The position numbers and the translations under genes were made by a program. Below, piece by piece: positions 1 to 64,000 of a stretch of 64,000 nt of DNA (the stretch's first letter is position 1; each line of letters starts with the position of its first letter). The stretch comes from Candidatus Latescibacterota bacterium. GTDB taxonomy: Bacteria > Latescibacterota > UBA2968. Below the pieces are notes generated by a model. That model had not been told where the DNA came from, did not search any database, and worked only from the letters and a program-made list of their open reading frames with translations. The DNA lies in the NCBI GenBank assembly GCA_965222605.1, contig OZ244960.1, positions 1,824,001 through 1,888,000 on the forward strand. The letters are read 5' to 3'.

Positions 1-102
1 ATACGCCACCGCCCCCAGCACTAATAGCGCGATGAGGCACATGGTAACGGACACGGGTCGCAACACCGAAATACGCGGCAAAAGAGAAGATTTGGAATGC
101 AT
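1..102 (-). CDS. 5' end of an RND efflux transporter permease (AcrB/AcrD/AcrF family), runs off the window
   Basis: Manual translation from ATG at 102: MHSKSSLLPRISVLRPVSVTMCLIALLVLGAVAY, matching the typical RND N-terminus (RPV followed by TM1). Confidence 0.7.
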   Translation of the reverse strand, partial: MHSKSSLLPRISVLRPVSVTMCLIALLVLGAVAY

Positions 103-369
103 GGTAAACTCAGTGGTTAGTTAGCGTCACCAGAGTATCGCTCTTAATTATCGAAGATTTGAACAAATTTGGCAAACAGAGTTTGTGATGCCCTGTCAGA
201 TGTCCGTCGGTTAAAAAATTAAACAAATTAAAATTTCCCTTCTAATTTGAGTTGCATTCTAATATCATAAAGTACATAATTATTGCATAAGAGATTTGAA
301 AACCATCAAGAAGACTATCTCCCTCAAAGAGAAATCGTCCAAATCTCCTCATTAACACAGGAGCATGCC

Positions 370-1392
370 ATGACTGACCAGATTGCAGAATTGCGCGTAT
401 CCAACGACGCGATCAACGATACGGAAGAGTTGCGGCGGCGCATCCGCGAAGAGGGGTACCTCTTCTTTCGCAAATTGCAGAACCCGGACAAACTCTGGGA
501 TTTGCGGCGGCAAATGCTCAACAGAATGACACCATGGCTCGTCGAGGGAACCGATCCCATAGATGGCATTGCCGATATATCCAGGCAGTGTACTGAAGGC
601 GACCCCGAATACACCGACGTGTATCACAAAGTGTACAAACTCGAAGCCTTTCACCGCATTGCCCATGAACCAGAAGTGCTCGACTTGCTCGAAAAAGTAA
701 TGGATGGCCCTGTTTTCTCACATCCGCACAAAGTCGCTCGCCTGTGGTTTCCCAAATACACGGCGCACACCACACCGATTCACCAGGACTTCGTACACTT
801 TCAGGGAAACTTCGACACCTACACCTGCTGGGCACCTGTTGGCGACTGTCCCATTGAACTGGGTGGCCTCGCCGTACTGCCTGGCTCTCACAAAATCAAT
901 GCAGTCATGGAACACCACTTCTCCCTGGGCGCGGGCAGCCTGTGCATCCACACCGACGAATTGGAAGGCCAATGGCACAGCACCAACTACGAAATCGGCG
1001 ATACCCTGATCTTTCCCGCACTCACGGTACATCAAGCCCTGCCAAATCTCACCGAAGACCGCCTTCGCGTCTCCCTTGACAACCGCTATCAAAAACTCGG
1101 CGACACCCTATCTGAGCACATGCTCGAACCCCATCTGAATATCTTCAACAATCTCACCTGGGAAGATGTGTACAAAGACTGGGAAACCGACGATCTCAAA
1201 TACTACTGGAAAAATCTAAACAATCGCATCATACCCCGCGACCTCAGCTATTCGGAGAAAGGTTTTGCAGAAGCACTCGAACTGGCTAAAACGGGAGATG
1301 AACGCGCACATATTGCTATGAAACGCGCTCTTCGACGCGATCCCAACTCACCTCAAGCCAAAGCTGCCAGGGAAGCCCTAACACTTATTTGA
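370..1392 (+). CDS. Phytanoyl-CoA dioxygenase (PhyH) family Fe(II)/2-oxoglutarate dioxygenase
   Basis: HQD iron motif, GGLAVLPGSH, distal H (LTVHQALPN) and RVSLDNRY. Start moved to ATG 370, behind an AGGAG RBS. Confidence 0.9.
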   Translation: MTDQIAELRVSNDAINDTEELRRRIREEGYLFFRKLQNPDKLWDLRRQMLNRMTPWLVEGTDPIDGIADISRQCTEGDPEYTDVYHKVYKLEAFHRIAHEPEVLDLLEKVMDGPVFSHPHKVARLWFPKYTAHTTPIHQDFVHFQGNFDTYTCWAPVGDCPIELGGLAVLPGSHKINAVMEHHFSLGAGSLCIHTDELEGQWHSTNYEIGDTLIFPALTVHQALPNLTEDRLRVSLDNRYQKLGDTLSEHMLEPHLNIFNNLTWEDVYKDWETDDLKYYWKNLNNRIIPRDLSYSEKGFAEALELAKTGDERAHIAMKRALRRDPNSPQAKAAREALTLI

Positions 1393-1440
1393 TCGGAACA
1401 GTATTTTAACACAACGCTTTTTTCACCAAGGAGGTTTTTT

Positions 1441-3045
1441 TTGAAGCACATTCGCAGTGTAGTTGTCATAGCTCTTGCCGCAGGACTGATGTGGAACTGC
1501 GGCGGCGAGCGCGTGACGCAGTCAGATACCGGGGCAGATGAGCAGGTTGCCCGCCCCCTGAGCAAATTGGCAGCACACCAGCACGCGGCACAGGCAGTGG
1601 TAATGGTCACTTTGCAGCAAGATGACGCACCAGTGAGCGGTGCAACCGTCTCATTTTCGCGCTCTGTTGCCGGACAGGCTCCAGACTATCAGTGGTCGGG
1701 CACAACCGATGAGAATGGTCAGGCGCGGGTACAAATCGCATCGGGTAATGGTTATTATCAAGCGAGAGCATCGCAGGACGGGATTGAGATCGGTTCCTGG
1801 TCGAGCATTCCAATCAACGCGGGCTACGAGGTCATGCTCAATTTGCCCATCGGAGGACAAGCACATGTGACCGGTTCATCCATGCGAGCCTTAGTCACGA
1901 TTGGCGAGGGCGAAGCCGTTCAAATCCGTTCGTTGCTCACACATACCATCGCGGCGTCGCTTGGTGTGCCGTCGCGGAACGCCATTGAGTTAGCCGTGCG
2001 TGACTTCGGCATGATCCACGGTCACGCGGTTGAACTCGGCGAGCCAATAGACGGCGGGTGTGGACCGGAAGGCGGACGCATGGGCGCAGAGCAGATTATT
2101 GCCGACCCGCAGGTACTGGGCGTCATCGGCACATCCTGCTCCGGCGCGGCTGTGGCGGCCTCACCGGTGATCAGTGCGGCGGGTCTCGTGATGATCTCGC
2201 CATCCAACACCTCGCCTTTGCTCACGTCCGACCTCGCAGGCAACACAAATCCCAACTATCACCCCGGCTATTTTCGCGTTGCCGTCAACGATCTCTATCA
2301 GGCGCGGGCTGTCGCCGACTTCGCATATAATGAATTGGGCCTGCGGCGCATGGTATCCCTCGACGACGGTGACCCGTACACGACAGCCCTCGTCAGCGCG
2401 TTTGGCGATGCGTTTAGTGCCATCGGCGGCGAGGTCGCGGTCAGTGCCCAAATCGAAAAAGGGCAGACGGACATGACATCCGTCCTCGCGGAATTTGCAA
2501 CAGCCACACCAGACGGCATCTTCTTCCCGCTCTTCGACGAGGAAGGCATACCTTTCGCCAAGCAGGCGCGGGAATTCGAAGGTCTGGAAGGCGCGACACT
2601 CATCACGGGTGCGGCCCTCCTCGATTCGAAGTTCCTCGCCACACCGCAGTCAGAGGGCATTTACGCTGCAGGACCGGAGACGGATCTCAGCTCAAATGTC
2701 AATGCTATAACCGGCAAGAGCGTAGATGAAGTGCTCGCCGCATACTCAGCCGCTTATGGCGGATTTCCAGGCACGCCTTACTGGGCGCACTCTTACGACG
2801 CCACAATCCTGCTACTCAGTGCCATCAAGACTGTTGCGAGGGTAGATGGCGGGAAGTTCACTGTAGATCGCAATGAGCTACGCCTGGAACTCAGCGCGAC
2901 ATCCGGCTTTCAAGGGCTTCTCGGCACGCTCACCTGCGACGATTTTGGAGACTGCGGCACCGGACGCATAAACATCTACCACCACACAGATTTGAACATT
3001 ACAGACCCCGCACAATTGCCCGTGGTCTATCGGTTCACGCCGTGA
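1441..3045 (+). CDS. Lipoprotein: N-terminal carboxypeptidase-regulatory-like beta domain plus LivJ/LivK-type ABC substrate-binding domain (copy 1)
   Basis: Signal peptide ending LMWNC; PVSGATV..GTTDENG motif; SBP motifs VIGTSCS, ISPSNTSP and YDA. AAGGAGG RBS upstream. Confidence 0.85.
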   Translation: MKHIRSVVVIALAAGLMWNCGGERVTQSDTGADEQVARPLSKLAAHQHAAQAVVMVTLQQDDAPVSGATVSFSRSVAGQAPDYQWSGTTDENGQARVQIASGNGYYQARASQDGIEIGSWSSIPINAGYEVMLNLPIGGQAHVTGSSMRALVTIGEGEAVQIRSLLTHTIAASLGVPSRNAIELAVRDFGMIHGHAVELGEPIDGGCGPEGGRMGAEQIIADPQVLGVIGTSCSGAAVAASPVISAAGLVMISPSNTSPLLTSDLAGNTNPNYHPGYFRVAVNDLYQARAVADFAYNELGLRRMVSLDDGDPYTTALVSAFGDAFSAIGGEVAVSAQIEKGQTDMTSVLAEFATATPDGIFFPLFDEEGIPFAKQAREFEGLEGATLITGAALLDSKFLATPQSEGIYAAGPETDLSSNVNAITGKSVDEVLAAYSAAYGGFPGTPYWAHSYDATILLLSAIKTVARVDGGKFTVDRNELRLELSATSGFQGLLGTLTCDDFGDCGTGRINIYHHTDLNITDPAQLPVVYRFTP

Positions 3046-3106
3046 TGATTTCTATGTTGAGACAAATTCGCAGTGAGACAACGCTTTTTTCACCAAGGAG
3101 GTTGCT

Positions 3107-4708
3107 ATGTTGAGACACATTCGCAGTATTGTTGTCATAGCTCTTGCCGCAGGACTGATGTGGAACTGCGGCGGTGAGCGCGTGACGCAGTCAGAGACCG
3201 GGACAGACGAACAGATTGGACGTCCCCTGAGCAAATTGGCAGTAGCCCATCACGCGGCGCAGGCTGTCGTCGTCATGGTCAATTTGCATCGTGATGGCGC
3301 ACCAGTGAGTGGTGCAACCGTCGCATTAGCACGCTCTATTGCCGGACAGGCCCCGTCCTATCAGTGGTCGGGTACGACCACTGACAATGGTCAGGCGTGG
3401 GTGGAAATCTCATCGGGCAATGGCTATTACCAGGCGCGTGCCTCACAGGACGGGGTCGAGATCGGTTCCTGGTCGAGCATTCCAATTAACGCGGGCTACG
3501 AGGTCTTGAATTTACCCATCGGAGGGCAAGCACAGGTGACCAGTTCATCCCTGCGCTCTTTAGTCGCGATTGGCGAGGCCGTACAAATCCGTTCGTTGCT
3601 CTCGCACACCGTCGTGCCAGGGCTTGCTGAGGGGTCGCGGTACGCCGCTGAGTTGGCCGTGCGTGACTTCGGCATGATCCACGGTCACGCGGTTGAACTC
3701 GGCGAGTCAATAGACACCGGGTGTGGGCCGGAAGGCGGACGCGCGGGCGCAGAGCAGATCATCGCCGACCCGCAGGTAGTCGGCGTCATCGGCACGAACT
3801 GCTCGTTTGCGGCTGTGGCGGCCTCACCGCTGCTCAGCGCGGCGGGTCTCGTGATGATCTCGCCGTCCAACACCTCGCCTGTGCTCACCTCCGACCTCGC
3901 CGGCAACGTGAGTCCCAACTACCACCCCGGCTATTTCCGCACCTCTAACAACGACCTCTATGAGGCGAACGCGGTAGCCGATTTCGCCTACGGTGAATTG
4001 GGCCTGCGGCGCCTGGTGGCCATAGACGATAGCGACCCGTACACCATGGGCCTCACCGTCGCGTTCGGCAATGCGTTCCGCGCTCTCGGCGGTGAAGTTG
4101 CGGCCACCGCCAGGATCGCGAAAGGGCGGACGGACATGACATCTGTCCTCACGGAATTCGCGGCAGCCGAGCCGGACGGCATCTACTTCCCGCTCTTCGA
4201 TATAGAGGGCGCGCCCTTCGCCGAGCAGGCGAGGAAATTCGACGGCCTAAAAGACGCGACACTCATCACGAGTTCGGCCCTCCTCCTGACAGAGTTCCTC
4301 GCCATGCCGCAGTCGGAGGGCATCTACTTTGCCGGCCCGGAGCCAGTGATTGGCTCAAACGTCAATGATGCCACCGGCAAGAGCGTGGACGAAGTGCTCG
4401 CCGCATTTGCAGCCACGTACGGCGGGTCTCCGAACACGCCTTACTGGGCGCACTCTTACGACGCCACAACGCTGCTGCTCAACGCCATCGAGACTGTTGC
4501 AGGCGAAGCTGGTGGAAAATTGTATGTAGATCGCACCGCGCTACGCGGGAAACTCCACGCGACATCCGGCTTTCAGGGTCTCCTCGGCACGCTCTCCTGC
4601 GACAATTTCGGAGACTGCGGCACCGGGCGCATAAACATCTACCACCACACGGATTTGAGCATCACAGATCCCGCGCAGTTGCCCGTGGTCTATCGGTTCT
4701 CGCCGTGA
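3107..4708 (+). CDS. Lipoprotein plus branched-chain amino-acid-type ABC substrate-binding domain (copy 2, tandem paralogue)
   Basis: Collinear with copy 1 over its full length, with the same upstream CAACGCTTTTTTCACCAAGGAGG motif. Confidence 0.85.
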   Translation: MLRHIRSIVVIALAAGLMWNCGGERVTQSETGTDEQIGRPLSKLAVAHHAAQAVVVMVNLHRDGAPVSGATVALARSIAGQAPSYQWSGTTTDNGQAWVEISSGNGYYQARASQDGVEIGSWSSIPINAGYEVLNLPIGGQAQVTSSSLRSLVAIGEAVQIRSLLSHTVVPGLAEGSRYAAELAVRDFGMIHGHAVELGESIDTGCGPEGGRAGAEQIIADPQVVGVIGTNCSFAAVAASPLLSAAGLVMISPSNTSPVLTSDLAGNVSPNYHPGYFRTSNNDLYEANAVADFAYGELGLRRLVAIDDSDPYTMGLTVAFGNAFRALGGEVAATARIAKGRTDMTSVLTEFAAAEPDGIYFPLFDIEGAPFAEQARKFDGLKDATLITSSALLLTEFLAMPQSEGIYFAGPEPVIGSNVNDATGKSVDEVLAAFAATYGGSPNTPYWAHSYDATTLLLNAIETVAGEAGGKLYVDRTALRGKLHATSGFQGLLGTLSCDNFGDCGTGRINIYHHTDLSITDPAQLPVVYRFSP

Positions 4709-4751
4709 TGATTTTTATTTTGCGACAACGCTTTTTTCTTGGGAAGTTTCC

Positions 4752-5021
4752 ATGTTTAGACACATTCGCAGTATCGTTGTCATAGCTCTCGCCGCAGGGC
4801 TGATGTGGAACTGCGGCGGAGAGCGTGTGATGCAATCGGAAGTCGGAACAGAGGAACAGATTGGACGTCCCTTGAGCAAATTGGCAGTAGCCCATCACAA
4901 AGCACAGGCTGTGGTCATGGTCACATTGCATAGTGATGGCACACCAATAAGCGGTGCAACCGTCGCATTTTCGCGCTCTATGCTCTCTGGCTTTTATCCG
5001 CAGGCACCAACAGACGGATAA
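4752..5021 (+). pseudogene. Truncated third copy: signal peptide plus part of the N-terminal module only
   Basis: Matches copies 1 and 2 up to ...ATVAFSRS, then switches to unrelated hairpin-containing sequence and stops. RBS is degenerate. Confidence 0.8.
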
Positions 5022-5038
5022 CCCAGTTGATATAAAAT

Positions 5039-5073
5039 AAAAAAAGCCGCGAGCATAACTCGCGGCTTTTTTA
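5039..5073. terminator. Bidirectional intrinsic terminator
   Basis: AAAAAAGCCGCGAG-cataa-CTCGCGGCTTTTTT between convergent genes. Confidence 0.85.
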
Positions 5074-5088
5074 CATACATACCCTGAC

Positions 5089-7905
5089 TCAATCGCCCAC
5101 GCGCTGCAACCCCGGTCCCTTCTCGTAATAATAGCTACCCGGAAAAAACTTTTCATTGCCGGGCATCGATTCGACCAATCGCACCTCTGCCGCACACACC
5201 TTGTACTCGGCTGTTCCCGTCACCGCATCGCCCACATCATTCGTCAGCACATTGGCACGTGCCTCGGCAAAATGCAACGGCATCCAGATACATCCGGGTC
5301 GCACCTGCCGCGATAATACAGCCCGCAACTGAACACTCCCACGCCGCGTCGCCACCTCTACCATATCCCCGTGGCGAACACCCCGTTTCCGCGCATCGCT
5401 CGGATGTAACTCCACAAAAGCCTCGGACTGTTTTGCATCCAGTCCAGACTCTCGGCGCGTCTGCGTTGCGGCATTGTAGTGATACAGCGTGCGTCCCGTT
5501 GAAAGAAAAAGACCGTAATCTTCATCCGGCAATTCTGCCGGCGGGATATAATGCACGGACGTGAACAACCCCTTCCCGCGCAAAATCCCATCTTCGTGTA
5601 AAAATTTTGTACCCGGATGATCTGCATCAGAGCACGGCCACTGCAGGCCCGTTATGCTGTTTTCTTCTGCTACGCGATCTATCTTCTCCAACTTTTCGTG
5701 ACTGATACCGGCAAATTGAGGAACGTCTTTAACCATCTCGGCATACACCTCTGCTGGATCTTTGTACGACCAATTCGCGCCCATTTTATTCGCAAGCATA
5801 ACCAGAATTTCCCAGTCGGGAAGCGCTTCCCCAGGGGGTTCAACCGCTTTGCGAACCCTCTGCACGCGGCGTTCTGAATTGGTGAACGTCCCCTCTTTCT
5901 CGGCAAACACGGCGGCGGGCAAAATCACATCGGCAAAACGCGCTGTCTCATTCATAAACGCATCCTGCATCACGATAAAATCAACTTTATTCAATCCCTT
6001 TTCCAACTCGAGAACGTTGGGTTCGGACAATACAATATCTTCACCCATCACAAAAAAGCCGCGCATCTGTTCACCCACCGTCTTCATCATCTCATTGAGA
6101 TTCAGACCCGGCACAGGAGACAATGGAACCCCCCAGGACTTTTCGTATTTTGCTTGCACCTCGGGATCATCCACGCGCTGATAACCCGGATAAAACATCG
6201 GCGTGGCACCCGCATCATTCGCGCCCTGCACATTGTTCTGTCCGCGCAGGGGATTCATCCCGGTCGATGGTTTGCCCAAATGTCCCGTCATCAAAACCAG
6301 ATTTGCAAGCGCATACACATTGTCCGTACCGTGTGCGTGTTCCGTAATGCCCAGCGTATAATATATACCCGCTTTTTCCGTCGTTGCGTACTGCCGCGCC
6401 GTCCAGCGAATATCATCTGCTGAAATACCCGTTATCTGTTCCGCCTTTTCGGGTGTATAAGACGCAACGGCCTCTTTGACCTGCTCAAAATTTTCCGTCT
6501 GATTTTCGATAAACTCGCGATCGATCAAATCCTCTTTCACAATAACATGCGCCATTGCATTGAGCAACCACACATCTGTTCCCGGATTGAGTTGCAAATG
6601 CTTTTTCGCAATAGACGTCATCCATATTGCCCTGGGATCGGCGACAACGAGAGTCGCGCCTTTGCGAACAGCGCGCTTCATTTCCATAGCAATAATCGGA
6701 TGCGCTTCACTCGTATTGCTGCCAATCACAAACAGAAAATCAGCATCGCGTATCTCGCCAATTGAATTTGTCATAGCACCTGCACCAAACGTTTCGACCA
6801 GACCGGCCACAGTTGGCGCGTGTCACGTAGCCGCGCACTGATGGACGTGATTTGCCCGAAACAGTGCGCGCGCCATTTTCTGAACGAGAAAATTTTCCTC
6901 CATCGTACACCGCGACGAACTCACAAAACCCAGGGCATCTGCGCCGTGTCGCTCCGCAACGCCCAACAATCCATCCGCTGCTCTTTGAAGTGCATCGTCC
7001 CATGTGGTTGGATGCAATGCGCCATCATCTCCGCGCACCAGCGGCTGTGTCAACCGATCTTTGTGGTGAACAAAGTCATAAGCAAAGCGACCTTTGACAC
7101 ACAAATTGCCATCATTGGTCGTCGTGCCCGGCGGTGGACTAGTCACCTTGACGATTTGCCCCCCGCCATCTCGTCCTTCTAAATCCACATTGAGATCGAG
7201 CTGACAGCCCACCCCGCAGAAGTTGCAGGTTGACCGCACCTTCACCAATTCGCGCTCGGGTTTTTGCCCGCGTGTAAGGGGCAATTTTTCATTCATTGCG
7301 CCGGTTGGACACACATCAATACATCCACCGCACAACTCGCACGTCGTATCCAGCAGTGATTTTTCTTCCACCGTAGAAATCGTCGTATGCGACCCTCTAC
7401 CCGCAAGAGTAATCGCCGAAACACCTTCTACTTCCTCGCAGTAGCGCACGCATCGAGCACACGCAATACAGGTATCGGGATTAAAATCCACATAAGGATT
7501 GCGATCCTCTCTATCTCCCCGCATCGGCTGCATCCACCCCCAATCCATTGGGGCATCGAACTCAGCGGCCATATCCAGCAATAAATTCGGCGAACCGACT
7601 TCCGATATTTCGCGCTCGTGCGGATGATCCGTCATATACAAAGCCATCAGGGTTTGGCGGTGTCGATCAATGCGCTCATTCTCGGTCGTCACAACCATAC
7701 CGTCTTGCGCCATGCGCGCACAAGCCGGTGTCATCAATCGTTCTCCCGAAACTTCCACCAGACAAGAGCGACACGCACCCGCGGGTTCTAAACGCGGATC
7801 GTGACACAAGGTCGGAATTTCCAATCCCTGACGAGATGCAATATCCAGCAAGGTCTCGCCTTCGGCAAAGCACACCTTCTGTCCGTTCAATGTCAGTTCA
7901 TTCAT
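5089..7905 (-). CDS. fdhF: Selenocysteine-containing formate dehydrogenase alpha subunit (Mo/W-bis-PGD), one gene read through UGA at 6823-6825
   Basis: ORFs 6823..7935 and 5089..6810 are in frame and join as HQCAAT-U(TGA)-HAPTVAGL, aligning with FdhF CARV-U-HGPSVAGL. Also has an N-terminal 2Fe-2S, a 2x4Fe-4S domain, CNFCGVGC and PLRGQNNVQG. Confidence 0.93.
6793..6822 (-). promoter_or_regulatory. Bacterial SECIS-like hairpin immediately 3' of the Sec UGA
   Basis: UGA CAC GCG CCA ACU GUG GCC GGU CUG GUC: GGCC/GGUC stem with a GGUCU apical loop, at the same position and with similar sequence to the E. coli fdhF SECIS (GCAGGUCUGC). Confidence 0.7.
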
Positions 7906-9493
7906 CAAATTCCTCGGGGAAAAAATTTTGGGCACTCGTCAGGGGGAGAGAAGCAATTTGCCCAAGACCACATATCGAACCCTCATTCATTTGCCACGCC
8001 ACGTCTGCCGCGTGTTGCAAGTGAGGTTTGTGGCCCTGTTCCCGATTGCAAATGCGATTTTCAAGTGCCTCGTGTAAATACCGCGTACCAATGCGACAGG
8101 GGGCGCATTGCCCGCAGCTTTCATCGTGAAAAAATCTCAACTGTTGACTGACTGACCATTTCATATCCACCGTGTCGTTCAACACCACCACGCCAGCCGA
8201 GCCGAGCAGCGAACCCAATCCATCCATTGTCTTAAAATCCAATGGCTGATCTCTGTATTTAGCCGGCAAAAAGCCCGAACTCGCACCCCCGGGACTAAAC
8301 GCTTTCGGATTACCAACATATCCACCTGCCTCTTCGACCAGCTCATCTAAAGTCACGCCCAGTGGCAACTCATAGACGCCCGGGCGTTCCACATGCCCGC
8401 TAATACAATACACTTTTGAACCCGCTTCTGTGCGTCCCAAATTGCGAAACCAATCGCCACCTCTTGAAATAATCGAAGGCACGCACGCAATAGTCTCCAC
8501 ATTGTGAATCAGCGTGGGTTTTCCCCACAAGCCGTATTCTGTGGGATAGGGTGGGCGCAAACGCGGCATCCCCCGCTTGCCCTCCAATGCCTCTAAAAGC
8601 GCGGTCTCCTCACCACAAATATACGCACCCTGTCCCGAGTGCATGTGAAAACGGATATCGGGAAATATATTATGCGATTCAAACTCTGCAACTGCTTTTG
8701 CCATCACAGCCTTTGGAAATGCGAACTCGCCCCGCAAGTACAAATAAACATCTTTTGCCCCGATTGTATAAGCCGCAATCGCCAATCCCTCAATGACCAG
8801 ATCGGGACGGCGCATCAAAATCTCCCTATCCTTAAATGTACCAGGCTCGCTCTCATCGCCATTTAAGACCACATAACGCACGGTCTCTTTTTCTGAACAC
8901 ACGGCATTCCACTTAAAAGATGCAGAAAAACCCGCACCACCGCGACCTTGCAGTCCCGATTTTTCTATTTCTTCAATAATTTCTTCGGGACGCATCTTCG
9001 CGGCCTTTCCAAACGCTTTACCCGACCAATCGGCCTGACCCAACAAATTGATCGCCATGGTATCTGGATCATCCACCTCTGGCCCCACATGCCCCAACCA
9101 GCTTTTGCCATTGGATGCTATTTCTGACCTGAGACTTGTCCAATCGCCATCTGTCCGCACCACATCTTCGACCGATACAGCTGGCAACACATCGCGGTCT
9201 CGCAATACCGCAGGCGGACGATCACAAGCCGCCAGACATGAACACCCCATCGCGGGCAGACCCGCATCTTCCATTGCCTGCAACACCTGATCTGCACCCG
9301 CCATGCGACACGACAAACCCGTGCAGACCCGCACTTTTTTGTCTGCATCAGTCAACAAATCAAAAAAGCTACCCACGCCATAGACATGCGCTTCGGGAAC
9401 ACCGGTTTGTTGCGACACCTCCCGCGACACGCCTGAATTTAATCCGCCGCCAATCTGGAGCAAATCGGGCACATCGGCCTGTTTTTTATTCAT
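7898..9493 (-). CDS. NuoE-NuoF fused diaphorase subunit of NAD-dependent formate dehydrogenase
   Basis: NuoE-type CTGLSC...CLAAC; NuoF motifs SGLQGRGGAGF, DESEPGTFKDR, GAYICGEETALLE and ESCGQCAPCR. Stop overlaps the alpha-subunit start. Confidence 0.9.
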   Translation of the reverse strand: MNKKQADVPDLLQIGGGLNSGVSREVSQQTGVPEAHVYGVGSFFDLLTDADKKVRVCTGLSCRMAGADQVLQAMEDAGLPAMGCSCLAACDRPPAVLRDRDVLPAVSVEDVVRTDGDWTSLRSEIASNGKSWLGHVGPEVDDPDTMAINLLGQADWSGKAFGKAAKMRPEEIIEEIEKSGLQGRGGAGFSASFKWNAVCSEKETVRYVVLNGDESEPGTFKDREILMRRPDLVIEGLAIAAYTIGAKDVYLYLRGEFAFPKAVMAKAVAEFESHNIFPDIRFHMHSGQGAYICGEETALLEALEGKRGMPRLRPPYPTEYGLWGKPTLIHNVETIACVPSIISRGGDWFRNLGRTEAGSKVYCISGHVERPGVYELPLGVTLDELVEEAGGYVGNPKAFSPGGASSGFLPAKYRDQPLDFKTMDGLGSLLGSAGVVVLNDTVDMKWSVSQQLRFFHDESCGQCAPCRIGTRYLHEALENRICNREQGHKPHLQHAADVAWQMNEGSICGLGQIASLPLTSAQNFFPEEFDE

Positions 9494-10153
9494 CTATAAC
9501 CTCTCATTCGCAATGCGAATTTGATCCATCAACCTTTGGGTCGCCTCAGTGGGATCGGGCTGGCAACACACGGCTGAAATCACCGCAATACCGTGCGCCC
9601 CTGCGCGCATCACCTCGCCAGCATTTTCTATTTCAATGCCCCCAATGGCAATAATTGGGATCGGTGTACAACTGCGCCAGCAGTTTATACGTACCCCATT
9701 GACCATCTCGCGCAAGCCCTCCAGACCTTTCACCATGCCCGCATCGGCCTTTGAACCAGTTACATAAATCGGACCAAAACCGATGTAATCCGCACCTTCA
9801 GCAACACACTGCTGCGCCTGCGAAAGCGTCTTTGCCGTCCCGCCAATCACTGCATCTTCACCGAGCAGATCGCGTGCCTTTTCAATGGGAAAATCATCTT
9901 GTCCCAAATGCACCCCATCAGCCTCTGCGGCAATTGCCACATCAACCCGGTCATTCACAATCAAAGGCACATCACCATACGCATTCTTCATGGCAATGGC
10001 GGTCTCAATCAACGCGCGCGTCGAGCCCTCTTTCTGCCGAAACTGAATGGTATCCGCCCCCCCAGCAACAGCCATTTGTGCCAACGCGCTGTGTGAAAAG
10101 CGGTCTTGCAAAACAACATCGGTTATGACGTGAAGTTTACCAATTTTTTTCAT
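9494..10153 (-). CDS. thiE: Thiamine-phosphate synthase
   Basis: QFRQK, IVNDRVDVA, GVHLGQDD, DYIGFGPIY..SK and AIGGI motifs. Start set at MKKIGK. Confidence 0.9.
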   Translation of the reverse strand: MKKIGKLHVITDVVLQDRFSHSALAQMAVAGGADTIQFRQKEGSTRALIETAIAMKNAYGDVPLIVNDRVDVAIAAEADGVHLGQDDFPIEKARDLLGEDAVIGGTAKTLSQAQQCVAEGADYIGFGPIYVTGSKADAGMVKGLEGLREMVNGVRINCWRSCTPIPIIAIGGIEIENAGEVMRAGAHGIAVISAVCCQPDPTEATQRLMDQIRIANERL

Positions 10154-10154
10154 G

Positions 10155-10940
10155 TTAAAGTCGAAAAAAATAAAAATGATTCGTAGGACCTTTGCCCTTG
10201 CCAATATTTAAGCCATGCCGGATAGCTTCGGTAATATAATTTTTTGCCCTATCTATCGCATCGTGCAACCCGTATCCCAACGCAAAATTAGCTGCTATCG
10301 CCGATGCCAGTGTACAACCTGTCCCATGTGTATTCCTGGTATCTATGCGTTCACTTTCAAAAACTGTTTCACACGTCCCATCCCACAACACATCCACCGC
10401 TTTCCCCTCTAAATGTCCCCCCTTTACCAACACGGCACACGCGCTTAAATCGGCAATTTTACGCGCAGCAAATCCGGCATCTTTTCGCGTCTTTATTTTT
10501 GTCTTACTCAATAATTCCGCTTCGTGGAGATTGGGCGTCACCAGGGTAGCGAGTGGCAACAAGCGGTCCATAACGCATTGTATGGCATCGTCCTTGAACA
10601 ACGAAAACCCACTCGTCGAAATCATCACCGGATCGACCACGAGCGGTTGCCCATTGCGAGCTGTCAACTCATCGGCCACAGCCTCTACAATCGCACGCGA
10701 AGACAACATCCCCGTCTTGACCACAGCAATCTCAAAATCGTCAAATACAGCACTTATCTGAGCGCGGACAATCTCTTCGGGCAAATCACAAGCCGCACGC
10801 ACCTCTTGCGTATTCTGAGCAGTTACCGATGTAATCGCAGACAGACCAAACACACCATGGGCGTGAAATGTCTTCAAATCCGCCTGAATGCCCGCGCCAC
10901 CGCCGGAATCCGAACCCGCAATTGTCAGGGCTTGTTTCAT
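10155..10940 (-). CDS. thiD: Hydroxymethylpyrimidine/phosphomethylpyrimidine kinase
   Basis: LTIAGSDSGGGAGIQADLKT, VDPVM, TPNLHEA and HGTGCT motifs. Confidence 0.95.
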   Translation of the reverse strand: MKQALTIAGSDSGGGAGIQADLKTFHAHGVFGLSAITSVTAQNTQEVRAACDLPEEIVRAQISAVFDDFEIAVVKTGMLSSRAIVEAVADELTARNGQPLVVDPVMISTSGFSLFKDDAIQCVMDRLLPLATLVTPNLHEAELLSKTKIKTRKDAGFAARKIADLSACAVLVKGGHLEGKAVDVLWDGTCETVFESERIDTRNTHGTGCTLASAIAANFALGYGLHDAIDRAKNYITEAIRHGLNIGKGKGPTNHFYFFRL

Positions 10941-11572
10941 TCCCAGGCCTTCAAAAATTCGCATACCGCTTTAGCCGGATCTTTCGCTGCCAAAATACCC
11001 GACATCACCGCGACACCCACACATCCCGTTGTGCGACATTTGGCTGCGCGTTGGGGTGTTATACCACCCAGCGCGTAAACGGGTAAACGAGAATATGTCA
11101 CCGCATTTGCCAATCCCGCAAGCCCTGCTACCACACCATCATACCCGGGTTTGGACCCCGGTGTAAAAATAGGGCTATAAGTGACAAAATCTGCCCCATC
11201 AGCGCAATCTAATTCCGCATGGGTATGTGTGGAAGAGCCAATTAAAAATGACGGCTCGACCCGATCTCGGACCGCCCGAGACAATGTACCACCTGGCAAA
11301 TGCACACCCTGCGCGCCAATTTTTACGGCAATATCTGCTACTGAAGCGGTGTACAACCGCGATTCATTAATCAACAGCATCGCATCATAACGCGCTGTCA
11401 ACGACAAAACCTGCTCAGCCAGAGTTTCTAACACATCTCTGTCCAGAGCTTTTTCTCGCAACTGCACCAGCCGCACCCCGGCATCCAGCGCACGCGCGAG
11501 TACATCTAACATCGGTCGATCACCGCACGTTGCCCGGTCGGCAATCAAATAGAGGGGGGGCAATGAAATCAA
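10937..11572 (-). CDS. ThiE/TenI family protein, probably thiazole tautomerase TenI-like
   Basis: ThiE fold motifs (VQLREK, GVHL, SPIF..SK, VYALGGI) but lacks ND and GQDD. It is the second ThiE paralogue in a ThiO-type operon. Confidence 0.75.
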
Positions 11573-12345
11573 ATTTCCACCCGTCCTTCCATCGCTGTCG
11601 AAGCCGTTGCGTACAGCTTTCTGGGAATCCGCCCGGCTTCAAAAGCATACCGCCCGGCTTCAACCCCTTTTTTCATAGCCAGCGCCATCTTCACCGGATG
11701 CCGAGCGCCCGCGACTGCCGTATTCAACAACACGCCATCACAACCCAATTCCATCGCCAGAGCAGCGTCCGAGGCGGTTCCCACCCCCGCATCGACAATA
11801 ACCGGCACATTGACCGAATCCAGAATAATCTGAATATTGTACGGATTCCGAATCCCCATTCCCGAACCAATGGGCGCACCCAGAGGCATCACAGCGGCAC
11901 ATCCCAAATCTTCCAACTTCTTACAGGTAATGGGATCGTCATTACAATAGGGCAACACGGTAAACCCATCGCTCACCAGTGTCTCGGCAGCCTGGAGCAA
12001 CCCCACCACATCTGGAAACAAAGTGCGTTCATCGCCAATCACCTCTAACTTAATCAGATCGGTTTCCAGCGCTTCACGTGCCAACCGCGCAGTAAGCACT
12101 GCATCCTGAGCGGTAAAACAGCCAGCAGTATTTGGCAAAATAGTGTACCGCGATCGATCGAGCAAATTGAGAACACCCTCGCCAGATTCGTCATTCATAT
12201 TGAGTCGTCGAATGCCCACCGTTACAATCTCTGCGCCACTGGCTTTAACGGACTTCAGCATCACCTGCATATTGGGATAACGCGCAGTACCTATCAACAG
12301 CCGTGAACAATATGTTACGCCTGCTATCTTAAAATCGCCAGTCAT
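11569..12345 (-). CDS. thiG: Thiazole synthase
   Basis: [32 protein letters not shown] and DAGVG motifs. Confidence 0.97.
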
Positions 12346-12386
12346 AATATCCTCACAGTTATTCCCCACTACCCCCAGCCCCCAGT

Positions 12387-12593
12387 TTATCCCCCCTGAA
12401 CCGCGTGAATAATATCCACCCGGTCGCCATTGCACAACCGCGTATCTGCCCACATCGCACGCGCTATGACCTCGGCATTTAGGGCCACGGCAATGCCCTT
12501 TTGTTCGGCGTTAAAATTCATCTCAATCAGTAAATCGAGCAGCGTTGACGCATCATCCACTGATTGCTCTTGACCATTCACTGTAAGTTGCAT
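12387..12593 (-). CDS. thiS: Sulfur carrier protein ThiS
   Basis: 68 aa, starts MQLTVNG and ends in C-terminal GG. Confidence 0.95.
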
Positions 12594-12596
12594 GGG

Positions 12597-13736
12597 CTAC
12601 AATCCAAATCGGTCAATCCCAAAAGGCCGAATAAGTGCCGGGGTGCGCTGCTCCAAAATTACTTCTGCAATAGATAGCGCAGTCAACGGCATCAGCAAAA
12701 TACCTTTCCGATAATGGCCTGTTGCCATAATTAAACCCTCGATAGGCGTCTTGCCCAAAATAGGCGCGTCATCCCGGCTACCCGGGCGCAACCCCGCCGC
12801 GGACTCCACCAGAGGCAAATCGTAAACCCCCGGCACCACTTCCCATGCGGCGCGCAACAGTTCAAACATCCCCCCCGCGGTCACATCTTCATCAAACCCC
12901 ATCTCTTCTGACGTAGCACCCAAAACGAGATGCCCATTATCCTTGGGCACGAGATACGCCATCGTAGAAGTCGCCACCCGCGAATACCAGACCATCGTAT
13001 TGAGCGCGAAGTCCTCCGTCATGGCCAGGCGCATAATCTGCCCGCGCACAGGACGCACCGGAGGCCTGGCACAATCGGGCAACCCCGGTATCAGACGCGA
13101 CCAGCATCCCGAAGCCAGCACCACCGTATCACCCTCAAAAACTTCCTCGCCAATCCGAACCCCGCGCACCCGCGTCCCATCTATCAAAAGTTCATCTACT
13201 GCCATCTCTTCAAACACCTCGCCACCTGCCGCCACAAACCCCTTCTTCAACGCCATCACCAGACGCCGATTATCCACTTGATGATCGCCCGGACACCACA
13301 CGGCAGCACTCACCTGAGCCGACAAATGCGGCTCTCGCTCCCGCGCCTCATCACCCGAGAGATAGGTAACAGACAATCCCAAATCGCGCTGATAGCCATA
13401 CCGAAATTTTAAGTACTCCAGATCATCTTGCGTAATACCCACCAGCAGCACCCCATCGCGGCGATAGCCCACACAGCACCCGGTGTCCGCCTCCAATTCA
13501 CCGACAAACTCGGGATAAACCGCCAGCCCCTTCAGGCCGAGATGCAACAGATCTTCCTCTTCAAATTGCACCTCTGACAGCGGCGACAACATACCCGCCG
13601 AAGCCCAGCTCGCCGAGCGTCCAACACGGCCCCGATCAAACAGAGCTACAGCACACCCCGCACGCGCCAACCGCCAGCCAATCGCCAGCCCAATCGCCCC
13701 ACCACCCACAATGAGCACGCGCTTTTGCACCATCAC
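12597..13736 (-). CDS. thiO: Glycine oxidase ThiO
   Basis: GGGAIG FAD motif, ASWASAGML, PVRGQ and GHYRKGILL. Confidence 0.93.
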   Translation of the reverse strand: MMVQKRVLIVGGGAIGLAIGWRLARAGCAVALFDRGRVGRSASWASAGMLSPLSEVQFEEEDLLHLGLKGLAVYPEFVGELEADTGCCVGYRRDGVLLVGITQDDLEYLKFRYGYQRDLGLSVTYLSGDEAREREPHLSAQVSAAVWCPGDHQVDNRRLVMALKKGFVAAGGEVFEEMAVDELLIDGTRVRGVRIGEEVFEGDTVVLASGCWSRLIPGLPDCARPPVRPVRGQIMRLAMTEDFALNTMVWYSRVATSTMAYLVPKDNGHLVLGATSEEMGFDEDVTAGGMFELLRAAWEVVPGVYDLPLVESAAGLRPGSRDDAPILGKTPIEGLIMATGHYRKGILLMPLTALSIAEVILEQRTPALIRPFGIDRFGL

Positions 13737-13747
13737 AACCTCAAGGT

Positions 13748-13784
13748 AAAAAAAACCACCCTTCGCATAGAGTCGAAAAGTGGT
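13748..13784 (-). terminator. Riboswitch-controlled terminator before thiO
   Basis: Minus strand ACCACTTTTCG-actcta-TGCGAAGGGTGG followed by a T8 run. Confidence 0.7.
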
Positions 13785-13801
13785 CTCACCATCCGTTCAA
13801 C

Positions 13802-13879
13802 AAACTCCCTACGCCGGCATGATCCGGATCAGGTACAAAGGGTATAATCTCAGCTCACAGCAGCAAGCACCCCTGTCTT
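13802..13879 (-). ncRNA. TPP riboswitch (thiO operon leader)
   Basis: Minus strand AGGGGTGC..GCTGAGATTATACCCTTTGTACCTGATCCGGATCATGCCGGCGTAGGGA matches the THI-box consensus. Confidence 0.95.
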
Positions 13880-13893
13880 CTTTTAACTTTGCA

Positions 13894-13922
13894 AAGATAC
13901 CATTTTCACATTCCCAGGTCAA
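13894..13922 (-). promoter_or_regulatory. sigma70-type promoter for the thiO operon
   Basis: TTGACC-N17-TATCTT with an extended TG. Confidence 0.6.
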
Positions 13923-13938
13923 GACGTTCCCTTTATAG

Positions 13939-15813
<1,875 letters not shown>

Positions 15814-15839
15814 AGCAAAAAATAAAACCGAGGAATGAG

Positions 15840-15876
15840 AACAGGTATTGCTCAAAAAAATAGAGCAATACCTGTT
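15840..15876. terminator. Inverted repeat/terminator between thiC and mltF
   Basis: AACAGGTATTGCTC-N9-GAGCAATACCTGTT, a perfect 14-bp stem. Confidence 0.7.
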
Positions 15877-15893
15877 AAAAAAGGGATGGAGCC

Positions 15894-18029
15894 TCAGCGA
15901 CGATCTTCTACAACAGGCGGGGATCCGACGAAGCCCGAGCTAAGCGGCTGAGTTGCCCTCGCAGGTATCGTCGTATTCAGTACTTCGACATAAGCATCGT
16001 AGAAATTCTGAATATTTCTGACATAGTGTACGGGCTGACCGCCTCGGCAGAAACCGTATCGCGCCCGCTCGTAGTAGTCCGGTTGGGACAGCAAGCGCAT
16101 CGCCTTTTCCACATGGCCAAACCAGCGGTTGGGATCCCATCCCATTTCCCGCGCCAGGCGACGAGCGTCGAGCATATGGCCGTATCCGACATTGTAAGAA
16201 GCCAGCGCAAAGCGAATCCGCTCTTGCATCGGGAGCTTGTGGTCGAACCGGTTGATAAGCTGACGCATATACTTGACCCCTGCGTGAATGCTCTCCTGGG
16301 GTTCATGAAGATCGGTAAATCCCAACTGCTCCCCCGTACTCGGCATCACCTGCATCAGCCCCTGCGCGCCGACCCAACTGACAGCCTCTGGATCGAATCT
16401 GGATTCCTGGTACATCTGTGCGGTAATCAACCGCCAGTCCTGCCCGTATTGAGAGGCGTATTTTTTTGTTAGATCATCATAAGGTGACAACTGACCGCTC
16501 AAACCGACCCGCGTTGAATCTTTAGCTCTGGCGACAGCGCGCGTGCTCTTAAAATACCTCTTTTTCATCATATTAAAAAACAAACCGCCTTTTTCTTCTT
16601 TTATATACTTGTTGAGTGCTGCCAATAACTCTGAATTGTCCTTGCGAACCGCCCAGCCCAGTGCCGTGGGCTTGATACTCAAAGCGGCTTTGAGGCGGCG
16701 ACCATACGCGCGTTCTATATCGAGCAAATGGGAATCGCACATCGTGAGGTCATAAATACCCTCTTCAACCCCGGCCAATATATCTTCGGTTTCTACATTG
16801 TCGGGCACGATCGCAATCTCGAGGCCTTTGATAGAATCCCGCAACGCCATCAGCGTCGTATAAAATGAAGAACTGGCTCGCACATGTATCGTCCGCCCGG
16901 CCAGATCCTGAAGACTGCCAATCGAATCGTCATCCGCATGCACCACCACCAGTTCACTTACTTCATTATAGGGTTGCGTAAATGCCGCCTGCGCTTGCCG
17001 TTCCTCAGTGATGGTCATTGCCGACGACACGATATCGCCCTTGCCTTCGTTCAAATACGACAACAGTTCGGCGTGACTATTCGGAATGACAATTTCGAGG
17101 CGCAGGCCGTGCTGCGAGGCAAATCGCTTTATAAGCTCGTATTCGAATCCTATCTGCTGTCCCCGATAAATAAAATAAGTCATCGCATTGTTGCGCGTGA
17201 TCATGCGCAACCGGCGGTGTTCTTTCAGGCCGGGCAGATCGTCTGTAAATATTTCTTGGCGCTGACGCGTAAATTGATGCGCCAGCAAATACTCATCCAC
17301 CTTGACTTTGAGCTTTGTATCATTTAGGCGCATCATCAAGGCAAGCGGACGCTCTTCGGCCACAACGAGCGGCGCGACGAGGTTATCGTAATAACTGGCA
17401 ATGGCATGCCACTGATGCGCGTCGCATAAAGTCGCTTTGTATTGACCCTGGGCAATGCCTTTAATCAGACCCTCGGTGCTGAGCGTATCTGACACAGTGT
17501 GGATGCGTAAAGACGGCACTTCCTTTTGAACATCAATCAAGGTCTGATAATACGAACTGGACTGCCGTACACTGATCTCCATACCGGCAAGATCAGCTAC
17601 TGTCTCGGGCAGGCTATCTGCCCGCGTTGTAATCAAATATTCATCGACATATAAATACGGAACAGAAAACGCTGCCAGCTTTTCTCGATCCGGCGTAACA
17701 GTCAAGCTGGAGGCGATAATATCGCCCTCGCCTTCGAGTAGTTTTTCCAACATCTGAACATAATTATCGGCCTTTACAAGCTCCAACTTCATCTTGAGAG
17801 CCTCGGCCAGACTATGGGCGATATCGTAGTCCAGCGTCACCGGCTCTGCCTGCCGGGGGATATAGGTGATCGGCTCCTGACTAACGATCACCCGCAATGT
17901 GCCGCGAGCCTGTAATAGCGGAAGGTCGCCCGTATATTTGGGCGGCGGTAAAGGCACGGGTTGTTTTTCGCTGCACTGTACAAAAGCACATAAGAAAATC
18001 AGTGCTGGGGGAATCATACGATGCAACAT
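15894..18029 (-). CDS. mltF: MltF-like lytic transglycosylase lipoprotein with two tandem SBP_bac_3 domains
   Basis: Two DLP.L....LR.I repeats; SLT motifs QESRF, GAQGLMQVMP and ASYNVG. Lipobox-like FVQC. AAAGGAGA RBS before ATG 18029. Confidence 0.85.
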   Translation of the reverse strand: MLHRMIPPALIFLCAFVQCSEKQPVPLPPPKYTGDLPLLQARGTLRVIVSQEPITYIPRQAEPVTLDYDIAHSLAEALKMKLELVKADNYVQMLEKLLEGEGDIIASSLTVTPDREKLAAFSVPYLYVDEYLITTRADSLPETVADLAGMEISVRQSSSYYQTLIDVQKEVPSLRIHTVSDTLSTEGLIKGIAQGQYKATLCDAHQWHAIASYYDNLVAPLVVAEERPLALMMRLNDTKLKVKVDEYLLAHQFTRQRQEIFTDDLPGLKEHRRLRMITRNNAMTYFIYRGQQIGFEYELIKRFASQHGLRLEIVIPNSHAELLSYLNEGKGDIVSSAMTITEERQAQAAFTQPYNEVSELVVVHADDDSIGSLQDLAGRTIHVRASSSFYTTLMALRDSIKGLEIAIVPDNVETEDILAGVEEGIYDLTMCDSHLLDIERAYGRRLKAALSIKPTALGWAVRKDNSELLAALNKYIKEEKGGLFFNMMKKRYFKSTRAVARAKDSTRVGLSGQLSPYDDLTKKYASQYGQDWRLITAQMYQESRFDPEAVSWVGAQGLMQVMPSTGEQLGFTDLHEPQESIHAGVKYMRQLINRFDHKLPMQERIRFALASYNVGYGHMLDARRLAREMGWDPNRWFGHVEKAMRLLSQPDYYERARYGFCRGGQPVHYVRNIQNFYDAYVEVLNTTIPARATQPLSSGFVGSPPVVEDRR

Positions 18030-18173
18030 GTATGTATCTCCTTTCAATATGTGGCCTCATCGCCGGGTCGATGAGGTATTACTTTGCGGTATTTCCTCCC
18101 AAAAGAAGAAGGGATTGCGATATAATCGCACCCTTTTTTATTTGTGAAATACAGATGATAGTTTTGGGGCGAT

Positions 18174-18539
18174 TTATGTCTTCCGTCTCACCGGCGGGTC
18201 GGATACAAAGCTTTCGATAGCCGCGTCAACGGATTCCAACGTGCGAAAATGCGACGACAATTTTCCGACCATCATCAAACTCTCCATCCGGTTTGCAATA
18301 CCGGCCAATCTGAGATCGCCCCCGGCATTTCTCAACATCTCCAGGCTAACTGCCAACACGCCTAACATCGTGCTGCCAAACCATCTCACCCTGGAAAAAT
18401 CAACCACGACATTTGTAATGCCATCGGCCATGACCTCTTCGACATAGTGCTGAAAAGGAACGACTGTAGGACCGCTCATCAGGGTACCCGATACAGTCAG
18501 AACCGCGACGTGATCGCGAATGTCAACTTTTATTCTCAT
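18174..18539 (-). CDS. STAS-domain anti-sigma-factor antagonist (copy 2)
   Basis: VVDFSRVRWFGSTMLG and GGDLRL motifs. Confidence 0.9.
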   Translation of the reverse strand: MRIKVDIRDHVAVLTVSGTLMSGPTVVPFQHYVEEVMADGITNVVVDFSRVRWFGSTMLGVLAVSLEMLRNAGGDLRLAGIANRMESLMMVGKLSSHFRTLESVDAAIESFVSDPPVRRKT

Positions 18540-18551
18540 CAAAAAAAACCG

Positions 18552-18902
18552 CTATGCGTCATTATCTGCAAAACTTTCCACAGCCCGATCTACCGTAGGT
18601 AGGGTCTTAAAAATATTCGCCAACTGCGTAACCATCAAAATACTTTCAATCTTCCTGGTAACGCCCGTCAATCTCAAATCGCCGCCTTCACCGCGCAGCG
18701 TCGTCAAACTCGCCGTTAGCACGCCCAACATAGCACTGCCAAACCATCTCACCCTGGAAAAATCAACCACCACTTTTTTTACACCCTCATTTGCAAGTTT
18801 CTTAATATGATCTTGAAATGGGGCAACCTCGGGACCGCTCATCAATTCACCCGATAGGGTTAAAACCGCGACATCCCCGCGGATCTTTTCCGAAATTCTC
18901 AT
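18552..18902 (-). CDS. STAS-domain anti-sigma-factor antagonist (copy 1)
   Basis: VVDFSRVRWFGSAMLG. GGAGG RBS before ATG 18902. Confidence 0.9.
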   Translation of the reverse strand: MRISEKIRGDVAVLTLSGELMSGPEVAPFQDHIKKLANEGVKKVVVDFSRVRWFGSAMLGVLTASLTTLRGEGGDLRLTGVTRKIESILMVTQLANIFKTLPTVDRAVESFADNDA

Positions 18903-18974
18903 ACAAACCTCCAAAGCCCAGAACTCATTGAACATCGCATGGGGCACTGAAAATACGGCTTAACAAGAAAAAAA

Positions 18975-19451
18975 TCAAGAAAAGGCGTATTCAATCACCA
19001 TTTGCAAGGCAGCATCTGCTATCGCATTGCGAATGGCATCGCGATCCCCATCAAACTGAAAGACCTCACAAACCACACCTTCTGCACCGGCAACTGCGAT
19101 ATACGTCGTGCCGATGGGCTTGGACGACCGTCCGCGAATGGGACCAGCGATCCCGGTCTCGGCCAAGCCCAAATCTGCACCACTCACTTTTCGCACGCCT
19201 TTAGCCATTGCACGCACGGCTTCTGCGCTCACTGTACCATACGTATCCATCACCTGCACATCTATCCCCAGCATCTCGCGTTTAGACAACGCGCTATACG
19301 CAATAACCCCGCGCTCATAATAAGCCGAACTGCCCGGAACCGAAACAATGCGGGTGCTGATCAACCCGCCTGTTGTGGTTTCTGCAACTGCAATAGTCCA
19401 GTTTCGTTCTCGAAGCAATTTTCCGAGCTTTACTTCCAATTGTTCAGACAT
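18975..19451 (-). CDS. pncC: CinA C-terminal/PncC family NMN deamidase
   Basis: AETTTGG, PGSS, MAKG and TGIAGP motifs. Confidence 0.85.
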   Translation of the reverse strand: MSEQLEVKLGKLLRERNWTIAVAETTTGGLISTRIVSVPGSSAYYERGVIAYSALSKREMLGIDVQVMDTYGTVSAEAVRAMAKGVRKVSGADLGLAETGIAGPIRGRSSKPIGTTYIAVAGAEGVVCEVFQFDGDRDAIRNAIADAALQMVIEYAFS

Positions 19452-19466
19452 GTTTGAAACCGCATA

Positions 19467-20465
19467 TCACCGCTGATCAATAACCACAGGGGAACCCGAT
19501 TTTGAAGACGCATAAGCTGCGCAAAAGAGCTCAACAGACTTTCGGCCCTCTTCACCCGACACCACAGGGGCCGTGCCTTTGGTGATTGCAGAAACCATAT
19601 CCTCTGCAATATCGGCAGGCGCATCGGGCACTTCAAAACGGCTCAAATCTACCAATTCCTCATCCTTTGTCATCACTTCTATACCGCCGCGTTGATCCCA
19701 CCGTACAGTGCCTTCCGTGCCGCTGATCTCCACTTGTGTCCCCAAATTTGGATAACTCGATGTCGTGGTCGTAATCAGCCCCCACGCGCCGCTTTGAAAT
19801 GTCAACTGTGCAATTGTAATATCTTCAGTTTCAATATCGTGTGTCATGGTTGCACTGCGCCCATAAACTTCCTTTACCGGGCCGAGCAACCAGCAGATGA
19901 GATCGACAAAATGCACACCCTGATTGGCTATCGAGCCGCCCTCTGTCTCTTTGCGGCTACGCCACCCCACGGGAAAGCCCCCATTGTAATAGCTCTGCTC
20001 GCGCCACCACTTCATCTTCACATCACCCAAAAAAATCTGTCCAATGATCCCCTGATCAATGGCGGCCTTCAATTGCTGGTTTACCTTAGAATAGCGATTC
20101 CCAAAATCCACTGCCAGAACCTTCCCCGCATCTTTTGCCGCCTGAATCGCCGCATCGCACTTTTCTACGAGAATATCCATCGGCTTGGTGACAAATGCAT
20201 GTTTGCCTGCTTCTATCGCTTCAATGGCGTAATCGCAATGCGTGCCACTAGACGTATAGATACCGATCGCATCGATATCATCGCGCGCAAACATTGCCTT
20301 GTAATTCGTCGTCCAGTCGCATCCATACTTTTCGGCCTGCTCCACGGCCTTGTCTTCCTGTAAATCGCACACGCAAACCAACGCACTGCCCTCTGCTGCT
20401 GCCACCTGTTTTGCTGCTTCGCGGCCGCGCCCCAATCCCATAATACCAAATCTAACGCTCGACAT
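19467..20465 (-). CDS. Gfo/Idh/MocA family oxidoreductase
   Basis: GLG Rossmann start, AGKH..TKP and GG...NQGVHFVD. Confidence 0.9.
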   Translation of the reverse strand: MSSVRFGIMGLGRGREAAKQVAAAEGSALVCVCDLQEDKAVEQAEKYGCDWTTNYKAMFARDDIDAIGIYTSSGTHCDYAIEAIEAGKHAFVTKPMDILVEKCDAAIQAAKDAGKVLAVDFGNRYSKVNQQLKAAIDQGIIGQIFLGDVKMKWWREQSYYNGGFPVGWRSRKETEGGSIANQGVHFVDLICWLLGPVKEVYGRSATMTHDIETEDITIAQLTFQSGAWGLITTTTSSYPNLGTQVEISGTEGTVRWDQRGGIEVMTKDEELVDLSRFEVPDAPADIAEDMVSAITKGTAPVVSGEEGRKSVELFCAAYASSKSGSPVVIDQR

Positions 20466-23172
20466 TTGAATCTCCCTCTGAAAGCACAGCCAGATTATCC
20501 CGCAACTTCGATAGCGTCTCCCGATACTCGCGCTCGCGCTCGCGCTCTTTTGTCACGACCTCTGCAGGGGCATTGTTCAAAAAACCTGCATTGCTCAACT
20601 TCTTTTTTAATCCGCCCAGTGCCTTTTCCAATCCCCCAATCTCCTTCTCCAATCTCTGGCGTTCCACAGTGAGATCAATCACACCGGCCAGAGGTACGAA
20701 AATTTCCACATCGCCAACCACAGCACTCGCAGACGCTTCCGGGCGTTCCAAAGCCGCACCGAGGGTCAAATTTTCAATGCGCCCCAACGCCTTCATATAG
20801 CCCTGAACAGACGCCAAAATCGCACGCGTCTCCTCAGAACTCGTCTTACAAACCACATCCACGCGCTTGCCCGGTGGAATACGCATTGTACCTCGAATAT
20901 GGCGTACAGCACCTACCACATCCCGCATCAAAGCCATTTCTCGCTCGGCTGCTTTATCAAATTGCGTTTTGTCGCATTTGGGCCAGGACGCGACAATAAG
21001 TGCTTCGCCTTCGCGTGGAAATGTTTGCCACAACGCCTCAGAAATAAAAGGCGCGATAGGATGCAGCAGGCGCAACGTGCCTTCGAACACAACACACAAA
21101 ATCGACTGCGCGGTTTGACGGGCGGTTTGATCATCGCCATACAGGCGCACTTTCGCCATCTCCACATACCAATCGCAATACGCGCTCCATACAAAATCGT
21201 ACAGCGCACGCGCCGCTTCGTCAAAGCGATACGCCTCCAAAGCCTCTGTAACCTGCAACACCGTGCGGTTGTACAAACTCAAAATCCATCGATCAGAAAG
21301 GTCCGTAATCGGCTCGGGTGCCGTCTGCAACGCCGCATCGCGGATGTCGCGATCATCCAGATTCATTTGCACAAACCGCGCGGCATTCCAAATTTTGTTG
21401 CAAAAATTGCGACACATTTCGGCGATAGGCGAATCTTGCAACTTATTGTCCTTCACATCGGCATCAAACCGAATATCCTGCGCACTGCCGCATTGATACA
21501 AAAGCGACAGGCGCGTGGCATCTGCGCCATAGCGTTCGATCAATTCGCGCGGATCAATCCCAGTACCCAGCGACTTGCTCATGCGCTTGCCATCGCGCGT
21601 TTGCACTGTGGGATGAACCAGCACCGCCCGAAACGGAATCTCGCTCACAAATTCAACAGCCGTCATAATCATCCGAATTACCCACAAATACAAAATATCC
21701 CGCCCTGTAATCATCAAATCTGTCGGGTGAAACAGCTTCAAATCCTCTGTATCTTCGGGCCACCCCAGCGTTGCAAAAGGCCACAGCGCCGAGGAAAACC
21801 ACGTATCGAGCACATCCGGGTCTTGCGTCAACTGCTGGCTGCCACACGTTGTACACACTTCGGGAGGCTCTGCATTCACAATCACCTCACTGCAATTTTC
21901 GCACGTCCACACTGGAATGCGGTGTCCCCACCACAGTTGCCTTGAAATACACCAGTCGCGGATATTCTCCAGCCATGCAATCGAATATTCCCGAAACCTA
22001 TCCGGCACATAAGCGATCTTTTTTTCGCGCATCAGGGGCAAAATCAAATCGGCCAAATCGCTCATCGCCACAAACCACTGCTCCATTGGCATCGGTTCAA
22101 TCACCGTGCCACAGCGATCGTGATGCGGCACCGCGTGGGTATAATCCTCAATTTTTTCCATCAAACCCAAATTGCCGAGTGCCTCGACCACCGCCTTGCG
22201 ACACGCATACCGGTCCTGCCCGGCGTAAACACCCGCATTCTTCGTCATCTGGCCGCTCAGGCCAATAACCGCGATTTCGGGCAAATCGTGACGCTGTCCT
22301 ATCTCGTAATCATTGGGATCGTGTGCCGGCGTCACCTTCACTGCACCGCTCCCCATTTCCGGATCGGCATAGTCATCTGCCACAATGGGAATGGGGCGAT
22401 CCATAAGCGGCAACATCACCATTTTACCCACGGCATCTCGCCATCGCGCATCAGATGGATGCACCGCCACCCCGGTATCGCCCAGCATGGTTTCCGGGCG
22501 CGTTGTCGCCACAACCACATCGGGCGCAGCATCTATCCCTTTGTATCGAATATGCCACAGATGGCTATCAATCTCTCTTTCTTCCACCTCGAGGTCGGAA
22601 ATCACAGTGCCACACTGTGGGCACCAGTTCACCATGCGTTTGCCCCGATAAATCCAGCCCTTCTCGTAAAAACGCACAAATGTCTCCAACACCGCCCGAA
22701 CGTACTCCTCATCCATTGTAAACCGCTCGCGCGACCAATCATAACTACAGCCCAACTCGCGCAACTGTCGCAAAATTGTACTTCCGTATTTTTCCCGCCA
22801 GACCCATATCCGCTTCAACAAGGCTTTGCGCCCAATTTCGCGGCGCGTCTTTTTTTCGTTTTCCCAGATCTCCTGCTCTACCTTCATCTGCGTGCCAATA
22901 CCCGCGTGATCCGTACCGGGCAAACACAGCGTGCGAAATCCCTGCATCCGCTTGTACCGAATCACCGCGTCGTGAATCGCGTGCTGTAGCGCGTGGCCCA
23001 TGTGCAACTCCCCCGTCACATTGGGCGGCGGAATCGTCACCGTATAGGCGGGACCCGTCTCGCGAAACTCCGGGCGAAAATATCCCTTCCTGTGCCAGAA
23101 ATCATACCATGTCTTCTCAATATCTTTTGGATCGTAGGCACGCTCCAAAGCTTTATTCTTCATCGTCTCCAT
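20452..23172 (-). CDS. valS: Valine--tRNA ligase
   Basis: PPPNVTGELHMGH, DWCISRQLWWGH, RMSKS and a C-terminal coiled coil. Confidence 0.98.
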   Translation of the reverse strand: METMKNKALERAYDPKDIEKTWYDFWHRKGYFRPEFRETGPAYTVTIPPPNVTGELHMGHALQHAIHDAVIRYKRMQGFRTLCLPGTDHAGIGTQMKVEQEIWENEKKTRREIGRKALLKRIWVWREKYGSTILRQLRELGCSYDWSRERFTMDEEYVRAVLETFVRFYEKGWIYRGKRMVNWCPQCGTVISDLEVEEREIDSHLWHIRYKGIDAAPDVVVATTRPETMLGDTGVAVHPSDARWRDAVGKMVMLPLMDRPIPIVADDYADPEMGSGAVKVTPAHDPNDYEIGQRHDLPEIAVIGLSGQMTKNAGVYAGQDRYACRKAVVEALGNLGLMEKIEDYTHAVPHHDRCGTVIEPMPMEQWFVAMSDLADLILPLMREKKIAYVPDRFREYSIAWLENIRDWCISRQLWWGHRIPVWTCENCSEVIVNAEPPEVCTTCGSQQLTQDPDVLDTWFSSALWPFATLGWPEDTEDLKLFHPTDLMITGRDILYLWVIRMIMTAVEFVSEIPFRAVLVHPTVQTRDGKRMSKSLGTGIDPRELIERYGADATRLSLLYQCGSAQDIRFDADVKDNKLQDSPIAEMCRNFCNKIWNAARFVQMNLDDRDIRDAALQTAPEPITDLSDRWILSLYNRTVLQVTEALEAYRFDEAARALYDFVWSAYCDWYVEMAKVRLYGDDQTARQTAQSILCVVFEGTLRLLHPIAPFISEALWQTFPREGEALIVASWPKCDKTQFDKAAEREMALMRDVVGAVRHIRGTMRIPPGKRVDVVCKTSSEETRAILASVQGYMKALGRIENLTLGAALERPEASASAVVGDVEIFVPLAGVIDLTVERQRLEKEIGGLEKALGGLKKKLSNAGFLNNAPAEVVTKEREREREYRETLSKLRDNLAVLSEGDSNVER

Positions 23173-23210
23173 TACTCCTTATTAGCGGTCAGCCCTCAGA
23201 TCCTTCTTTC

Positions 23211-24734
23211 CTAAACCGAATAACTTCGCCACCCCTCATAAATCGTTCGCACAGATACTTTAATCACCGCTGTTGTGGGCACGGCCAATAACATGCCAAC
23301 TGCGCCAAACAATTCGCTGCCGACGAGCACTGCAAAAATGACGAGCAGAGGATGCAAATTAACACTGCGCGCAACCACTACGGGGGCGACAAACACATTA
23401 TCTACAATCTGTACGATGAGAAAAACAATAATCACTGGCAGAACCACGCCAAAACTCAGGGCAGAATATTGCAATACAGCGGCAATAACACCGGCAACAA
23501 TTCCAATTAAAGGTCCCAGATAGGGAATCACATTGGCCAAACCCGCGAGAAGGCCAATCACCAAAAAATGTTCCAGATCGATGATGTAAAGCCCGGTAAT
23601 TGATAAAAGCGAGACAATCATCACAGACAACACCATACCACGTATATAGCCGCCCAATTGCCCGTCAATGCGATATAACAAATTTAATACCAGCTCAAAA
23701 TATCGATTTGGCACCAACTCGATAATCGCGCGCTTAATCGTTCTGCCCTGTCCCAAAAAGAAAAATAACACAAAAGGCACAATAATGAAAAATGTAAGTC
23801 CCGATAGCAATTGTCCAACCAATCGGGGGGTCTCCTTAAACAAATCTGTGGCGATGCCCCGCAAACGCGCATTGATCGCATGTAACACATCTCTGCTTTC
23901 GAGCAGGGGCATCCATTCTTTGAGCATAGGCATCCATTTTTCGAATCTGGCATGAAAGGTTTCAATATAGGCTTTTACAAATACCAGATATCCCGTCTTG
24001 TATTTCCCAAACGTATGTTGTGTTGCCGACATTAAAATTTTAGATGTCCCAAATTGAACCGACTCCGTGGGTTCCATAGCCAATGAGTCTGAAACCGATG
24101 ATACACCCTCAATATTCCCTCTAAGTGTCAACACAATGGAATCTTCCCGCCCACCATAAAAACCGTACAATCTCAAAAACGCCTGGCGAGACTCATGCAC
24201 GTGTGGAGAAAATACCACACGCAGTGTGTCTCGTCCACCAACGACTTTTGGACTGGCCTGTGGAGGCCAGGAAAAGACAGCGGATTCCACGTCTCGCCCA
24301 CCGGGTGCCAATTTCAGGGGCAGGCCATCGACCTTAAAATCCTCGAGTTCGCTCTCAAAACGATCAATCGTCACCACGGCATCGCCCGTATTTTCCACCA
24401 CACAGTACCATGTGCCCTGCTCACCAATAATGCGCTCGACCATATCCTCGGTACTGCGCACAATCACAGGCGCGACCACAATGAGGGGAATGAACACAAT
24501 TGCAAAAACAGTGATCAAGACCACAACCACAGCGACCAGACGATTTAAGCGATACGACTCGAGCAAATCGACTAAGGGCATTAACAAATACGACAGCACA
24601 AACGCAAGAAAAAAAGGAGCCAGAGTACTCCGAATGGTATATAACAGCCAGATCATCACAACGATGAGGCCCAAAAAAATCACAATACGCAAAATCTGAG
24701 CCGTGCCCATGCCGCCAGAAGAGGGTTCATTCAT
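23211..24734 (-). CDS. AI-2E (PerM) family membrane protein with an enlarged soluble insertion
   Basis: PFFLAFVLSYLL.P, GYIRG, IPYLGP, LHPL and G..GMLLAVP motifs. Confidence 0.88.
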   Translation of the reverse strand: MNEPSSGGMGTAQILRIVIFLGLIVVMIWLLYTIRSTLAPFFLAFVLSYLLMPLVDLLESYRLNRLVAVVVVLITVFAIVFIPLIVVAPVIVRSTEDMVERIIGEQGTWYCVVENTGDAVVTIDRFESELEDFKVDGLPLKLAPGGRDVESAVFSWPPQASPKVVGGRDTLRVVFSPHVHESRQAFLRLYGFYGGREDSIVLTLRGNIEGVSSVSDSLAMEPTESVQFGTSKILMSATQHTFGKYKTGYLVFVKAYIETFHARFEKWMPMLKEWMPLLESRDVLHAINARLRGIATDLFKETPRLVGQLLSGLTFFIIVPFVLFFFLGQGRTIKRAIIELVPNRYFELVLNLLYRIDGQLGGYIRGMVLSVMIVSLLSITGLYIIDLEHFLVIGLLAGLANVIPYLGPLIGIVAGVIAAVLQYSALSFGVVLPVIIVFLIVQIVDNVFVAPVVVARSVNLHPLLVIFAVLVGSELFGAVGMLLAVPTTAVIKVSVRTIYEGWRSYSV

Positions 24735-24764
24735 GACTCGTCTTCCCCGTCCTCTTTTTGTTTA

Positions 24765-25690
24765 GAAGCTGTTTTAAAACTATTGTGAGTGAAGAAAAGG
24801 GTTGAAAAAGCGTATTCATCTGTCCAAATTTAGGTTAGCAAATCACCCTAAAAAGAAAGGACAAAGATGAATACGCAAAGGCAATATCCGACAAATGTCA
24901 CCCAAGCGCAATGGCAACTGCTGATCCCCTTGCTGCCCAAACGCAAATGGCGAAAAGGAGGTCCCGGACGCCCTCCTGCCAATTTGCGCCAAGTGTTCAA
25001 TGGCATCCTGTATCTGACGAAGACCGGCAGCCAATGGCGCATGCTACCCCATACCTTCGGCTGCTGGCAGACCGTGTATGGCTATTTCAATAAATGGCGC
25101 AAGCAAGGCATCTTTGAGCAGGTGCAACAGGCACTCACGCGGCGAGAAAGAAAACGGCAGGGACGTAAGCCTACCGCATCAGCAGGCTGCATTGACAGCC
25201 AAAGTGTCAAGACAGCAACACAAGGAAAATCAAAAGGTTATGATGCTGGCAAAAAGGTCAATGGACGCAAACGCCATCTTCTCGTTGATACCCTCGGACT
25301 CGTCATCAGCACCTATGTCTCGCCTGCTGATCTCCAAGACCGTGATGGCTTAAAGAAGGTGCTCAATCAGTATTTTGACACGGGAGAGACACGCTTACGC
25401 AAGCTATGGGTTGATGGCGGCTATCGAGGTGAAGACCTCAAGAAATGGGTCGCTGCTAAGAAGCAGACGCATAAGATTGATCTTGAGGTTGTCACCCCAA
25501 AAGGCAAAGGCTTTCAACTCGTCAAACGCCGGTGGGTCGTCGAGCGCACCTTTGCTTGGTTATTTAATTTTCGCCGACTATCAAAGGATTATGAAGACTT
25601 GACCGACAGTAGTGAAGCCTTTATTTACATCGTTATGATTTACCTCTTAATCAACAGACTCGCTTAAGCGAGGGGTTTTAAAACAGCTTC
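24765..25690 (+). mobile_element. IS5-family (IS1031-like) insertion sequence, 926 bp
   Basis: Perfect 16-bp TIRs GAAGCTGTTTTAAAAC (24765-24780 and 25675-25690) flanked by a TTA target duplication (24762-24764 and 25691-25693). Confidence 0.95.
24867..25667 (+). CDS. IS5-family transposase
   Basis: Intact single ORF: WRMLP, IDSQSVK, GYDAGKKVNGRKRH, VDGGY and RRWVVERTFAW. Confidence 0.97.
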   Translation: MNTQRQYPTNVTQAQWQLLIPLLPKRKWRKGGPGRPPANLRQVFNGILYLTKTGSQWRMLPHTFGCWQTVYGYFNKWRKQGIFEQVQQALTRRERKRQGRKPTASAGCIDSQSVKTATQGKSKGYDAGKKVNGRKRHLLVDTLGLVISTYVSPADLQDRDGLKKVLNQYFDTGETRLRKLWVDGGYRGEDLKKWVAAKKQTHKIDLEVVTPKGKGFQLVKRRWVVERTFAWLFNFRRLSKDYEDLTDSSEAFIYIVMIYLLINRLA

Positions 25691-26193
25691 TTAGCCGCCA
25701 GCTCATCTCGGGCAGCCTGCAAACTGTGATTGGTTTGCCGCAATCGCTCGGCGACAATCCGCGCGAGTTGAATGGCAATTTTTACCCCCAGATGCGGCCG
25801 CTGTTCCGCCAACTGGCGCAGCGCATCTCGCGAAAAAAGTGCCAATTTGGTATCTTCTACCACCACTGCTGCTGCTGTTCTCGGCGCATCTTCCAAAAGT
25901 GCAGTTTCACCAAAAAAGGATCCGGATTCAGATTGGGAAAGCAGCACTTTCTCACCGTCTTCGCCATCCTTCTGAATCACATCTACACACCCTTTTAACA
26001 CCACGTAAACCCCGTCTCCCGGAGCACCCTGTTCAAAAACTACATCGCCTGTTGAATACTTGCAAATTTTTAGAATTTGCACCACCGCCTGCAACTCTCG
26101 GCGATTCAGTTCCCGAAAGAGTGGAATAGCGCGCAATTTGGGAAATAGCGGCTTTTCGCGCTCTAACCATCGCTGTAAAAATCGATTCATCAC
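25678..26193 (-). CDS. Cyclic-nucleotide-binding domain protein; its last codons and stop are supplied by the IS end
   Basis: IPLF..L, FEQG, FFGE.ALL and PRTA motifs. Confidence 0.88.
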   Translation of the reverse strand: MMNRFLQRWLEREKPLFPKLRAIPLFRELNRRELQAVVQILKICKYSTGDVVFEQGAPGDGVYVVLKGCVDVIQKDGEDGEKVLLSQSESGSFFGETALLEDAPRTAAAVVVEDTKLALFSRDALRQLAEQRPHLGVKIAIQLARIVAERLRQTNHSLQAARDELAAKKLF

Positions 26194-26198
26194 AAATC

Positions 26199-26984
26199 CT
26201 ATACCCCTGCGCGATACGGCGCCACAGGTTCTGCTGCCCTTAAGCGTTCAAAAAAATCCAGTGCCTTTGGACGATAGCGCGATTCAATGTGTTGATCAAA
26301 AAATGCGCGCAATATTCGCGTTACCTCTGTGCGGTTTACTCCCCGCAAGAGGGAAATATCAATGCGGTCGGGGCGCCCTACTTGTAGATGCGCCATAAAA
26401 TTTACCGTCTCAAACTGCACGCGCATGCCCGCCCCTGCGTGCTTGCCACACAGTGTACCGCCCAGGCCGGGGCTGAACCCCAGGCGGTGCCCCTGGAGCC
26501 GAGCACCACATTGGACACACCCACTCATATGGGGGCGATAACCCACCGCACCCGCAGCGCGAATCTGGAAATACCACACCGGCACATCCAGCGCTATTTC
26601 AGCAATACCCCCTACCCATTGCATCGCTTCAAGTGCAATGCTAAACAAAAGTGGGTTGCGGTCTTCATCCTCAGTAATATAGTCCAGAAATTCGCATATC
26701 GCGCTTCCGGCTGCCATTCGACCGTAGTGTTGTTTTACCGGTTCAAAAGCGTGTACAATATCGCCTTCGCTCAATATTTGCAACTCTCGATTATCCTGCC
26801 GATAAAAAACATAGCGCCCCCATGTCATGGGTTCAAGGCTCGCGCCAAATTTGCTTTTGGGCCGTCGCGCTCCTTTGGCGACCAGACGCAACTTGCCGTA
26901 ATCGCGAGAAAACAGGACCACAACCTTGCTGCTTTCACTCATGCGAAAACCGCGCAACACCAACCCATCGGTCTGGCAAATCAC
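26199..26984 (-). CDS. recO: DNA repair protein RecO
   Basis: ESSKVV.LFSRDYGK..VAKGAR N-terminus and CVQCG Zn motif. Confidence 0.93.
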   Translation of the reverse strand: MICQTDGLVLRGFRMSESSKVVVLFSRDYGKLRLVAKGARRPKSKFGASLEPMTWGRYVFYRQDNRELQILSEGDIVHAFEPVKQHYGRMAAGSAICEFLDYITEDEDRNPLLFSIALEAMQWVGGIAEIALDVPVWYFQIRAAGAVGYRPHMSGCVQCGARLQGHRLGFSPGLGGTLCGKHAGAGMRVQFETVNFMAHLQVGRPDRIDISLLRGVNRTEVTRILRAFFDQHIESRYRPKALDFFERLRAAEPVAPYRAGV

Positions 26985-27349
26985 GGCGACTCCAATGCTG
27001 TTGGTGGATTGGGATAGATCATATAAATCGATTCATTGGGATACACCATGCCATAGCGCTCTCGGGCAATGCGTTCAATCTCATCCAAATTGTTTTCCAG
27101 CAGCTTCGCCTCGCGTTCCAACATCGCATTCTGCTGGCGAATAGTTGCAATTTCCCGTTTCAATTCGGCAATTTGCTGCTTGCGCATTACGAGTTGAAAA
27201 AATCCACTGTCTCCTACAACAAATAAATAAACGGAAAGCACCACTGGTGCAAATATTAAAAATTTATTCAGGCGTCGCCCTGCACTTCCCGGTAATATTG
27301 GACTATTTTCCGGCAACACCGTACTTTGTCCCCGATAGAATGAGCGCAT
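26981..27349 (-). CDS. ftsB: Septum formation initiator FtsB/DivIC family
   Basis: TM helix, coiled coil and IERIARERYGMV.PNE. Confidence 0.85.
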   Translation of the reverse strand: MRSFYRGQSTVLPENSPILPGSAGRRLNKFLIFAPVVLSVYLFVVGDSGFFQLVMRKQQIAELKREIATIRQQNAMLEREAKLLENNLDEIERIARERYGMVYPNESIYMIYPNPPTALESP

Positions 27350-27374
27350 AACACAATCTCCAATGTCGGTTGTC

Positions 27375-28532
27375 CTACCTCCGATTTAACACAACCATAT
27401 CATCTCGATGGATAACCACCGCGCCATTGTTGATCCCGAGAATTTCTGCAACTTCTGGCGTTTTTTTTCCGCGAATACGTCGCACATCATCGGCGCCAAA
27501 TCGCGTTAAACCGCGCGCGATCTCAACGCGTTGTTCTGATTCAACGCCAATGAGTTCACCAACTTCAAAATCGCCAATAACGCGGATAATACCCGAAGGC
27601 AACAAACTTTTGCCCCCATCACTCAAAGCAACTACTGCGCCATCATCTACAACCACACCCCCTCGCTTTCGGGAATGCGCCAACCACAAATCTTTGCTGT
27701 TCAAACTGCGATTATCCGCCCCAAATAACGTGCCGCAATCTGCTCCATCCAAAATTTCGCGCAAACCGTTTGTACATCCATTTGCAATCACCGCCATCTG
27801 TCCACCTTGTATCACAGCCTCGGCTGCCCTGAGTTTTGTGCGCATTCCCCCGCGCCCCAGCGCACTTCCCGAAGACCCCACAGTGGCGTAGATTTCTTCA
27901 GGCATCCCGCGCACAAACCGAACCAATTGCGCGTTTGGGTCTTTTGCGGGATCACTTGAAAACAACCCATCAACATCGGTCAGCAACACCAGCATGTCCG
28001 CATCCACCAGATGCGACACCATCGCAGATAGGCGATCATTTTCGCCCACAGACAATTGCAATTCTTCCACCGCCACGCTATCGTTCTCATTGACAACAGG
28101 CACAACGCCATACCGAAACAATTGATCTAATGTATTGCGCGCATTCACATATCGCGTGCGATTGTCCAGATCATCCGATGTCAACAACACCTGCCCCACC
28201 GGAATACCGTGTGCCTCAAATGCCCGTTTGTAAGCATCCATCACCAATCCCTGCCCCACCGCAGCCGTAGCTTGCAAATCGGCCAAACGCCTCGGCCGAT
28301 TACTCAGCCCCAATTGCCCCATGCCGGCACCAACGGCTCCAGATGTCACAATTGCCACCTGTAAACCGCGATCTCTCAAACACGCCACATCAGCGGCCAG
28401 GCGGTCAATCACCGCAAGATTCAATGTATTGCCATGTGCCGTCACCACGCGCGTACCCAATTTTACCACCACCCGCCGCACATTGGCAAACAGAGCTTCG
28501 CGGTTGATTTCGTGTTCTTTCGTCCCACTCAT
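27375..28532 (-). CDS. proB: Glutamate 5-kinase
   Basis: VVKLGT, SGAV, NENDSV, GGMRTK and a PUA domain. Confidence 0.96.
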   Translation of the reverse strand: MSGTKEHEINREALFANVRRVVVKLGTRVVTAHGNTLNLAVIDRLAADVACLRDRGLQVAIVTSGAVGAGMGQLGLSNRPRRLADLQATAAVGQGLVMDAYKRAFEAHGIPVGQVLLTSDDLDNRTRYVNARNTLDQLFRYGVVPVVNENDSVAVEELQLSVGENDRLSAMVSHLVDADMLVLLTDVDGLFSSDPAKDPNAQLVRFVRGMPEEIYATVGSSGSALGRGGMRTKLRAAEAVIQGGQMAVIANGCTNGLREILDGADCGTLFGADNRSLNSKDLWLAHSRKRGGVVVDDGAVVALSDGGKSLLPSGIIRVIGDFEVGELIGVESEQRVEIARGLTRFGADDVRRIRGKKTPEVAEILGINNGAVVIHRDDMVVLNRR

Positions 28533-29326
28533 GTCAAATCAATTTCGATTTTGGGGCGCACTGGCACCCCGCGTTCTGCGAGATACGTTTTGACTTCCGC
28601 AATACTGTATTGATTGTAGTGAAAAATCGACGCAGCCAGTGCCGCGCTCGCCTTGCCTTCGGACAATACCGCGTACATATCCTCTGGCCCACCAGCACCC
28701 CCAGACGCTACAATCGGTACATCCACGCGCTCGGCAACCACGCGGTTTAGCTCAATATCGTATCCATCTTTTGTACCATCTGCATCAATACTGTTCAAAA
28801 CCAATTCTCCCGCGCCGCGATCCACCAGTTCTTCAGCCCATTCGAGGGCATCTCGTCCAGTATATGTGCGCCCGCCATTGATGACCACTTCCCAGCACAC
28901 ATCCTCTATTTGATCGGGATTTGGTCGTCGAATTGCATCTATTGACCCTACAATTGCCTGCGAGCCAAAACTTTCAGCCCCCTGCGTAATAATTTCAGGC
29001 GTGTGTATGGCCGCCGAATTGATCGACGCTTTTTCCGCGCCCCCTTCGATAATTGTGCGAATATCCTGATATGTGCGAACACCCCCGCCAACCGTAAAAG
29101 GAATAAACACCTCTTCAGACACACGACGCACGAGTTTGCCGACAATATCGCGCTTCTCCGCCGATGCTGTAATATCGTAAAACACCAGTTCATCTGCGCC
29201 TTCTGCATCATAGCGTCTCGCCAGCGCAATGGGATCGCCAGCGTCTTTATCGGCTGAAAACTTGACCCCGCGCACATTGCGACCGTTTTTTACATCTAAA
29301 CACGGGATAATTCGCTTGGCCAACAT
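28529..29326 (-). CDS. hisF: Imidazole glycerol phosphate synthase cyclase subunit
   Basis: [20 protein letters not shown] and ASGGAG. Confidence 0.97.
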
Positions 29327-29327
29327 C

Positions 29328-29930
29328 CTACACTTTCTCCGCAAAATTCTTTAAAATTTTCAAACCCGCATCCTGACTTTTCTCGGGGTGAAACTGCACA
29401 CCAAAAGCCCGACCATTTCCGGCAATTGACGCATAATCAATCCCGTAATCCGTCACCCCCACCACATCTTCATCGCGCTGGGACACCACAAAAAAAGAAT
29501 GGACAAAATAAAAATAAGACCCATCGGGCACGCCATCTAATAGTGATGTCTCGCGCTGAATTCGCACCTCATTCCACCCAATTTGCGGAACGCGCTGCCC
29601 TTCGGGAAAACGCTTCACTTTTCCCGGCAAAATGTCCAATCCCCTATGCTGCCCCATTTCTTCACTCTCGGCAAACATCAATTGCAATCCCAAACAAATA
29701 CCCAAAAAGGGTCGGCCTTCTAAGATAGCCCTTACAATGGGCGCAATCAATCCCGATGTTTTCAGATTGTTCATCGCATCGCCAAACGCCCCCACGCCGG
29801 GCAGCACAACGCGCTCGGCGGCATCGATATCCTCGGGTCTATCGACAATAACAGCCTTCGCCCCAACGTGTTCAAACGCCTTTTGGACACTTCGCAAATT
29901 CCCCATCCCATAATTGACAATCGCAATCAT
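29328..29930 (-). CDS. hisH: Imidazole glycerol phosphate synthase glutamine amidotransferase
   Basis: GNLRSV, PGVGAF, GICLG and QFHPEKS. Confidence 0.97.
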   Translation of the reverse strand: MIAIVNYGMGNLRSVQKAFEHVGAKAVIVDRPEDIDAAERVVLPGVGAFGDAMNNLKTSGLIAPIVRAILEGRPFLGICLGLQLMFAESEEMGQHRGLDILPGKVKRFPEGQRVPQIGWNEVRIQRETSLLDGVPDGSYFYFVHSFFVVSQRDEDVVGVTDYGIDYASIAGNGRAFGVQFHPEKSQDAGLKILKNFAEKV

Positions 29931-29931
29931 C

Positions 29932-30738
29932 TCATTCCCCCAACGCGCTCGACCGCTCTGTCGCAGCCAAAACAGCATCCATCAAAGCGGCGCGCAAACC
30001 GCCCTGCTCCAACGCGTGCAAACCCGCAATAGTCGTCCCACCCGCCGACGTCACCCGATCTTTCAAAATTGCCGGATGTTCGCCGCTCTCGGCAACCATA
30101 CGCGCCGCCCCCAACACGGTCTGCGCCGCCAGTGTCAACGCCATATCTTTTGATAAACCCGACCGCACCCCACCATCTGCCAGCGCATCGATTATCGCGT
30201 ACACATATGCAGGCCCGCTGCCCGCAAGACCAGTCACCGCATCCATCTGCGATTCTGAAACAACGACTGCCGCGCCAACTGCGTTGAACAAAGACAGCAC
30301 CAGACTCAGGTGATCTTCACCCACATGCGTGCCAGCACATACCCCCGAACCCGCAGCACCGACCTGCGCCAGAATATTGGGCATCACGCGAACGACGGGC
30401 AATGAACCCAATTCCGCTTCCAATGCTGCAATTCGCACACCCGCCATGAAGGAAATAATCACCTGATCACCGTGCAACAAATCCCGAAATCCCACAACGG
30501 TTTGCTTCCAGAACTGCGGCTTCACACCCAACACCACAATATCCTGATGGCCCACTACTTCGCGCGCATCCACTGCAACATGGATCCCCAACTCGCGCCT
30601 TCTCTGATCCAATACCTCAGCAATCAGATCCACCGCCGTGATATTTTCAGGCGCGATCTCTCCCGACCGAATCCAACCGGCCATTAGCGCGCCCCCCATA
30701 TTGCCTGCACCAATAACAGCAATTTTTTTATTTTTCAT
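29932..30738 (-). CDS. proC: Pyrroline-5-carboxylate reductase
   Basis: GAGNMG, RVMPN, GSGPAY and VTSAGGTT. Confidence 0.96.
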   Translation of the reverse strand: MKNKKIAVIGAGNMGGALMAGWIRSGEIAPENITAVDLIAEVLDQRRRELGIHVAVDAREVVGHQDIVVLGVKPQFWKQTVVGFRDLLHGDQVIISFMAGVRIAALEAELGSLPVVRVMPNILAQVGAAGSGVCAGTHVGEDHLSLVLSLFNAVGAAVVVSESQMDAVTGLAGSGPAYVYAIIDALADGGVRSGLSKDMALTLAAQTVLGAARMVAESGEHPAILKDRVTSAGGTTIAGLHALEQGGLRAALMDAVLAATERSSALGE

Positions 30739-30765
30739 AGCAATCAGCTTTTTTTTCTTACCTCA

Positions 30766-31686
30766 TCAAACATACGTCAACCAGCCGTGCTTGTCTTCTG
30801 CACGCCCTTCCACAACGGAAAAAAAGGCGTCCTGTAACTTCCTTGTGATTTCGCCCCGAGAACCACAGCCGATATCGATATGATCAATAGCCGTGACAGG
30901 CGTGATCTCTGCCGCACTACCCGTAAAAAATACCTCGTCCGCAATGTACAGGGACTCCCTTGGAATCGGTCGCGCCGTCACCCTATGTCCCAAATCTCGG
31001 GCAAGTGTAATAACCGAATGGCGCGTAATACCGGGCAAAATAGACGACCCGGTGGAAGGCGTGTAAATTTGCCCATTCTTCGCCATAAAAATATTCTCGC
31101 CGCTGCCTTCGCTCACATAACCCTGTGTATCCAGAGCAATGCCCTCGGCATATCCATCGGCCATCGCCTCCATTTTAATCAGTTGTGCGTTCATGTAATT
31201 CGCCGCCACCTTGGCCAGCGAAGGCATGGTATTGGGCGCCAGGCGATTCCACGACGCAAACCGAACCGACACGCCTTTTTCCAGAGCTTCTGGACCCAGG
31301 TACTTGCCCCATTCCCACACCGCGATCACCACCTCGATCGGGCATGGCATTGGGTTGACCGCCAATTCGCCAAATCCCCGGAAAACCACAGGTCTGATAT
31401 AACACGCTTGCAAGTTGTTAATCCGAATCGTCTCCAAAATGGCCTCTTCCAGCTCATCTTCCGTATAGGGAATTTCCATGCGATAAATTTTAGCAGAATC
31501 GTAAAGCCTTTTCACATGATCTCGAAGCCTGAAACACGCCGGTCCTCTGGCGGTCTGATAACATCGTATCCCCTCAAAAATACTCGAACCGTAATGCACC
31601 ACATGGGACAACACGTGAATTTTGGCATCGTCCCAACCCACAAAATTCCCATTAAACCAGATCTTGTCTGACTTTGAAATGGGCAT
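30766..31686 (-). CDS. ilvE: Branched-chain amino acid aminotransferase
   Basis: [17 protein letters not shown] and ILPGITR. Confidence 0.96.
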
Positions 31687-31707
31687 AAGAAAACCCTTTC
31701 TATAAAA

Positions 31708-32484
31708 CTATCTCATAGCCAATGCGCGGCAAATCCGTTCAAATCCATCTATTGATATGGTTTCAGGACGCGCTCGACCATCGATATTCACTTCCATCAA
31801 AATCTCGTCATCTATAAGGCCAGCAAGTGCGTTGCGCACCATTTTCCTCCGCTGCTGAAATGCGGCGCGCACCACGCCAAACAAACGCCTTTCATCTACA
31901 ATATCATAAGCAGAATTCGCTTCAAAATCCAGCATCAACACAGAAGAATGCACTTTGGGCGGCGGATAAAAATGCGCGGGAGGCAGATCAAACAACTGTT
32001 TTGCGACACACCGCACCTGTATAACAACCGACAGCACGCCATACCTTTTGGTGCCAGGCTGCGCAACCATGCGTTGTCCCACCTCGCGCTGCACCATAAT
32101 CACAGCGCGTTTCCAAATCCTGCGAGCATCCGTAATTTGCCTGATGAGCGCACCCGTAATATGGTAAGGTAAATTACCCACCAGAATCGCCTTTTCTCTT
32201 TGAAACATTTCAACAAGTGCGGGCAAATTGACCCGCCGCACATCATCTGATACAATTTTTAACTGCGAACCAAATCGATCAGAAAGCAGATCACACAATT
32301 CCCTATCAACCTCAATAGCGACCACCCGATCTGCCTGCTCAACCAAGAATTCGGTCAACGCGCCCCGTCCAGGACCAATTTCTACGACCAGATCCTCTTT
32401 TTCAATCTGTGCAGCCTCTACAATTCGCTCGATAGATGCACCATCTGTGAGAAAGTGCTGACCCAGCCGCGTTTTTCTTTTCAC
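31708..32484 (-). CDS. rsmA: 16S rRNA dimethyltransferase KsgA
   Basis: LGQHFL, EIGPGRG, GNLPY and QRRK. GTG start overlaps the tatD stop. Confidence 0.95.
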   Translation of the reverse strand: MKRKTRLGQHFLTDGASIERIVEAAQIEKEDLVVEIGPGRGALTEFLVEQADRVVAIEVDRELCDLLSDRFGSQLKIVSDDVRRVNLPALVEMFQREKAILVGNLPYHITGALIRQITDARRIWKRAVIMVQREVGQRMVAQPGTKRYGVLSVVIQVRCVAKQLFDLPPAHFYPPPKVHSSVLMLDFEANSAYDIVDERRLFGVVRAAFQQRRKMVRNALAGLIDDEILMEVNIDGRARPETISIDGFERICRALAMR

Positions 32485-33251
32485 GTTGATCCCAACCCAA
32501 ACAAGGTCTGAGCATTTTGCGTTGTCTGCCGACACACATCTTCAGTATCCCCGCACCCAGCATCGGCCAGGCACTCGGCGACATAGCGCACATAAGCCGG
32601 CTCATTGCGCTTACCGCGTTTTGGCACCGGTGCCAGAAATGGACAATCCGTTTCCAAAAGCAACCGCTCAGCGGGCACATCTAATGCGACCTTCAATGCA
32701 CCCGAATTTTTGAAAGTGACAATACCGCCAAAACCAAGATAAAAATTGAGATCAACCGCACGACGGGCTTCTTCGACATGCCCACCAAAACAGTGCATCA
32801 CACCGCCCACTTCCGATCCTCCCTCTTCCTCCAACACATCTAACACCCGCGTTTCAGCACCCCGGCTGTGCATAATCAGCGGCAAGCCCATCTCCCTCGC
32901 CAGACGGATATGTGCCCGAAACGCCCGTTCCTGAACCTCGCGCGGTGCGTAGTCGCGATAAAAATCCAACCCCGTCTCTCCGACCGCAACAATTCTGGAA
33001 TGCTTCAAAAGCGCGGGCAATTTTTTCAAAGCCGACTCATCCGCCTTGGCGGAATCTGACGGATGAAACCCCGCCGAAGCATATACATCAGCCTCCGCCT
33101 CAGCAAGCGCAATGGCCGCACGGCTCGTATCCAAATTTGTCCCCACATTCACGATTTGCCCCACCCCCGCGGCACGCGCCCGAGCGAGCAGGCCGTCCAA
33201 ATCCTTCCTGAACTGTGGAAACATCAAATGCGCGTGTGAATCGACAAGCAT
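32481..33251 (-). CDS. tatD: TatD family DNase
   Basis: DSHAH, GETGLD, HCF, ETD and RNEP. Confidence 0.95.
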   Translation of the reverse strand: MLVDSHAHLMFPQFRKDLDGLLARARAAGVGQIVNVGTNLDTSRAAIALAEAEADVYASAGFHPSDSAKADESALKKLPALLKHSRIVAVGETGLDFYRDYAPREVQERAFRAHIRLAREMGLPLIMHSRGAETRVLDVLEEEGGSEVGGVMHCFGGHVEEARRAVDLNFYLGFGGIVTFKNSGALKVALDVPAERLLLETDCPFLAPVPKRGKRNEPAYVRYVAECLADAGCGDTEDVCRQTTQNAQTLFGLGST

Positions 33252-33293
33252 GTGAAAATCCTGTAAAAGCGAATTTTAACCTCTAATTGCTTC

Positions 33294-35180
33294 TTAACTC
33301 ACCTCAGCCCCATCGCCAATCTCGCTATCAGGCGTTACGAGAGTGAGACCGTGATCGTCGGAAGCCGCCAGCAGCATACCCTGGGACTCGACACCGCGAA
33401 TAGTCGCGGGTTCCAGATTGGCAACCACCACAATCTGCCGCCCAACGAGCGCATCCGGCTCATAATACTCGGCAATCCCGGCGACGATCTGGCGTTGCTC
33501 ATCGCCCAAACTAATTTGCAAACGCAGCAAGCGATCTGCTCCTTTCACGCGCTCGGCTGCGTCAATATTTGCCACGCGCAATTTGAGCTTCTGAAATTCT
33601 GAAAAAGAAATCAAATCTTCCTTCGCTTTTTCTTCTGCCACATTGACCTCCTCAATACGCGGGAATACTGGATCGCCAGGTGCAACTTTCAAATTGGCAT
33701 CCAGACCTCCCCATGATTTTAAGTCATCCAAATGAACATCTTCCGGCGATCCCTTTGCGCCGAGTTGCCGCCAAATCTCACACGCCTTTGAGGGAATCAC
33801 GGGAAATAGCAACACAGATAGTTGTCGCATGGTCTCCAGCAACGCATAAATCGTCACCTCGAGTTCGGCCCTTTTGCTTGCGTCCTTCGCCAAATGCCAC
33901 GGCGCCTGCACCTCGACAAACCGGTTGGCCTCCCGCACCAATTGCCAAATCGCATCCAGCACCGCATTGGGATTCATCGCATCAATAGCTTTGCCCACCG
34001 CATTGAGCGTCTCCTCCGTCTGCGCTTTCAAAGCGTCGAGTGCCGCATGATTACCATCAACAGCAGGTACAACACCATCCAAATATCGCGCAGCCATAAC
34101 CACCGAGCGATTCAGCAAATTGCCCAACTCATTCGCCAACTCGGTATTATAACGCTGGACAAAAGCCTCTTCGCTAAAATCGCTATCTTGCCCCAGCGTC
34201 ATATCGCGCACCAGAAAATACCGAAACGCATCCACGCCGTATTTATCCGCCAAATCCAGCGGTCGAATCGCATTGCCCAGCGACTTCCCCATCTTTGTCT
34301 CATCCACGAGCCAAAATCCATGCCCCATAATCGTTTTGGGCAATGGCACACCTATCGCCTTGAGCATCGTGGGCCAATACACGCAGTGCGTAGTCAAAAT
34401 ATCCTTACCAATCAGATGGCAAGACGCCTGCCACCAGTGCTCAAAACGCGCGTCATCGGCGAGATAGCCCGGTGCCGTAATATAATTGATCAGGGCATCG
34501 AACCACACATAACAGACATAATCTTCATCAAAAGGAAGCGGAATCCCCCACTCCAAACGCGCCCTGGGGCGAGAAATACACAAATCGCCCAGCGGTTGAC
34601 GCAAAAACCCGAGAATCTCATTGCGCCGCTTTTCCGGTCGAATAAAATTGGGGTGTGTCTCAATATATTCAATGAGCCAGTCCTGGTATTTGCTCATTTT
34701 AAAAAAGTAATTCTTCTCCGAAATCTTCGCCGTCGGCCGCCCACAATCCGGACAATTCCCATCAACCAGGTCCTTTTCCGTCCAGAACCGCTCGTCTGGG
34801 ATACAATACCAGCCCTCGTAATTGTCGGAATAGATCTCGCCCGCATCGTAAATGTGTTGCAAAATCTCGGAGACAACGCGCTTGTGCCGCGCTTCGGTTG
34901 TGCGAATAAAATCATCGTTTGAAATATTTAAGATCTCCCACAACGCCTGAAATCGCACCACCATTTCATCCGCATGTGCCTGCGGCGACAGATTGCGTTC
35001 TTTCGCAGCCTCATCCACTTTCTGCCCGTGCTCATCCGTACCGGTCAAAAACAACACATCATCGCCGGCCAGGCGATGAAAACGCGACAGCACATCGGCC
35101 ATAATCGTCGTGTACGCATGTCCGATATGGGGTTCATCATTGACGTAATAAATCGGTGTTGTAATATAAAATGTGCCCAT
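33294..35180 (-). CDS. metG: Methionine--tRNA ligase with C-terminal tRNA-binding domain
   Basis: PHIGH, YVWFDAL, KMGKS and an OB-fold C-terminus. Confidence 0.97.
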   Translation of the reverse strand: MGTFYITTPIYYVNDEPHIGHAYTTIMADVLSRFHRLAGDDVLFLTGTDEHGQKVDEAAKERNLSPQAHADEMVVRFQALWEILNISNDDFIRTTEARHKRVVSEILQHIYDAGEIYSDNYEGWYCIPDERFWTEKDLVDGNCPDCGRPTAKISEKNYFFKMSKYQDWLIEYIETHPNFIRPEKRRNEILGFLRQPLGDLCISRPRARLEWGIPLPFDEDYVCYVWFDALINYITAPGYLADDARFEHWWQASCHLIGKDILTTHCVYWPTMLKAIGVPLPKTIMGHGFWLVDETKMGKSLGNAIRPLDLADKYGVDAFRYFLVRDMTLGQDSDFSEEAFVQRYNTELANELGNLLNRSVVMAARYLDGVVPAVDGNHAALDALKAQTEETLNAVGKAIDAMNPNAVLDAIWQLVREANRFVEVQAPWHLAKDASKRAELEVTIYALLETMRQLSVLLFPVIPSKACEIWRQLGAKGSPEDVHLDDLKSWGGLDANLKVAPGDPVFPRIEEVNVAEEKAKEDLISFSEFQKLKLRVANIDAAERVKGADRLLRLQISLGDEQRQIVAGIAEYYEPDALVGRQIVVVANLEPATIRGVESQGMLLAASDDHGLTLVTPDSEIGDGAEVS

Positions 35181-35194
35181 TTTTCTACACCCAC

Positions 35195-36253
35195 TCAAAA
35201 GGACTTCATCTGCCGCCAGAGCGAGATCAAGCCCAGATTCATATTCACATTGCGATGATTCATCTCTCGCAAAGATTCAATCTTTTTTATCGTTGCGGTC
35301 AGGTGATCGAGATCAAAAACCTCCGCCAATCGCCCGACATTGTCCTCCTGCGCGGCATTGACAATATGATCGCCCCGACCGCATTGCAACAACAGCGCGT
35401 CTCTGAGCCAAATTTCTGCACCTGCCAAAATATCCAATGCCTCTTGTCGGTCGAGTTTTGCAAGTGCTTCAAACGTGCGCTCGTCCTGCCCCCACAGCAA
35501 GGCTTCCAAAAACCTAAAAGAGCGATCTTGTCTGTCTGCAATATGGCCGTCGGTCATATCCAATGCCCGGCGAAAGTTGCCGCTACATGTGCGTCCAATA
35601 AAATCTGCCGTTGTTTTATCAACACCCTTTGCCACTAACTCGGCACTGATATCATGCGGTGAAAGCACGGGAAATTTCACAAACTGACACCGCGACACAA
35701 TAGTGGGCAACAACGCATCGCCATGGGATGCAATCAAAATCAGCAACGACCGAACAGGCGGTTCCTCCAGGATTTTCAACATGGCATTGGCCGCCTCTGC
35801 GCGCATTTGATCTGCGTGCAAAATAAGCGTCGTGCGCCAGCCCCCCGCAAAAGCACTATGTGTAAACTGCCGCTGCATCTGCCGAACGCGATCAATAGTA
35901 ATCCCCACATTCTTGTCGGGCAATGGATAGTGATAAGGCGATTGCCACACCTGCAGCAGTGCGGCTTGCCTAACTTCCTCTTTCACGCTCCGAGAAAAAG
36001 GAAAGAGCATCATACTATCCGGATGGTTGAGATTTGTCACCTTGTGGCATGCGGCACAACGCCTACAGGCCACAGCACCATCTGTCTGGCAATGCAATGC
36101 CTGCACAAAATCCAAAGCTGCCGCCACTGCACCCGTACCAGAAGTGCCCAAAAACAACAGCGCGTGCGGGACTCGATCTCTTTCAATCAATTCGGTCAAA
36201 AACCGAACCGCTCGCCCCTGTCCAATCACCCGTTCCAAGATATTGCCTCTCAT
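35195..36253 (-). CDS. holB: DNA polymerase III delta' subunit
   Basis: HALLF, Zn cysteines, HPD, AANAMLK.LEEP and TIVSRC. Confidence 0.92.
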   Translation of the reverse strand: MRGNILERVIGQGRAVRFLTELIERDRVPHALLFLGTSGTGAVAAALDFVQALHCQTDGAVACRRCAACHKVTNLNHPDSMMLFPFSRSVKEEVRQAALLQVWQSPYHYPLPDKNVGITIDRVRQMQRQFTHSAFAGGWRTTLILHADQMRAEAANAMLKILEEPPVRSLLILIASHGDALLPTIVSRCQFVKFPVLSPHDISAELVAKGVDKTTADFIGRTCSGNFRRALDMTDGHIADRQDRSFRFLEALLWGQDERTFEALAKLDRQEALDILAGAEIWLRDALLLQCGRGDHIVNAAQEDNVGRLAEVFDLDHLTATIKKIESLREMNHRNVNMNLGLISLWRQMKSF

Positions 36254-36257
36254 GATG

Positions 36258-36295
36258 AAAAGCCGCTGGAACGGAACATTCCAACGGCTTTTTTT
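36258..36295 (-). terminator. Hairpin terminator/attenuator immediately upstream of holB
   Basis: Minus strand GCCGTTGGAA-N7-TTCCAGCGGC-TTTT. The G-U pair favours the minus strand. Confidence 0.65.
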
Positions 36296-36299
36296 CTAA

Positions 36300-36448
36300 T
36301 GCAAACGACTAAAATGATCCGCTATCCATGCTCCTGCTCACAATGGGAATGTACAACATGTGCAGCCCGTACAGTGACGGGCATCGGCATTTGCATTGTT
36401 GGCAAAAAAAACAACATGGAACAGCTCCATAATCAAAAGTTATTCGCA
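36300..36448 (-). ncRNA. Candidate structured RNA (~150-nt rod-like hairpin), family unknown
   Basis: Nested stems with multiple G-U pairs, bounded by a near-consensus promoter and a terminator (see findings). Confidence 0.55.
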
Positions 36449-36460
36449 ATGCGATGGCAA

Positions 36461-36489
36461 ATAATATACCTTATCCACCCATTTGTCAA
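36461..36489 (-). promoter_or_regulatory. sigma70-type promoter for the RNA/holB operon
   Basis: TTGACA-N17-TATTAT on the minus strand. Confidence 0.7.
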
Positions 36490-36524
36490 GACTTTATTAT
36501 TAAAGTTGTTTTACCTCTAAACTG

Positions 36525-36553
36525 TTGACACTTGCGATACAATTTTTTAAGTT
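36525..36553 (+). promoter_or_regulatory. Possible sigma70 promoter for the groES-like gene
   Basis: TTGACA-N17-TAAGTT. Confidence 0.45.
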
Positions 36554-36604
36554 TGACGAACAATTGTTTGGATATATGCAGGACTCATTGAGCGAGAAAA
36601 TGCA

Positions 36605-37024
36605 ATGCAAATAGGAAACAAAGAACTCGTCGTTATTGGCGACCGCGTTTTGGTCAAGCGGGAAGATTTGGAAGAGCGGACCAAAGTGGGGCTTTATTTG
36701 CCTCAAACTGTGGTCGAAAAAGAGGAAGTACAGAGCGGTCGCATTATGGCCACGGGGCCCGGTCTGCCGCTGCCAGAAACGCCCGAAAACGATGAACCCT
36801 GGCGCAATACTCCAAAAGAAACGCGATATTTGCCCCTGCAAGTTGAGGAAGGAGATTTTGCCTTATTTTTGCAAAAAGCCGCGATGGAGATTTCTTTTGA
36901 AGGCGAGAAATATCTCATTGTACCCCAGGCTTCTATTCTCGTTGTGATTCGAGAGTCGGATACCGTGGTGGGCGGAGACGAGGTATTGGATGAACTGGAG
37001 GGTTTGGACGATCTCGATCTGTGA
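36605..37024 (+). CDS. GroES/Cpn10-family co-chaperonin with acidic tail, no adjacent groEL
   Basis: GDRVLVK, GLYLP, G.I.A.GPG and EGEKYLIV. Confidence 0.85.
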   Translation: MQIGNKELVVIGDRVLVKREDLEERTKVGLYLPQTVVEKEEVQSGRIMATGPGLPLPETPENDEPWRNTPKETRYLPLQVEEGDFALFLQKAAMEISFEGEKYLIVPQASILVVIRESDTVVGGDEVLDELEGLDDLDL

Positions 37025-37047
37025 TGGTTTTTCAAATGGTCATTCCC

Positions 37048-37077
37048 CAAAAAAAGCCGCTGATTAGCGGCTTTTTT
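37048..37077. terminator. Bidirectional terminator
   Basis: AAAAAAGCCGCT-gatt-AGCGGCTTTTTT. Confidence 0.85.
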
Positions 37078-37092
37078 CTTTAAACTCACCAT

Positions 37093-38034
37093 TTACTCTT
37101 GTTTCGTCCGTGCTTCAGTATCCGGCCTGGCGCACCGGAAACCCAGAGAAGGATAGGTTTTATCGGGCTTTTCACCCCGCCGTCGGGCCATGTGGATGTG
37201 TGGAGCACTCCAGCCCCCGCCCCTTATCACGCGCTTTTTCCCGGCCTCTGGCCCCGTGGGATTATTGAGGAGAGAGACGCGGTAATATCCTTCGTCAAAC
37301 CAATCCCAACACCACTCCCACACATTGCCCGACATATCGAGCAATCCTTCACTGGTAGCACCCTCGGGAAAGGTTCCCACAGGCAGCGGGCGCCGGTTTC
37401 GGGTTTCTCGAGTATTTGTTCGCGTGACATCAAAACGGTCACCCCAGGGGTAAAGACGGCTTTGTGCCCCCCGTGCTGCGCGTTCCCACTCTGCTTCAGT
37501 GGGCAGTCGTTTGCCCTTCCATGAACAATAGGCATTGGCGTCATTCCACGAAATACCCACAACGGGTTGGTTGGGATCATTGTATTTGGCCTCGCCCCAA
37601 TACCGGGGGGCCGCATGCCCTGTGCTCGTCACAAATTCGCGGTACTGGGCATTGGTTACCTCGTGCGTATCAACCCAGTACGCATCGAGATAAACCTTGT
37701 GTACAGGTGCGTTTTTATCTTGGGTATCTCCCATAAGAAAATGGCCTGCGGGAATTTGCACCTCCATTTTACCTGTACTATCAGAAGACACTGCCGCACG
37801 GGGTCTGTGCTGTTCAAAAGGAGAACGTCCATCAATTGTTTTGATACTCAACTTGGAAATTTCGATCCGGCTGGAAGATAGCTGAAGCGTAATAGAAGTC
37901 GCGGTCTCTCGAATCAGTTCGCCTCGCACAACACGACCCGATTTGAGAACGACTTCAACGGCCTCAGTTGTATCGGCCAGGCAAGATAAGACCCCAAACA
38001 CGATGAAAAATATTCCCATAATATACCGCCGCAT
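37093..38034 (-). CDS. Secreted FGE-sulfatase/SUMF1 domain protein
   Basis: Signal peptide; F.MG, EVTN, RLPTEAEWERAARG, DMSGNVWEW and GFRC. Confidence 0.9.
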   Translation of the reverse strand: MRRYIMGIFFIVFGVLSCLADTTEAVEVVLKSGRVVRGELIRETATSITLQLSSSRIEISKLSIKTIDGRSPFEQHRPRAAVSSDSTGKMEVQIPAGHFLMGDTQDKNAPVHKVYLDAYWVDTHEVTNAQYREFVTSTGHAAPRYWGEAKYNDPNQPVVGISWNDANAYCSWKGKRLPTEAEWERAARGAQSRLYPWGDRFDVTRTNTRETRNRRPLPVGTFPEGATSEGLLDMSGNVWEWCWDWFDEGYYRVSLLNNPTGPEAGKKRVIRGGGWSAPHIHMARRRGEKPDKTYPSLGFRCARPDTEARTKQE

Positions 38035-38144
38035 TTTGCCTCCTTGGCGATTGGATTATCGCTTGTTAGTTCCTACTTTGAAAGTAATCATTTCGCGGTA
38101 TTTTGTCCAGTCCCGCAAAATATACCCAAAGTGATTATAAACAT

Positions 38145-38175
38145 AAAAAAGCCCAACCTTAAAAGGCTGGGCTTT
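38145..38175 (-). terminator. Terminator downstream of the HU gene
   Basis: AAAAAAGCCCAACCTT-aa-AAGGCTGGGCTTT. Confidence 0.75.
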
Positions 38176-38202
38176 ACGACGGTTCCCTAAATGCGGCGAT
38201 TG

Positions 38203-38526
38203 CTAAACCATGTCTTTCAGTTTTTTGAGAGCTGAAATTCTCACTCCCGACGAGGCGGGTTTGGCTGAAATTGTTATTTTTTCGCCAGTAAAAGGATTGA
38301 CACCTTCTCGTTCTGCGCGAGCTGGTTTTTCGACTCTTTTGATTTTGAGCAGACCGGGCAATACAAATTCACCGACGGAATCTTGTGCGACATGGCGGTG
38401 AATGGCGGTGCCCAATTCATCGAGAACACTGCCCACATCTTTCTTACTCAGCCCGGTGCTTTCTGCGATCGCGCCTACAATTTGGGCTTTGCTCCATCGT
38501 TTTGTTACAGCTTCAGCTTGCGGCAT
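38203..38526 (-). CDS. HU/IHF family DNA-binding protein
   Basis: SKAQIV..IAE, R.G.NPFTGE.I.I.AK. Confidence 0.9.
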   Translation of the reverse strand: MPQAEAVTKRWSKAQIVGAIAESTGLSKKDVGSVLDELGTAIHRHVAQDSVGEFVLPGLLKIKRVEKPARAEREGVNPFTGEKITISAKPASSGVRISALKKLKDMV

Positions 38527-38681
38527 AATTCTCTCCCTTTGTGAAAATGGATTTATAATCTCAAACCTGTGCCCCCGCGAAGGCAGATAGGTTGAAGGCT
38601 TGCATGTCTTAATTATAGTCCAGCATACTTTGATTTGTCAAGTACAGATTGCCCTTTCCCCATTTTTTGTGTCTCTTTGGT

Positions 38682-39665
38682 TTACTCCACCCAAATATCC
38701 GGATGCGTATCCACCCCGTATTTCTCAAATATCGCATCAATAGCACACTTGTCGTCTTCGGACAGCGTCAACTCTAATGCTCCCATATTCGACACCACCT
38801 CTTCGGGTTTACGCACGCCAACCAGTGCGGTGCTAATCACGGGATTGGACAACACCCACGCCAATGCGAGGTGATATATAGCTGTACCGCGATCCGCTGC
38901 CATCTGTTTTAATTCTTCCACCACCTTCAAATTGCGCGGAAAATTATCCTCAGTAAACAAAGGCATATTAAACAACCCGCCCTTAGAGCGCCAATCTTGT
39001 GCATCGAATATCGTATTCTCATCAAATGCCCCGGTGAGCAACCCATGCGCCAGAGACCCATACCCCATCATCCCAATGCCGTGCGCTTCGCAATATGGAA
39101 AAACATCCCTCTCCATACGCCGATCAAACATATGATAGCCGTATTGCCCCACATCTACCCGCCGCGTTTTCATACACGCATCGATCTCTTCGGCCTTGAA
39201 ATTCGATACCCCTCCAAACCGCACTTTGCCCTGCTGAATCAAATCGTCCAGTACCTGCATTGGCTCATCAAAAGGCGTGTGCCGATCGGGCCAGTGAATC
39301 AAATAGACATCGATATAATCCGTATTCAAAAACCGCAAACTATTCTCTACCGACGCCATGATCCGCTCTCTGCGACTGTCGCGCCCCTTCACCCGCCCCG
39401 AATCCGTATATCCAATACCGACCTTTGTCACCACAATCACATCCTTGCGTCTATTCTCCAGGCCACGCGCGAGCAAAGCCTCTGATTTACCCATCCCATA
39501 GCCTTCGGCTGTATCAAAACAATTAATCCCCAAATCCAGTGCCTTGTGAATGCCCGCAATCACCTCTCCTTCGTCAAAATAACCATAACTTCCGCCGAGT
39601 TCCCAGCACCCAAATCCAATCGCTGAAACGTCCAACCCGGTCTTTCCAAACGGCCTGTATTCCAT
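38682..39665 (-). CDS. Aldo/keto reductase
   Basis: IGFGCW, FDTAEGY, IHWPD and GVSNF. Confidence 0.93.
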   Translation of the reverse strand: MEYRPFGKTGLDVSAIGFGCWELGGSYGYFDEGEVIAGIHKALDLGINCFDTAEGYGMGKSEALLARGLENRRKDVIVVTKVGIGYTDSGRVKGRDSRRERIMASVENSLRFLNTDYIDVYLIHWPDRHTPFDEPMQVLDDLIQQGKVRFGGVSNFKAEEIDACMKTRRVDVGQYGYHMFDRRMERDVFPYCEAHGIGMMGYGSLAHGLLTGAFDENTIFDAQDWRSKGGLFNMPLFTEDNFPRNLKVVEELKQMAADRGTAIYHLALAWVLSNPVISTALVGVRKPEEVVSNMGALELTLSEDDKCAIDAIFEKYGVDTHPDIWVE

Positions 39666-39695
39666 ATCGAACCTCCGGTTAAAAATATTGTTTAA

Positions 39696-40463
39696 TCACC
39701 GCCCCATCCATCCGCCATCCACTGTCAAAATCGCACCATTGACATAATTGGCTGCATCCGAACACAGAAACACACACGCGCCTTTCAGATCATCCGGTTG
39801 CCCCCATCGCCCCTGGGGAATGCGCGCTAAAATTTGCTCAGAACGGACAGAATCATTGCGCAAAGCTTCGGTATTATCTGTTGCAATATAACCCGGTGCA
39901 ATAGCATTGACATTTACCCCCTTGCTCGCCCACTCATTTGACAGCGCCATCGTCAAAGTCGCAATACCCCCTTTGGCCGCGGCATAACCCGGCACTGTAA
40001 TACCCCCCTGAAAACTCAACAGAGACGCTGTAAAAACAATTTTGCCACACCCGCGCGCCACCATCTCTTTGCCAAACTCGCGTGCGAGCACAAATTGCGC
40101 GTTCAGATTTACCTCAATAACTTTATCCCAGTATTCATCGGGATGATCCGCCGCGGGTTCCCGCAAAATAGTGCCCGCGTTATTCACCAATATATCGATC
40201 TGAACGACATCTGCTTTCACCTGTGCTATAAAAGCGCGCAAAGCATCTCGATCGGAAAAATCACATGCATAAGGGCGAAAACTGCGGCCCAATGCCGCGA
40301 CATCCCCTTCTACTTCACTTCCCGACGCCAGCGATGCACTCACCCCCACAATATCGGCACCTGCCTCGGCCAATCCCTGAGCAAAAGCACGACCAATACC
40401 GCGCCGACACCCCGTAATCAGTGCAGTCTTACCGCTCAAATCAAACCGCTCCAAAATTCCCAT
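39696..40463 (-). CDS. kduD: SDR, 2-deoxy-D-gluconate 3-dehydrogenase (KduD)-like
   Basis: TGCRRGIG, NNAG, SFQGGITVPGYAAAK and VDGGWMGR. Confidence 0.85.
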   Translation of the reverse strand: MGILERFDLSGKTALITGCRRGIGRAFAQGLAEAGADIVGVSASLASGSEVEGDVAALGRSFRPYACDFSDRDALRAFIAQVKADVVQIDILVNNAGTILREPAADHPDEYWDKVIEVNLNAQFVLAREFGKEMVARGCGKIVFTASLLSFQGGITVPGYAAAKGGIATLTMALSNEWASKGVNVNAIAPGYIATDNTEALRNDSVRSEQILARIPQGRWGQPDDLKGACVFLCSDAANYVNGAILTVDGGWMGR

Positions 40464-40474
40464 AATAACTCCCG

Positions 40475-41491
40475 TTACGCCTGACAGTCCAAAAGCACCT
40501 TCATCACCTCGCCACCCGCCACCATCTGTTCAAACCCTTTTGCCGCATCATCCAGCGGCAGCGTATCCGTAACCAGCGCCTTTACATCCACCGCGCCAGA
40601 TGCCGCCAATCGAATTGCCCGCTCAAAATCTATGGGTTCGTACACGCGACACGCCACCAGATGCAATTCCCGCCAAAAAAAACGCTGTAAATCCACAGGC
40701 GGTGGTTCAGCGTGTACCCCAACCAGCACAATAGTTCCGCGAACCCGTGCCAACTCTGTCATGGCCTTTGCACCGGGCGCACTCCCACTCACTTCAAACA
40801 CGAGGTCTGCGCCTGCACCCTCGGTCCAATCTTCTGTATATGCGATAAGATCTGTTTCCAATGGATTCACAATCTCAAAGCCCAATGCTTTTGCTTTTGC
40901 CAAACGAAAAGCATTCACTTCGGAAACCACCACCTCGGCCCCATCCAATCGCGCCGCCATTGCAACCAGCATCCCAATCGGGCCGCCGCCAATCACAATC
41001 GCGCGGTCACCCAATTCTACTTTGGCACGCCGAACATCGTGGACAGCGACTGCAAGCGGTTCAATAAGCGCGCCGGCATCGTCGTCCAGTGCATCTGGTA
41101 CGCGGTGCAGGCGATCGAGTGGTGCATTCCAAAAAGCCTGAAATGCACCTGCAGAATCAATACCCAAAAAATTTAGATTCTGACAAATATGCCGATGCCC
41201 TCGCCGGCAAGCCGCACACGCCCCACAGGCCACCGTGGGTTCAACCACCACGCGATCTCCCACTTTGAACTCGGTCTCTTTCGGAACATAGACAATTTCA
41301 CCGCACATCTCGTGCCCCATCACCAGAGGAATTTGTACCCGCTGATCCATATGCCCCTGATAAATATGCAAATCCGTGCCGCATAAACCCGCCCGCGCCA
41401 CCTTGATAAGCACCTCATCATCACCCGGTTTGGGTTCCTCAATATCGCGCAATTCAACCCGCTCAGGTCCCAGATAAACAGACGCTTTCAT
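40475..41491 (-). CDS. Zn-dependent sugar/sugar-acid dehydrogenase (MDR family)
   Basis: CGTDLH, GHE, C..C..C.......C and GGGPIG. Confidence 0.9.
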   Translation of the reverse strand: MKASVYLGPERVELRDIEEPKPGDDEVLIKVARAGLCGTDLHIYQGHMDQRVQIPLVMGHEMCGEIVYVPKETEFKVGDRVVVEPTVACGACAACRRGHRHICQNLNFLGIDSAGAFQAFWNAPLDRLHRVPDALDDDAGALIEPLAVAVHDVRRAKVELGDRAIVIGGGPIGMLVAMAARLDGAEVVVSEVNAFRLAKAKALGFEIVNPLETDLIAYTEDWTEGAGADLVFEVSGSAPGAKAMTELARVRGTIVLVGVHAEPPPVDLQRFFWRELHLVACRVYEPIDFERAIRLAASGAVDVKALVTDTLPLDDAAKGFEQMVAGGEVMKVLLDCQA

Positions 41492-41661
41492 CACACCTCC
41501 ACAATAACCCTTGAAATTCAAGGCTTTGTAATGTATAATTTACATCAAGTCAAATCGCCACTATATCAGAGCCGATCGGAAAATCAAAACCGGTCGGCAT
41601 TTATGATACCGAACAGAAATCAAAGAGTCAACCCAAAGCATTCAGGATCTTTTCATTCTCC

Positions 41662-44511
41662 ATGTCCATTCTCCACACCTTCATAGCTCTCGACCTCGAA
41701 ACCACGGGTCTGAATCCAAAAGAAGCCGAAATAATCGAAATCGGTGCTGTCAAAGTCAAAGACGGCGAAATTATCGATCACTTTCAGACTTATGTGCGCC
41801 CAAAAATGGGGGTGCCCGAAGAAACAACGCACCTGACGGGCATAGCATTCAAAGACGTGAGAAATGCACCCCGCATCAACGCGGCAATCGAAAACTTTAT
41901 GACCTTTGCCGGCGACCAGCCCCTCATCGTACACCAGGGTCGATTTGAAACCCGCTTTTTATCTGAAGCCTCTGGCCTGCCCTTTGGCAACAACATACAC
42001 AGCGTGCGCGATCTCGCCCGCGTTGCCTTGCCCAGTTTATCCGATCATCGGACGAATACGCTTGCAGACTTTTTTCAAGTCGAATCCCGATCAGCGCACA
42101 AAGCACTTTGCGACGCCGAGCAACTCGCAGGCATATACTCGGGCGTCGTCGGGGTCTTGCGCGACACCTCATTCCGCACCAAACAACAAATACTCCAGCT
42201 TTTGCAAGGCACAAATAACGCCTTGCTCAATATTTTTGTCGATCTGGGCAATGAAGCGGCCAAAAGCGAATTTATGAGCCGCATTCGCGGTGGCGGGGCA
42301 GATGGCCTCCCCCTCTCCAATGTGGGCGGTGAAGAACCCCGAACGGAAGCAGAGAACAGCGAGCTCCTCGACATCGACATGCTCTGCACCCTGTTTGAAT
42401 CCGGCGGCACCTTTGACCGACAAACCGAAGGATATGAAGTTCGCACCGAACAAATCGAAATGGTGCGCGCCATTGCCGATGCCTTCAACAACAACCATCT
42501 CCTCGTCGCTGAAGCGGGCACAGGCGTGGGCAAATCCATGGCCTATCTCACCCCGGCCATTCACCACGCCGCACAAAATGGCCGCCGCATCATTGTTTCC
42601 ACCAATACCAAAAATCTTCAGGAACAATTGTTTTTCAAAGACCTGCCCCACCTCGAACGCACTCTGAATGTACCCTTCAGCTATGTCCTGCTCAAAGGTC
42701 GCAGCAACTATATATGCCTCAATCGGTGGCATGCAGCACTCGCCAATGTAGATACCTTCTTTACCGAAGACGAGCGCGCCGGAGCCTTATTCCTCGTTAT
42801 ATGGGCAGAACAAACGCAAACCGGCGATATTTCGGAAAACAATGGCTTTGATATGCGTCGTCATGCCGGTCTGTGGGCAAAAGTGTGTTCCGACTCGGGT
42901 TATTGCCGCTCGCAAAAATGCCGCACCAACGGGCAGTGTTTTGCCAACACCGTGCGCCGCTCTGCCCAAAAAGCACATATCGTGGTTGTCAATCACTCCC
43001 TGCTTTTTTCCGACATCGTCTCGGAAAATGCCGTGCTGGGCGAATACGAAGACCTCATCTTGGACGAAGCCCACAACATCGAAAAAATTGCCGCACAATA
43101 TTTGGGACGCGAACTCAATATATGGCACGTCAAAAATTTTTCCGATCAACTGCGCAGTCCGGGCTTTCACAGCACCGGCACCCTGCCCGCATTGCGCCAC
43201 TGGATCGGTGTAGCCGATCTCAAAGACAATATCTTTGCCACCTTTGACAAAGGCATTGGGCGGGCTGTGAACGCCGCCGAAGACATCTATCTCAAAGCGC
43301 AGATCTTCTTTCAAGATCTCACGGAATTTTTGTACGGCAAACAGGGCAGTCGCAAATTTTACTACACGCCAAAAGAGCGCTATCGTCCGGGTGAAAATAC
43401 GTTTGAAGCAGTTAGAGAAAGCCTTGAGGACTTTGCCGAAGCGGGTTCAGAACTCAACAGCAGCTTAAAAAATCTGTGTGATTGGCTCAAGGACTTGCCC
43501 GACGACACCTTTCCCAACCAGGACGAACTCGTCAGTGAACTCGACGGACGCACACAGGAATGCAGCGACCTGATCGCAACCCTCAACCACTTGACCCATC
43601 CCGAAGACGAACAATGCGTTTACTGGTTCGAATTGCCAACCCGGGAAAACAGCAGTGACACGCGCCTGTTTTCTGCGCCCCTGCACGTCGCCGATGTATT
43701 GCGCGAGGCACTCTACGACAAAATGCGCACCATCGTCTTCACATCTGCCACTCTGGGCATTCGCGGCAAACTCATCTACTTTCTTCAGCGCATGGGGCTC
43801 GACACCATGTCCGACGGTCGCGTGCAAACAAGTTGCCTTGGTTCGCCCTTTGACTACGATTTACAAACCCTTGTCTGCGTACCGCAATTTATGCCATCAC
43901 CCAAATCCCCCCATTTTCAACGCGCCGTTGACGATTTGCTGCGCCATCTCGCACGCGAAGTCGGACGGGGCACGCTGGCATTATTTACGTCCTACAGCAT
44001 GCTCAACCAGTCTTATGACGCACTCAAAAACGATCTATCGTCCGATGGTATCTTACTCCTGGGCCAGGGTATAGACGGTGCGCGCGGCAGCATTACCGAC
44101 CGCTTTAAGACCCATCGCCGCGCAATGCTTCTGGGCACCGACAGTTTCTGGGAAGGGGTAGATATCCCCGGTGAAGCCCTTGAAATACTGGGCATTATTC
44201 GCCTGCCTTTTGCCGTGCCCTCTGAACCCCTCGTTGCAGCGCACATGGAAGAACTCGAAAAACAGGGTAAAAATCCATTTTTACACTATTCTGTACCCGA
44301 AGCCATTCTCAAATTTCGCCAGGGTTTTGGCCGCCTGATTCGCAACAAATCCGACAGAGGTATTGTTATCGTCTTCGACAGTCGGGTTTTATCCACCTTT
44401 TATGGACGAGCCTTTCTCGAAGCATTGCCAGTTCAACATCGGGCGTTTCGAGCGCCAGACCATTTATTACAAACCATCAAAAGCTGGTTCGACAAAGTGA
44501 GCGCAGCGTGA
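41662..44511 (+). CDS. dinG: DinG family helicase with N-terminal DEDDh exonuclease domain
   Basis: DLETTG, EAGTGVGKS, DEAH, TSAT, SFWEGVD and QGFGRLIR. Confidence 0.93.
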   Translation: MSILHTFIALDLETTGLNPKEAEIIEIGAVKVKDGEIIDHFQTYVRPKMGVPEETTHLTGIAFKDVRNAPRINAAIENFMTFAGDQPLIVHQGRFETRFLSEASGLPFGNNIHSVRDLARVALPSLSDHRTNTLADFFQVESRSAHKALCDAEQLAGIYSGVVGVLRDTSFRTKQQILQLLQGTNNALLNIFVDLGNEAAKSEFMSRIRGGGADGLPLSNVGGEEPRTEAENSELLDIDMLCTLFESGGTFDRQTEGYEVRTEQIEMVRAIADAFNNNHLLVAEAGTGVGKSMAYLTPAIHHAAQNGRRIIVSTNTKNLQEQLFFKDLPHLERTLNVPFSYVLLKGRSNYICLNRWHAALANVDTFFTEDERAGALFLVIWAEQTQTGDISENNGFDMRRHAGLWAKVCSDSGYCRSQKCRTNGQCFANTVRRSAQKAHIVVVNHSLLFSDIVSENAVLGEYEDLILDEAHNIEKIAAQYLGRELNIWHVKNFSDQLRSPGFHSTGTLPALRHWIGVADLKDNIFATFDKGIGRAVNAAEDIYLKAQIFFQDLTEFLYGKQGSRKFYYTPKERYRPGENTFEAVRESLEDFAEAGSELNSSLKNLCDWLKDLPDDTFPNQDELVSELDGRTQECSDLIATLNHLTHPEDEQCVYWFELPTRENSSDTRLFSAPLHVADVLREALYDKMRTIVFTSATLGIRGKLIYFLQRMGLDTMSDGRVQTSCLGSPFDYDLQTLVCVPQFMPSPKSPHFQRAVDDLLRHLAREVGRGTLALFTSYSMLNQSYDALKNDLSSDGILLLGQGIDGARGSITDRFKTHRRAMLLGTDSFWEGVDIPGEALEILGIIRLPFAVPSEPLVAAHMEELEKQGKNPFLHYSVPEAILKFRQGFGRLIRNKSDRGIVIVFDSRVLSTFYGRAFLEALPVQHRAFRAPDHLLQTIKSWFDKVSAA

Positions 44512-45932
44512 ATACCAAACACCTGATTGCCATACGCGAGCCTCTGGGGAAATTGCTGGTACAAATTCCTCAGCGCTATCATCCGCTCGTCGGGCATGCC
44601 TATCACTTCGCCAATGCCAGCCATGAAGGCCAGGACCGCGACGCCGGGCAACCGTATATCACCCATCCCATTGGCGTAGCCCTCATTCTGGCTTCTGAAT
44701 TGGGCTTTGCACGCGACGCGGAAATGATGGCGGCGGCACTATTGCACGACGCCGTTGAAGATTCTGCCCTGGAACTCCACGACATTGAACCCACCTTTGG
44801 AAAAAATATTGCCACCCTCGTCAGCGGCGTTACAAAAGTAAGAGGATCACAAGCAAGCCGCACCACGCGGCGCATTGCCACCTTACAACATCTGTTCACC
44901 CATGCCAGACGAGACCCGCGCGTACTCATTCTCAAATTGGCTGACCGCATGTACAACATGCGTAGCCTCGACGGCATTGCAGAACTCGACAGGCGGCAAC
45001 GCATTGCGCGAGAAACCATTGATATATACGCGCCCCTATCGCACCTGTTGGGCATGGCCCGCATCCGCCGCGAACTTGAAGACAGCAGTCTTTTCTGCCT
45101 CAAACCTCGCATTGCAAATCAGATACAGACTACATTTAAAACAGAACCGACCGAACACCTCGTGAAATTTCAGGACAAAATTCGCAACTTGCTCAACGCC
45201 AATGGCGTGCGGACAAGTGTGCGCGTGCAACAGAAAAGTTTGAGCAGCATTTACCGCAAATTGCAACATCGCCCCCTCAATCAAATTCAGGACCGATACG
45301 CAATCGAAGTCATTGTCTCGCGTCGTCATCTATGTTATTTGACTTTGGGCATTTTGCACGAGCACTTCCTGCCCGTAATGGAGCGTTTCAAAGACTTTAT
45401 TGCCCTGCCCAAACGCAATGGCTATCAGGCTCTGCATACCCGTGTCCACCACAGGGACCAACGCTATGAACTCCACATTCAAACCCCTGCAATGCATCGC
45501 CTGGGTGAATTTGGCATCGCCGCATTGCGTGGAGATGTACAGCACGAAGAGCGCCGCACGCGCTGGTTGCACGATTTTGTCGATTGGTACGACCGCGCCG
45601 ACGCCACCCATCACCTGATGTCTGAACTCAAACGCATTCTCTTTACCCGAGAAATTGTCGCACTCACGCCCAGAGGTGATCCCTTTATTTTACCCGAAGA
45701 TGCGACTGTTGTCGATTTTGCCTTTGCTGTACATACCGACCTCGGCTTGCAATGCAAAGGAGGCCGTATCAACGGCGCGCGGGCTTATCCGTTCTCAAAA
45801 CTGACCTGGGGCGACACCGTTGAAATTGACACCGATCCGAACCAACATCCCAAAAAGAGTTGGGTCAGCCGCGTTAAAACCTACCGCGCTCGTCGTCACA
45901 TACAGCACTATTTCAATAGTCAATCTCAATAG
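44508..45932 (+). CDS. RelA/SpoT homologue (HD + degenerate SYNTH + TGS), short form
   Basis: PYITHP, LLHDAVED, KLADR, NGYQALHT and DFAFAVHT. GTGA overlap with dinG. Confidence 0.9.
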   Translation: MNTKHLIAIREPLGKLLVQIPQRYHPLVGHAYHFANASHEGQDRDAGQPYITHPIGVALILASELGFARDAEMMAAALLHDAVEDSALELHDIEPTFGKNIATLVSGVTKVRGSQASRTTRRIATLQHLFTHARRDPRVLILKLADRMYNMRSLDGIAELDRRQRIARETIDIYAPLSHLLGMARIRRELEDSSLFCLKPRIANQIQTTFKTEPTEHLVKFQDKIRNLLNANGVRTSVRVQQKSLSSIYRKLQHRPLNQIQDRYAIEVIVSRRHLCYLTLGILHEHFLPVMERFKDFIALPKRNGYQALHTRVHHRDQRYELHIQTPAMHRLGEFGIAALRGDVQHEERRTRWLHDFVDWYDRADATHHLMSELKRILFTREIVALTPRGDPFILPEDATVVDFAFAVHTDLGLQCKGGRINGARAYPFSKLTWGDTVEIDTDPNQHPKKSWVSRVKTYRARRHIQHYFNSQSQ

Positions 45933-45940
45933 TCAATTTC

Positions 45941-46258
45941 ATGCCTCGATTTCTTTTTTTTCTCGTCATCACCCTGATTTTCGCATGTTCGGGAACCAAT
46001 CCCGTTCTCGAAAGTCAAAAAATGAAGGTCTCACAAGCTCAAAAGGCACTGCGCGAAGAACGCATCCGTCTGCAAACCCTGCGCGACAGTCTGAAAAGCG
46101 AAATTCATCGCAATATCGCGCTGGGCATTCCAAAAGACCAGGCAGAAAAAATAGAACACACCCGCATCAAAATTCAGGAAACCATTGTCGCAGCATCGGA
46201 AAAAAATTTGGAGGCGCAACAAGCTCTACTCGATTCACTCACAAAATATTCCCCCTGA
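45941..46258 (+). CDS. Hypothetical coiled-coil lipoprotein
   Basis: Lipobox IFAC after a hydrophobic core. Confidence 0.7.
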   Translation: MPRFLFFLVITLIFACSGTNPVLESQKMKVSQAQKALREERIRLQTLRDSLKSEIHRNIALGIPKDQAEKIEHTRIKIQETIVAASEKNLEAQQALLDSLTKYSP

Positions 46259-46362
46259 GGCTTCGCACCCCGCAATATTAACTTGCTCTAATAGCACAAA
46301 TTTGTCATATTGCACTATATATAACAGCATCCCGAAAATTTACATCAAGAGGAGGAGCATCC

Positions 46363-47835
46363 GTGTCCAATCGCGAACACTTTCCTGTTGCGCCCAAACT
46401 TGCGTATGCATCCACGGGACTCGAACCGTATATCCCCTCGGCAGAACAGCCGTGGGATGAGCACCGGGCGGCACACCTCTTGCGGCGCACCCTGATTGGC
46501 CCAACGCCAAAAGAAATTGCAGAAGCCGTGCAAAGCACGCCAGAAGCCGTTGTAGATCGCCTTCTGGAAATGCCTTTTTTGCCCCCCAATCCACCCGATC
46601 GATGGGTCTATGACGATCCATTTCAAAAACCCAATCGAGATCAGCGCAAAATTGAGCGCGCGCGCGTTGACCAGACCCGCGCCTGGTGGATGGAACTCAT
46701 CGTCAATCAGGGGTTCTCAATTCAAGAGCGCATGGTGCTCTTCTGGCACGATCACTTTGCCACCCAGGCCAAAGATGTCAGACGCCCGCAGTGGATGTAT
46801 CTTCAAAATTTCCTGTTCCGCAAGCGTGCCGTCGGCAATTTTAAAACAATAGTTGAGGGCGTCACGCGCGATCCGGCCATGATCTACTACCTCGACAGCA
46901 ACACCAGCAGAGTGGGTAAGCCCAATGAAAATTACGCCCGAGAACTCATGGAATTATTCACCCTGGGCGAGGGCAGCACCTACACAGAACACGACATCGG
47001 AGAAGCGGCTCGCGCGCTCACAGGTTGGGTTGTCGTAGGCAAACAACCCGTTTTTAGAGAGAATCGGTTCGACAAAGGGCAGAAGACCTTCCTGGGGCAA
47101 ACCGGCAACTTCAATGAGCAAGACATTATCGACATCATTTTCCAGCAAGAAGGCACAGCCGAATTTATATGCGGCAAACTCTACCGCGAATTTGTCTATG
47201 AGCATCCAGACAAAGATGTCATCTTGGAACTCGCGCAAATCATGCGCGACAACAACTACGAAATCAAACCTGTGCTAAAGGCATTGTTCCTAAGTGCGCA
47301 CTTTTTCGATCCAGCTATCATCGGCGCCAAAATCAAGAATCCCGTCGAACTGGTCGCCGGCACAGCGCGCAGTCTCGGTTTCAAAGCTGGCAGAGGCAGG
47401 AGCATCAGTTCCGAGTACCTCGTTTACATCGCCCAGGTGCTCGGTCAGAAACTACTCGATCCTCCCAATGTGGCCGGGTGGCCGGGGTATCGGATATGGA
47501 TCAGCACGTCAACATTGCCCGAACGCCACAAAATGACCGACGAAATTGTCGATGCCAAACCGCGTAATCCCAACCGTTACACCATCCTCAATCCGGATAC
47601 CGTGGGATTCGTCAAGGCATTTCCCGAGCCCTACGACGCGGAAAAACTCGTTCGCGCCATGGGAGAATGTCTGACGGCCTTTCCAGTTGACGATTATCGC
47701 CGCGAAATGTTTTTGGAAACGCTCCTCGAAGGTGCCGATGTCTATGACTGGAATCCCGACGCGATTGCAGCACCCCGACGCATCAAGAACATTCTCAAAC
47801 TCATCTTTGAATTGCCCGACTATCAACTGAATTAG
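46363..47835 (+). CDS. DUF1800 family protein
   Basis: AHLLRR, FWHDHFAT and PNENYARELMELFTLG. Confidence 0.92.
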   Translation: MSNREHFPVAPKLAYASTGLEPYIPSAEQPWDEHRAAHLLRRTLIGPTPKEIAEAVQSTPEAVVDRLLEMPFLPPNPPDRWVYDDPFQKPNRDQRKIERARVDQTRAWWMELIVNQGFSIQERMVLFWHDHFATQAKDVRRPQWMYLQNFLFRKRAVGNFKTIVEGVTRDPAMIYYLDSNTSRVGKPNENYARELMELFTLGEGSTYTEHDIGEAARALTGWVVVGKQPVFRENRFDKGQKTFLGQTGNFNEQDIIDIIFQQEGTAEFICGKLYREFVYEHPDKDVILELAQIMRDNNYEIKPVLKALFLSAHFFDPAIIGAKIKNPVELVAGTARSLGFKAGRGRSISSEYLVYIAQVLGQKLLDPPNVAGWPGYRIWISTSTLPERHKMTDEIVDAKPRNPNRYTILNPDTVGFVKAFPEPYDAEKLVRAMGECLTAFPVDDYRREMFLETLLEGADVYDWNPDAIAAPRRIKNILKLIFELPDYQLN

Positions 47836-47895
47836 ACTTGAGGCCTGCCTGTTCTACCCCCGTCGGGTGGAAATAGCCTCCAGAAGGAGCTCGTT

Positions 47896-49317
47896 ATGAA
47901 CAGACGCGACTTTATGAAAAATGCGACCCGCGGTGGTGCCGGGTTTGCGCTGGGCGGTTTTATGACGCGGGCTTATGGGCGCGCCGAAGCTGTTGGCCCC
48001 CTGGCAGCCGCAGCCCTCAGCGAGACCGATCGCGTGCTCGTTATCATTCGCCTCAATGGCGGTAACGACGGCCTCAATACCCTGGTCAATTTTGAAAACG
48101 ATGCCTATTATCAGGCCCGCCCAAAAATCCACATCAAAAAAGAAGAAGCCCTCAGACTCACCCCAACACAGGGCCTGCACCCCCAACTCACCGGACTCAA
48201 AGAACTCTATGACGAAGGTCAGTTGATGGTCATGCAGGGCGTGGGATATCCCAATCCCAATCGATCGCACTTCCGCTCGACCGACATCTGGCTGACCGCA
48301 TCGGATTCCAACGAATTTCTAAGCGATGGTTGGCTGGGGCGCTATTTTGAATCCCAAACTCCGGGCTTCCCAGACATCCTGCCAGAACATCCTCTCGCAG
48401 TTGACATCGGCCCCGTACTTTCCCTTGCCCTGTTGGGCAAAAACGGTGCCATGGGCATTGCACTGCGCAACCCCAGACAATTTGTCTATCTCGTAGAGCG
48501 GGGCAACCAAATTATCGAAGACGGTAAAATCCCCTCACCGGCTGGATATGAACTCGACTTTATCCGCCGCATCAATTTTGAATCTCTGCAATACTCCTCA
48601 CAAGTCCAAGATGCCGCAAATAAAGGCGCGAACAGGGTTGAATACCCTGCCAATAATTCGCTCGCCAACCAACTCAGTCTGGTCTCGCGGTTGATCGCTG
48701 GTGGCTTACAATCCAAAGTGTATCTGGTCTCACTGGGCGGATTCGACACACACGCCAATCAGCTCAACCGCCACAACACCCTGATGAGATATCTCAACGG
48801 AGCAGTCACGGCTTTTGTGCAAGACCTGCGGCAACATCAATTGCAAGACCGCGTGCTCGGCATGAGCATTTCGGAATTTGGTCGTCGAACAAAAGAAAAC
48901 GGCAGCGCAGGCACCGATCACGGCACATCAGCGCCCATGTTCTTCTTCGGCCCATCGGTCAATGCGGGCATTGCAGGCCCACAGCCCAACTTTGAACGGG
49001 TTGACAGGCGCGGTGACTTTCACTACGATCAACACTTCCGCCATGTCTATGCCTCGGTGCTCAACCAGTGGTTTGACGTGCCAGAAAATGTTATCTCGAG
49101 TATCTTTTCATCCAATCCCTCGCACATTCCCATTCTCAGGCCAAAGCTCGATCTCGCCCAGGTTGACTTTAATGCCGACGGCAAACTCGACTTTACCGAC
49201 TTTCTCGAATTTGCACAGGCTTTCGGCAGCAACGAGTCCAAATTCGACTTAGACGGTGATGGCAAAGTTGGTTTTAGCGATTTCCTGAGATTTGTCGATG
49301 CCTACCGAAACCGTTAA
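47896..49317 (+). CDS. DUF1501 family Tat-exported protein with C-terminal double EF-hand/dockerin-like tail
   Basis: MNRRDF, GGNDGLNT, NRSHF, GFDTH, SEFGR and GTDHG, then DFNADGKLDFTDF...DLDGDGKVGFSDF. Confidence 0.92.
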   Translation: MNRRDFMKNATRGGAGFALGGFMTRAYGRAEAVGPLAAAALSETDRVLVIIRLNGGNDGLNTLVNFENDAYYQARPKIHIKKEEALRLTPTQGLHPQLTGLKELYDEGQLMVMQGVGYPNPNRSHFRSTDIWLTASDSNEFLSDGWLGRYFESQTPGFPDILPEHPLAVDIGPVLSLALLGKNGAMGIALRNPRQFVYLVERGNQIIEDGKIPSPAGYELDFIRRINFESLQYSSQVQDAANKGANRVEYPANNSLANQLSLVSRLIAGGLQSKVYLVSLGGFDTHANQLNRHNTLMRYLNGAVTAFVQDLRQHQLQDRVLGMSISEFGRRTKENGSAGTDHGTSAPMFFFGPSVNAGIAGPQPNFERVDRRGDFHYDQHFRHVYASVLNQWFDVPENVISSIFSSNPSHIPILRPKLDLAQVDFNADGKLDFTDFLEFAQAFGSNESKFDLDGDGKVGFSDFLRFVDAYRNR

Positions 49318-49338
49318 GCATTCAGTATCGTCTGAAAC

Positions 49339-49371
49339 TAAAAAAGCCCCGGTCACACACCGGGGCTTTTT
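49339..49371 (+). terminator. Intrinsic terminator
   Basis: AAAAAGCCCCGGT-cacac-ACCGGGGCTTTTT. Confidence 0.85.
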
Positions 49372-49401
49372 ACTAATGGGCAACAGAGACGAGGCAAAAC
49401 C

Positions 49402-51546
49402 ATGCAAAAATCCAAACGCGAAATCACAATTTCCAATCGCTATCTCTACTACTACGCCAGCCTGATCAAACGCATCTACGGTCTGATCATCCGAAATGAA
49501 CACAAAAACCAACCCGACGAGCGTTATATAGGTCATCTGGACGAAGACTCGGTACTGAGTTCCAGGGATGCGACCCATACAAAAGGCAGGCTACCCGGCA
49601 CGCCTGTTCCAGATGAAATTATCCTGTTTCGCTTTCGAAAGCGTCTGCTCCTGGGAACATGTCAGGCCGTCTTATCCCGCAAAATTTCCGAAATCACAGT
49701 TTTATCAGAAGATGGCCGGCGCCTCCGCTTTCACCACACCAACCTCGTTTATCTCACCGGAACCTCATCGTGCGATGTATCCCTCAAAACTTACACTATG
49801 GCCGTCCGCGCTTTGAGTCGGGAAATAGACCTCGAGGCCGTCTGGGAAATCGCCGTTGAATCTGCAACCCCGCTTCCACTTTCAGAAATCGCCGACCTCT
49901 TCTACAACACAGAAATCGATGCCACACAGTGGATCGCCCTCTATCTTCACCTGCACCATGCCTGTCCTTATTTTCAACCTCAATTTTCCAACTCGTATTC
50001 GCCCTATACGGTTGATCAGGCATACTTCCGCCGTCAACACAACAGCCGCAGAAAAGATCGGGATGAAGAACGCGAAGAATTTATCCACGCCATGGCAAAC
50101 AATGCCGAATCCATTGCAGGACATACCCTGACCCAACGCCAGCAAACCTATCTGGAACAGATCCGACAATACGCATTGTGGAGCAGCGAATCCCAACACG
50201 CAACCCAGGCTCAGGCATTGATCGCGGAAATTTGCAAAACCCGAAAAAACCACCAAAAATCTGCAGTCGAATTGCTCATTGAAAAAAAGGTCTGGAATCG
50301 CAATCAAAACCTCGACTTGCTCCGCGCCGAAATTCCAACTGCATTTTCAGACCTCGTCATCCGCCAGACAGAAACACTCGCGCCCACTTGTGGCAACCGC
50401 AAAAAACAACCCGTCTTTGTGATACACCTGCCCGATCATCCGAACATTGCCATCTCATTCCGTCGCAGGCTCTTTAGGGGCGCAGAGTTTGGCGTACACA
50501 TTCCAGATATCGGCGCACTCATTCCCAAAGATTCACACATTGACCGCGACGCTGCCGAGCGCATGGCACATATTCCCTTTCCCGATCAGCCCATTCCCAT
50601 GCTACCCACGCGTTTTGCACATGACCTGGGCCAATTCCAAAGCGACAAAGCGCATCCAGCTCTCAGCATCTTCTGGCGCGTGAACCGGGCTGGCCGCCTC
50701 AAAGATTTTTGTATCGCCCAAACGGCCGCAACCAACAAAGCAGACCTATCACCTGAAAACATCGATCGAGCATTGAACAGTCCCTCTCATCCGCAGCATC
50801 GCGCCATACGATTCTTCTCGCAATTATCCACGCGCCTCCAAAAAAATCGGCAAACGGACATTTACGACCTTGAGGAACAATCACCCCAAAATCACGCGCT
50901 TCGCATTGCCCGTGAACTATCCCTGCTCGCTGGCATCGCTGTCGGTCGGTGGTGTCACAAAAAAGGGATCCCCGCAATTTACGAAATGCGCGATCCCATA
51001 GAAAATGCCGAGTCCATCATACAAATCCCCCACCCCATCGTCCGCCGCCACGAACTTCACCGTCAAACCCCGAACATCGACCTCAACACAACACCAGAAA
51101 CACATCACGGCTATGGCATTTCGCATTATTGTCCCATCACCCAACCCAGCACCCGATACACAGATCTGGTGATGCAACGCCAGATCGATCACTACCTTCA
51201 AGCCGAGCAATACCTTTACTCGGTTGACGACCTCAATACCCTGCGCTATCGCATGTGGGAAACGCAGGACCTCATTGACGGTCTGGTTTATCGCCATACC
51301 CGCAAATTGATGTTACAATCATGGGAAAATAAACTCGGTCGGGAATTTCGCGCCGTTGTTCTTCACCACAAAATGCGCGGTGTCCTCGTCGAACTCCTCG
51401 ACCATCCCTTCAAAACAGTCATCTACCCGGGTTATCCCGTAGAAGTAGGCGACGAAATTGACCTGCGCCTGACGGGTATTGATCGCTGGAAAGGCTGGGC
51501 ACACTTCACGGAAATAAGCGGTCAGCTATCAGCGGTCGGCTTTTAG
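49402..51546 (+). CDS. RNB-domain (RNase II/R-like) protein with degenerate active site
   Basis: GVHIPD, IPMLP, H.GYG..Y..ITQP..RYTDL..QRQ and an S1-like C-terminus. Start uncertain. Confidence 0.8.
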   Translation: MQKSKREITISNRYLYYYASLIKRIYGLIIRNEHKNQPDERYIGHLDEDSVLSSRDATHTKGRLPGTPVPDEIILFRFRKRLLLGTCQAVLSRKISEITVLSEDGRRLRFHHTNLVYLTGTSSCDVSLKTYTMAVRALSREIDLEAVWEIAVESATPLPLSEIADLFYNTEIDATQWIALYLHLHHACPYFQPQFSNSYSPYTVDQAYFRRQHNSRRKDRDEEREEFIHAMANNAESIAGHTLTQRQQTYLEQIRQYALWSSESQHATQAQALIAEICKTRKNHQKSAVELLIEKKVWNRNQNLDLLRAEIPTAFSDLVIRQTETLAPTCGNRKKQPVFVIHLPDHPNIAISFRRRLFRGAEFGVHIPDIGALIPKDSHIDRDAAERMAHIPFPDQPIPMLPTRFAHDLGQFQSDKAHPALSIFWRVNRAGRLKDFCIAQTAATNKADLSPENIDRALNSPSHPQHRAIRFFSQLSTRLQKNRQTDIYDLEEQSPQNHALRIARELSLLAGIAVGRWCHKKGIPAIYEMRDPIENAESIIQIPHPIVRRHELHRQTPNIDLNTTPETHHGYGISHYCPITQPSTRYTDLVMQRQIDHYLQAEQYLYSVDDLNTLRYRMWETQDLIDGLVYRHTRKLMLQSWENKLGREFRAVVLHHKMRGVLVELLDHPFKTVIYPGYPVEVGDEIDLRLTGIDRWKGWAHFTEISGQLSAVGF

Positions 51547-51547
51547 C
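51517..51547 (+). repeat. Heptamer tandem repeat (AGCGGTC/AGCTATC) forming the last codons of the RNB gene
   Basis: agcggtc agctatc agcggtc ggctttt agc. A related copy (agcggtc agccctc ag) lies at 23184-23199. Confidence 0.6.
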
Positions 51548-51568
51548 CTTCGCGGCAGGGATGCCTTC

Positions 51569-52174
51569 TTACTTCCCACCTTTACCTTCCCACGCCGGAT
51601 ACAAATCGTGCTCAATATCCAATAAACTCAAAATTCGGCCAACGACGAAATCCGCTAAATCGTCGAATGTCTCCGGCTTTTGATAAAATGCTGGCATCGC
51701 CGGCACCACAACAGCACCCGCTTCAGCCACCGCCACCATATTGCGCAGTTGGATCAAATTCATGGGCGTCTCGCGCGGCACAATGATGAGCTTGCGGTGT
51801 TCTTTCAACGCGACATCAGCGGCACGCTCAATCAAATTGCGCGATAACCCATGTGCTATGCTCGCCAGTGTTTTCATCGAACACGGCACCACCACCATGC
51901 CATCTGACCGCGCCGAACCACTCGCCAGCGTTGCGGCGAGATTCTTAAGTGGATGCAGTGCCATATTATCTACCGGAACACCGTAAAGTTCCTGAATAAA
52001 CCCGCCAAAATCTTGCTGTTTTCCCTCAAAGCCCGCCTCGTCTCGCAGCAGCATCCAGCCAAATTCGGATATCACCACATCTACCGCAACCTCACGCATC
52101 AGCAATGCGCGCAATGTGCGCAACGCATAAATGGCCCCACTTGCCCCCGTAATTGCAACCGTAATTTGTCTCAT
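51569..52174 (-). CDS. ubiX: Flavin prenyltransferase UbiX family
   Basis: TGASG, ASGS, PCSMKT, RAADV.LKE and PAFY. Confidence 0.95.
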   Translation of the reverse strand: MRQITVAITGASGAIYALRTLRALLMREVAVDVVISEFGWMLLRDEAGFEGKQQDFGGFIQELYGVPVDNMALHPLKNLAATLASGSARSDGMVVVPCSMKTLASIAHGLSRNLIERAADVALKEHRKLIIVPRETPMNLIQLRNMVAVAEAGAVVVPAMPAFYQKPETFDDLADFVVGRILSLLDIEHDLYPAWEGKGGK

Positions 52175-52213
52175 AGCAAACAGGCCCCCAAAATCCCAGA
52201 CAAAGCGAATTGA

Positions 52214-53068
52214 TTACAACAACAAATCGGCCAGCGTCCCCGCAAAATACACCACACTAACCACACCATTCATCGTCAAAGACGCCATGCCCGCCTTTGA
52301 CAAATCCCGGTGTCTCACCAAATAATGCTCGTAAATCAGCAAACCGCCCACGCACACCACGCCAGCTACATAAATCATCCCCAGTTCAAATACCTGGCCC
52401 ACGCACACCATCAAACCAAAAGCAATCAAATGAAATATTCGCGCAATCCACAACGCGGGACCAATCCCAAATTTCTGCGGAATCGAATACACACCAAACT
52501 GTCGATCAAACTCGGCATCCTGACAGGCGTAAATCACGTCAAACCCCGCGACCCACATCAACACCGCGCCGCCGAGCAGCAAAATTTCCGCATCCAATTG
52601 TCCCGTCACTGCAATCCACGCCCCCACTGGCGCGACCGACAATGCCAAACCGAGAAAAAGCTGCGTAGCCCACGTAAATCGCTTCGTATAAGAATAAAAA
52701 AACACAATACCCAATGCCACGGGCGACAGCATCAAACACAGTGGATTTAACTTATAAGCCGCAAAAACGAGTAGCGCAGAAAAAACGCACACAAACACTT
52801 TCACAGTACCAGCAGAAATAATCCCCTGGGGCAACTCGCGATTGACCGTGCGCGGATTGGCCGCATCCATTTTCCGATCCACAAGCCGATTAAAACCCAT
52901 GGCCGCACTTCTCGCGCCCACCATCGCCACCACAATCCAGAACACCTGTGCGGACGAAATCCCGTGTCCAGCCGCCGCCAATGCCGCGCCCGAAAGCGCG
53001 AATGGCAAAGCAAAAATACTGTGGCCGAATTTAATCATCCGGCCATAAGTGACAATACCCTCAACCAT
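52214..53068 (-). CDS. UbiA-like polyprenyltransferase (MqnP-like)
   Basis: HSIFALPFA, ARSAAMGFNRLVD, NPRT..R, YSYTKR and GFDVIYACQD. Confidence 0.9.
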   Translation of the reverse strand: MVEGIVTYGRMIKFGHSIFALPFALSGAALAAAGHGISSAQVFWIVVAMVGARSAAMGFNRLVDRKMDAANPRTVNRELPQGIISAGTVKVFVCVFSALLVFAAYKLNPLCLMLSPVALGIVFFYSYTKRFTWATQLFLGLALSVAPVGAWIAVTGQLDAEILLLGGAVLMWVAGFDVIYACQDAEFDRQFGVYSIPQKFGIGPALWIARIFHLIAFGLMVCVGQVFELGMIYVAGVVCVGGLLIYEHYLVRHRDLSKAGMASLTMNGVVSVVYFAGTLADLLL

Positions 53069-53081
53069 CCCTGCACGCCTC

Positions 53082-53945
53082 TTATCTTTGCCTGATAAAC
53101 TTTTGCAATCGGCCATCAGTCTGCACTTCCCCCACGTACAAATCGCCGTGTGAATCCAGCCAGATACCGTGCGGACACTTTTTGAACTCACCCGGGGTAT
53201 CGCTTTCAACACCGCGCCCCCACTCAGACAATTTCTCGCCATCAACCGTCCAGATACTCACCCGCTGATCCAACTCCGCGATATAAACTACGCCATCCTC
53301 GTCATCAATATAAACGGTATCGGGTTGGTGTAAGCCCGTCCACTCGCCCTGGAAATTGCCCTCGGTATCGAAAAATTGAATGCGATTATTGCTCCGATCT
53401 GCCACCCACAAACGGTCATCTTTATCGACCCGAACACTATGCACCAGATCAAATTGCCCCGGCCCGGTACCCGGTTCACCCCAGGACTTAATCAACTCAC
53501 CATCGGGTGTAAACTTGTGCATTCTCGCATTGCCATACCCATCGGACACATACATAAACCCCTGAGAATCAAACGCGACATCGGTCGGCAACCGAAACGG
53601 CTCACCCTCATCGCCTTCCCGATCGGGCGTCCCCACCGTCATCAACAACTCGCCATCACAGCTAAACTTTCGCAAACAATGCGTATTGCGCTCCACACAA
53701 TAGACGTGATCCTCTGCGTCGATATAAATACCGTGCGCGTCTTTTAACACATCTTCGCCCCACGAAGACAAAAAATTGCCTTCGCGATCAAATACCACCA
53801 TCGGGTGCTCGCTGCGGCTGTACACATAAACGCGGTCCTGCGAATCAACAGCCACCGCCGGTACCCATCCAAACGACCAGCCATCGGGCAGCGTCCACCA
53901 ATTTTCCTCCACCGTATAGACATAATCACCTTGTCCAAACGTCAT
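53082..53945 (-). CDS. NHL-repeat beta-propeller (PAL-like) protein
   Basis: Repeated P.DVA.D, YVSDGYGN and WG..G..PG.F..PH. Confidence 0.88.
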   Translation of the reverse strand: MTFGQGDYVYTVEENWWTLPDGWSFGWVPAVAVDSQDRVYVYSRSEHPMVVFDREGNFLSSWGEDVLKDAHGIYIDAEDHVYCVERNTHCLRKFSCDGELLMTVGTPDREGDEGEPFRLPTDVAFDSQGFMYVSDGYGNARMHKFTPDGELIKSWGEPGTGPGQFDLVHSVRVDKDDRLWVADRSNNRIQFFDTEGNFQGEWTGLHQPDTVYIDDEDGVVYIAELDQRVSIWTVDGEKLSEWGRGVESDTPGEFKKCPHGIWLDSHGDLYVGEVQTDGRLQKFIRQR

Positions 53946-54057
53946 TACTTCCTCCTTGTCAGGTAAGAGAGGCATCCCTGCCTCGACATTGTAGTTTCAC
54001 ACACTCGCACACCAGTCACACGCCATTGCAATATACACCACAATTTGAGGCTAAAAA

Positions 54058-54091
54058 GAAAAAAAGCTCTGGAAATCCAGAGCTTTTTTTC
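54058..54091 (-). terminator. Intrinsic terminator
   Basis: AAAAAGCTCTGGA-aa-TCCAGAGCTTTTTT. Confidence 0.8.
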
Positions 54092-54112
54092 ATTCTTTGA
54101 GATTATCGCATA

Positions 54113-56614
54113 TTACGCGCTTACCGTTCTTCCGAAAACACTGGTAAACAAAATAAAATCGCCAAAATTGACCTGTCCATCCCCATTTAAGTCAAAACGC
54201 GCATCGGGATTCTCAGCACTAAAAGCGGCAACAAACAGGAGAAAATCGCCAAAGTCGATCTTGCCGCTACCATCGAAATCCGCTCGACCGGCTATCTCCC
54301 GCAAAGGCAGAAACACAGCCGGCTGAGAGCGCACCGCTATACCGCGCGGCCTATCCTCAAAACTCAGTGTTCTCAAAATCTGAAGCGACTCCGCGTCAAA
54401 AATAACCAGATCATTCGATTCCTGGTTCGCTACATACACCTGCGAACCGTCGCGTGACACATACAAATCGCGCGTCTCTTCACCTTCAGGCAAAACTTTT
54501 ACAGTATTCACAACGCGATTTTGCGCCACATCGACGACGACCAATTGGGCATTCGAGCGGTCTGTTGCATATAACCGCGAGCCATCTGGCGATAAGGCGA
54601 GACGAAATATCCCGGCATCTATAAGAATCGTTGTCACCACAGACTCCGACTCGGTATCAATCACCGCAATACCGCCGCCGCCATCGTCACCGAAGTCCCC
54701 CCCCGACACATACAACCGCTTTCCATCTGCAGATATAACCAGTGAGCGGGGTTCCTCAATCACATCAATGCGCCCAACCGTTGCCCTGCGTGCGGTATCG
54801 ACAACCAGCACTTGATTGCCGTCAATATCTGTGACATAAAGCCGCTTCCCATTTGGGTGAATCGCCACGCCATAAGGGCCGCGTGCAACTGGCACCCGAA
54901 TGCGATTGCGCACAGTCAAACTCGCCACCTCAATAACCGAAATACTCTTAGACTGTGAATTGGTGACATAGACCCACTGCCCATCTGCGCTCAAAGTGAG
55001 ATCCAAAGGCGCATTGTCAACTTCAATGCTCGCCGCCACCTGATGTGTGGCGGTCTCGATAACAGTAACCCGATTCTCCGATGTATTGACGCCCCCCCCC
55101 GAATTGGCGACAAACAAATAGCGCTGATCCGGCGTCATCAAAACACTTAAGGGATCCGAACCAGTGGGAATGCGCGCCACCTCTTCGCCCGGTCCCATAT
55201 CGATAGCGGCCACTACATCTTCATCTCGCAATGCAACAAAAAGTATGGGCGATCCAGAAAGGGATATTACATCGAATTGTAACATGGGCAATTCAGATGT
55301 CGGTGAAGGCGTTTCATTGCCATCGCCATCTCGCGCAATCACCCGATATTCAACCCTCGATCCCACACTCTGTCCGTCAATTTCAACGGCAAAAATATCG
55401 TTACTCGTCTGGACCATTGGCAGCACCTGCACACCCCCACCATTGATCTGATAATGCAATTCGACATTTGTAACCCCGTTATCATCGGTCACTCTTGCCG
55501 AAAAGCGATAGGGGCCATTGGGATCGGGCGTATTAGCTGGAAAAATAGTCTCCCGAATAAAGGGCGCGCCTGGCGCAGAAGGCCCAATTGCGAAGTCGAT
55601 GTTTTCTATCACGCGATCGATTTCAACGCGTATAATTTGGGCGTTAGGCTGCAAAAACGCATTATTATAGTACTCTTTGTCTAATCTTTCATCAAATAAC
55701 GTCTGAAAAATACCGCCAAAATTATCAGCAGAAATTGCGCGATGGTGTGGCTCAATCGCAATGTGGTAATCGCCCGGAGGCAACCCGAGAATTTCATACC
55801 GACCATCGCCATTGGCTCCCTTTTGATCACCGGCCGTCCCCGACAGAGAACTCGCCACAAACATCTCGGTTCCCGCCTGATAAGCCACCACATGCACGCC
55901 AAATACAGGTCCATCGGCATCCAAGACCTGCCCACGCACCCCACCGGTCAGTCCTTCCACCGGATATATTGCCGTTATCCCGGCGAGGTCATCGGGTTCC
56001 AGAGAACGCTCCTCACGCGGCGCCGAGGCCGTATTATAGGGATACATCGTAGGACGCTCTTCGGGTTCTCCCACCAGAGGAGAGTGATCCAGCCCCAAAA
56101 GATGGCCGATTTCATGCGTCATCACACCCTGAAGATCGGTCAGATCCTCAGGCGTGTTATTTTCCTCAATCGAAAACTGATGATCTCGCCCATTAAAAAC
56201 AATATCCACATCCGTAATAAAACCGTCGTCGTTATTGATGACCCGGGCAATTGCAATGACCCCTGAACCCTCGGGTGCTCCTACAACCTCTCCCGTCGCA
56301 TCGTAAATAATCACATTGCGATTATCATTTCCCGACGCTTCAAGCTGTGCTGTACCTTCATATTCAAATGTAATAAATGCCGATGGCACTGCACCCCAGT
56401 CGTTAAACCCCTGCTGTGCAATCCGTACCACCTCGGCTTCGGGAAAGGGAAAACTCCCGGCATTGACCACAAAGGGAATACCAGCCCCAGCCCGAGAAGG
56501 TGACCAGCGCTTTGTCACAATACGCCCACGAGAATTTTGTTCTGTTAGAATCACATACCCCTCTGCACCAACCCACAGAGCGAGCAGAAGGCCAAAAACG
56601 CACATTTTTTTCAC
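54113..56614 (-). CDS. Secreted matrixin-type metalloprotease with beta-sandwich domains, YVTN beta-propeller and EF-hand/dockerin-like tail
   Basis: HEIGHLLGLDH with Met-turn PTMYP; YVTN-like repeats; DFDGSGKIDFGDF...DLNGDGQVNFGDF. Signal peptide follows GTG 56614. Confidence 0.88.
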   Translation of the reverse strand: MKKMCVFGLLLALWVGAEGYVILTEQNSRGRIVTKRWSPSRAGAGIPFVVNAGSFPFPEAEVVRIAQQGFNDWGAVPSAFITFEYEGTAQLEASGNDNRNVIIYDATGEVVGAPEGSGVIAIARVINNDDGFITDVDIVFNGRDHQFSIEENNTPEDLTDLQGVMTHEIGHLLGLDHSPLVGEPEERPTMYPYNTASAPREERSLEPDDLAGITAIYPVEGLTGGVRGQVLDADGPVFGVHVVAYQAGTEMFVASSLSGTAGDQKGANGDGRYEILGLPPGDYHIAIEPHHRAISADNFGGIFQTLFDERLDKEYYNNAFLQPNAQIIRVEIDRVIENIDFAIGPSAPGAPFIRETIFPANTPDPNGPYRFSARVTDDNGVTNVELHYQINGGGVQVLPMVQTSNDIFAVEIDGQSVGSRVEYRVIARDGDGNETPSPTSELPMLQFDVISLSGSPILFVALRDEDVVAAIDMGPGEEVARIPTGSDPLSVLMTPDQRYLFVANSGGGVNTSENRVTVIETATHQVAASIEVDNAPLDLTLSADGQWVYVTNSQSKSISVIEVASLTVRNRIRVPVARGPYGVAIHPNGKRLYVTDIDGNQVLVVDTARRATVGRIDVIEEPRSLVISADGKRLYVSGGDFGDDGGGGIAVIDTESESVVTTILIDAGIFRLALSPDGSRLYATDRSNAQLVVVDVAQNRVVNTVKVLPEGEETRDLYVSRDGSQVYVANQESNDLVIFDAESLQILRTLSFEDRPRGIAVRSQPAVFLPLREIAGRADFDGSGKIDFGDFLLFVAAFSAENPDARFDLNGDGQVNFGDFILFTSVFGRTVSA

Positions 56615-56618
56615 AATA

Positions 56619-57011
56619 TTAATCCCTATTTTGGAGTACTGGTTCCGATTCCCTTGCATCCACCACCCACACCTCGGCTTTGCCATCTCGATCAAAATCC
56701 GCTTCCGCATACGCCACGAAGCCATCCTCTGAAACGGTCACCCGATAGCGAAATCGTCCGGGCGCATTATTGAGTTGTAAAATACGACCGTTAATTTTTT
56801 CATCAATAGGCAAATAAGTGCCGTATTCTGCGCGATATGCATGTTCTAAAGCCGCAATGCGTTGCAACATAATACGGGCGCGTTCCCGCTCTGCGTCTTC
56901 GGGCGTGCGATATGTAAATTGATAAATCAACACCACACACATCAATACCACAAGACCAATAACAATACCCACTTCATGCAACTGATCTCGATATTTCCAA
57001 AAGAACATCAC
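56619..57011 (-). CDS. Type IV pilin-like (PilE-like) membrane protein
   Basis: N-terminal hydrophobic helix, then A...L..I...E.AY..EYG.Y and F.A.A..D.D.DG....W. Confidence 0.6.
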   Translation of the reverse strand: MMFFWKYRDQLHEVGIVIGLVVLMCVVLIYQFTYRTPEDAERERARIMLQRIAALEHAYRAEYGTYLPIDEKINGRILQLNNAPGRFRYRVTVSEDGFVAYAEADFDRDGKAEVWVVDARESEPVLQNRD

Positions 57012-58708
57012 GGATTCTCCTCACTGGCTGGCAACATCCACCAGATTTTGGATTCCAACTGTCCGACCTCCGTCTCCCACCGCGCCCGCACCTCTACCGT
57101 ATCGGCATGTGCGATCAGAGGCTCTGCGGGCAAAAACGGATGGATTTGTCCAGACATCCACTGACCATTGCGATCGCGATCTAAAAATCCAGAAATGCGA
57201 TACGTCCCCGGAAGCAAATTTGTCAAACTAAACGTCGTATCCTGCAAAACCTGTTCCCGAAAAAAATCATGTGCCAATCCCTCCACCCATACTACCACAT
57301 CAGCAGAAGACATCGTCCCAGAAACGCGCCCCAGTGCCGCGGTGTCCATCACAGAAAAAACAAACGAAATTGGTTCAGAGAGGACATTGCCACCAATATC
57401 CAATAGCCTTTCGCGATTTCCAATGAGTCGGATCGTCTCACCACTCGTCCACAGATTATCCGGTGTAAACACGAGATGATTGGGCGCAACCCATTCAAAA
57501 TATCCCTGGGGAACAACTGTCGAATCCGACGCCATCCAAAAGTCGGACACGGGATATAGACGCATCGCATCGGAAAACAACATGCGAATTACAGCCGTGG
57601 GCAAAACGTTCTCTGCATTCTCTGCCGGCGCGATAGCCAGCACCTCTGGCGCGCGTCGATCGCGCGTACCATCGCCTCGCACGGTTGCATCTGTGGTATC
57701 GCGATTGCCCCACCGATCTACAATATCAACCCGCGCCGTGTATTCCACACCCTGAGTTTGCAGTCCGGTAATCAACCCCACCCCGCTCGAGTCAACGGGA
57801 TCTTGATATATCTCCAACACCGATAGGTCAGATATTTCAATGTCTAAAACGCGCACCGGTTCATCAAATCGCATCAAAATATGCTGTTGATCGGGTGTGC
57901 GCGCAGCAACGAGAGCAGGTGCTGAGGTATCGCGCACCGCGAGTTTGAGATCGCCCAGGCGAACGCGCCCCTCATCGGTGAGCACCACATCGCCCGGCGG
58001 AAGAGCCAACCAGTCGCCAGATGAATACGTGCGATCATTATTCTGATCGCCAAAAGCAAATATGCGATAGTTCCCAGAACCCAAACGCGGCAATACAAAA
58101 TGACCCATTTCATCGGGCTGCGTCACATAAGTGGGGCGGTCTCTTCCCGGATCGGGTGCCGCCACCACAGAGAGATCATAAGCCCAAACAAAAACCTGTC
58201 CTGTCTGTCCCTTAGACTTCAACACCCGCCCGTTGAGTTCCCCGCGATTTAAGCGATCCCCTGTCGCAAATCCAAAACTATAAGAAGACCGCATGCGGTT
58301 GCGCCACTCATCCGCGCTTTCCTGCCCCACCGTGACCAGATACGTTCGGTCAGCTTGCAAGCCATCGGGCAATCGAATCTCCAACACATCTCTACGCCAT
58401 CGAAAATCGAGTTCCCGAGCGCTCTGCGGCGAAATAAATAATGCGCGCTCGACCGACCTGCGATCCATCCCCTCTGAAAAGCGAATGCGAATCGGCGTAT
58501 CCAACCCGACTCGCACAGAATCATCCGCAGGCACTGTATCAACCACCCTCGGCGGCGTTTTATCGGGTGGTCCCCCCGGCGGAGGCATCTGCCGCGCACA
58601 GGCAAAAAAAAGAAAAAAGAAAAAAAGGTAAGACGTGAGACGTGAGATGGGAGATGCTCCCCCAAACCCGCCCCGTAAACTTATCGCCAATCCCCGTTCA
58701 TAGTTCAT
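57008..58708 (-). CDS. Ig-like (Big_5) domain lipoprotein
   Basis: FFAC lipobox, PPGGPPD.TPP and repeated D..AP.V...P / I.I.FSE motifs. Confidence 0.85.
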   Translation of the reverse strand: MNYERGLAISLRGGFGGASPISRLTSYLFFFFLFFACARQMPPPGGPPDKTPPRVVDTVPADDSVRVGLDTPIRIRFSEGMDRRSVERALFISPQSARELDFRWRRDVLEIRLPDGLQADRTYLVTVGQESADEWRNRMRSSYSFGFATGDRLNRGELNGRVLKSKGQTGQVFVWAYDLSVVAAPDPGRDRPTYVTQPDEMGHFVLPRLGSGNYRIFAFGDQNNDRTYSSGDWLALPPGDVVLTDEGRVRLGDLKLAVRDTSAPALVAARTPDQQHILMRFDEPVRVLDIEISDLSVLEIYQDPVDSSGVGLITGLQTQGVEYTARVDIVDRWGNRDTTDATVRGDGTRDRRAPEVLAIAPAENAENVLPTAVIRMLFSDAMRLYPVSDFWMASDSTVVPQGYFEWVAPNHLVFTPDNLWTSGETIRLIGNRERLLDIGGNVLSEPISFVFSVMDTAALGRVSGTMSSADVVVWVEGLAHDFFREQVLQDTTFSLTNLLPGTYRISGFLDRDRNGQWMSGQIHPFLPAEPLIAHADTVEVRARWETEVGQLESKIWWMLPASEENP

Positions 58709-58725
58709 GACTCGCCACACTCGTT

Positions 58726-58747
58726 GTAGGCTTCGCCTGTGGCCTAC
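58726..58747 (+). repeat. GTAG-type REP-like palindrome
   Basis: GTAGGC-ttcgcctgtg-GCCTAC directly abutting the MITE end. Confidence 0.5.
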
Positions 58748-58748
58748 T

Positions 58749-59080
58749 AACTGATGTTACGCAACTTAAAGAAGATTTGCGTTGCTTGTCAAAAGCATGA
58801 GGTGATAATTCCACCTTTTTTATCTTTGTTCTGCCTTCGGCGACCTCCTTTTTGTCAACAGCCACAAAAAGGAGGCAAAAAAGGCCGCTCTCAATCGCCG
58901 AGGGGCTAGCACAGCGCAAATCGTTTCTGTGGCACAACATCATGTTGTGGCCTTCAAAGTTCAAAAAAATTGGTGTTCGGTGCGAATCGGACTTGCGCGC
59001 TGTGCGTAATGGCTTTGACTGATGACTTCTGTGATCGTGTGTTTTGTGATGGCTTATCTGAGTACTGCGTAACATCAGTT
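58749..59080. mobile_element. MITE-like non-autonomous element (~332 bp)
   Basis: Perfect 15-bp terminal inverted repeat AACTGATGTTACGCA (58749-58763 and 59066-59080); internal hairpins (CCTCCTTTTTGT..ACAAAAAGGAGG, CACAACAT.ATGTTGTG); no credible CDS. No target duplication found. Confidence 0.7.
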
Positions 59081-59092
59081 CCCAATTGCCTT

Positions 59093-59980
59093 TCACGCCC
59101 GTGGATGCGCCTGTCGATAGGCTCTTTTTAAGCGTTCAACACTCACATGCGTATAAACCTGTGTGGTTGAAAGGCTCGCATGACCGAGCAATTCTCTCAC
59201 CGCATTGAGATCTGCTCCCGCATCCAGAAGATGGGTTGCATAGGCGTGGCGCAATGCATGGGGAGACAAAGACCGTCCAGTCGCTTTGCTGAGATATCGG
59301 GCAACGCGACCTTGAATACCACTCGGACTCAGCGGACGCCCAGATCGCGCCAAAAACAAATGCCGCCGATCAGCCGTCTGTTCAGAAATCAGTTCTCCTC
59401 GCCGCATCAAATAAGCCACCAGCGCAACCCGAGCCGGTTCCCCGAAAGGAACCAATCGCTCATTGTTGCCCTTGCCCACAACCCGCACCAGTTTATCGGC
59501 CAGATCCACAGCCTCAATTTTAAGACCTGCAAGCTCGCGCAATCGAATCCCAGCGCTATAAAATAACTCCAATATCGCCCGATCGCGCAATCCCAATACC
59601 GTATTGGGCGACGGCAGGGACATCGCGCGGGCAACCTCATCAACATCCAGATAAACGGGCAAGATCCTATCCTGCCTGGGCGGGCGCACATCGAACGCTG
59701 GATTCTGATCCAAATCGCCCACATTGCACAAATAACTCAAAAACGTTCGCACCGCCGCCAGCTTTCGGGCAACAGATCGCCGACCAAATCCCCTATTGTG
59801 CAAAAATCCCAAAAACCCCCGCACCGCATTCCGATCAATCTGTTCCGGGCGATCCACCTGACGCGCATGCAAAAAAGCGGCGAACTGATCCAGATCCGTA
59901 TTATACGCCGTACACGTATGATCGGACAATCGCCGCTGCCGCGACAGATGATTGAGGAATTGAGTAATGGATGTTTGCAT
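59093..59980 (-). CDS. xerC: Tyrosine recombinase XerC
   Basis: RDRAILELFY.AG.R, GKG, HALRH..ATHLL, LLGH and TTQVYTH. Downstream of topA. Confidence 0.92.
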   Translation of the reverse strand: MQTSITQFLNHLSRQRRLSDHTCTAYNTDLDQFAAFLHARQVDRPEQIDRNAVRGFLGFLHNRGFGRRSVARKLAAVRTFLSYLCNVGDLDQNPAFDVRPPRQDRILPVYLDVDEVARAMSLPSPNTVLGLRDRAILELFYSAGIRLRELAGLKIEAVDLADKLVRVVGKGNNERLVPFGEPARVALVAYLMRRGELISEQTADRRHLFLARSGRPLSPSGIQGRVARYLSKATGRSLSPHALRHAYATHLLDAGADLNAVRELLGHASLSTTQVYTHVSVERLKRAYRQAHPRA

Positions 59981-59988
59981 GTTGTCTC

Positions 59989-62433
59989 TTACCTCGTGCG
60001 TCTTCTTCTCGACCTTCTCCTATTCGTCGCCGGGTTTTCCGCAATAATTTTCTCGCAAGCCGCCTGCGTCAAAGACGACGCCTCCACGCCCTTTGGAATG
60101 CGGTAATTATTCCCATCGTGTTTGATATAAGGACCATAGCGTCCGGCAAGAACCTGAATCCCGTCAAAATCGTGAATCACCTGCTGCGACTGCCCGCCGC
60201 CCGCTCCGGGTTGCATAAACTTTTCGAGCGTCTCGCGGTCCAATGTCGCCGCATCCATCCCCCTGGGAATCTTGTAATTTTTACCATCTTTGCGAATATA
60301 AGCACCATACCGACCATTGAGCACCTGAAAATCGTCAAAATCGCGAATCACATTTTTGGCTTTGCGATCTTCTTCAGCAGCCGCGATCTCCAATGCGCGA
60401 GCCAACGTCACCTCAAGCAGATCCTCTCCCTCTGGCAGAGAAAAAAAGTTGCGACCTATTCGCACATAAGGGCCATACCGGCCAATATTGACCTGCACCT
60501 CATCACCCGCATCATTTTGCCCGAGTTTGCGCGGCAATTCAAAACACTTGAGAGCATCGGCCAATTCAATATCAAAAATACTCCGATCGGGGGGCAAAGA
60601 TGCAAACAAGGGCTTCTCTTCTTCATCCGCACTACCAATCTGAACATAAGGACCATACTGACCAAAACTCACACTCACCTCGCGCCCCGTATTGGGGTCC
60701 TTTCCCAACTTGCGCCCAATTTTATCGACCGACTTTTTGTCTTCCACCCGCTTATTAAACGGCGGATAAAACGCCTCCAACATCGCCTTCCATGAATTTT
60801 TGCCCTGGGCAATCTCGTCAAAATCGTCCTCGAGGTGCGACGTAAAACGCAAATCGATAATATCGGGAAAGTGCGCCGTCAAAAAATCATTGACCACCTC
60901 GCCGATATCTGTGGGTTTGAGTTTCTTATCTGTTGTGCTTTCCACATACTCCCGGCTCTGAATGGTTGAAATCGTCGGCGAATAAGTCGAAGGACGCCCA
61001 ATACCCTCACTTTCGAGCTTCTTCACCAGCGAAGCCTCGGTATAACGCGCGGGCGGTTTGGTAAACAACTGCTCTAAATGCAACTTCTCCAAATTGAGCA
61101 CCTGCTCCTTTGCAACCTTTGGCAAAATCACATCTTTGTTGCTAACATCCGCATCTGGATTATCGGATCCCTCGGCATAAACCCTCAAAAACCCGGGGAA
61201 TAAAACGCGCTGGCCCCTGGCTTCAAAAATCAATTCACCCGCTTCGCCAGCCCGAATGCGAATCGTCGTATATGCAATGCGCGCATCGGCCATTTGCGTC
61301 GCCAACGTACGCTTCCAAATCAAATCGTAAAGCCGAAATTGTCGGGGATCGAGATGTGCCCTAACGCGGGTGGGTTTAATCGACAAATCCGCCGGACGAA
61401 TCGCCTCATGCGCTTCCTGTGCCCCTTTGGTCTTATTGGCAAATCGTCGGGGCCTCTCCACGGTATAATCCCGGCCAAACTCCTGCGCGACCACCTCCCG
61501 CGCCTGATTCACCGCCTGCTCGGCCAAATTCACCGAATCGGTACGCATATACGTAATCAAACCGCCGGTATATCCGGGAATTTCAAAATTGCCTTCGTAA
61601 AGCTGTTGTGCAACCCGCATTGTCTGCGACACGGAAAAACCCAGCTTGCGAGACGCCTCTTGTTGCAGCGTCGATGTCGTAAACGGAGGCACGGGCCGCC
61701 GCACGCCCTCGCGCTCGACCACCTCTGCCACGACAAATTGCCCCTTCAGCGCACTCGCTTCAACAGCTTTGGCCTCGGCTTCATTCTTGACAGCAGCTTT
61801 TTTTCCATTTTGTCGCGTCAATTCAGCCTGAAATTTGGGATCCTTAAAATCGGATTTAATTTTCCAATACTCCTCCGGCTTAAACGCCCGAATCTCCCGT
61901 TCTCGATCAACAACAATCCGCACCGCCACACTCTGCACGCGCCCAGCCGACAATCCGCCCTTTACCTTTCTCCACAACAAAGGCGACAACTGATAGCCCA
62001 CAGCGCGATCCAAAATGCGACGCGCCTGTTGTGCATCGACCAAATTTTGATCCAGTTCGCGGGGATTTTCAAGCGCGTGCAAAATCGCAGATTGGGTAAT
62101 CTCGTGGAAAACAATCCGCTTAATGGGCTGATTCTTAAGCCCGAGAGCAGAAATCAGATGCCACGAAATAGATTCCCCTTCGCGGTCTTCGTCTGTCGCC
62201 AGATATACAGTCGTGTCTTTGTTTATATCCTTTTTGAGCGCCTGAATCACACTGCGCTTGTCTTGCGATACGACGTATTTGGGATCAAAACTCTCTACAT
62301 CAAAGCCCAATTCACGTGCGGGAAGATCGCGCACATGCCCCATAGAAGCAGCGACTTTGTAGTCTTTGCCCACAAATCGAGAAATTGTCCGCGCTTTGGC
62401 AGGTGATTCGACAATAATCAAATTTTTCGCCAT
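59989..62433 (-). CDS. topA: DNA topoisomerase I with C-terminal Toprim_C repeats
   Basis: VESPAKA, DEDREGE, SAGRVQ, ITYMRTDS and repeated GRYGPY. Confidence 0.98.
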   Translation of the reverse strand: MAKNLIIVESPAKARTISRFVGKDYKVAASMGHVRDLPARELGFDVESFDPKYVVSQDKRSVIQALKKDINKDTTVYLATDEDREGESISWHLISALGLKNQPIKRIVFHEITQSAILHALENPRELDQNLVDAQQARRILDRAVGYQLSPLLWRKVKGGLSAGRVQSVAVRIVVDREREIRAFKPEEYWKIKSDFKDPKFQAELTRQNGKKAAVKNEAEAKAVEASALKGQFVVAEVVEREGVRRPVPPFTTSTLQQEASRKLGFSVSQTMRVAQQLYEGNFEIPGYTGGLITYMRTDSVNLAEQAVNQAREVVAQEFGRDYTVERPRRFANKTKGAQEAHEAIRPADLSIKPTRVRAHLDPRQFRLYDLIWKRTLATQMADARIAYTTIRIRAGEAGELIFEARGQRVLFPGFLRVYAEGSDNPDADVSNKDVILPKVAKEQVLNLEKLHLEQLFTKPPARYTEASLVKKLESEGIGRPSTYSPTISTIQSREYVESTTDKKLKPTDIGEVVNDFLTAHFPDIIDLRFTSHLEDDFDEIAQGKNSWKAMLEAFYPPFNKRVEDKKSVDKIGRKLGKDPNTGREVSVSFGQYGPYVQIGSADEEEKPLFASLPPDRSIFDIELADALKCFELPRKLGQNDAGDEVQVNIGRYGPYVRIGRNFFSLPEGEDLLEVTLARALEIAAAEEDRKAKNVIRDFDDFQVLNGRYGAYIRKDGKNYKIPRGMDAATLDRETLEKFMQPGAGGGQSQQVIHDFDGIQVLAGRYGPYIKHDGNNYRIPKGVEASSLTQAACEKIIAENPATNRRRSRRRRTR

Positions 62434-62451
62434 CAAAACATCCTAAGAAAT

Positions 62452-62546
62452 GTCGCAGGAGACCCCTGATGAAAGCGCGGGGAGGAATGCGACGGTTTAA
62501 GGGCTACCTCCGGAATCCCGCGACTTTAGTCGTGGGAGCACGTCGA
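62452..62546 (+). mobile_element. IS200/IS605-family-derived miniature element (juxtaposed left and right end hairpins)
   Basis: GTCGCAGGAGACCCC..GGGGAGGAATGCGAC followed by GGAATCCCGCGACTTTAGTCGTGGGAGCACGTC, resembling IS605/IS1341 ends. No ORF between them. Confidence 0.65.
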
Positions 62547-62626
62547 TTGTCATTCAAATGAAGTAAGGGGGCACCTCTCTACTCGCCCACTGCAATGCAA
62601 AAAAATACGCGCACCAATTACAAAAG

Positions 62627-64000
62627 TCAAGGTTGTGTCCCGCGGCTCGTGCGCGCAGACTGCGCAATGAGCATCTCTGCGCCCACCGCCACCAAGGCTG
62701 CCAACAACACCCATCGCCAAAGCTCCTGACCGTGCCTTTGGGAAAGGATCGCCTCCTTCAAATCCACCTTGCCATCCAAAACGCGCAAGCGGTCTTTACC
62801 AAACAGAGCCTCGAGGCGCGCCATCGGAACCGGGGTCAAATCGGGTTCGCGCTCATCAGTCTGAACGGCAAAGCGATCAGAGACGCGCTCGCGCGCAAAA
62901 ATCTCCCACAGCCCTGGCGCATCCACCACGCCAACCGGCCACACCGATTGCAAGCCTCGTTGTTGAGGCCAAATTGTTCTGGGTTCTCCACCTGGCACTT
63001 GCAAAACAGCTTCAGAAGCATTTTCCCGCCGGATATCTCTGTACACGACCTGACCGACGCGATAGTCAGATTGGCCAAACGCCCCGGCCGCCAGATATCC
63101 GCTCAGGCGATGCACAAATGGAACAAAAAAACCGGAAAGCGGCGCGTCATTCCATCCCAAACTCGCGCTCACCGAAGACGCAAACAGCACGACGCGCCCA
63201 TTGCCCTTGCGAGACTCGATAAGCGCGGGTGCCCCCGAAGCAAAGGACAACACAGGTTGTGCATTTTGCGCGGGCAAAACCCGATAAGAAACGAAAAAAC
63301 GCGGACTTTGAAATGCCCCTTTGAGTTCCAGGCCCGATAGCATGGGATGATCGGGCAAAACCGTCTGAAAAGCCTGATAAGCACCCGACAACGCGCCCCG
63401 CGTACCGAGCAACTTGGCGGGAAAAAGCGCGGGCAACACATGCTCATTATAATATCGGACGTCAATTTGATCCCCCAAAAAAATAGCCAGACCAACCCCG
63501 CGCGATATCCGATTTTGCAAAGCGGCAATCGCACCTGTAGAAAGCCGCGCTACATTGCATAAAAAAACCACATCAACACCTTCTAATACCTGATCTGATA
63601 CGCGCTCGGGTTTAACATGCACCACCTCGCTTGAGACAACGGACAAAGCCTCTGCGAGATAATAAGAATCGTGGGACGCCTGGCTCACCAGCAAAATGCG
63701 AACGCGCTCTGGAACGCGCAACACCGTCACGCGCGTGTTATCTGCCTCGAGATCGTCTTTCCCTATTTCCACGCGCAGGGCAACATCCCCCCCTGTTTTG
63801 GGCACAAACGACGTATGCAATTTGCGACGCCCACCCGCAGGTACATGGGCAATATCCTGACCAATGCGCCGACCATCCAAAAATATCTGCACAGGTACAT
63901 CGCCTCGATTTGCTTCGCCATAATTGATCAGTTCGATTCCCAATGCGGTTGAACGCCCGACCTCTGGGGAAGTGGTATTGATCTGCCCAATGCCGATATT
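62627..64000 (-). CDS. C-terminal part of a BatA/vWA-associated membrane-anchored protein (runs off the window)
   Basis: Frame open to 64000; D.L..DN, G.G.V.L and WN..P...FVP motifs; ends in ELWRW..TM..E. Confidence 0.75.
   Translation of the reverse strand, partial: NIGIGQINTTSPEVGRSTALGIELINYGEANRGDVPVQIFLDGRRIGQDIAHVPAGGRRKLHTSFVPKTGGDVALRVEIGKDDLEADNTRVTVLRVPERVRILLVSQASHDSYYLAEALSVVSSEVVHVKPERVSDQVLEGVDVVFLCNVARLSTGAIAALQNRISRGVGLAIFLGDQIDVRYYNEHVLPALFPAKLLGTRGALSGAYQAFQTVLPDHPMLSGLELKGAFQSPRFFVSYRVLPAQNAQPVLSFASGAPALIESRKGNGRVVLFASSVSASLGWNDAPLSGFFVPFVHRLSGYLAAGAFGQSDYRVGQVVYRDIRRENASEAVLQVPGGEPRTIWPQQRGLQSVWPVGVVDAPGLWEIFARERVSDRFAVQTDEREPDLTPVPMARLEALFGKDRLRVLDGKVDLKEAILSQRHGQELWRWVLLAALVAVGAEMLIAQSARTSRGTQP

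Follow-up and report, generated by a model that had tools for sequence, protein, structure and literature searches.

A candidate leader-peptide attenuator ahead of the holB–metG operon in a Candidatus Latescibacterota bacterium

The holB–metG locus and its leader

The operon considered here comprises holB, metG, tatD, ksgA, proC, hisH, hisF, proB, ftsB and recO, and begins with a leader of approximately 197 nt, lying behind a promoter and ending in a terminator, on the minus strand (Table 1; all positions refer to the window, which is the whole stretch of 64,000 nucleotides that was analysed). A first-pass annotation had described the region as a highly structured RNA with its own promoter and terminator and had offered three options for it, namely a divergent 6S RNA, a novel small RNA or a leader/attenuator. 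The promoter proposed there, TTGACA-N17-TATTAT on the minus strand, was recovered at 36489..36461 by a promoter scan with 11 of 12 consensus matches, though the 1.3 kb considered held two promoter-like sites compared to 1.4 expected by chance. All 21 genus genomes retain the -35/-10 region, which the sister genera carry as CTTGACAAAT...TATCAT. Transcription probably starts near 36454, about 7 nt past the TATTAT box. A contig ending at 36440 in one RNA study was rejected as a marker of the transcription start, as a gap in contig cover is not start evidence; the run in question is without cover over 36448-36549.

The gene upstream of the leader is divergent and Cpn10-like, while the terminator ends 20 nt before the holB start and leaves no space for a second promoter, so that holB and metG must be transcribed through the leader terminator. 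RNA-library contigs of close relatives, from two studies, span the terminator into holB (36028-36440 and 36125-36335), which is weak evidence for read-through since these contigs may derive from DNA. The terminator itself is a 16-bp hairpin followed by three to five U across the leaders, and ends 6 nt 5' of the holB ribosome-binding site. A consensus terminator scan returned no terminators in the region, because its rule requires at least five T and the site has four. The earlier description of a four-U terminator just before a holB ATG was correct for the hairpin and the UUUU (36295-36258), but not for the start codon: the ATG at 36253 was rejected as a 2-nt indel puts it out of frame in most genus members, and all 21 genus genomes in the alignment have the TTG at 36238, preceded by GAGAGG at a distance of 7 nt. 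In the annotation, the region is best given as a leader rather than as a small RNA gene, and the holB start is to be moved to TTG 36238.

The leader is present in 21/21 genomes of the genus (g1), and strongly diverged versions of it occur in two sister genera (g6 and g5), always 5' of holB. The homologous leaders compared thus number 25, with 21 from the genus, three from g6 and one from g5. The genus representatives are too similar in sequence for two-sided covariation, and the structures described below rest on conservation and on the three clades. In all nine further genomes of the order that were examined, metG lies behind holB. Rfam models, those of 6S RNA and the T-box among them, were run on the region as had been suggested; no family matched at gathering score, and the seven matches obtained at E up to 10 were all weak hits to the terminator hairpin (at most 20 bits, compared to cut-offs of 38-97). 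Several similar hairpins elsewhere were discarded: seven matches in genome contigs of Clostridia, Bacteroidales and others are unrelated terminators behind other genes, and a second hairpin site in one genome (G052) is a chance match inside an epimerase-like coding gene. A looser hairpin pattern found at least 120 loci in metagenomes, with a HolB N-terminus nearby in 0 of 120 among the matches listed, so that these added no member to the set of leaders.

Table 1. Features of the holB–metG leader and the first two genes of the operon (window positions)
Feature	Position	Strand	Details
Sigma-70-type promoter	36461..36489	-	-35 TTGACA 36489-36484, 17-nt spacer, -10 TATTAT 36466-36461
Shine-Dalgarno GGAG	36425..36428	-	7 nt 5' of the ATG of the leader ORF; invariant in 21/21 genus genomes
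Segment 1, translation-initiation region	36402..36425	-	36425-36414, with the ATG, and 36407-36402; rod partner of segment 2
Leader ORF, 31 codons + TAG	36322..36417	-	MLFFLPTMQMPMPVTVRAAHVVHSHCEQEHG; frame open in 25/25 leaders
Met codon cluster, codons 8, 10 and 12	36382..36396	-	36396-36394, 36390-36388, 36384-36382; proposed sensing codons
Apical hairpin GCCCGU-N6-ACGGGC	36365..36382	-	Directly 3' of Met12
Segment 2, GGAGCAU-GGA-UAGCGG	36319..36334	-	Last three codons, stop and 3 further nt; pairs with segment 1 or 3
Invariant post-stop stretch	36302..36322	-	GCGGAUCAUUUU[A/G]GUCGUUUG; 3' strand of the rod base
Intrinsic terminator	36258..36295	-	A-tract, stem GCCGUUGGAAUG / CGUUCCAGCGGC, 3-nt loop, UUUU 36261-36258
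Segment 3, terminator 5' arm + loop	36273..36287	-	CCGUUG 36287-36282; AUGUUCC 36279-36273 (stem top plus loop)
holB (DNA polymerase III delta')	35195..36251	-	Pfam PF13177, 1.4e-42; ribosome-binding site GAGAGG 36251-36246, start TTG 36238
metG (methionyl-tRNA synthetase)	33294..35198	-	Pfam PF09334, 3e-111; start overlaps the holB stop by 4 nt

Rod, terminator and putative antiterminator

Every nested pairing listed in the first-pass annotation, including the apical GCCCGU/ACGGGC, is present in the MFE fold of the 206-nt stretch 36255-36460. The energy of this stretch, -72.4 kcal/mol, compares to -53.7±4.8 kcal/mol for 200 dinucleotide shuffles (z -3.92, 0/200 as good). Most of this z-score comes from the terminator: with the terminator removed, the rod reached z -1.90 in the source genome (9/200 shuffles as good) and -0.79, -1.23, 0.00, -0.39 and +0.96 in five other genus members. 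The description as a highly structured RNA is thus supported for the whole stretch but less so for the rod, the stability of which is unremarkable across the genus (z -1.9 to +1.0). Collecting the holB-upstream regions of relatives, as had also been proposed, confirmed conservation in 21/21 genomes but not covariation of the rod, for which 440 of 500 shuffles scored as high. In the alignment of the 21 genomes, 90.1% of rod cells are paired, and two-sided changes occur in only two pairs.

It had been argued, too, that G-U pairs which work on one strand only point to selection on the RNA. This holds for the terminator; in the case of the rod, neither thermodynamic excess nor covariation could be demonstrated. 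The terminator stem shows three kinds of substitution, where G replaces A opposite U in either the 3' or the 5' arm, and all of them are wobble-compatible with RNA pairing on the minus strand only, for which reason a reading of the hairpin as a DNA palindrome or operator was rejected. The apical hairpin has 99.2% of cells paired in 21 genomes, and it persists in g6 with changed pairs (GCCCUU/AAGGGC and GCCAUUAC/GUAGUGGC), one of which is compensatory (CG to AU). It may serve as a pause or coupling hairpin for RNA polymerase.

Three segments of the leader could compete for pairing: the initiation region of the leader ORF (segment 1), the stop-codon region (segment 2), and the terminator 5' arm together with its loop (segment 3). 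The helix between segments 1 and 2 (alignment columns 33-44 with 127-137) has 91.8% of cells paired, with 7 of 11 pairs never varying, and is kept by RNAalifold. Among possible duplex partners of the terminator 5' arm and loop, segment 2, which contains the UAG (36324-36322), also ranks first in five of six genus representatives and second in the sixth. In the source genome, the putative antiterminator formed by segments 2 and 3 reaches -18.9 kcal/mol compared to a best-of-shuffle mean of -12.6±1.7, and 270 of 273 cells (98.9%) are paired in the alignment of 21 genomes; the share falls to 39-62% with the partner moved out of register. Pairing survives eight one-sided changes, and two-sided covariation within the genus was not found for the antiterminator. 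The signal appears only when the loop is included, as a search with the 5' arm alone did not surpass shuffles in energy. Nor do the antiterminators of g6 and g5 surpass them by energy alone (-10.8 to -13.9 vs about -13).

Across the three genera, the terminator loop and segment 2 covary, with GGAGCAU facing AUGUUCC in this genus, GGUGCAU or AGUGCAU facing AUGCACU in g6 (one A-U to U-A swap), and CGGAAAGA facing UCUUUCCG in g5. In 8 of 11 sequences, swapping the partner costs 3-5 kcal/mol relative to the cognate duplex of loop and segment 2. Alternative partners of the arm were rejected, namely ACAUUCC with GGAAUGU, the initiation region and U-run with the A-tract and arm, and the post-stop stretch; these gave -9 to -15 kcal/mol and were either not above shuffles or not conserved outside the genus. 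The post-stop stretch would be a weaker partner of the arm, with a duplex of -12 to -13 kcal/mol.

The influence of a ribosome on the fold was simulated in two ways. When transcripts were truncated ahead of the 3' arm, a ribosome on the start codon led to a predicted antiterminator in four of five representatives (not L019), a ribosome on a Met codon did so only in L001, the leader of the window itself (Met8, Met10), L005 and L021, and a ribosome on the stop codon never did. In full-length folding, the terminator survived every simulated ribosome position. It did likewise in the trpE, trpS and ileS leaders of the genome, and the full-length test is therefore without power either way.

The leader ORF and a proposed mechanism

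Two small ORFs had been noted in the region, and both are present at 36322-36417 and 36338-36430, but only the former is conserved; the latter was rejected, its ATG being lost in three genus members. The former, which had been described as Met/His-rich, is the key part of the element. Its ATG (36417) is invariant across the genus (21/21), and in g6 a Shine-Dalgarno site (AGGA/GGAG) lies 10-11 nt before the ATG in 3/3 leaders. The leader of the single g5 genome has no Shine-Dalgarno site before the ORF and no internal Met. The other two frames contain one to four stops in g6 and g5, while within the genus they are mostly open too. Indels in the ORF are in frame, with 6 nt in one genus member, and the ORFs of the sister genera have 34 or 37 codons.

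Met codons at positions 8, 10 and 12 are found in 18 of the 21 genus genomes, the other three having two or three internal Met. In g6, two of three leaders carry a Met cluster within codons 8-13, and clusters occur in 23 of the 25 leaders overall. The chance of three Met within five codons of a 30-codon peptide is P=0.0012, and further chance values for such clusters are P = 0.0007 and below 5e-6. One of the two leaders without a cluster is that of the g5 genome, which has an intact metG behind holB. The other belongs to G025, the only g6 genome lacking the cluster, in which the metG behind holB is a decayed remnant (residues 422-633 matched, five stops) and a second metG, 36% identical, is located on another contig; this case is a single event in an assembly of 930 contigs.

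Comparable leaders precede other genes of the source genome. A trpS paralog has a leader with GWW..W / WWW peptides, the DNA of which was matched in 20/20 genus genomes, in g4, in g5 and in 2/3 g6 genomes, with WWW peptides read at one locus apiece in g4, g5 and g6. The ileS leader, with AIGVIRIY, was matched as DNA in 19/20 genus genomes, and a run of three Ile is present in 18/20 of the genus loci listed, including that of the genome itself. A leader with FWYFW precedes trpE. To judge from these sequences, leader-peptide attenuation appears to be in use elsewhere in the genome. Further attenuator candidates from the genome-wide search, before leuC, argS, prfA and gltB, proved to be ordinary terminators of upstream genes.

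With a Met-rich ORF, a Shine-Dalgarno site, a putative antiterminator and a terminator all found at the locus, the evidence favours the leader/attenuator among the three options initially offered. We give a little better than an even chance to the element being a ribosome-mediated (leader-peptide) transcription attenuator of the operon starting with holB and metG. Computation, as described above, covers the parts and how well they are conserved, the helices in competition and the enrichment of Met codons; translation of the ORF, stalling, timing and the response to methionine are inferred and would be as follows. In an untranslated leader, segments 1 and 2 would pair in the rod, the terminator would form and an RNA of approximately 197 nt would be released. 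When charged Met-tRNA is plentiful, the lead ribosome would reach the UAG and mask segment 2 as the terminator is made, leading to termination. When charged Met-tRNA is scarce, ribosomes would stall at Met codons 8, 10 and 12 and queue over the initiation region, whereupon the bare segment 2 could pair with segment 3, the terminator would be blocked, and the polymerase would enter holB, metG and the genes behind them. The outcome would be more methionyl-tRNA synthetase, and more of the co-transcribed holB product, at low levels of charged methionine tRNA. As the Met codons are not within segment 1 but follow it at a distance of 20-35 nt, the unmasking of segment 2 would presumably need a queued or initiating ribosome. 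A histidine attenuator serving the downstream hisH and hisF was rejected, since the His codons are in or near segment 2 and stalling there would favour termination; these codons are not kept in the sister genera.

Alternative readings and comparison with known systems

The leader could also be an attenuator that depends on translation but senses its general state, or the supply of ribosomes (growth-rate coupling), rather than methionine specifically, with the Met codons arising as a by-product of AUG/CAU pairing. Part of the Met enrichment could indeed be a by-product of self-complementarity, as the enrichment of His codons matches that of Met codons in this genus, with a CAU opposite each AUG of the rod. 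An operon mixing replication, translation and biosynthesis genes would suit such a signal, and the g5 leader keeps the ORF, rod and antiterminator, with metG behind it, without any Met codon. In g6, however, the Met run pairs with GUU/UGU instead of CAU and is therefore not a mirror image of His codons; Met clusters are found at the same codons (8-13) in two genera despite differing pairing partners. Moreover, the single genome in which metG is no longer part of the operon has a decayed cluster, and cognate codons occur in other leaders of the source genome (Trp for trpS and trpE, Ile for ileS). We consider this reading unlikely.

A different possibility, also judged improbable, is an attenuator that works without translation of the ORF, in which a protein or other factor reads the invariant stem or the post-stop stretch, or RNase III cuts the rod, and the open frame is incidental. 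The terminator stem, single-copy in the source genome, has its sequence kept across the order (28/53 genomes), and the pairing GCCGUUGGAA/UUCCAACGGC persists where HolB identity is only 40-55%. This includes g8 and g11, in which the same hairpin precedes holB 30-45 nt past the promoter with no ORF, indicating that the terminator module also works in some other way. The post-stop stretch, too, is near-invariant across the 21 genomes, including two (G010 and G018) that have lost 8 nt of its 5' partner in the rod, and the other frames being mostly open within the genus would fit an incidental frame. Against this stand the invariance of the Shine-Dalgarno site and ATG, and the avoidance of stops in g6 and g5 by the leader-ORF frame only. 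Nor does such a mechanism account for the Met cluster or for its loss together with metG, and a Pfam scan of 20 neighbouring ORFs found no RNA-binding regulator gene.

That the region encodes a stand-alone small RNA (6S-like or base-pairing), with holB expressed only by leakage, seems very unlikely. The discrete promoter and terminator, the rod-like fold and an AU-rich stretch before the terminator are in line with it, the genome search yielded no canonical 6S RNA, and small RNAs derived from attenuators are known, such as rnTrpL of Sinorhizobium (PMC6614838). The 6S option was nonetheless rejected. RF00013 was matched neither by the window, at gathering score or with E relaxed to 10, nor by the genome, which is a weak blank as the genome search detected 6S RNA in only 5/14 control genomes. 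The absence of a classic central bubble, already pointed out in the first-pass annotation, was borne out, the largest interruptions of the fold being a 6-nt bulge and a 7-nt asymmetric loop. In addition, the element is confined to three genera and always attached to holB, which has no other promoter at the locus, and both the thermodynamically unexceptional rod and the coding-frame signals of the ORF argue against a small RNA of either kind. It is scarcely credible that the ORF encodes a functional 31-residue microprotein (Met/His-rich and, for example, metal-binding), with the features of the RNA being of secondary importance. In favour of a microprotein are the conservation of the ORF, its Shine-Dalgarno site and an H-x-x-H-x-H-C motif in the genus. 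Three genus members and the sister genera lack this motif, however, and apart from positions fixed by RNA pairing the g1, g6 and g5 peptides have little in common. The variable sites by codon position (9/19/18) show second positions varying as much as third ones, hence a peptide sequence without purifying selection.

Returning to the methionine-responsive attenuator, confirmation would add a new amino acid and an uncultured lineage, Candidatus Latescibacterota, to leader-peptide attenuation, and would mean that T-box control (of pheS) and leader-peptide control (of metG, ileS, the trpS paralog and trpE) operate side by side in these organisms. A broader scenario, which we hold to be rather doubtful, is that the order-wide hairpin is an older regulatory module, working through some factor or signal without a leader ORF as in g8 and g11, and that in one family an ORF-bearing insert between promoter and hairpin made it a sensor of Met-tRNA, as part of a wider set of synthetase leaders (metG, ileS and the trpS paralog) by which holB supply is tied to Met-tRNA charging. 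If true, coupling the supply of the clamp-loader delta' subunit to methionine-tRNA charging would form a direct link from translation to replication; it is uncommon for an essential replication gene to be under an amino-acid-charging signal.

Among known systems, 6S RNA (RF00013) resembles the leader in its length of about 200 nt and its overall rod-like fold, but the leader differs in having an ORF with a Shine-Dalgarno site, a three-genus range and a fixed position before holB. The T-box riboswitch is similar in proposed function only, that is, control of a synthetase by tRNA charging via a terminator/antiterminator switch; the T-box model (RF00230) had no match in the window, while it detected the T-box before pheS in the same genome at 111 bits. 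In Escherichia coli, the pheST synthetase operon is preceded by the pheM leader peptide, rich in the cognate amino acid, and then by an intrinsic terminator. The same arrangement of cognate-rich leader peptide, terminator and synthetase operon is seen here, and the signal would likewise be the charging of the cognate tRNA. The present leader differs in that it has Met instead of Phe, its Met codons alternate (M-x-M-x-M) rather than form a run, its segment 1 is the initiation region of the ORF itself, and the first gene is holB and not a synthetase gene; it also comes from a different phylum and has no sequence similarity to pheST.

In the available parts of PMC1262725 and PMC2965389, leader-peptide attenuation of synthetase genes is documented for few cases, comprising E. 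coli pheST as a classical attenuator (PMC1262725) and the leader peptides of Streptomyces trpS and leuS and of Bacillus hisS paralogs, which were predicted to be classical attenuators by comparative sequence analysis; metG, metS and holB receive 0 mentions each in these parts. Our literature search likewise found no report of a methionine-codon leader or of an attenuator before metG or holB. The Streptomyces and Bacillus cases are similar to ours in that leader ORFs before synthetase genes were identified comparatively outside the Proteobacteria, the lineage here being Candidatus Latescibacterota.

Enterobacterial trpL follows a four-segment logic (1:2, 2:3 and 3:4), with control codons inside segment 1, a stop codon adjoining segment 2 and a possible pause hairpin after the control codons. 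In contrast to trpL, the control codons of the holB–metG leader are located downstream of segment 1, and its putative antiterminator uses the terminator loop as well as the 5' arm. The two are alike in the proposed segment logic, in the stop codon at segment 2, and in the hairpin after the control codons as a possible pause site.

Conservation and layout of the holB leader

The element upstream of holB is real and conserved. The 241-nt stretch occurs as one copy in each of the 20 other genomes of the genus (76–93% identity), and its terminator hairpin is the sole part that can be aligned in two sister genera from the same family, g6 (3/3 genomes) and g5 (1/1), whose loci, read by layout, consist of a CTTGACAAAT-type promoter, a 220–240-nt leader, the hairpin and then holB. 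Within the order, the hairpin is present in 28 of 53 genomes, among them those of g8 and g11, genera of the second family, where it lies only 30–45 nt past a CTTGACA promoter, before holB and without a small ORF. It is single-copy in the window's genome, and the stem sequence is much better conserved than HolB (40–55% identical). Substitutions in the stem are of three kinds, each preserving pairing through G-U on the minus (leader) strand only; the hairpin is therefore an RNA element. The g6 terminator stem (L022–L024:1490–1550) runs on through the A-tract and U-tract, forming a perfect palindrome of ~23 pairs (ACAUGUUUAAAAAGCC...GGCUUUUUAAACAUGU), which exceeds the length needed for a terminator.

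The promoter proposed in the first-pass annotation was found, and as the upstream gene, encoding an atypical GroES relative, is divergent, it is the sole promoter of holB and metG, whose transcript must cross the hairpin. On the same strand there follow holB, metG (whose start overlaps the end of holB), tatD, ksgA, a gene for a class IV aminotransferase, proC, hisH, hisF, proB, ftsB and recO. The terminator was likewise located. The annotated-looking ATG at 36253, set apart from the conserved TTG by a 2-nt indel in most relatives, is not where holB starts; the alignment places the start at the TTG. Contigs from relatives, 85–99% like the stretch, were found in four metatranscriptome runs of four studies, two of them (36028–36440 and 36125–36335) crossing the terminator and extending over 31 nt beyond it in both directions; these are compatible with read-through transcripts, with the caveat that contigs from RNA libraries may be DNA and show no ends.

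Features of the holB leader and of related leaders (C1, contig of the window's own genome; L numbers, loci; plain coordinates, window positions)
Feature	Position	Strand	Remarks
Promoter TTGACA-17-TATTAT	36489–36461	-	11/12 consensus matches
Leader	downstream of promoter	-	~197 nt
Leader ORF, 31 codons	36417–36322	-	GGAG 7 nt upstream in 21/21 genus members
Segment 2	36334–36319	-	last codons, stop, three further bases
Terminator hairpin, 16 pairs, then UUUU	36295–36258	-	minimum-free-energy fold
Predicted holB start, TTG	36238	-	GAGAGG 7 nt upstream; both kept in 21/21 genus genomes
Divergent gene, 139-residue Cpn10-like protein	36605–37024	+	best stretch of match is residues 10–54 only
ORF-less hairpin of g11/g8, GCCGUUGG[A/G]A...UUCCAACGG + U5-6	L059:1320–1420; L062:1370–1470; L064 around 1440–1540	- (L064)	
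trpS-paralog leader (248-residue product)	C1:1203470–1203920 (L094:1–451)	-	small ORF ending ...VRGWWSAVWVC (GWW..W)
ileS leader	C1:4070850–4071160 (L095:1–311)	+	45-codon ORF with AIGVICIY, rod-like fold, terminator
trpE leader	C1:1498990–1499270 (L096:1–281)	-	34-codon ORF with FWYFW, terminator
pheS T-box, the genome's only one	C1:3770674–3770925	+	111 bits; directly upstream of pheS
25-codon ORF and terminator before 602-residue ABC-F-type ATPase gene	C1:~4408856–4409080	+	

Competing helices and the rod

Taken together, the ORF, its Met codons, the terminator and a set of mutually exclusive helices are best read as a ribosome-mediated attenuator sensing Met-tRNA charging; a leader/attenuator was one of the options raised at first pass. 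Searching for an antiterminator with the terminator 5' arm alone gave nothing above shuffles. With the loop included, GGAGCAU...UAGCGG around the stop codon (segment 2) pairs with CCGUUG...AUGUUCC (segment 3, 36287–36273) at -18.9 kcal/mol, compared with -12.6±1.7 kcal/mol for the best shuffle, and the same site was the top match in 5/6 genus representatives. In the 21-genome alignment, 270 of the 273 cells of this helix are paired, as against 39–62% when it is slid; eight one-sided changes retain pairing and there are no two-sided ones. Segment 2 is also the partner of the ORF initiation region (segment 1) in the rod, the leader fold without the terminator, and the rod helix (1:2), antiterminator (2:3) and terminator (3:4) are thus mutually exclusive, as in classical attenuators.

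The loop is the only part of the terminator that varies across genera, and it changes jointly with segment 2. The window's genus pairs GGAGCAU/AUGUUCC; g6 has GGUGCAU or AGUGCAU/AUGCACU, equally distant from the stop codon, whereas the g5 pair, CGGAAAGA/UCUUUCCG, lies just past the stop. The duplex with a leader's own loop was better than a swapped one by 3–5 kcal/mol in 8/11 sequences; one of the g6 leaders and two divergent members of the genus did not follow this. When ribosome positions were modelled on transcripts of five representatives, cut before the terminator 3' arm, the antiterminator was predicted in four with the ribosome at the start codon, in three with a stall at some but not all Met codons, and in none with the ribosome at the stop codon. 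We propose a model in which the ORF would be translated, ribosomes would stall at the Met codons, and a stalled or queued ribosome would hold segment 1 away from segment 2; the apical hairpin may make the polymerase pause, and read-through would rise as charged Met-tRNA becomes scarce.

The rod itself is less structured than it first appeared. All nested pairings listed at first pass are present in the minimum-free-energy fold, and the whole stretch folds with z = -3.9, which drops to -1.9 without the terminator; the rod gave z = -1.2 to +1.0 in five other genus members and -2.6, -2.65, -0.2 and -1.75 in the sister-genus leaders. Across the 21 aligned genomes the rod has 90.1% of its cells paired, versus 32–48% with partners slid; two-sided changes occur in only two pairs, and no covariation measure rose above shuffles. 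RNAalifold retains only three helices, namely start region/stop region, apical hairpin and terminator, and in two members of the genus 8 nt are missing from the 5' side of the rod base while the 3' strand is still invariant. The three diverged g6 leaders are predicted to form a rod of comparable topology, in which 3 pairs are compensatory, and so is the g5 leader. The rod is hence plausible, though neither thermodynamics nor covariation demonstrates it. The argument from G-U pairs to RNA selection holds for the terminator stem; the rod showed neither covariation nor, in most members, excess stability over shuffles.

The leader ORF, its Met codons and metG

The ORF frame is open in 25/25 leaders, which carries little information within the genus, most of the alternative frames being open there as well; in g6 and g5 the alternative frames contain 1–4 stops each. 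Indels in the ORF are multiples of three. The g6 leaders carry a 34-codon ORF with AGGA/GGAG at 10–11 nt, and the g5 leader one of 37 codons without a Shine-Dalgarno site. Variable sites at codon positions 1/2/3 number 9/19/18, showing that the peptide sequence is free of purifying selection. The invariant codons are Met codons or RNA-paired sites (the start with the stop region, and the apical hairpin). Such a pattern marks a leader peptide that matters through its translation, and not a functional microprotein.

The ORF had been noted as Met/His-rich, which was borne out: Met occupies codons 8, 10 and 12 in 18/21 genus members, the remaining three having two or three internal Met, and His is enriched equally in the genus, where every AUG of the rod lies opposite CAU, so that part of the Met enrichment could stem from self-complementarity. 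Denser clusters, at codons 8–13, occur in two of the three g6 leaders (M-M-x-M; M-M-H-M-M-M), and the g6 Met run pairs with GUU/UGU, not CAU. At the genome Met frequency of 1.97%, clusters like these have probabilities of 0.0012, 0.0007 and <5e-6, for windows picked after seeing the data. Loss of the cluster coincides with decay of metG in G025, the g6 genome without it, where only a metG remnant lies behind holB (L033:3724–4389, = G025:C549), with similarity over MetRS residues 422–633, five stops and a 147-residue tRNA-binding-domain ORF left. The genome also encodes a short MetRS, 36% identical, on a separate AT-rich contig (L092), possibly a xenolog or else contamination from binning. The g5 genome, with metG intact and a leader ORF without Met codons, is a counterexample to the association. 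This leader, the ORF-less leaders of g8 and g11, and the strictly invariant post-stop stretch are left unaccounted for by the attenuator reading.

Relation to known RNAs and attenuators

The leader was judged not to be a free-standing sRNA gene, the second option of the first-pass annotation, and it matches no known Rfam RNA. At gathering score, the Rfam search suggested there, with 6S and T-box among its families, returned nothing on the leader and only two TPP riboswitches in the whole window, both elsewhere (13789–13884 (-), 70.4 bits, and 13981–14070 (+), 59.5 bits; pointing apart, with 97 nt between); permissive thresholds gave seven sub-threshold matches, all on the terminator hairpin. 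A T-box at the leader would have shown up, since the one before pheS was detected. A divergent 6S RNA, also suggested at first, was rejected, having no match in the window or in the whole genome; as the genome search found 6S in only 5/14 control genomes, its negative is weak by itself.

The genome was screened for a Shine-Dalgarno site followed by a small ORF, a strong hairpin carrying a U-run, and a long ORF; this brought up the holB leader together with leaders before trpE, a trpS paralog, ileS and an ABC-F gene. The trpS-paralog leader has a second ORF with WWW (TGG-TGG-TGG) and two hairpin and U-run terminators; its DNA is conserved in 20/20 genus genomes, g4, g5 and 2/3 g6, and WWW-containing peptides were read at a single locus in each of these three genera (g4, g5, g6). 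A second TrpRS of 371 residues is encoded without a leader at C1:5626084. The peptide motif of the ileS leader has three Ile codons, ATA being used twice; the leader DNA has matches in 19/20 genus genomes, and a run with three Ile (AIGVIRIY or close to it) was read in 18/20 genus loci listed, own genome counted. The trpE leader resembles the classical trp attenuator, and a small ORF with a terminator before an ABC-F-type gene is a layout frequent with translation-sensing attenuators. An upstream terminator was found at 4/13 synthetase genes examined: metG (via holB), ileS, the trpS paralog and pheS, the last with its T-box. The leaders before trpE, the trpS paralog and ileS argue that leader-peptide attenuation is regular in the lineage, and the T-box indicates that one organism uses both modes of control for synthetase genes.

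The holB leader is most likely a methionine-specific leader-peptide attenuator, a new one within that class. A full-text search for leader peptides or attenuation with methionyl-tRNA synthetase, with most subscription journals outside its scope, gave nothing on metG, and excerpts of PMC1262725 and PMC2965389 make no mention of metG, metS or holB. The same excerpts describe the nearest known arrangements, namely classical attenuators before trpS and leuS of Streptomyces, with pheST cited there too (PMC1262725), and His leader peptides before hisS paralogs of Bacillus (PMC2965389).
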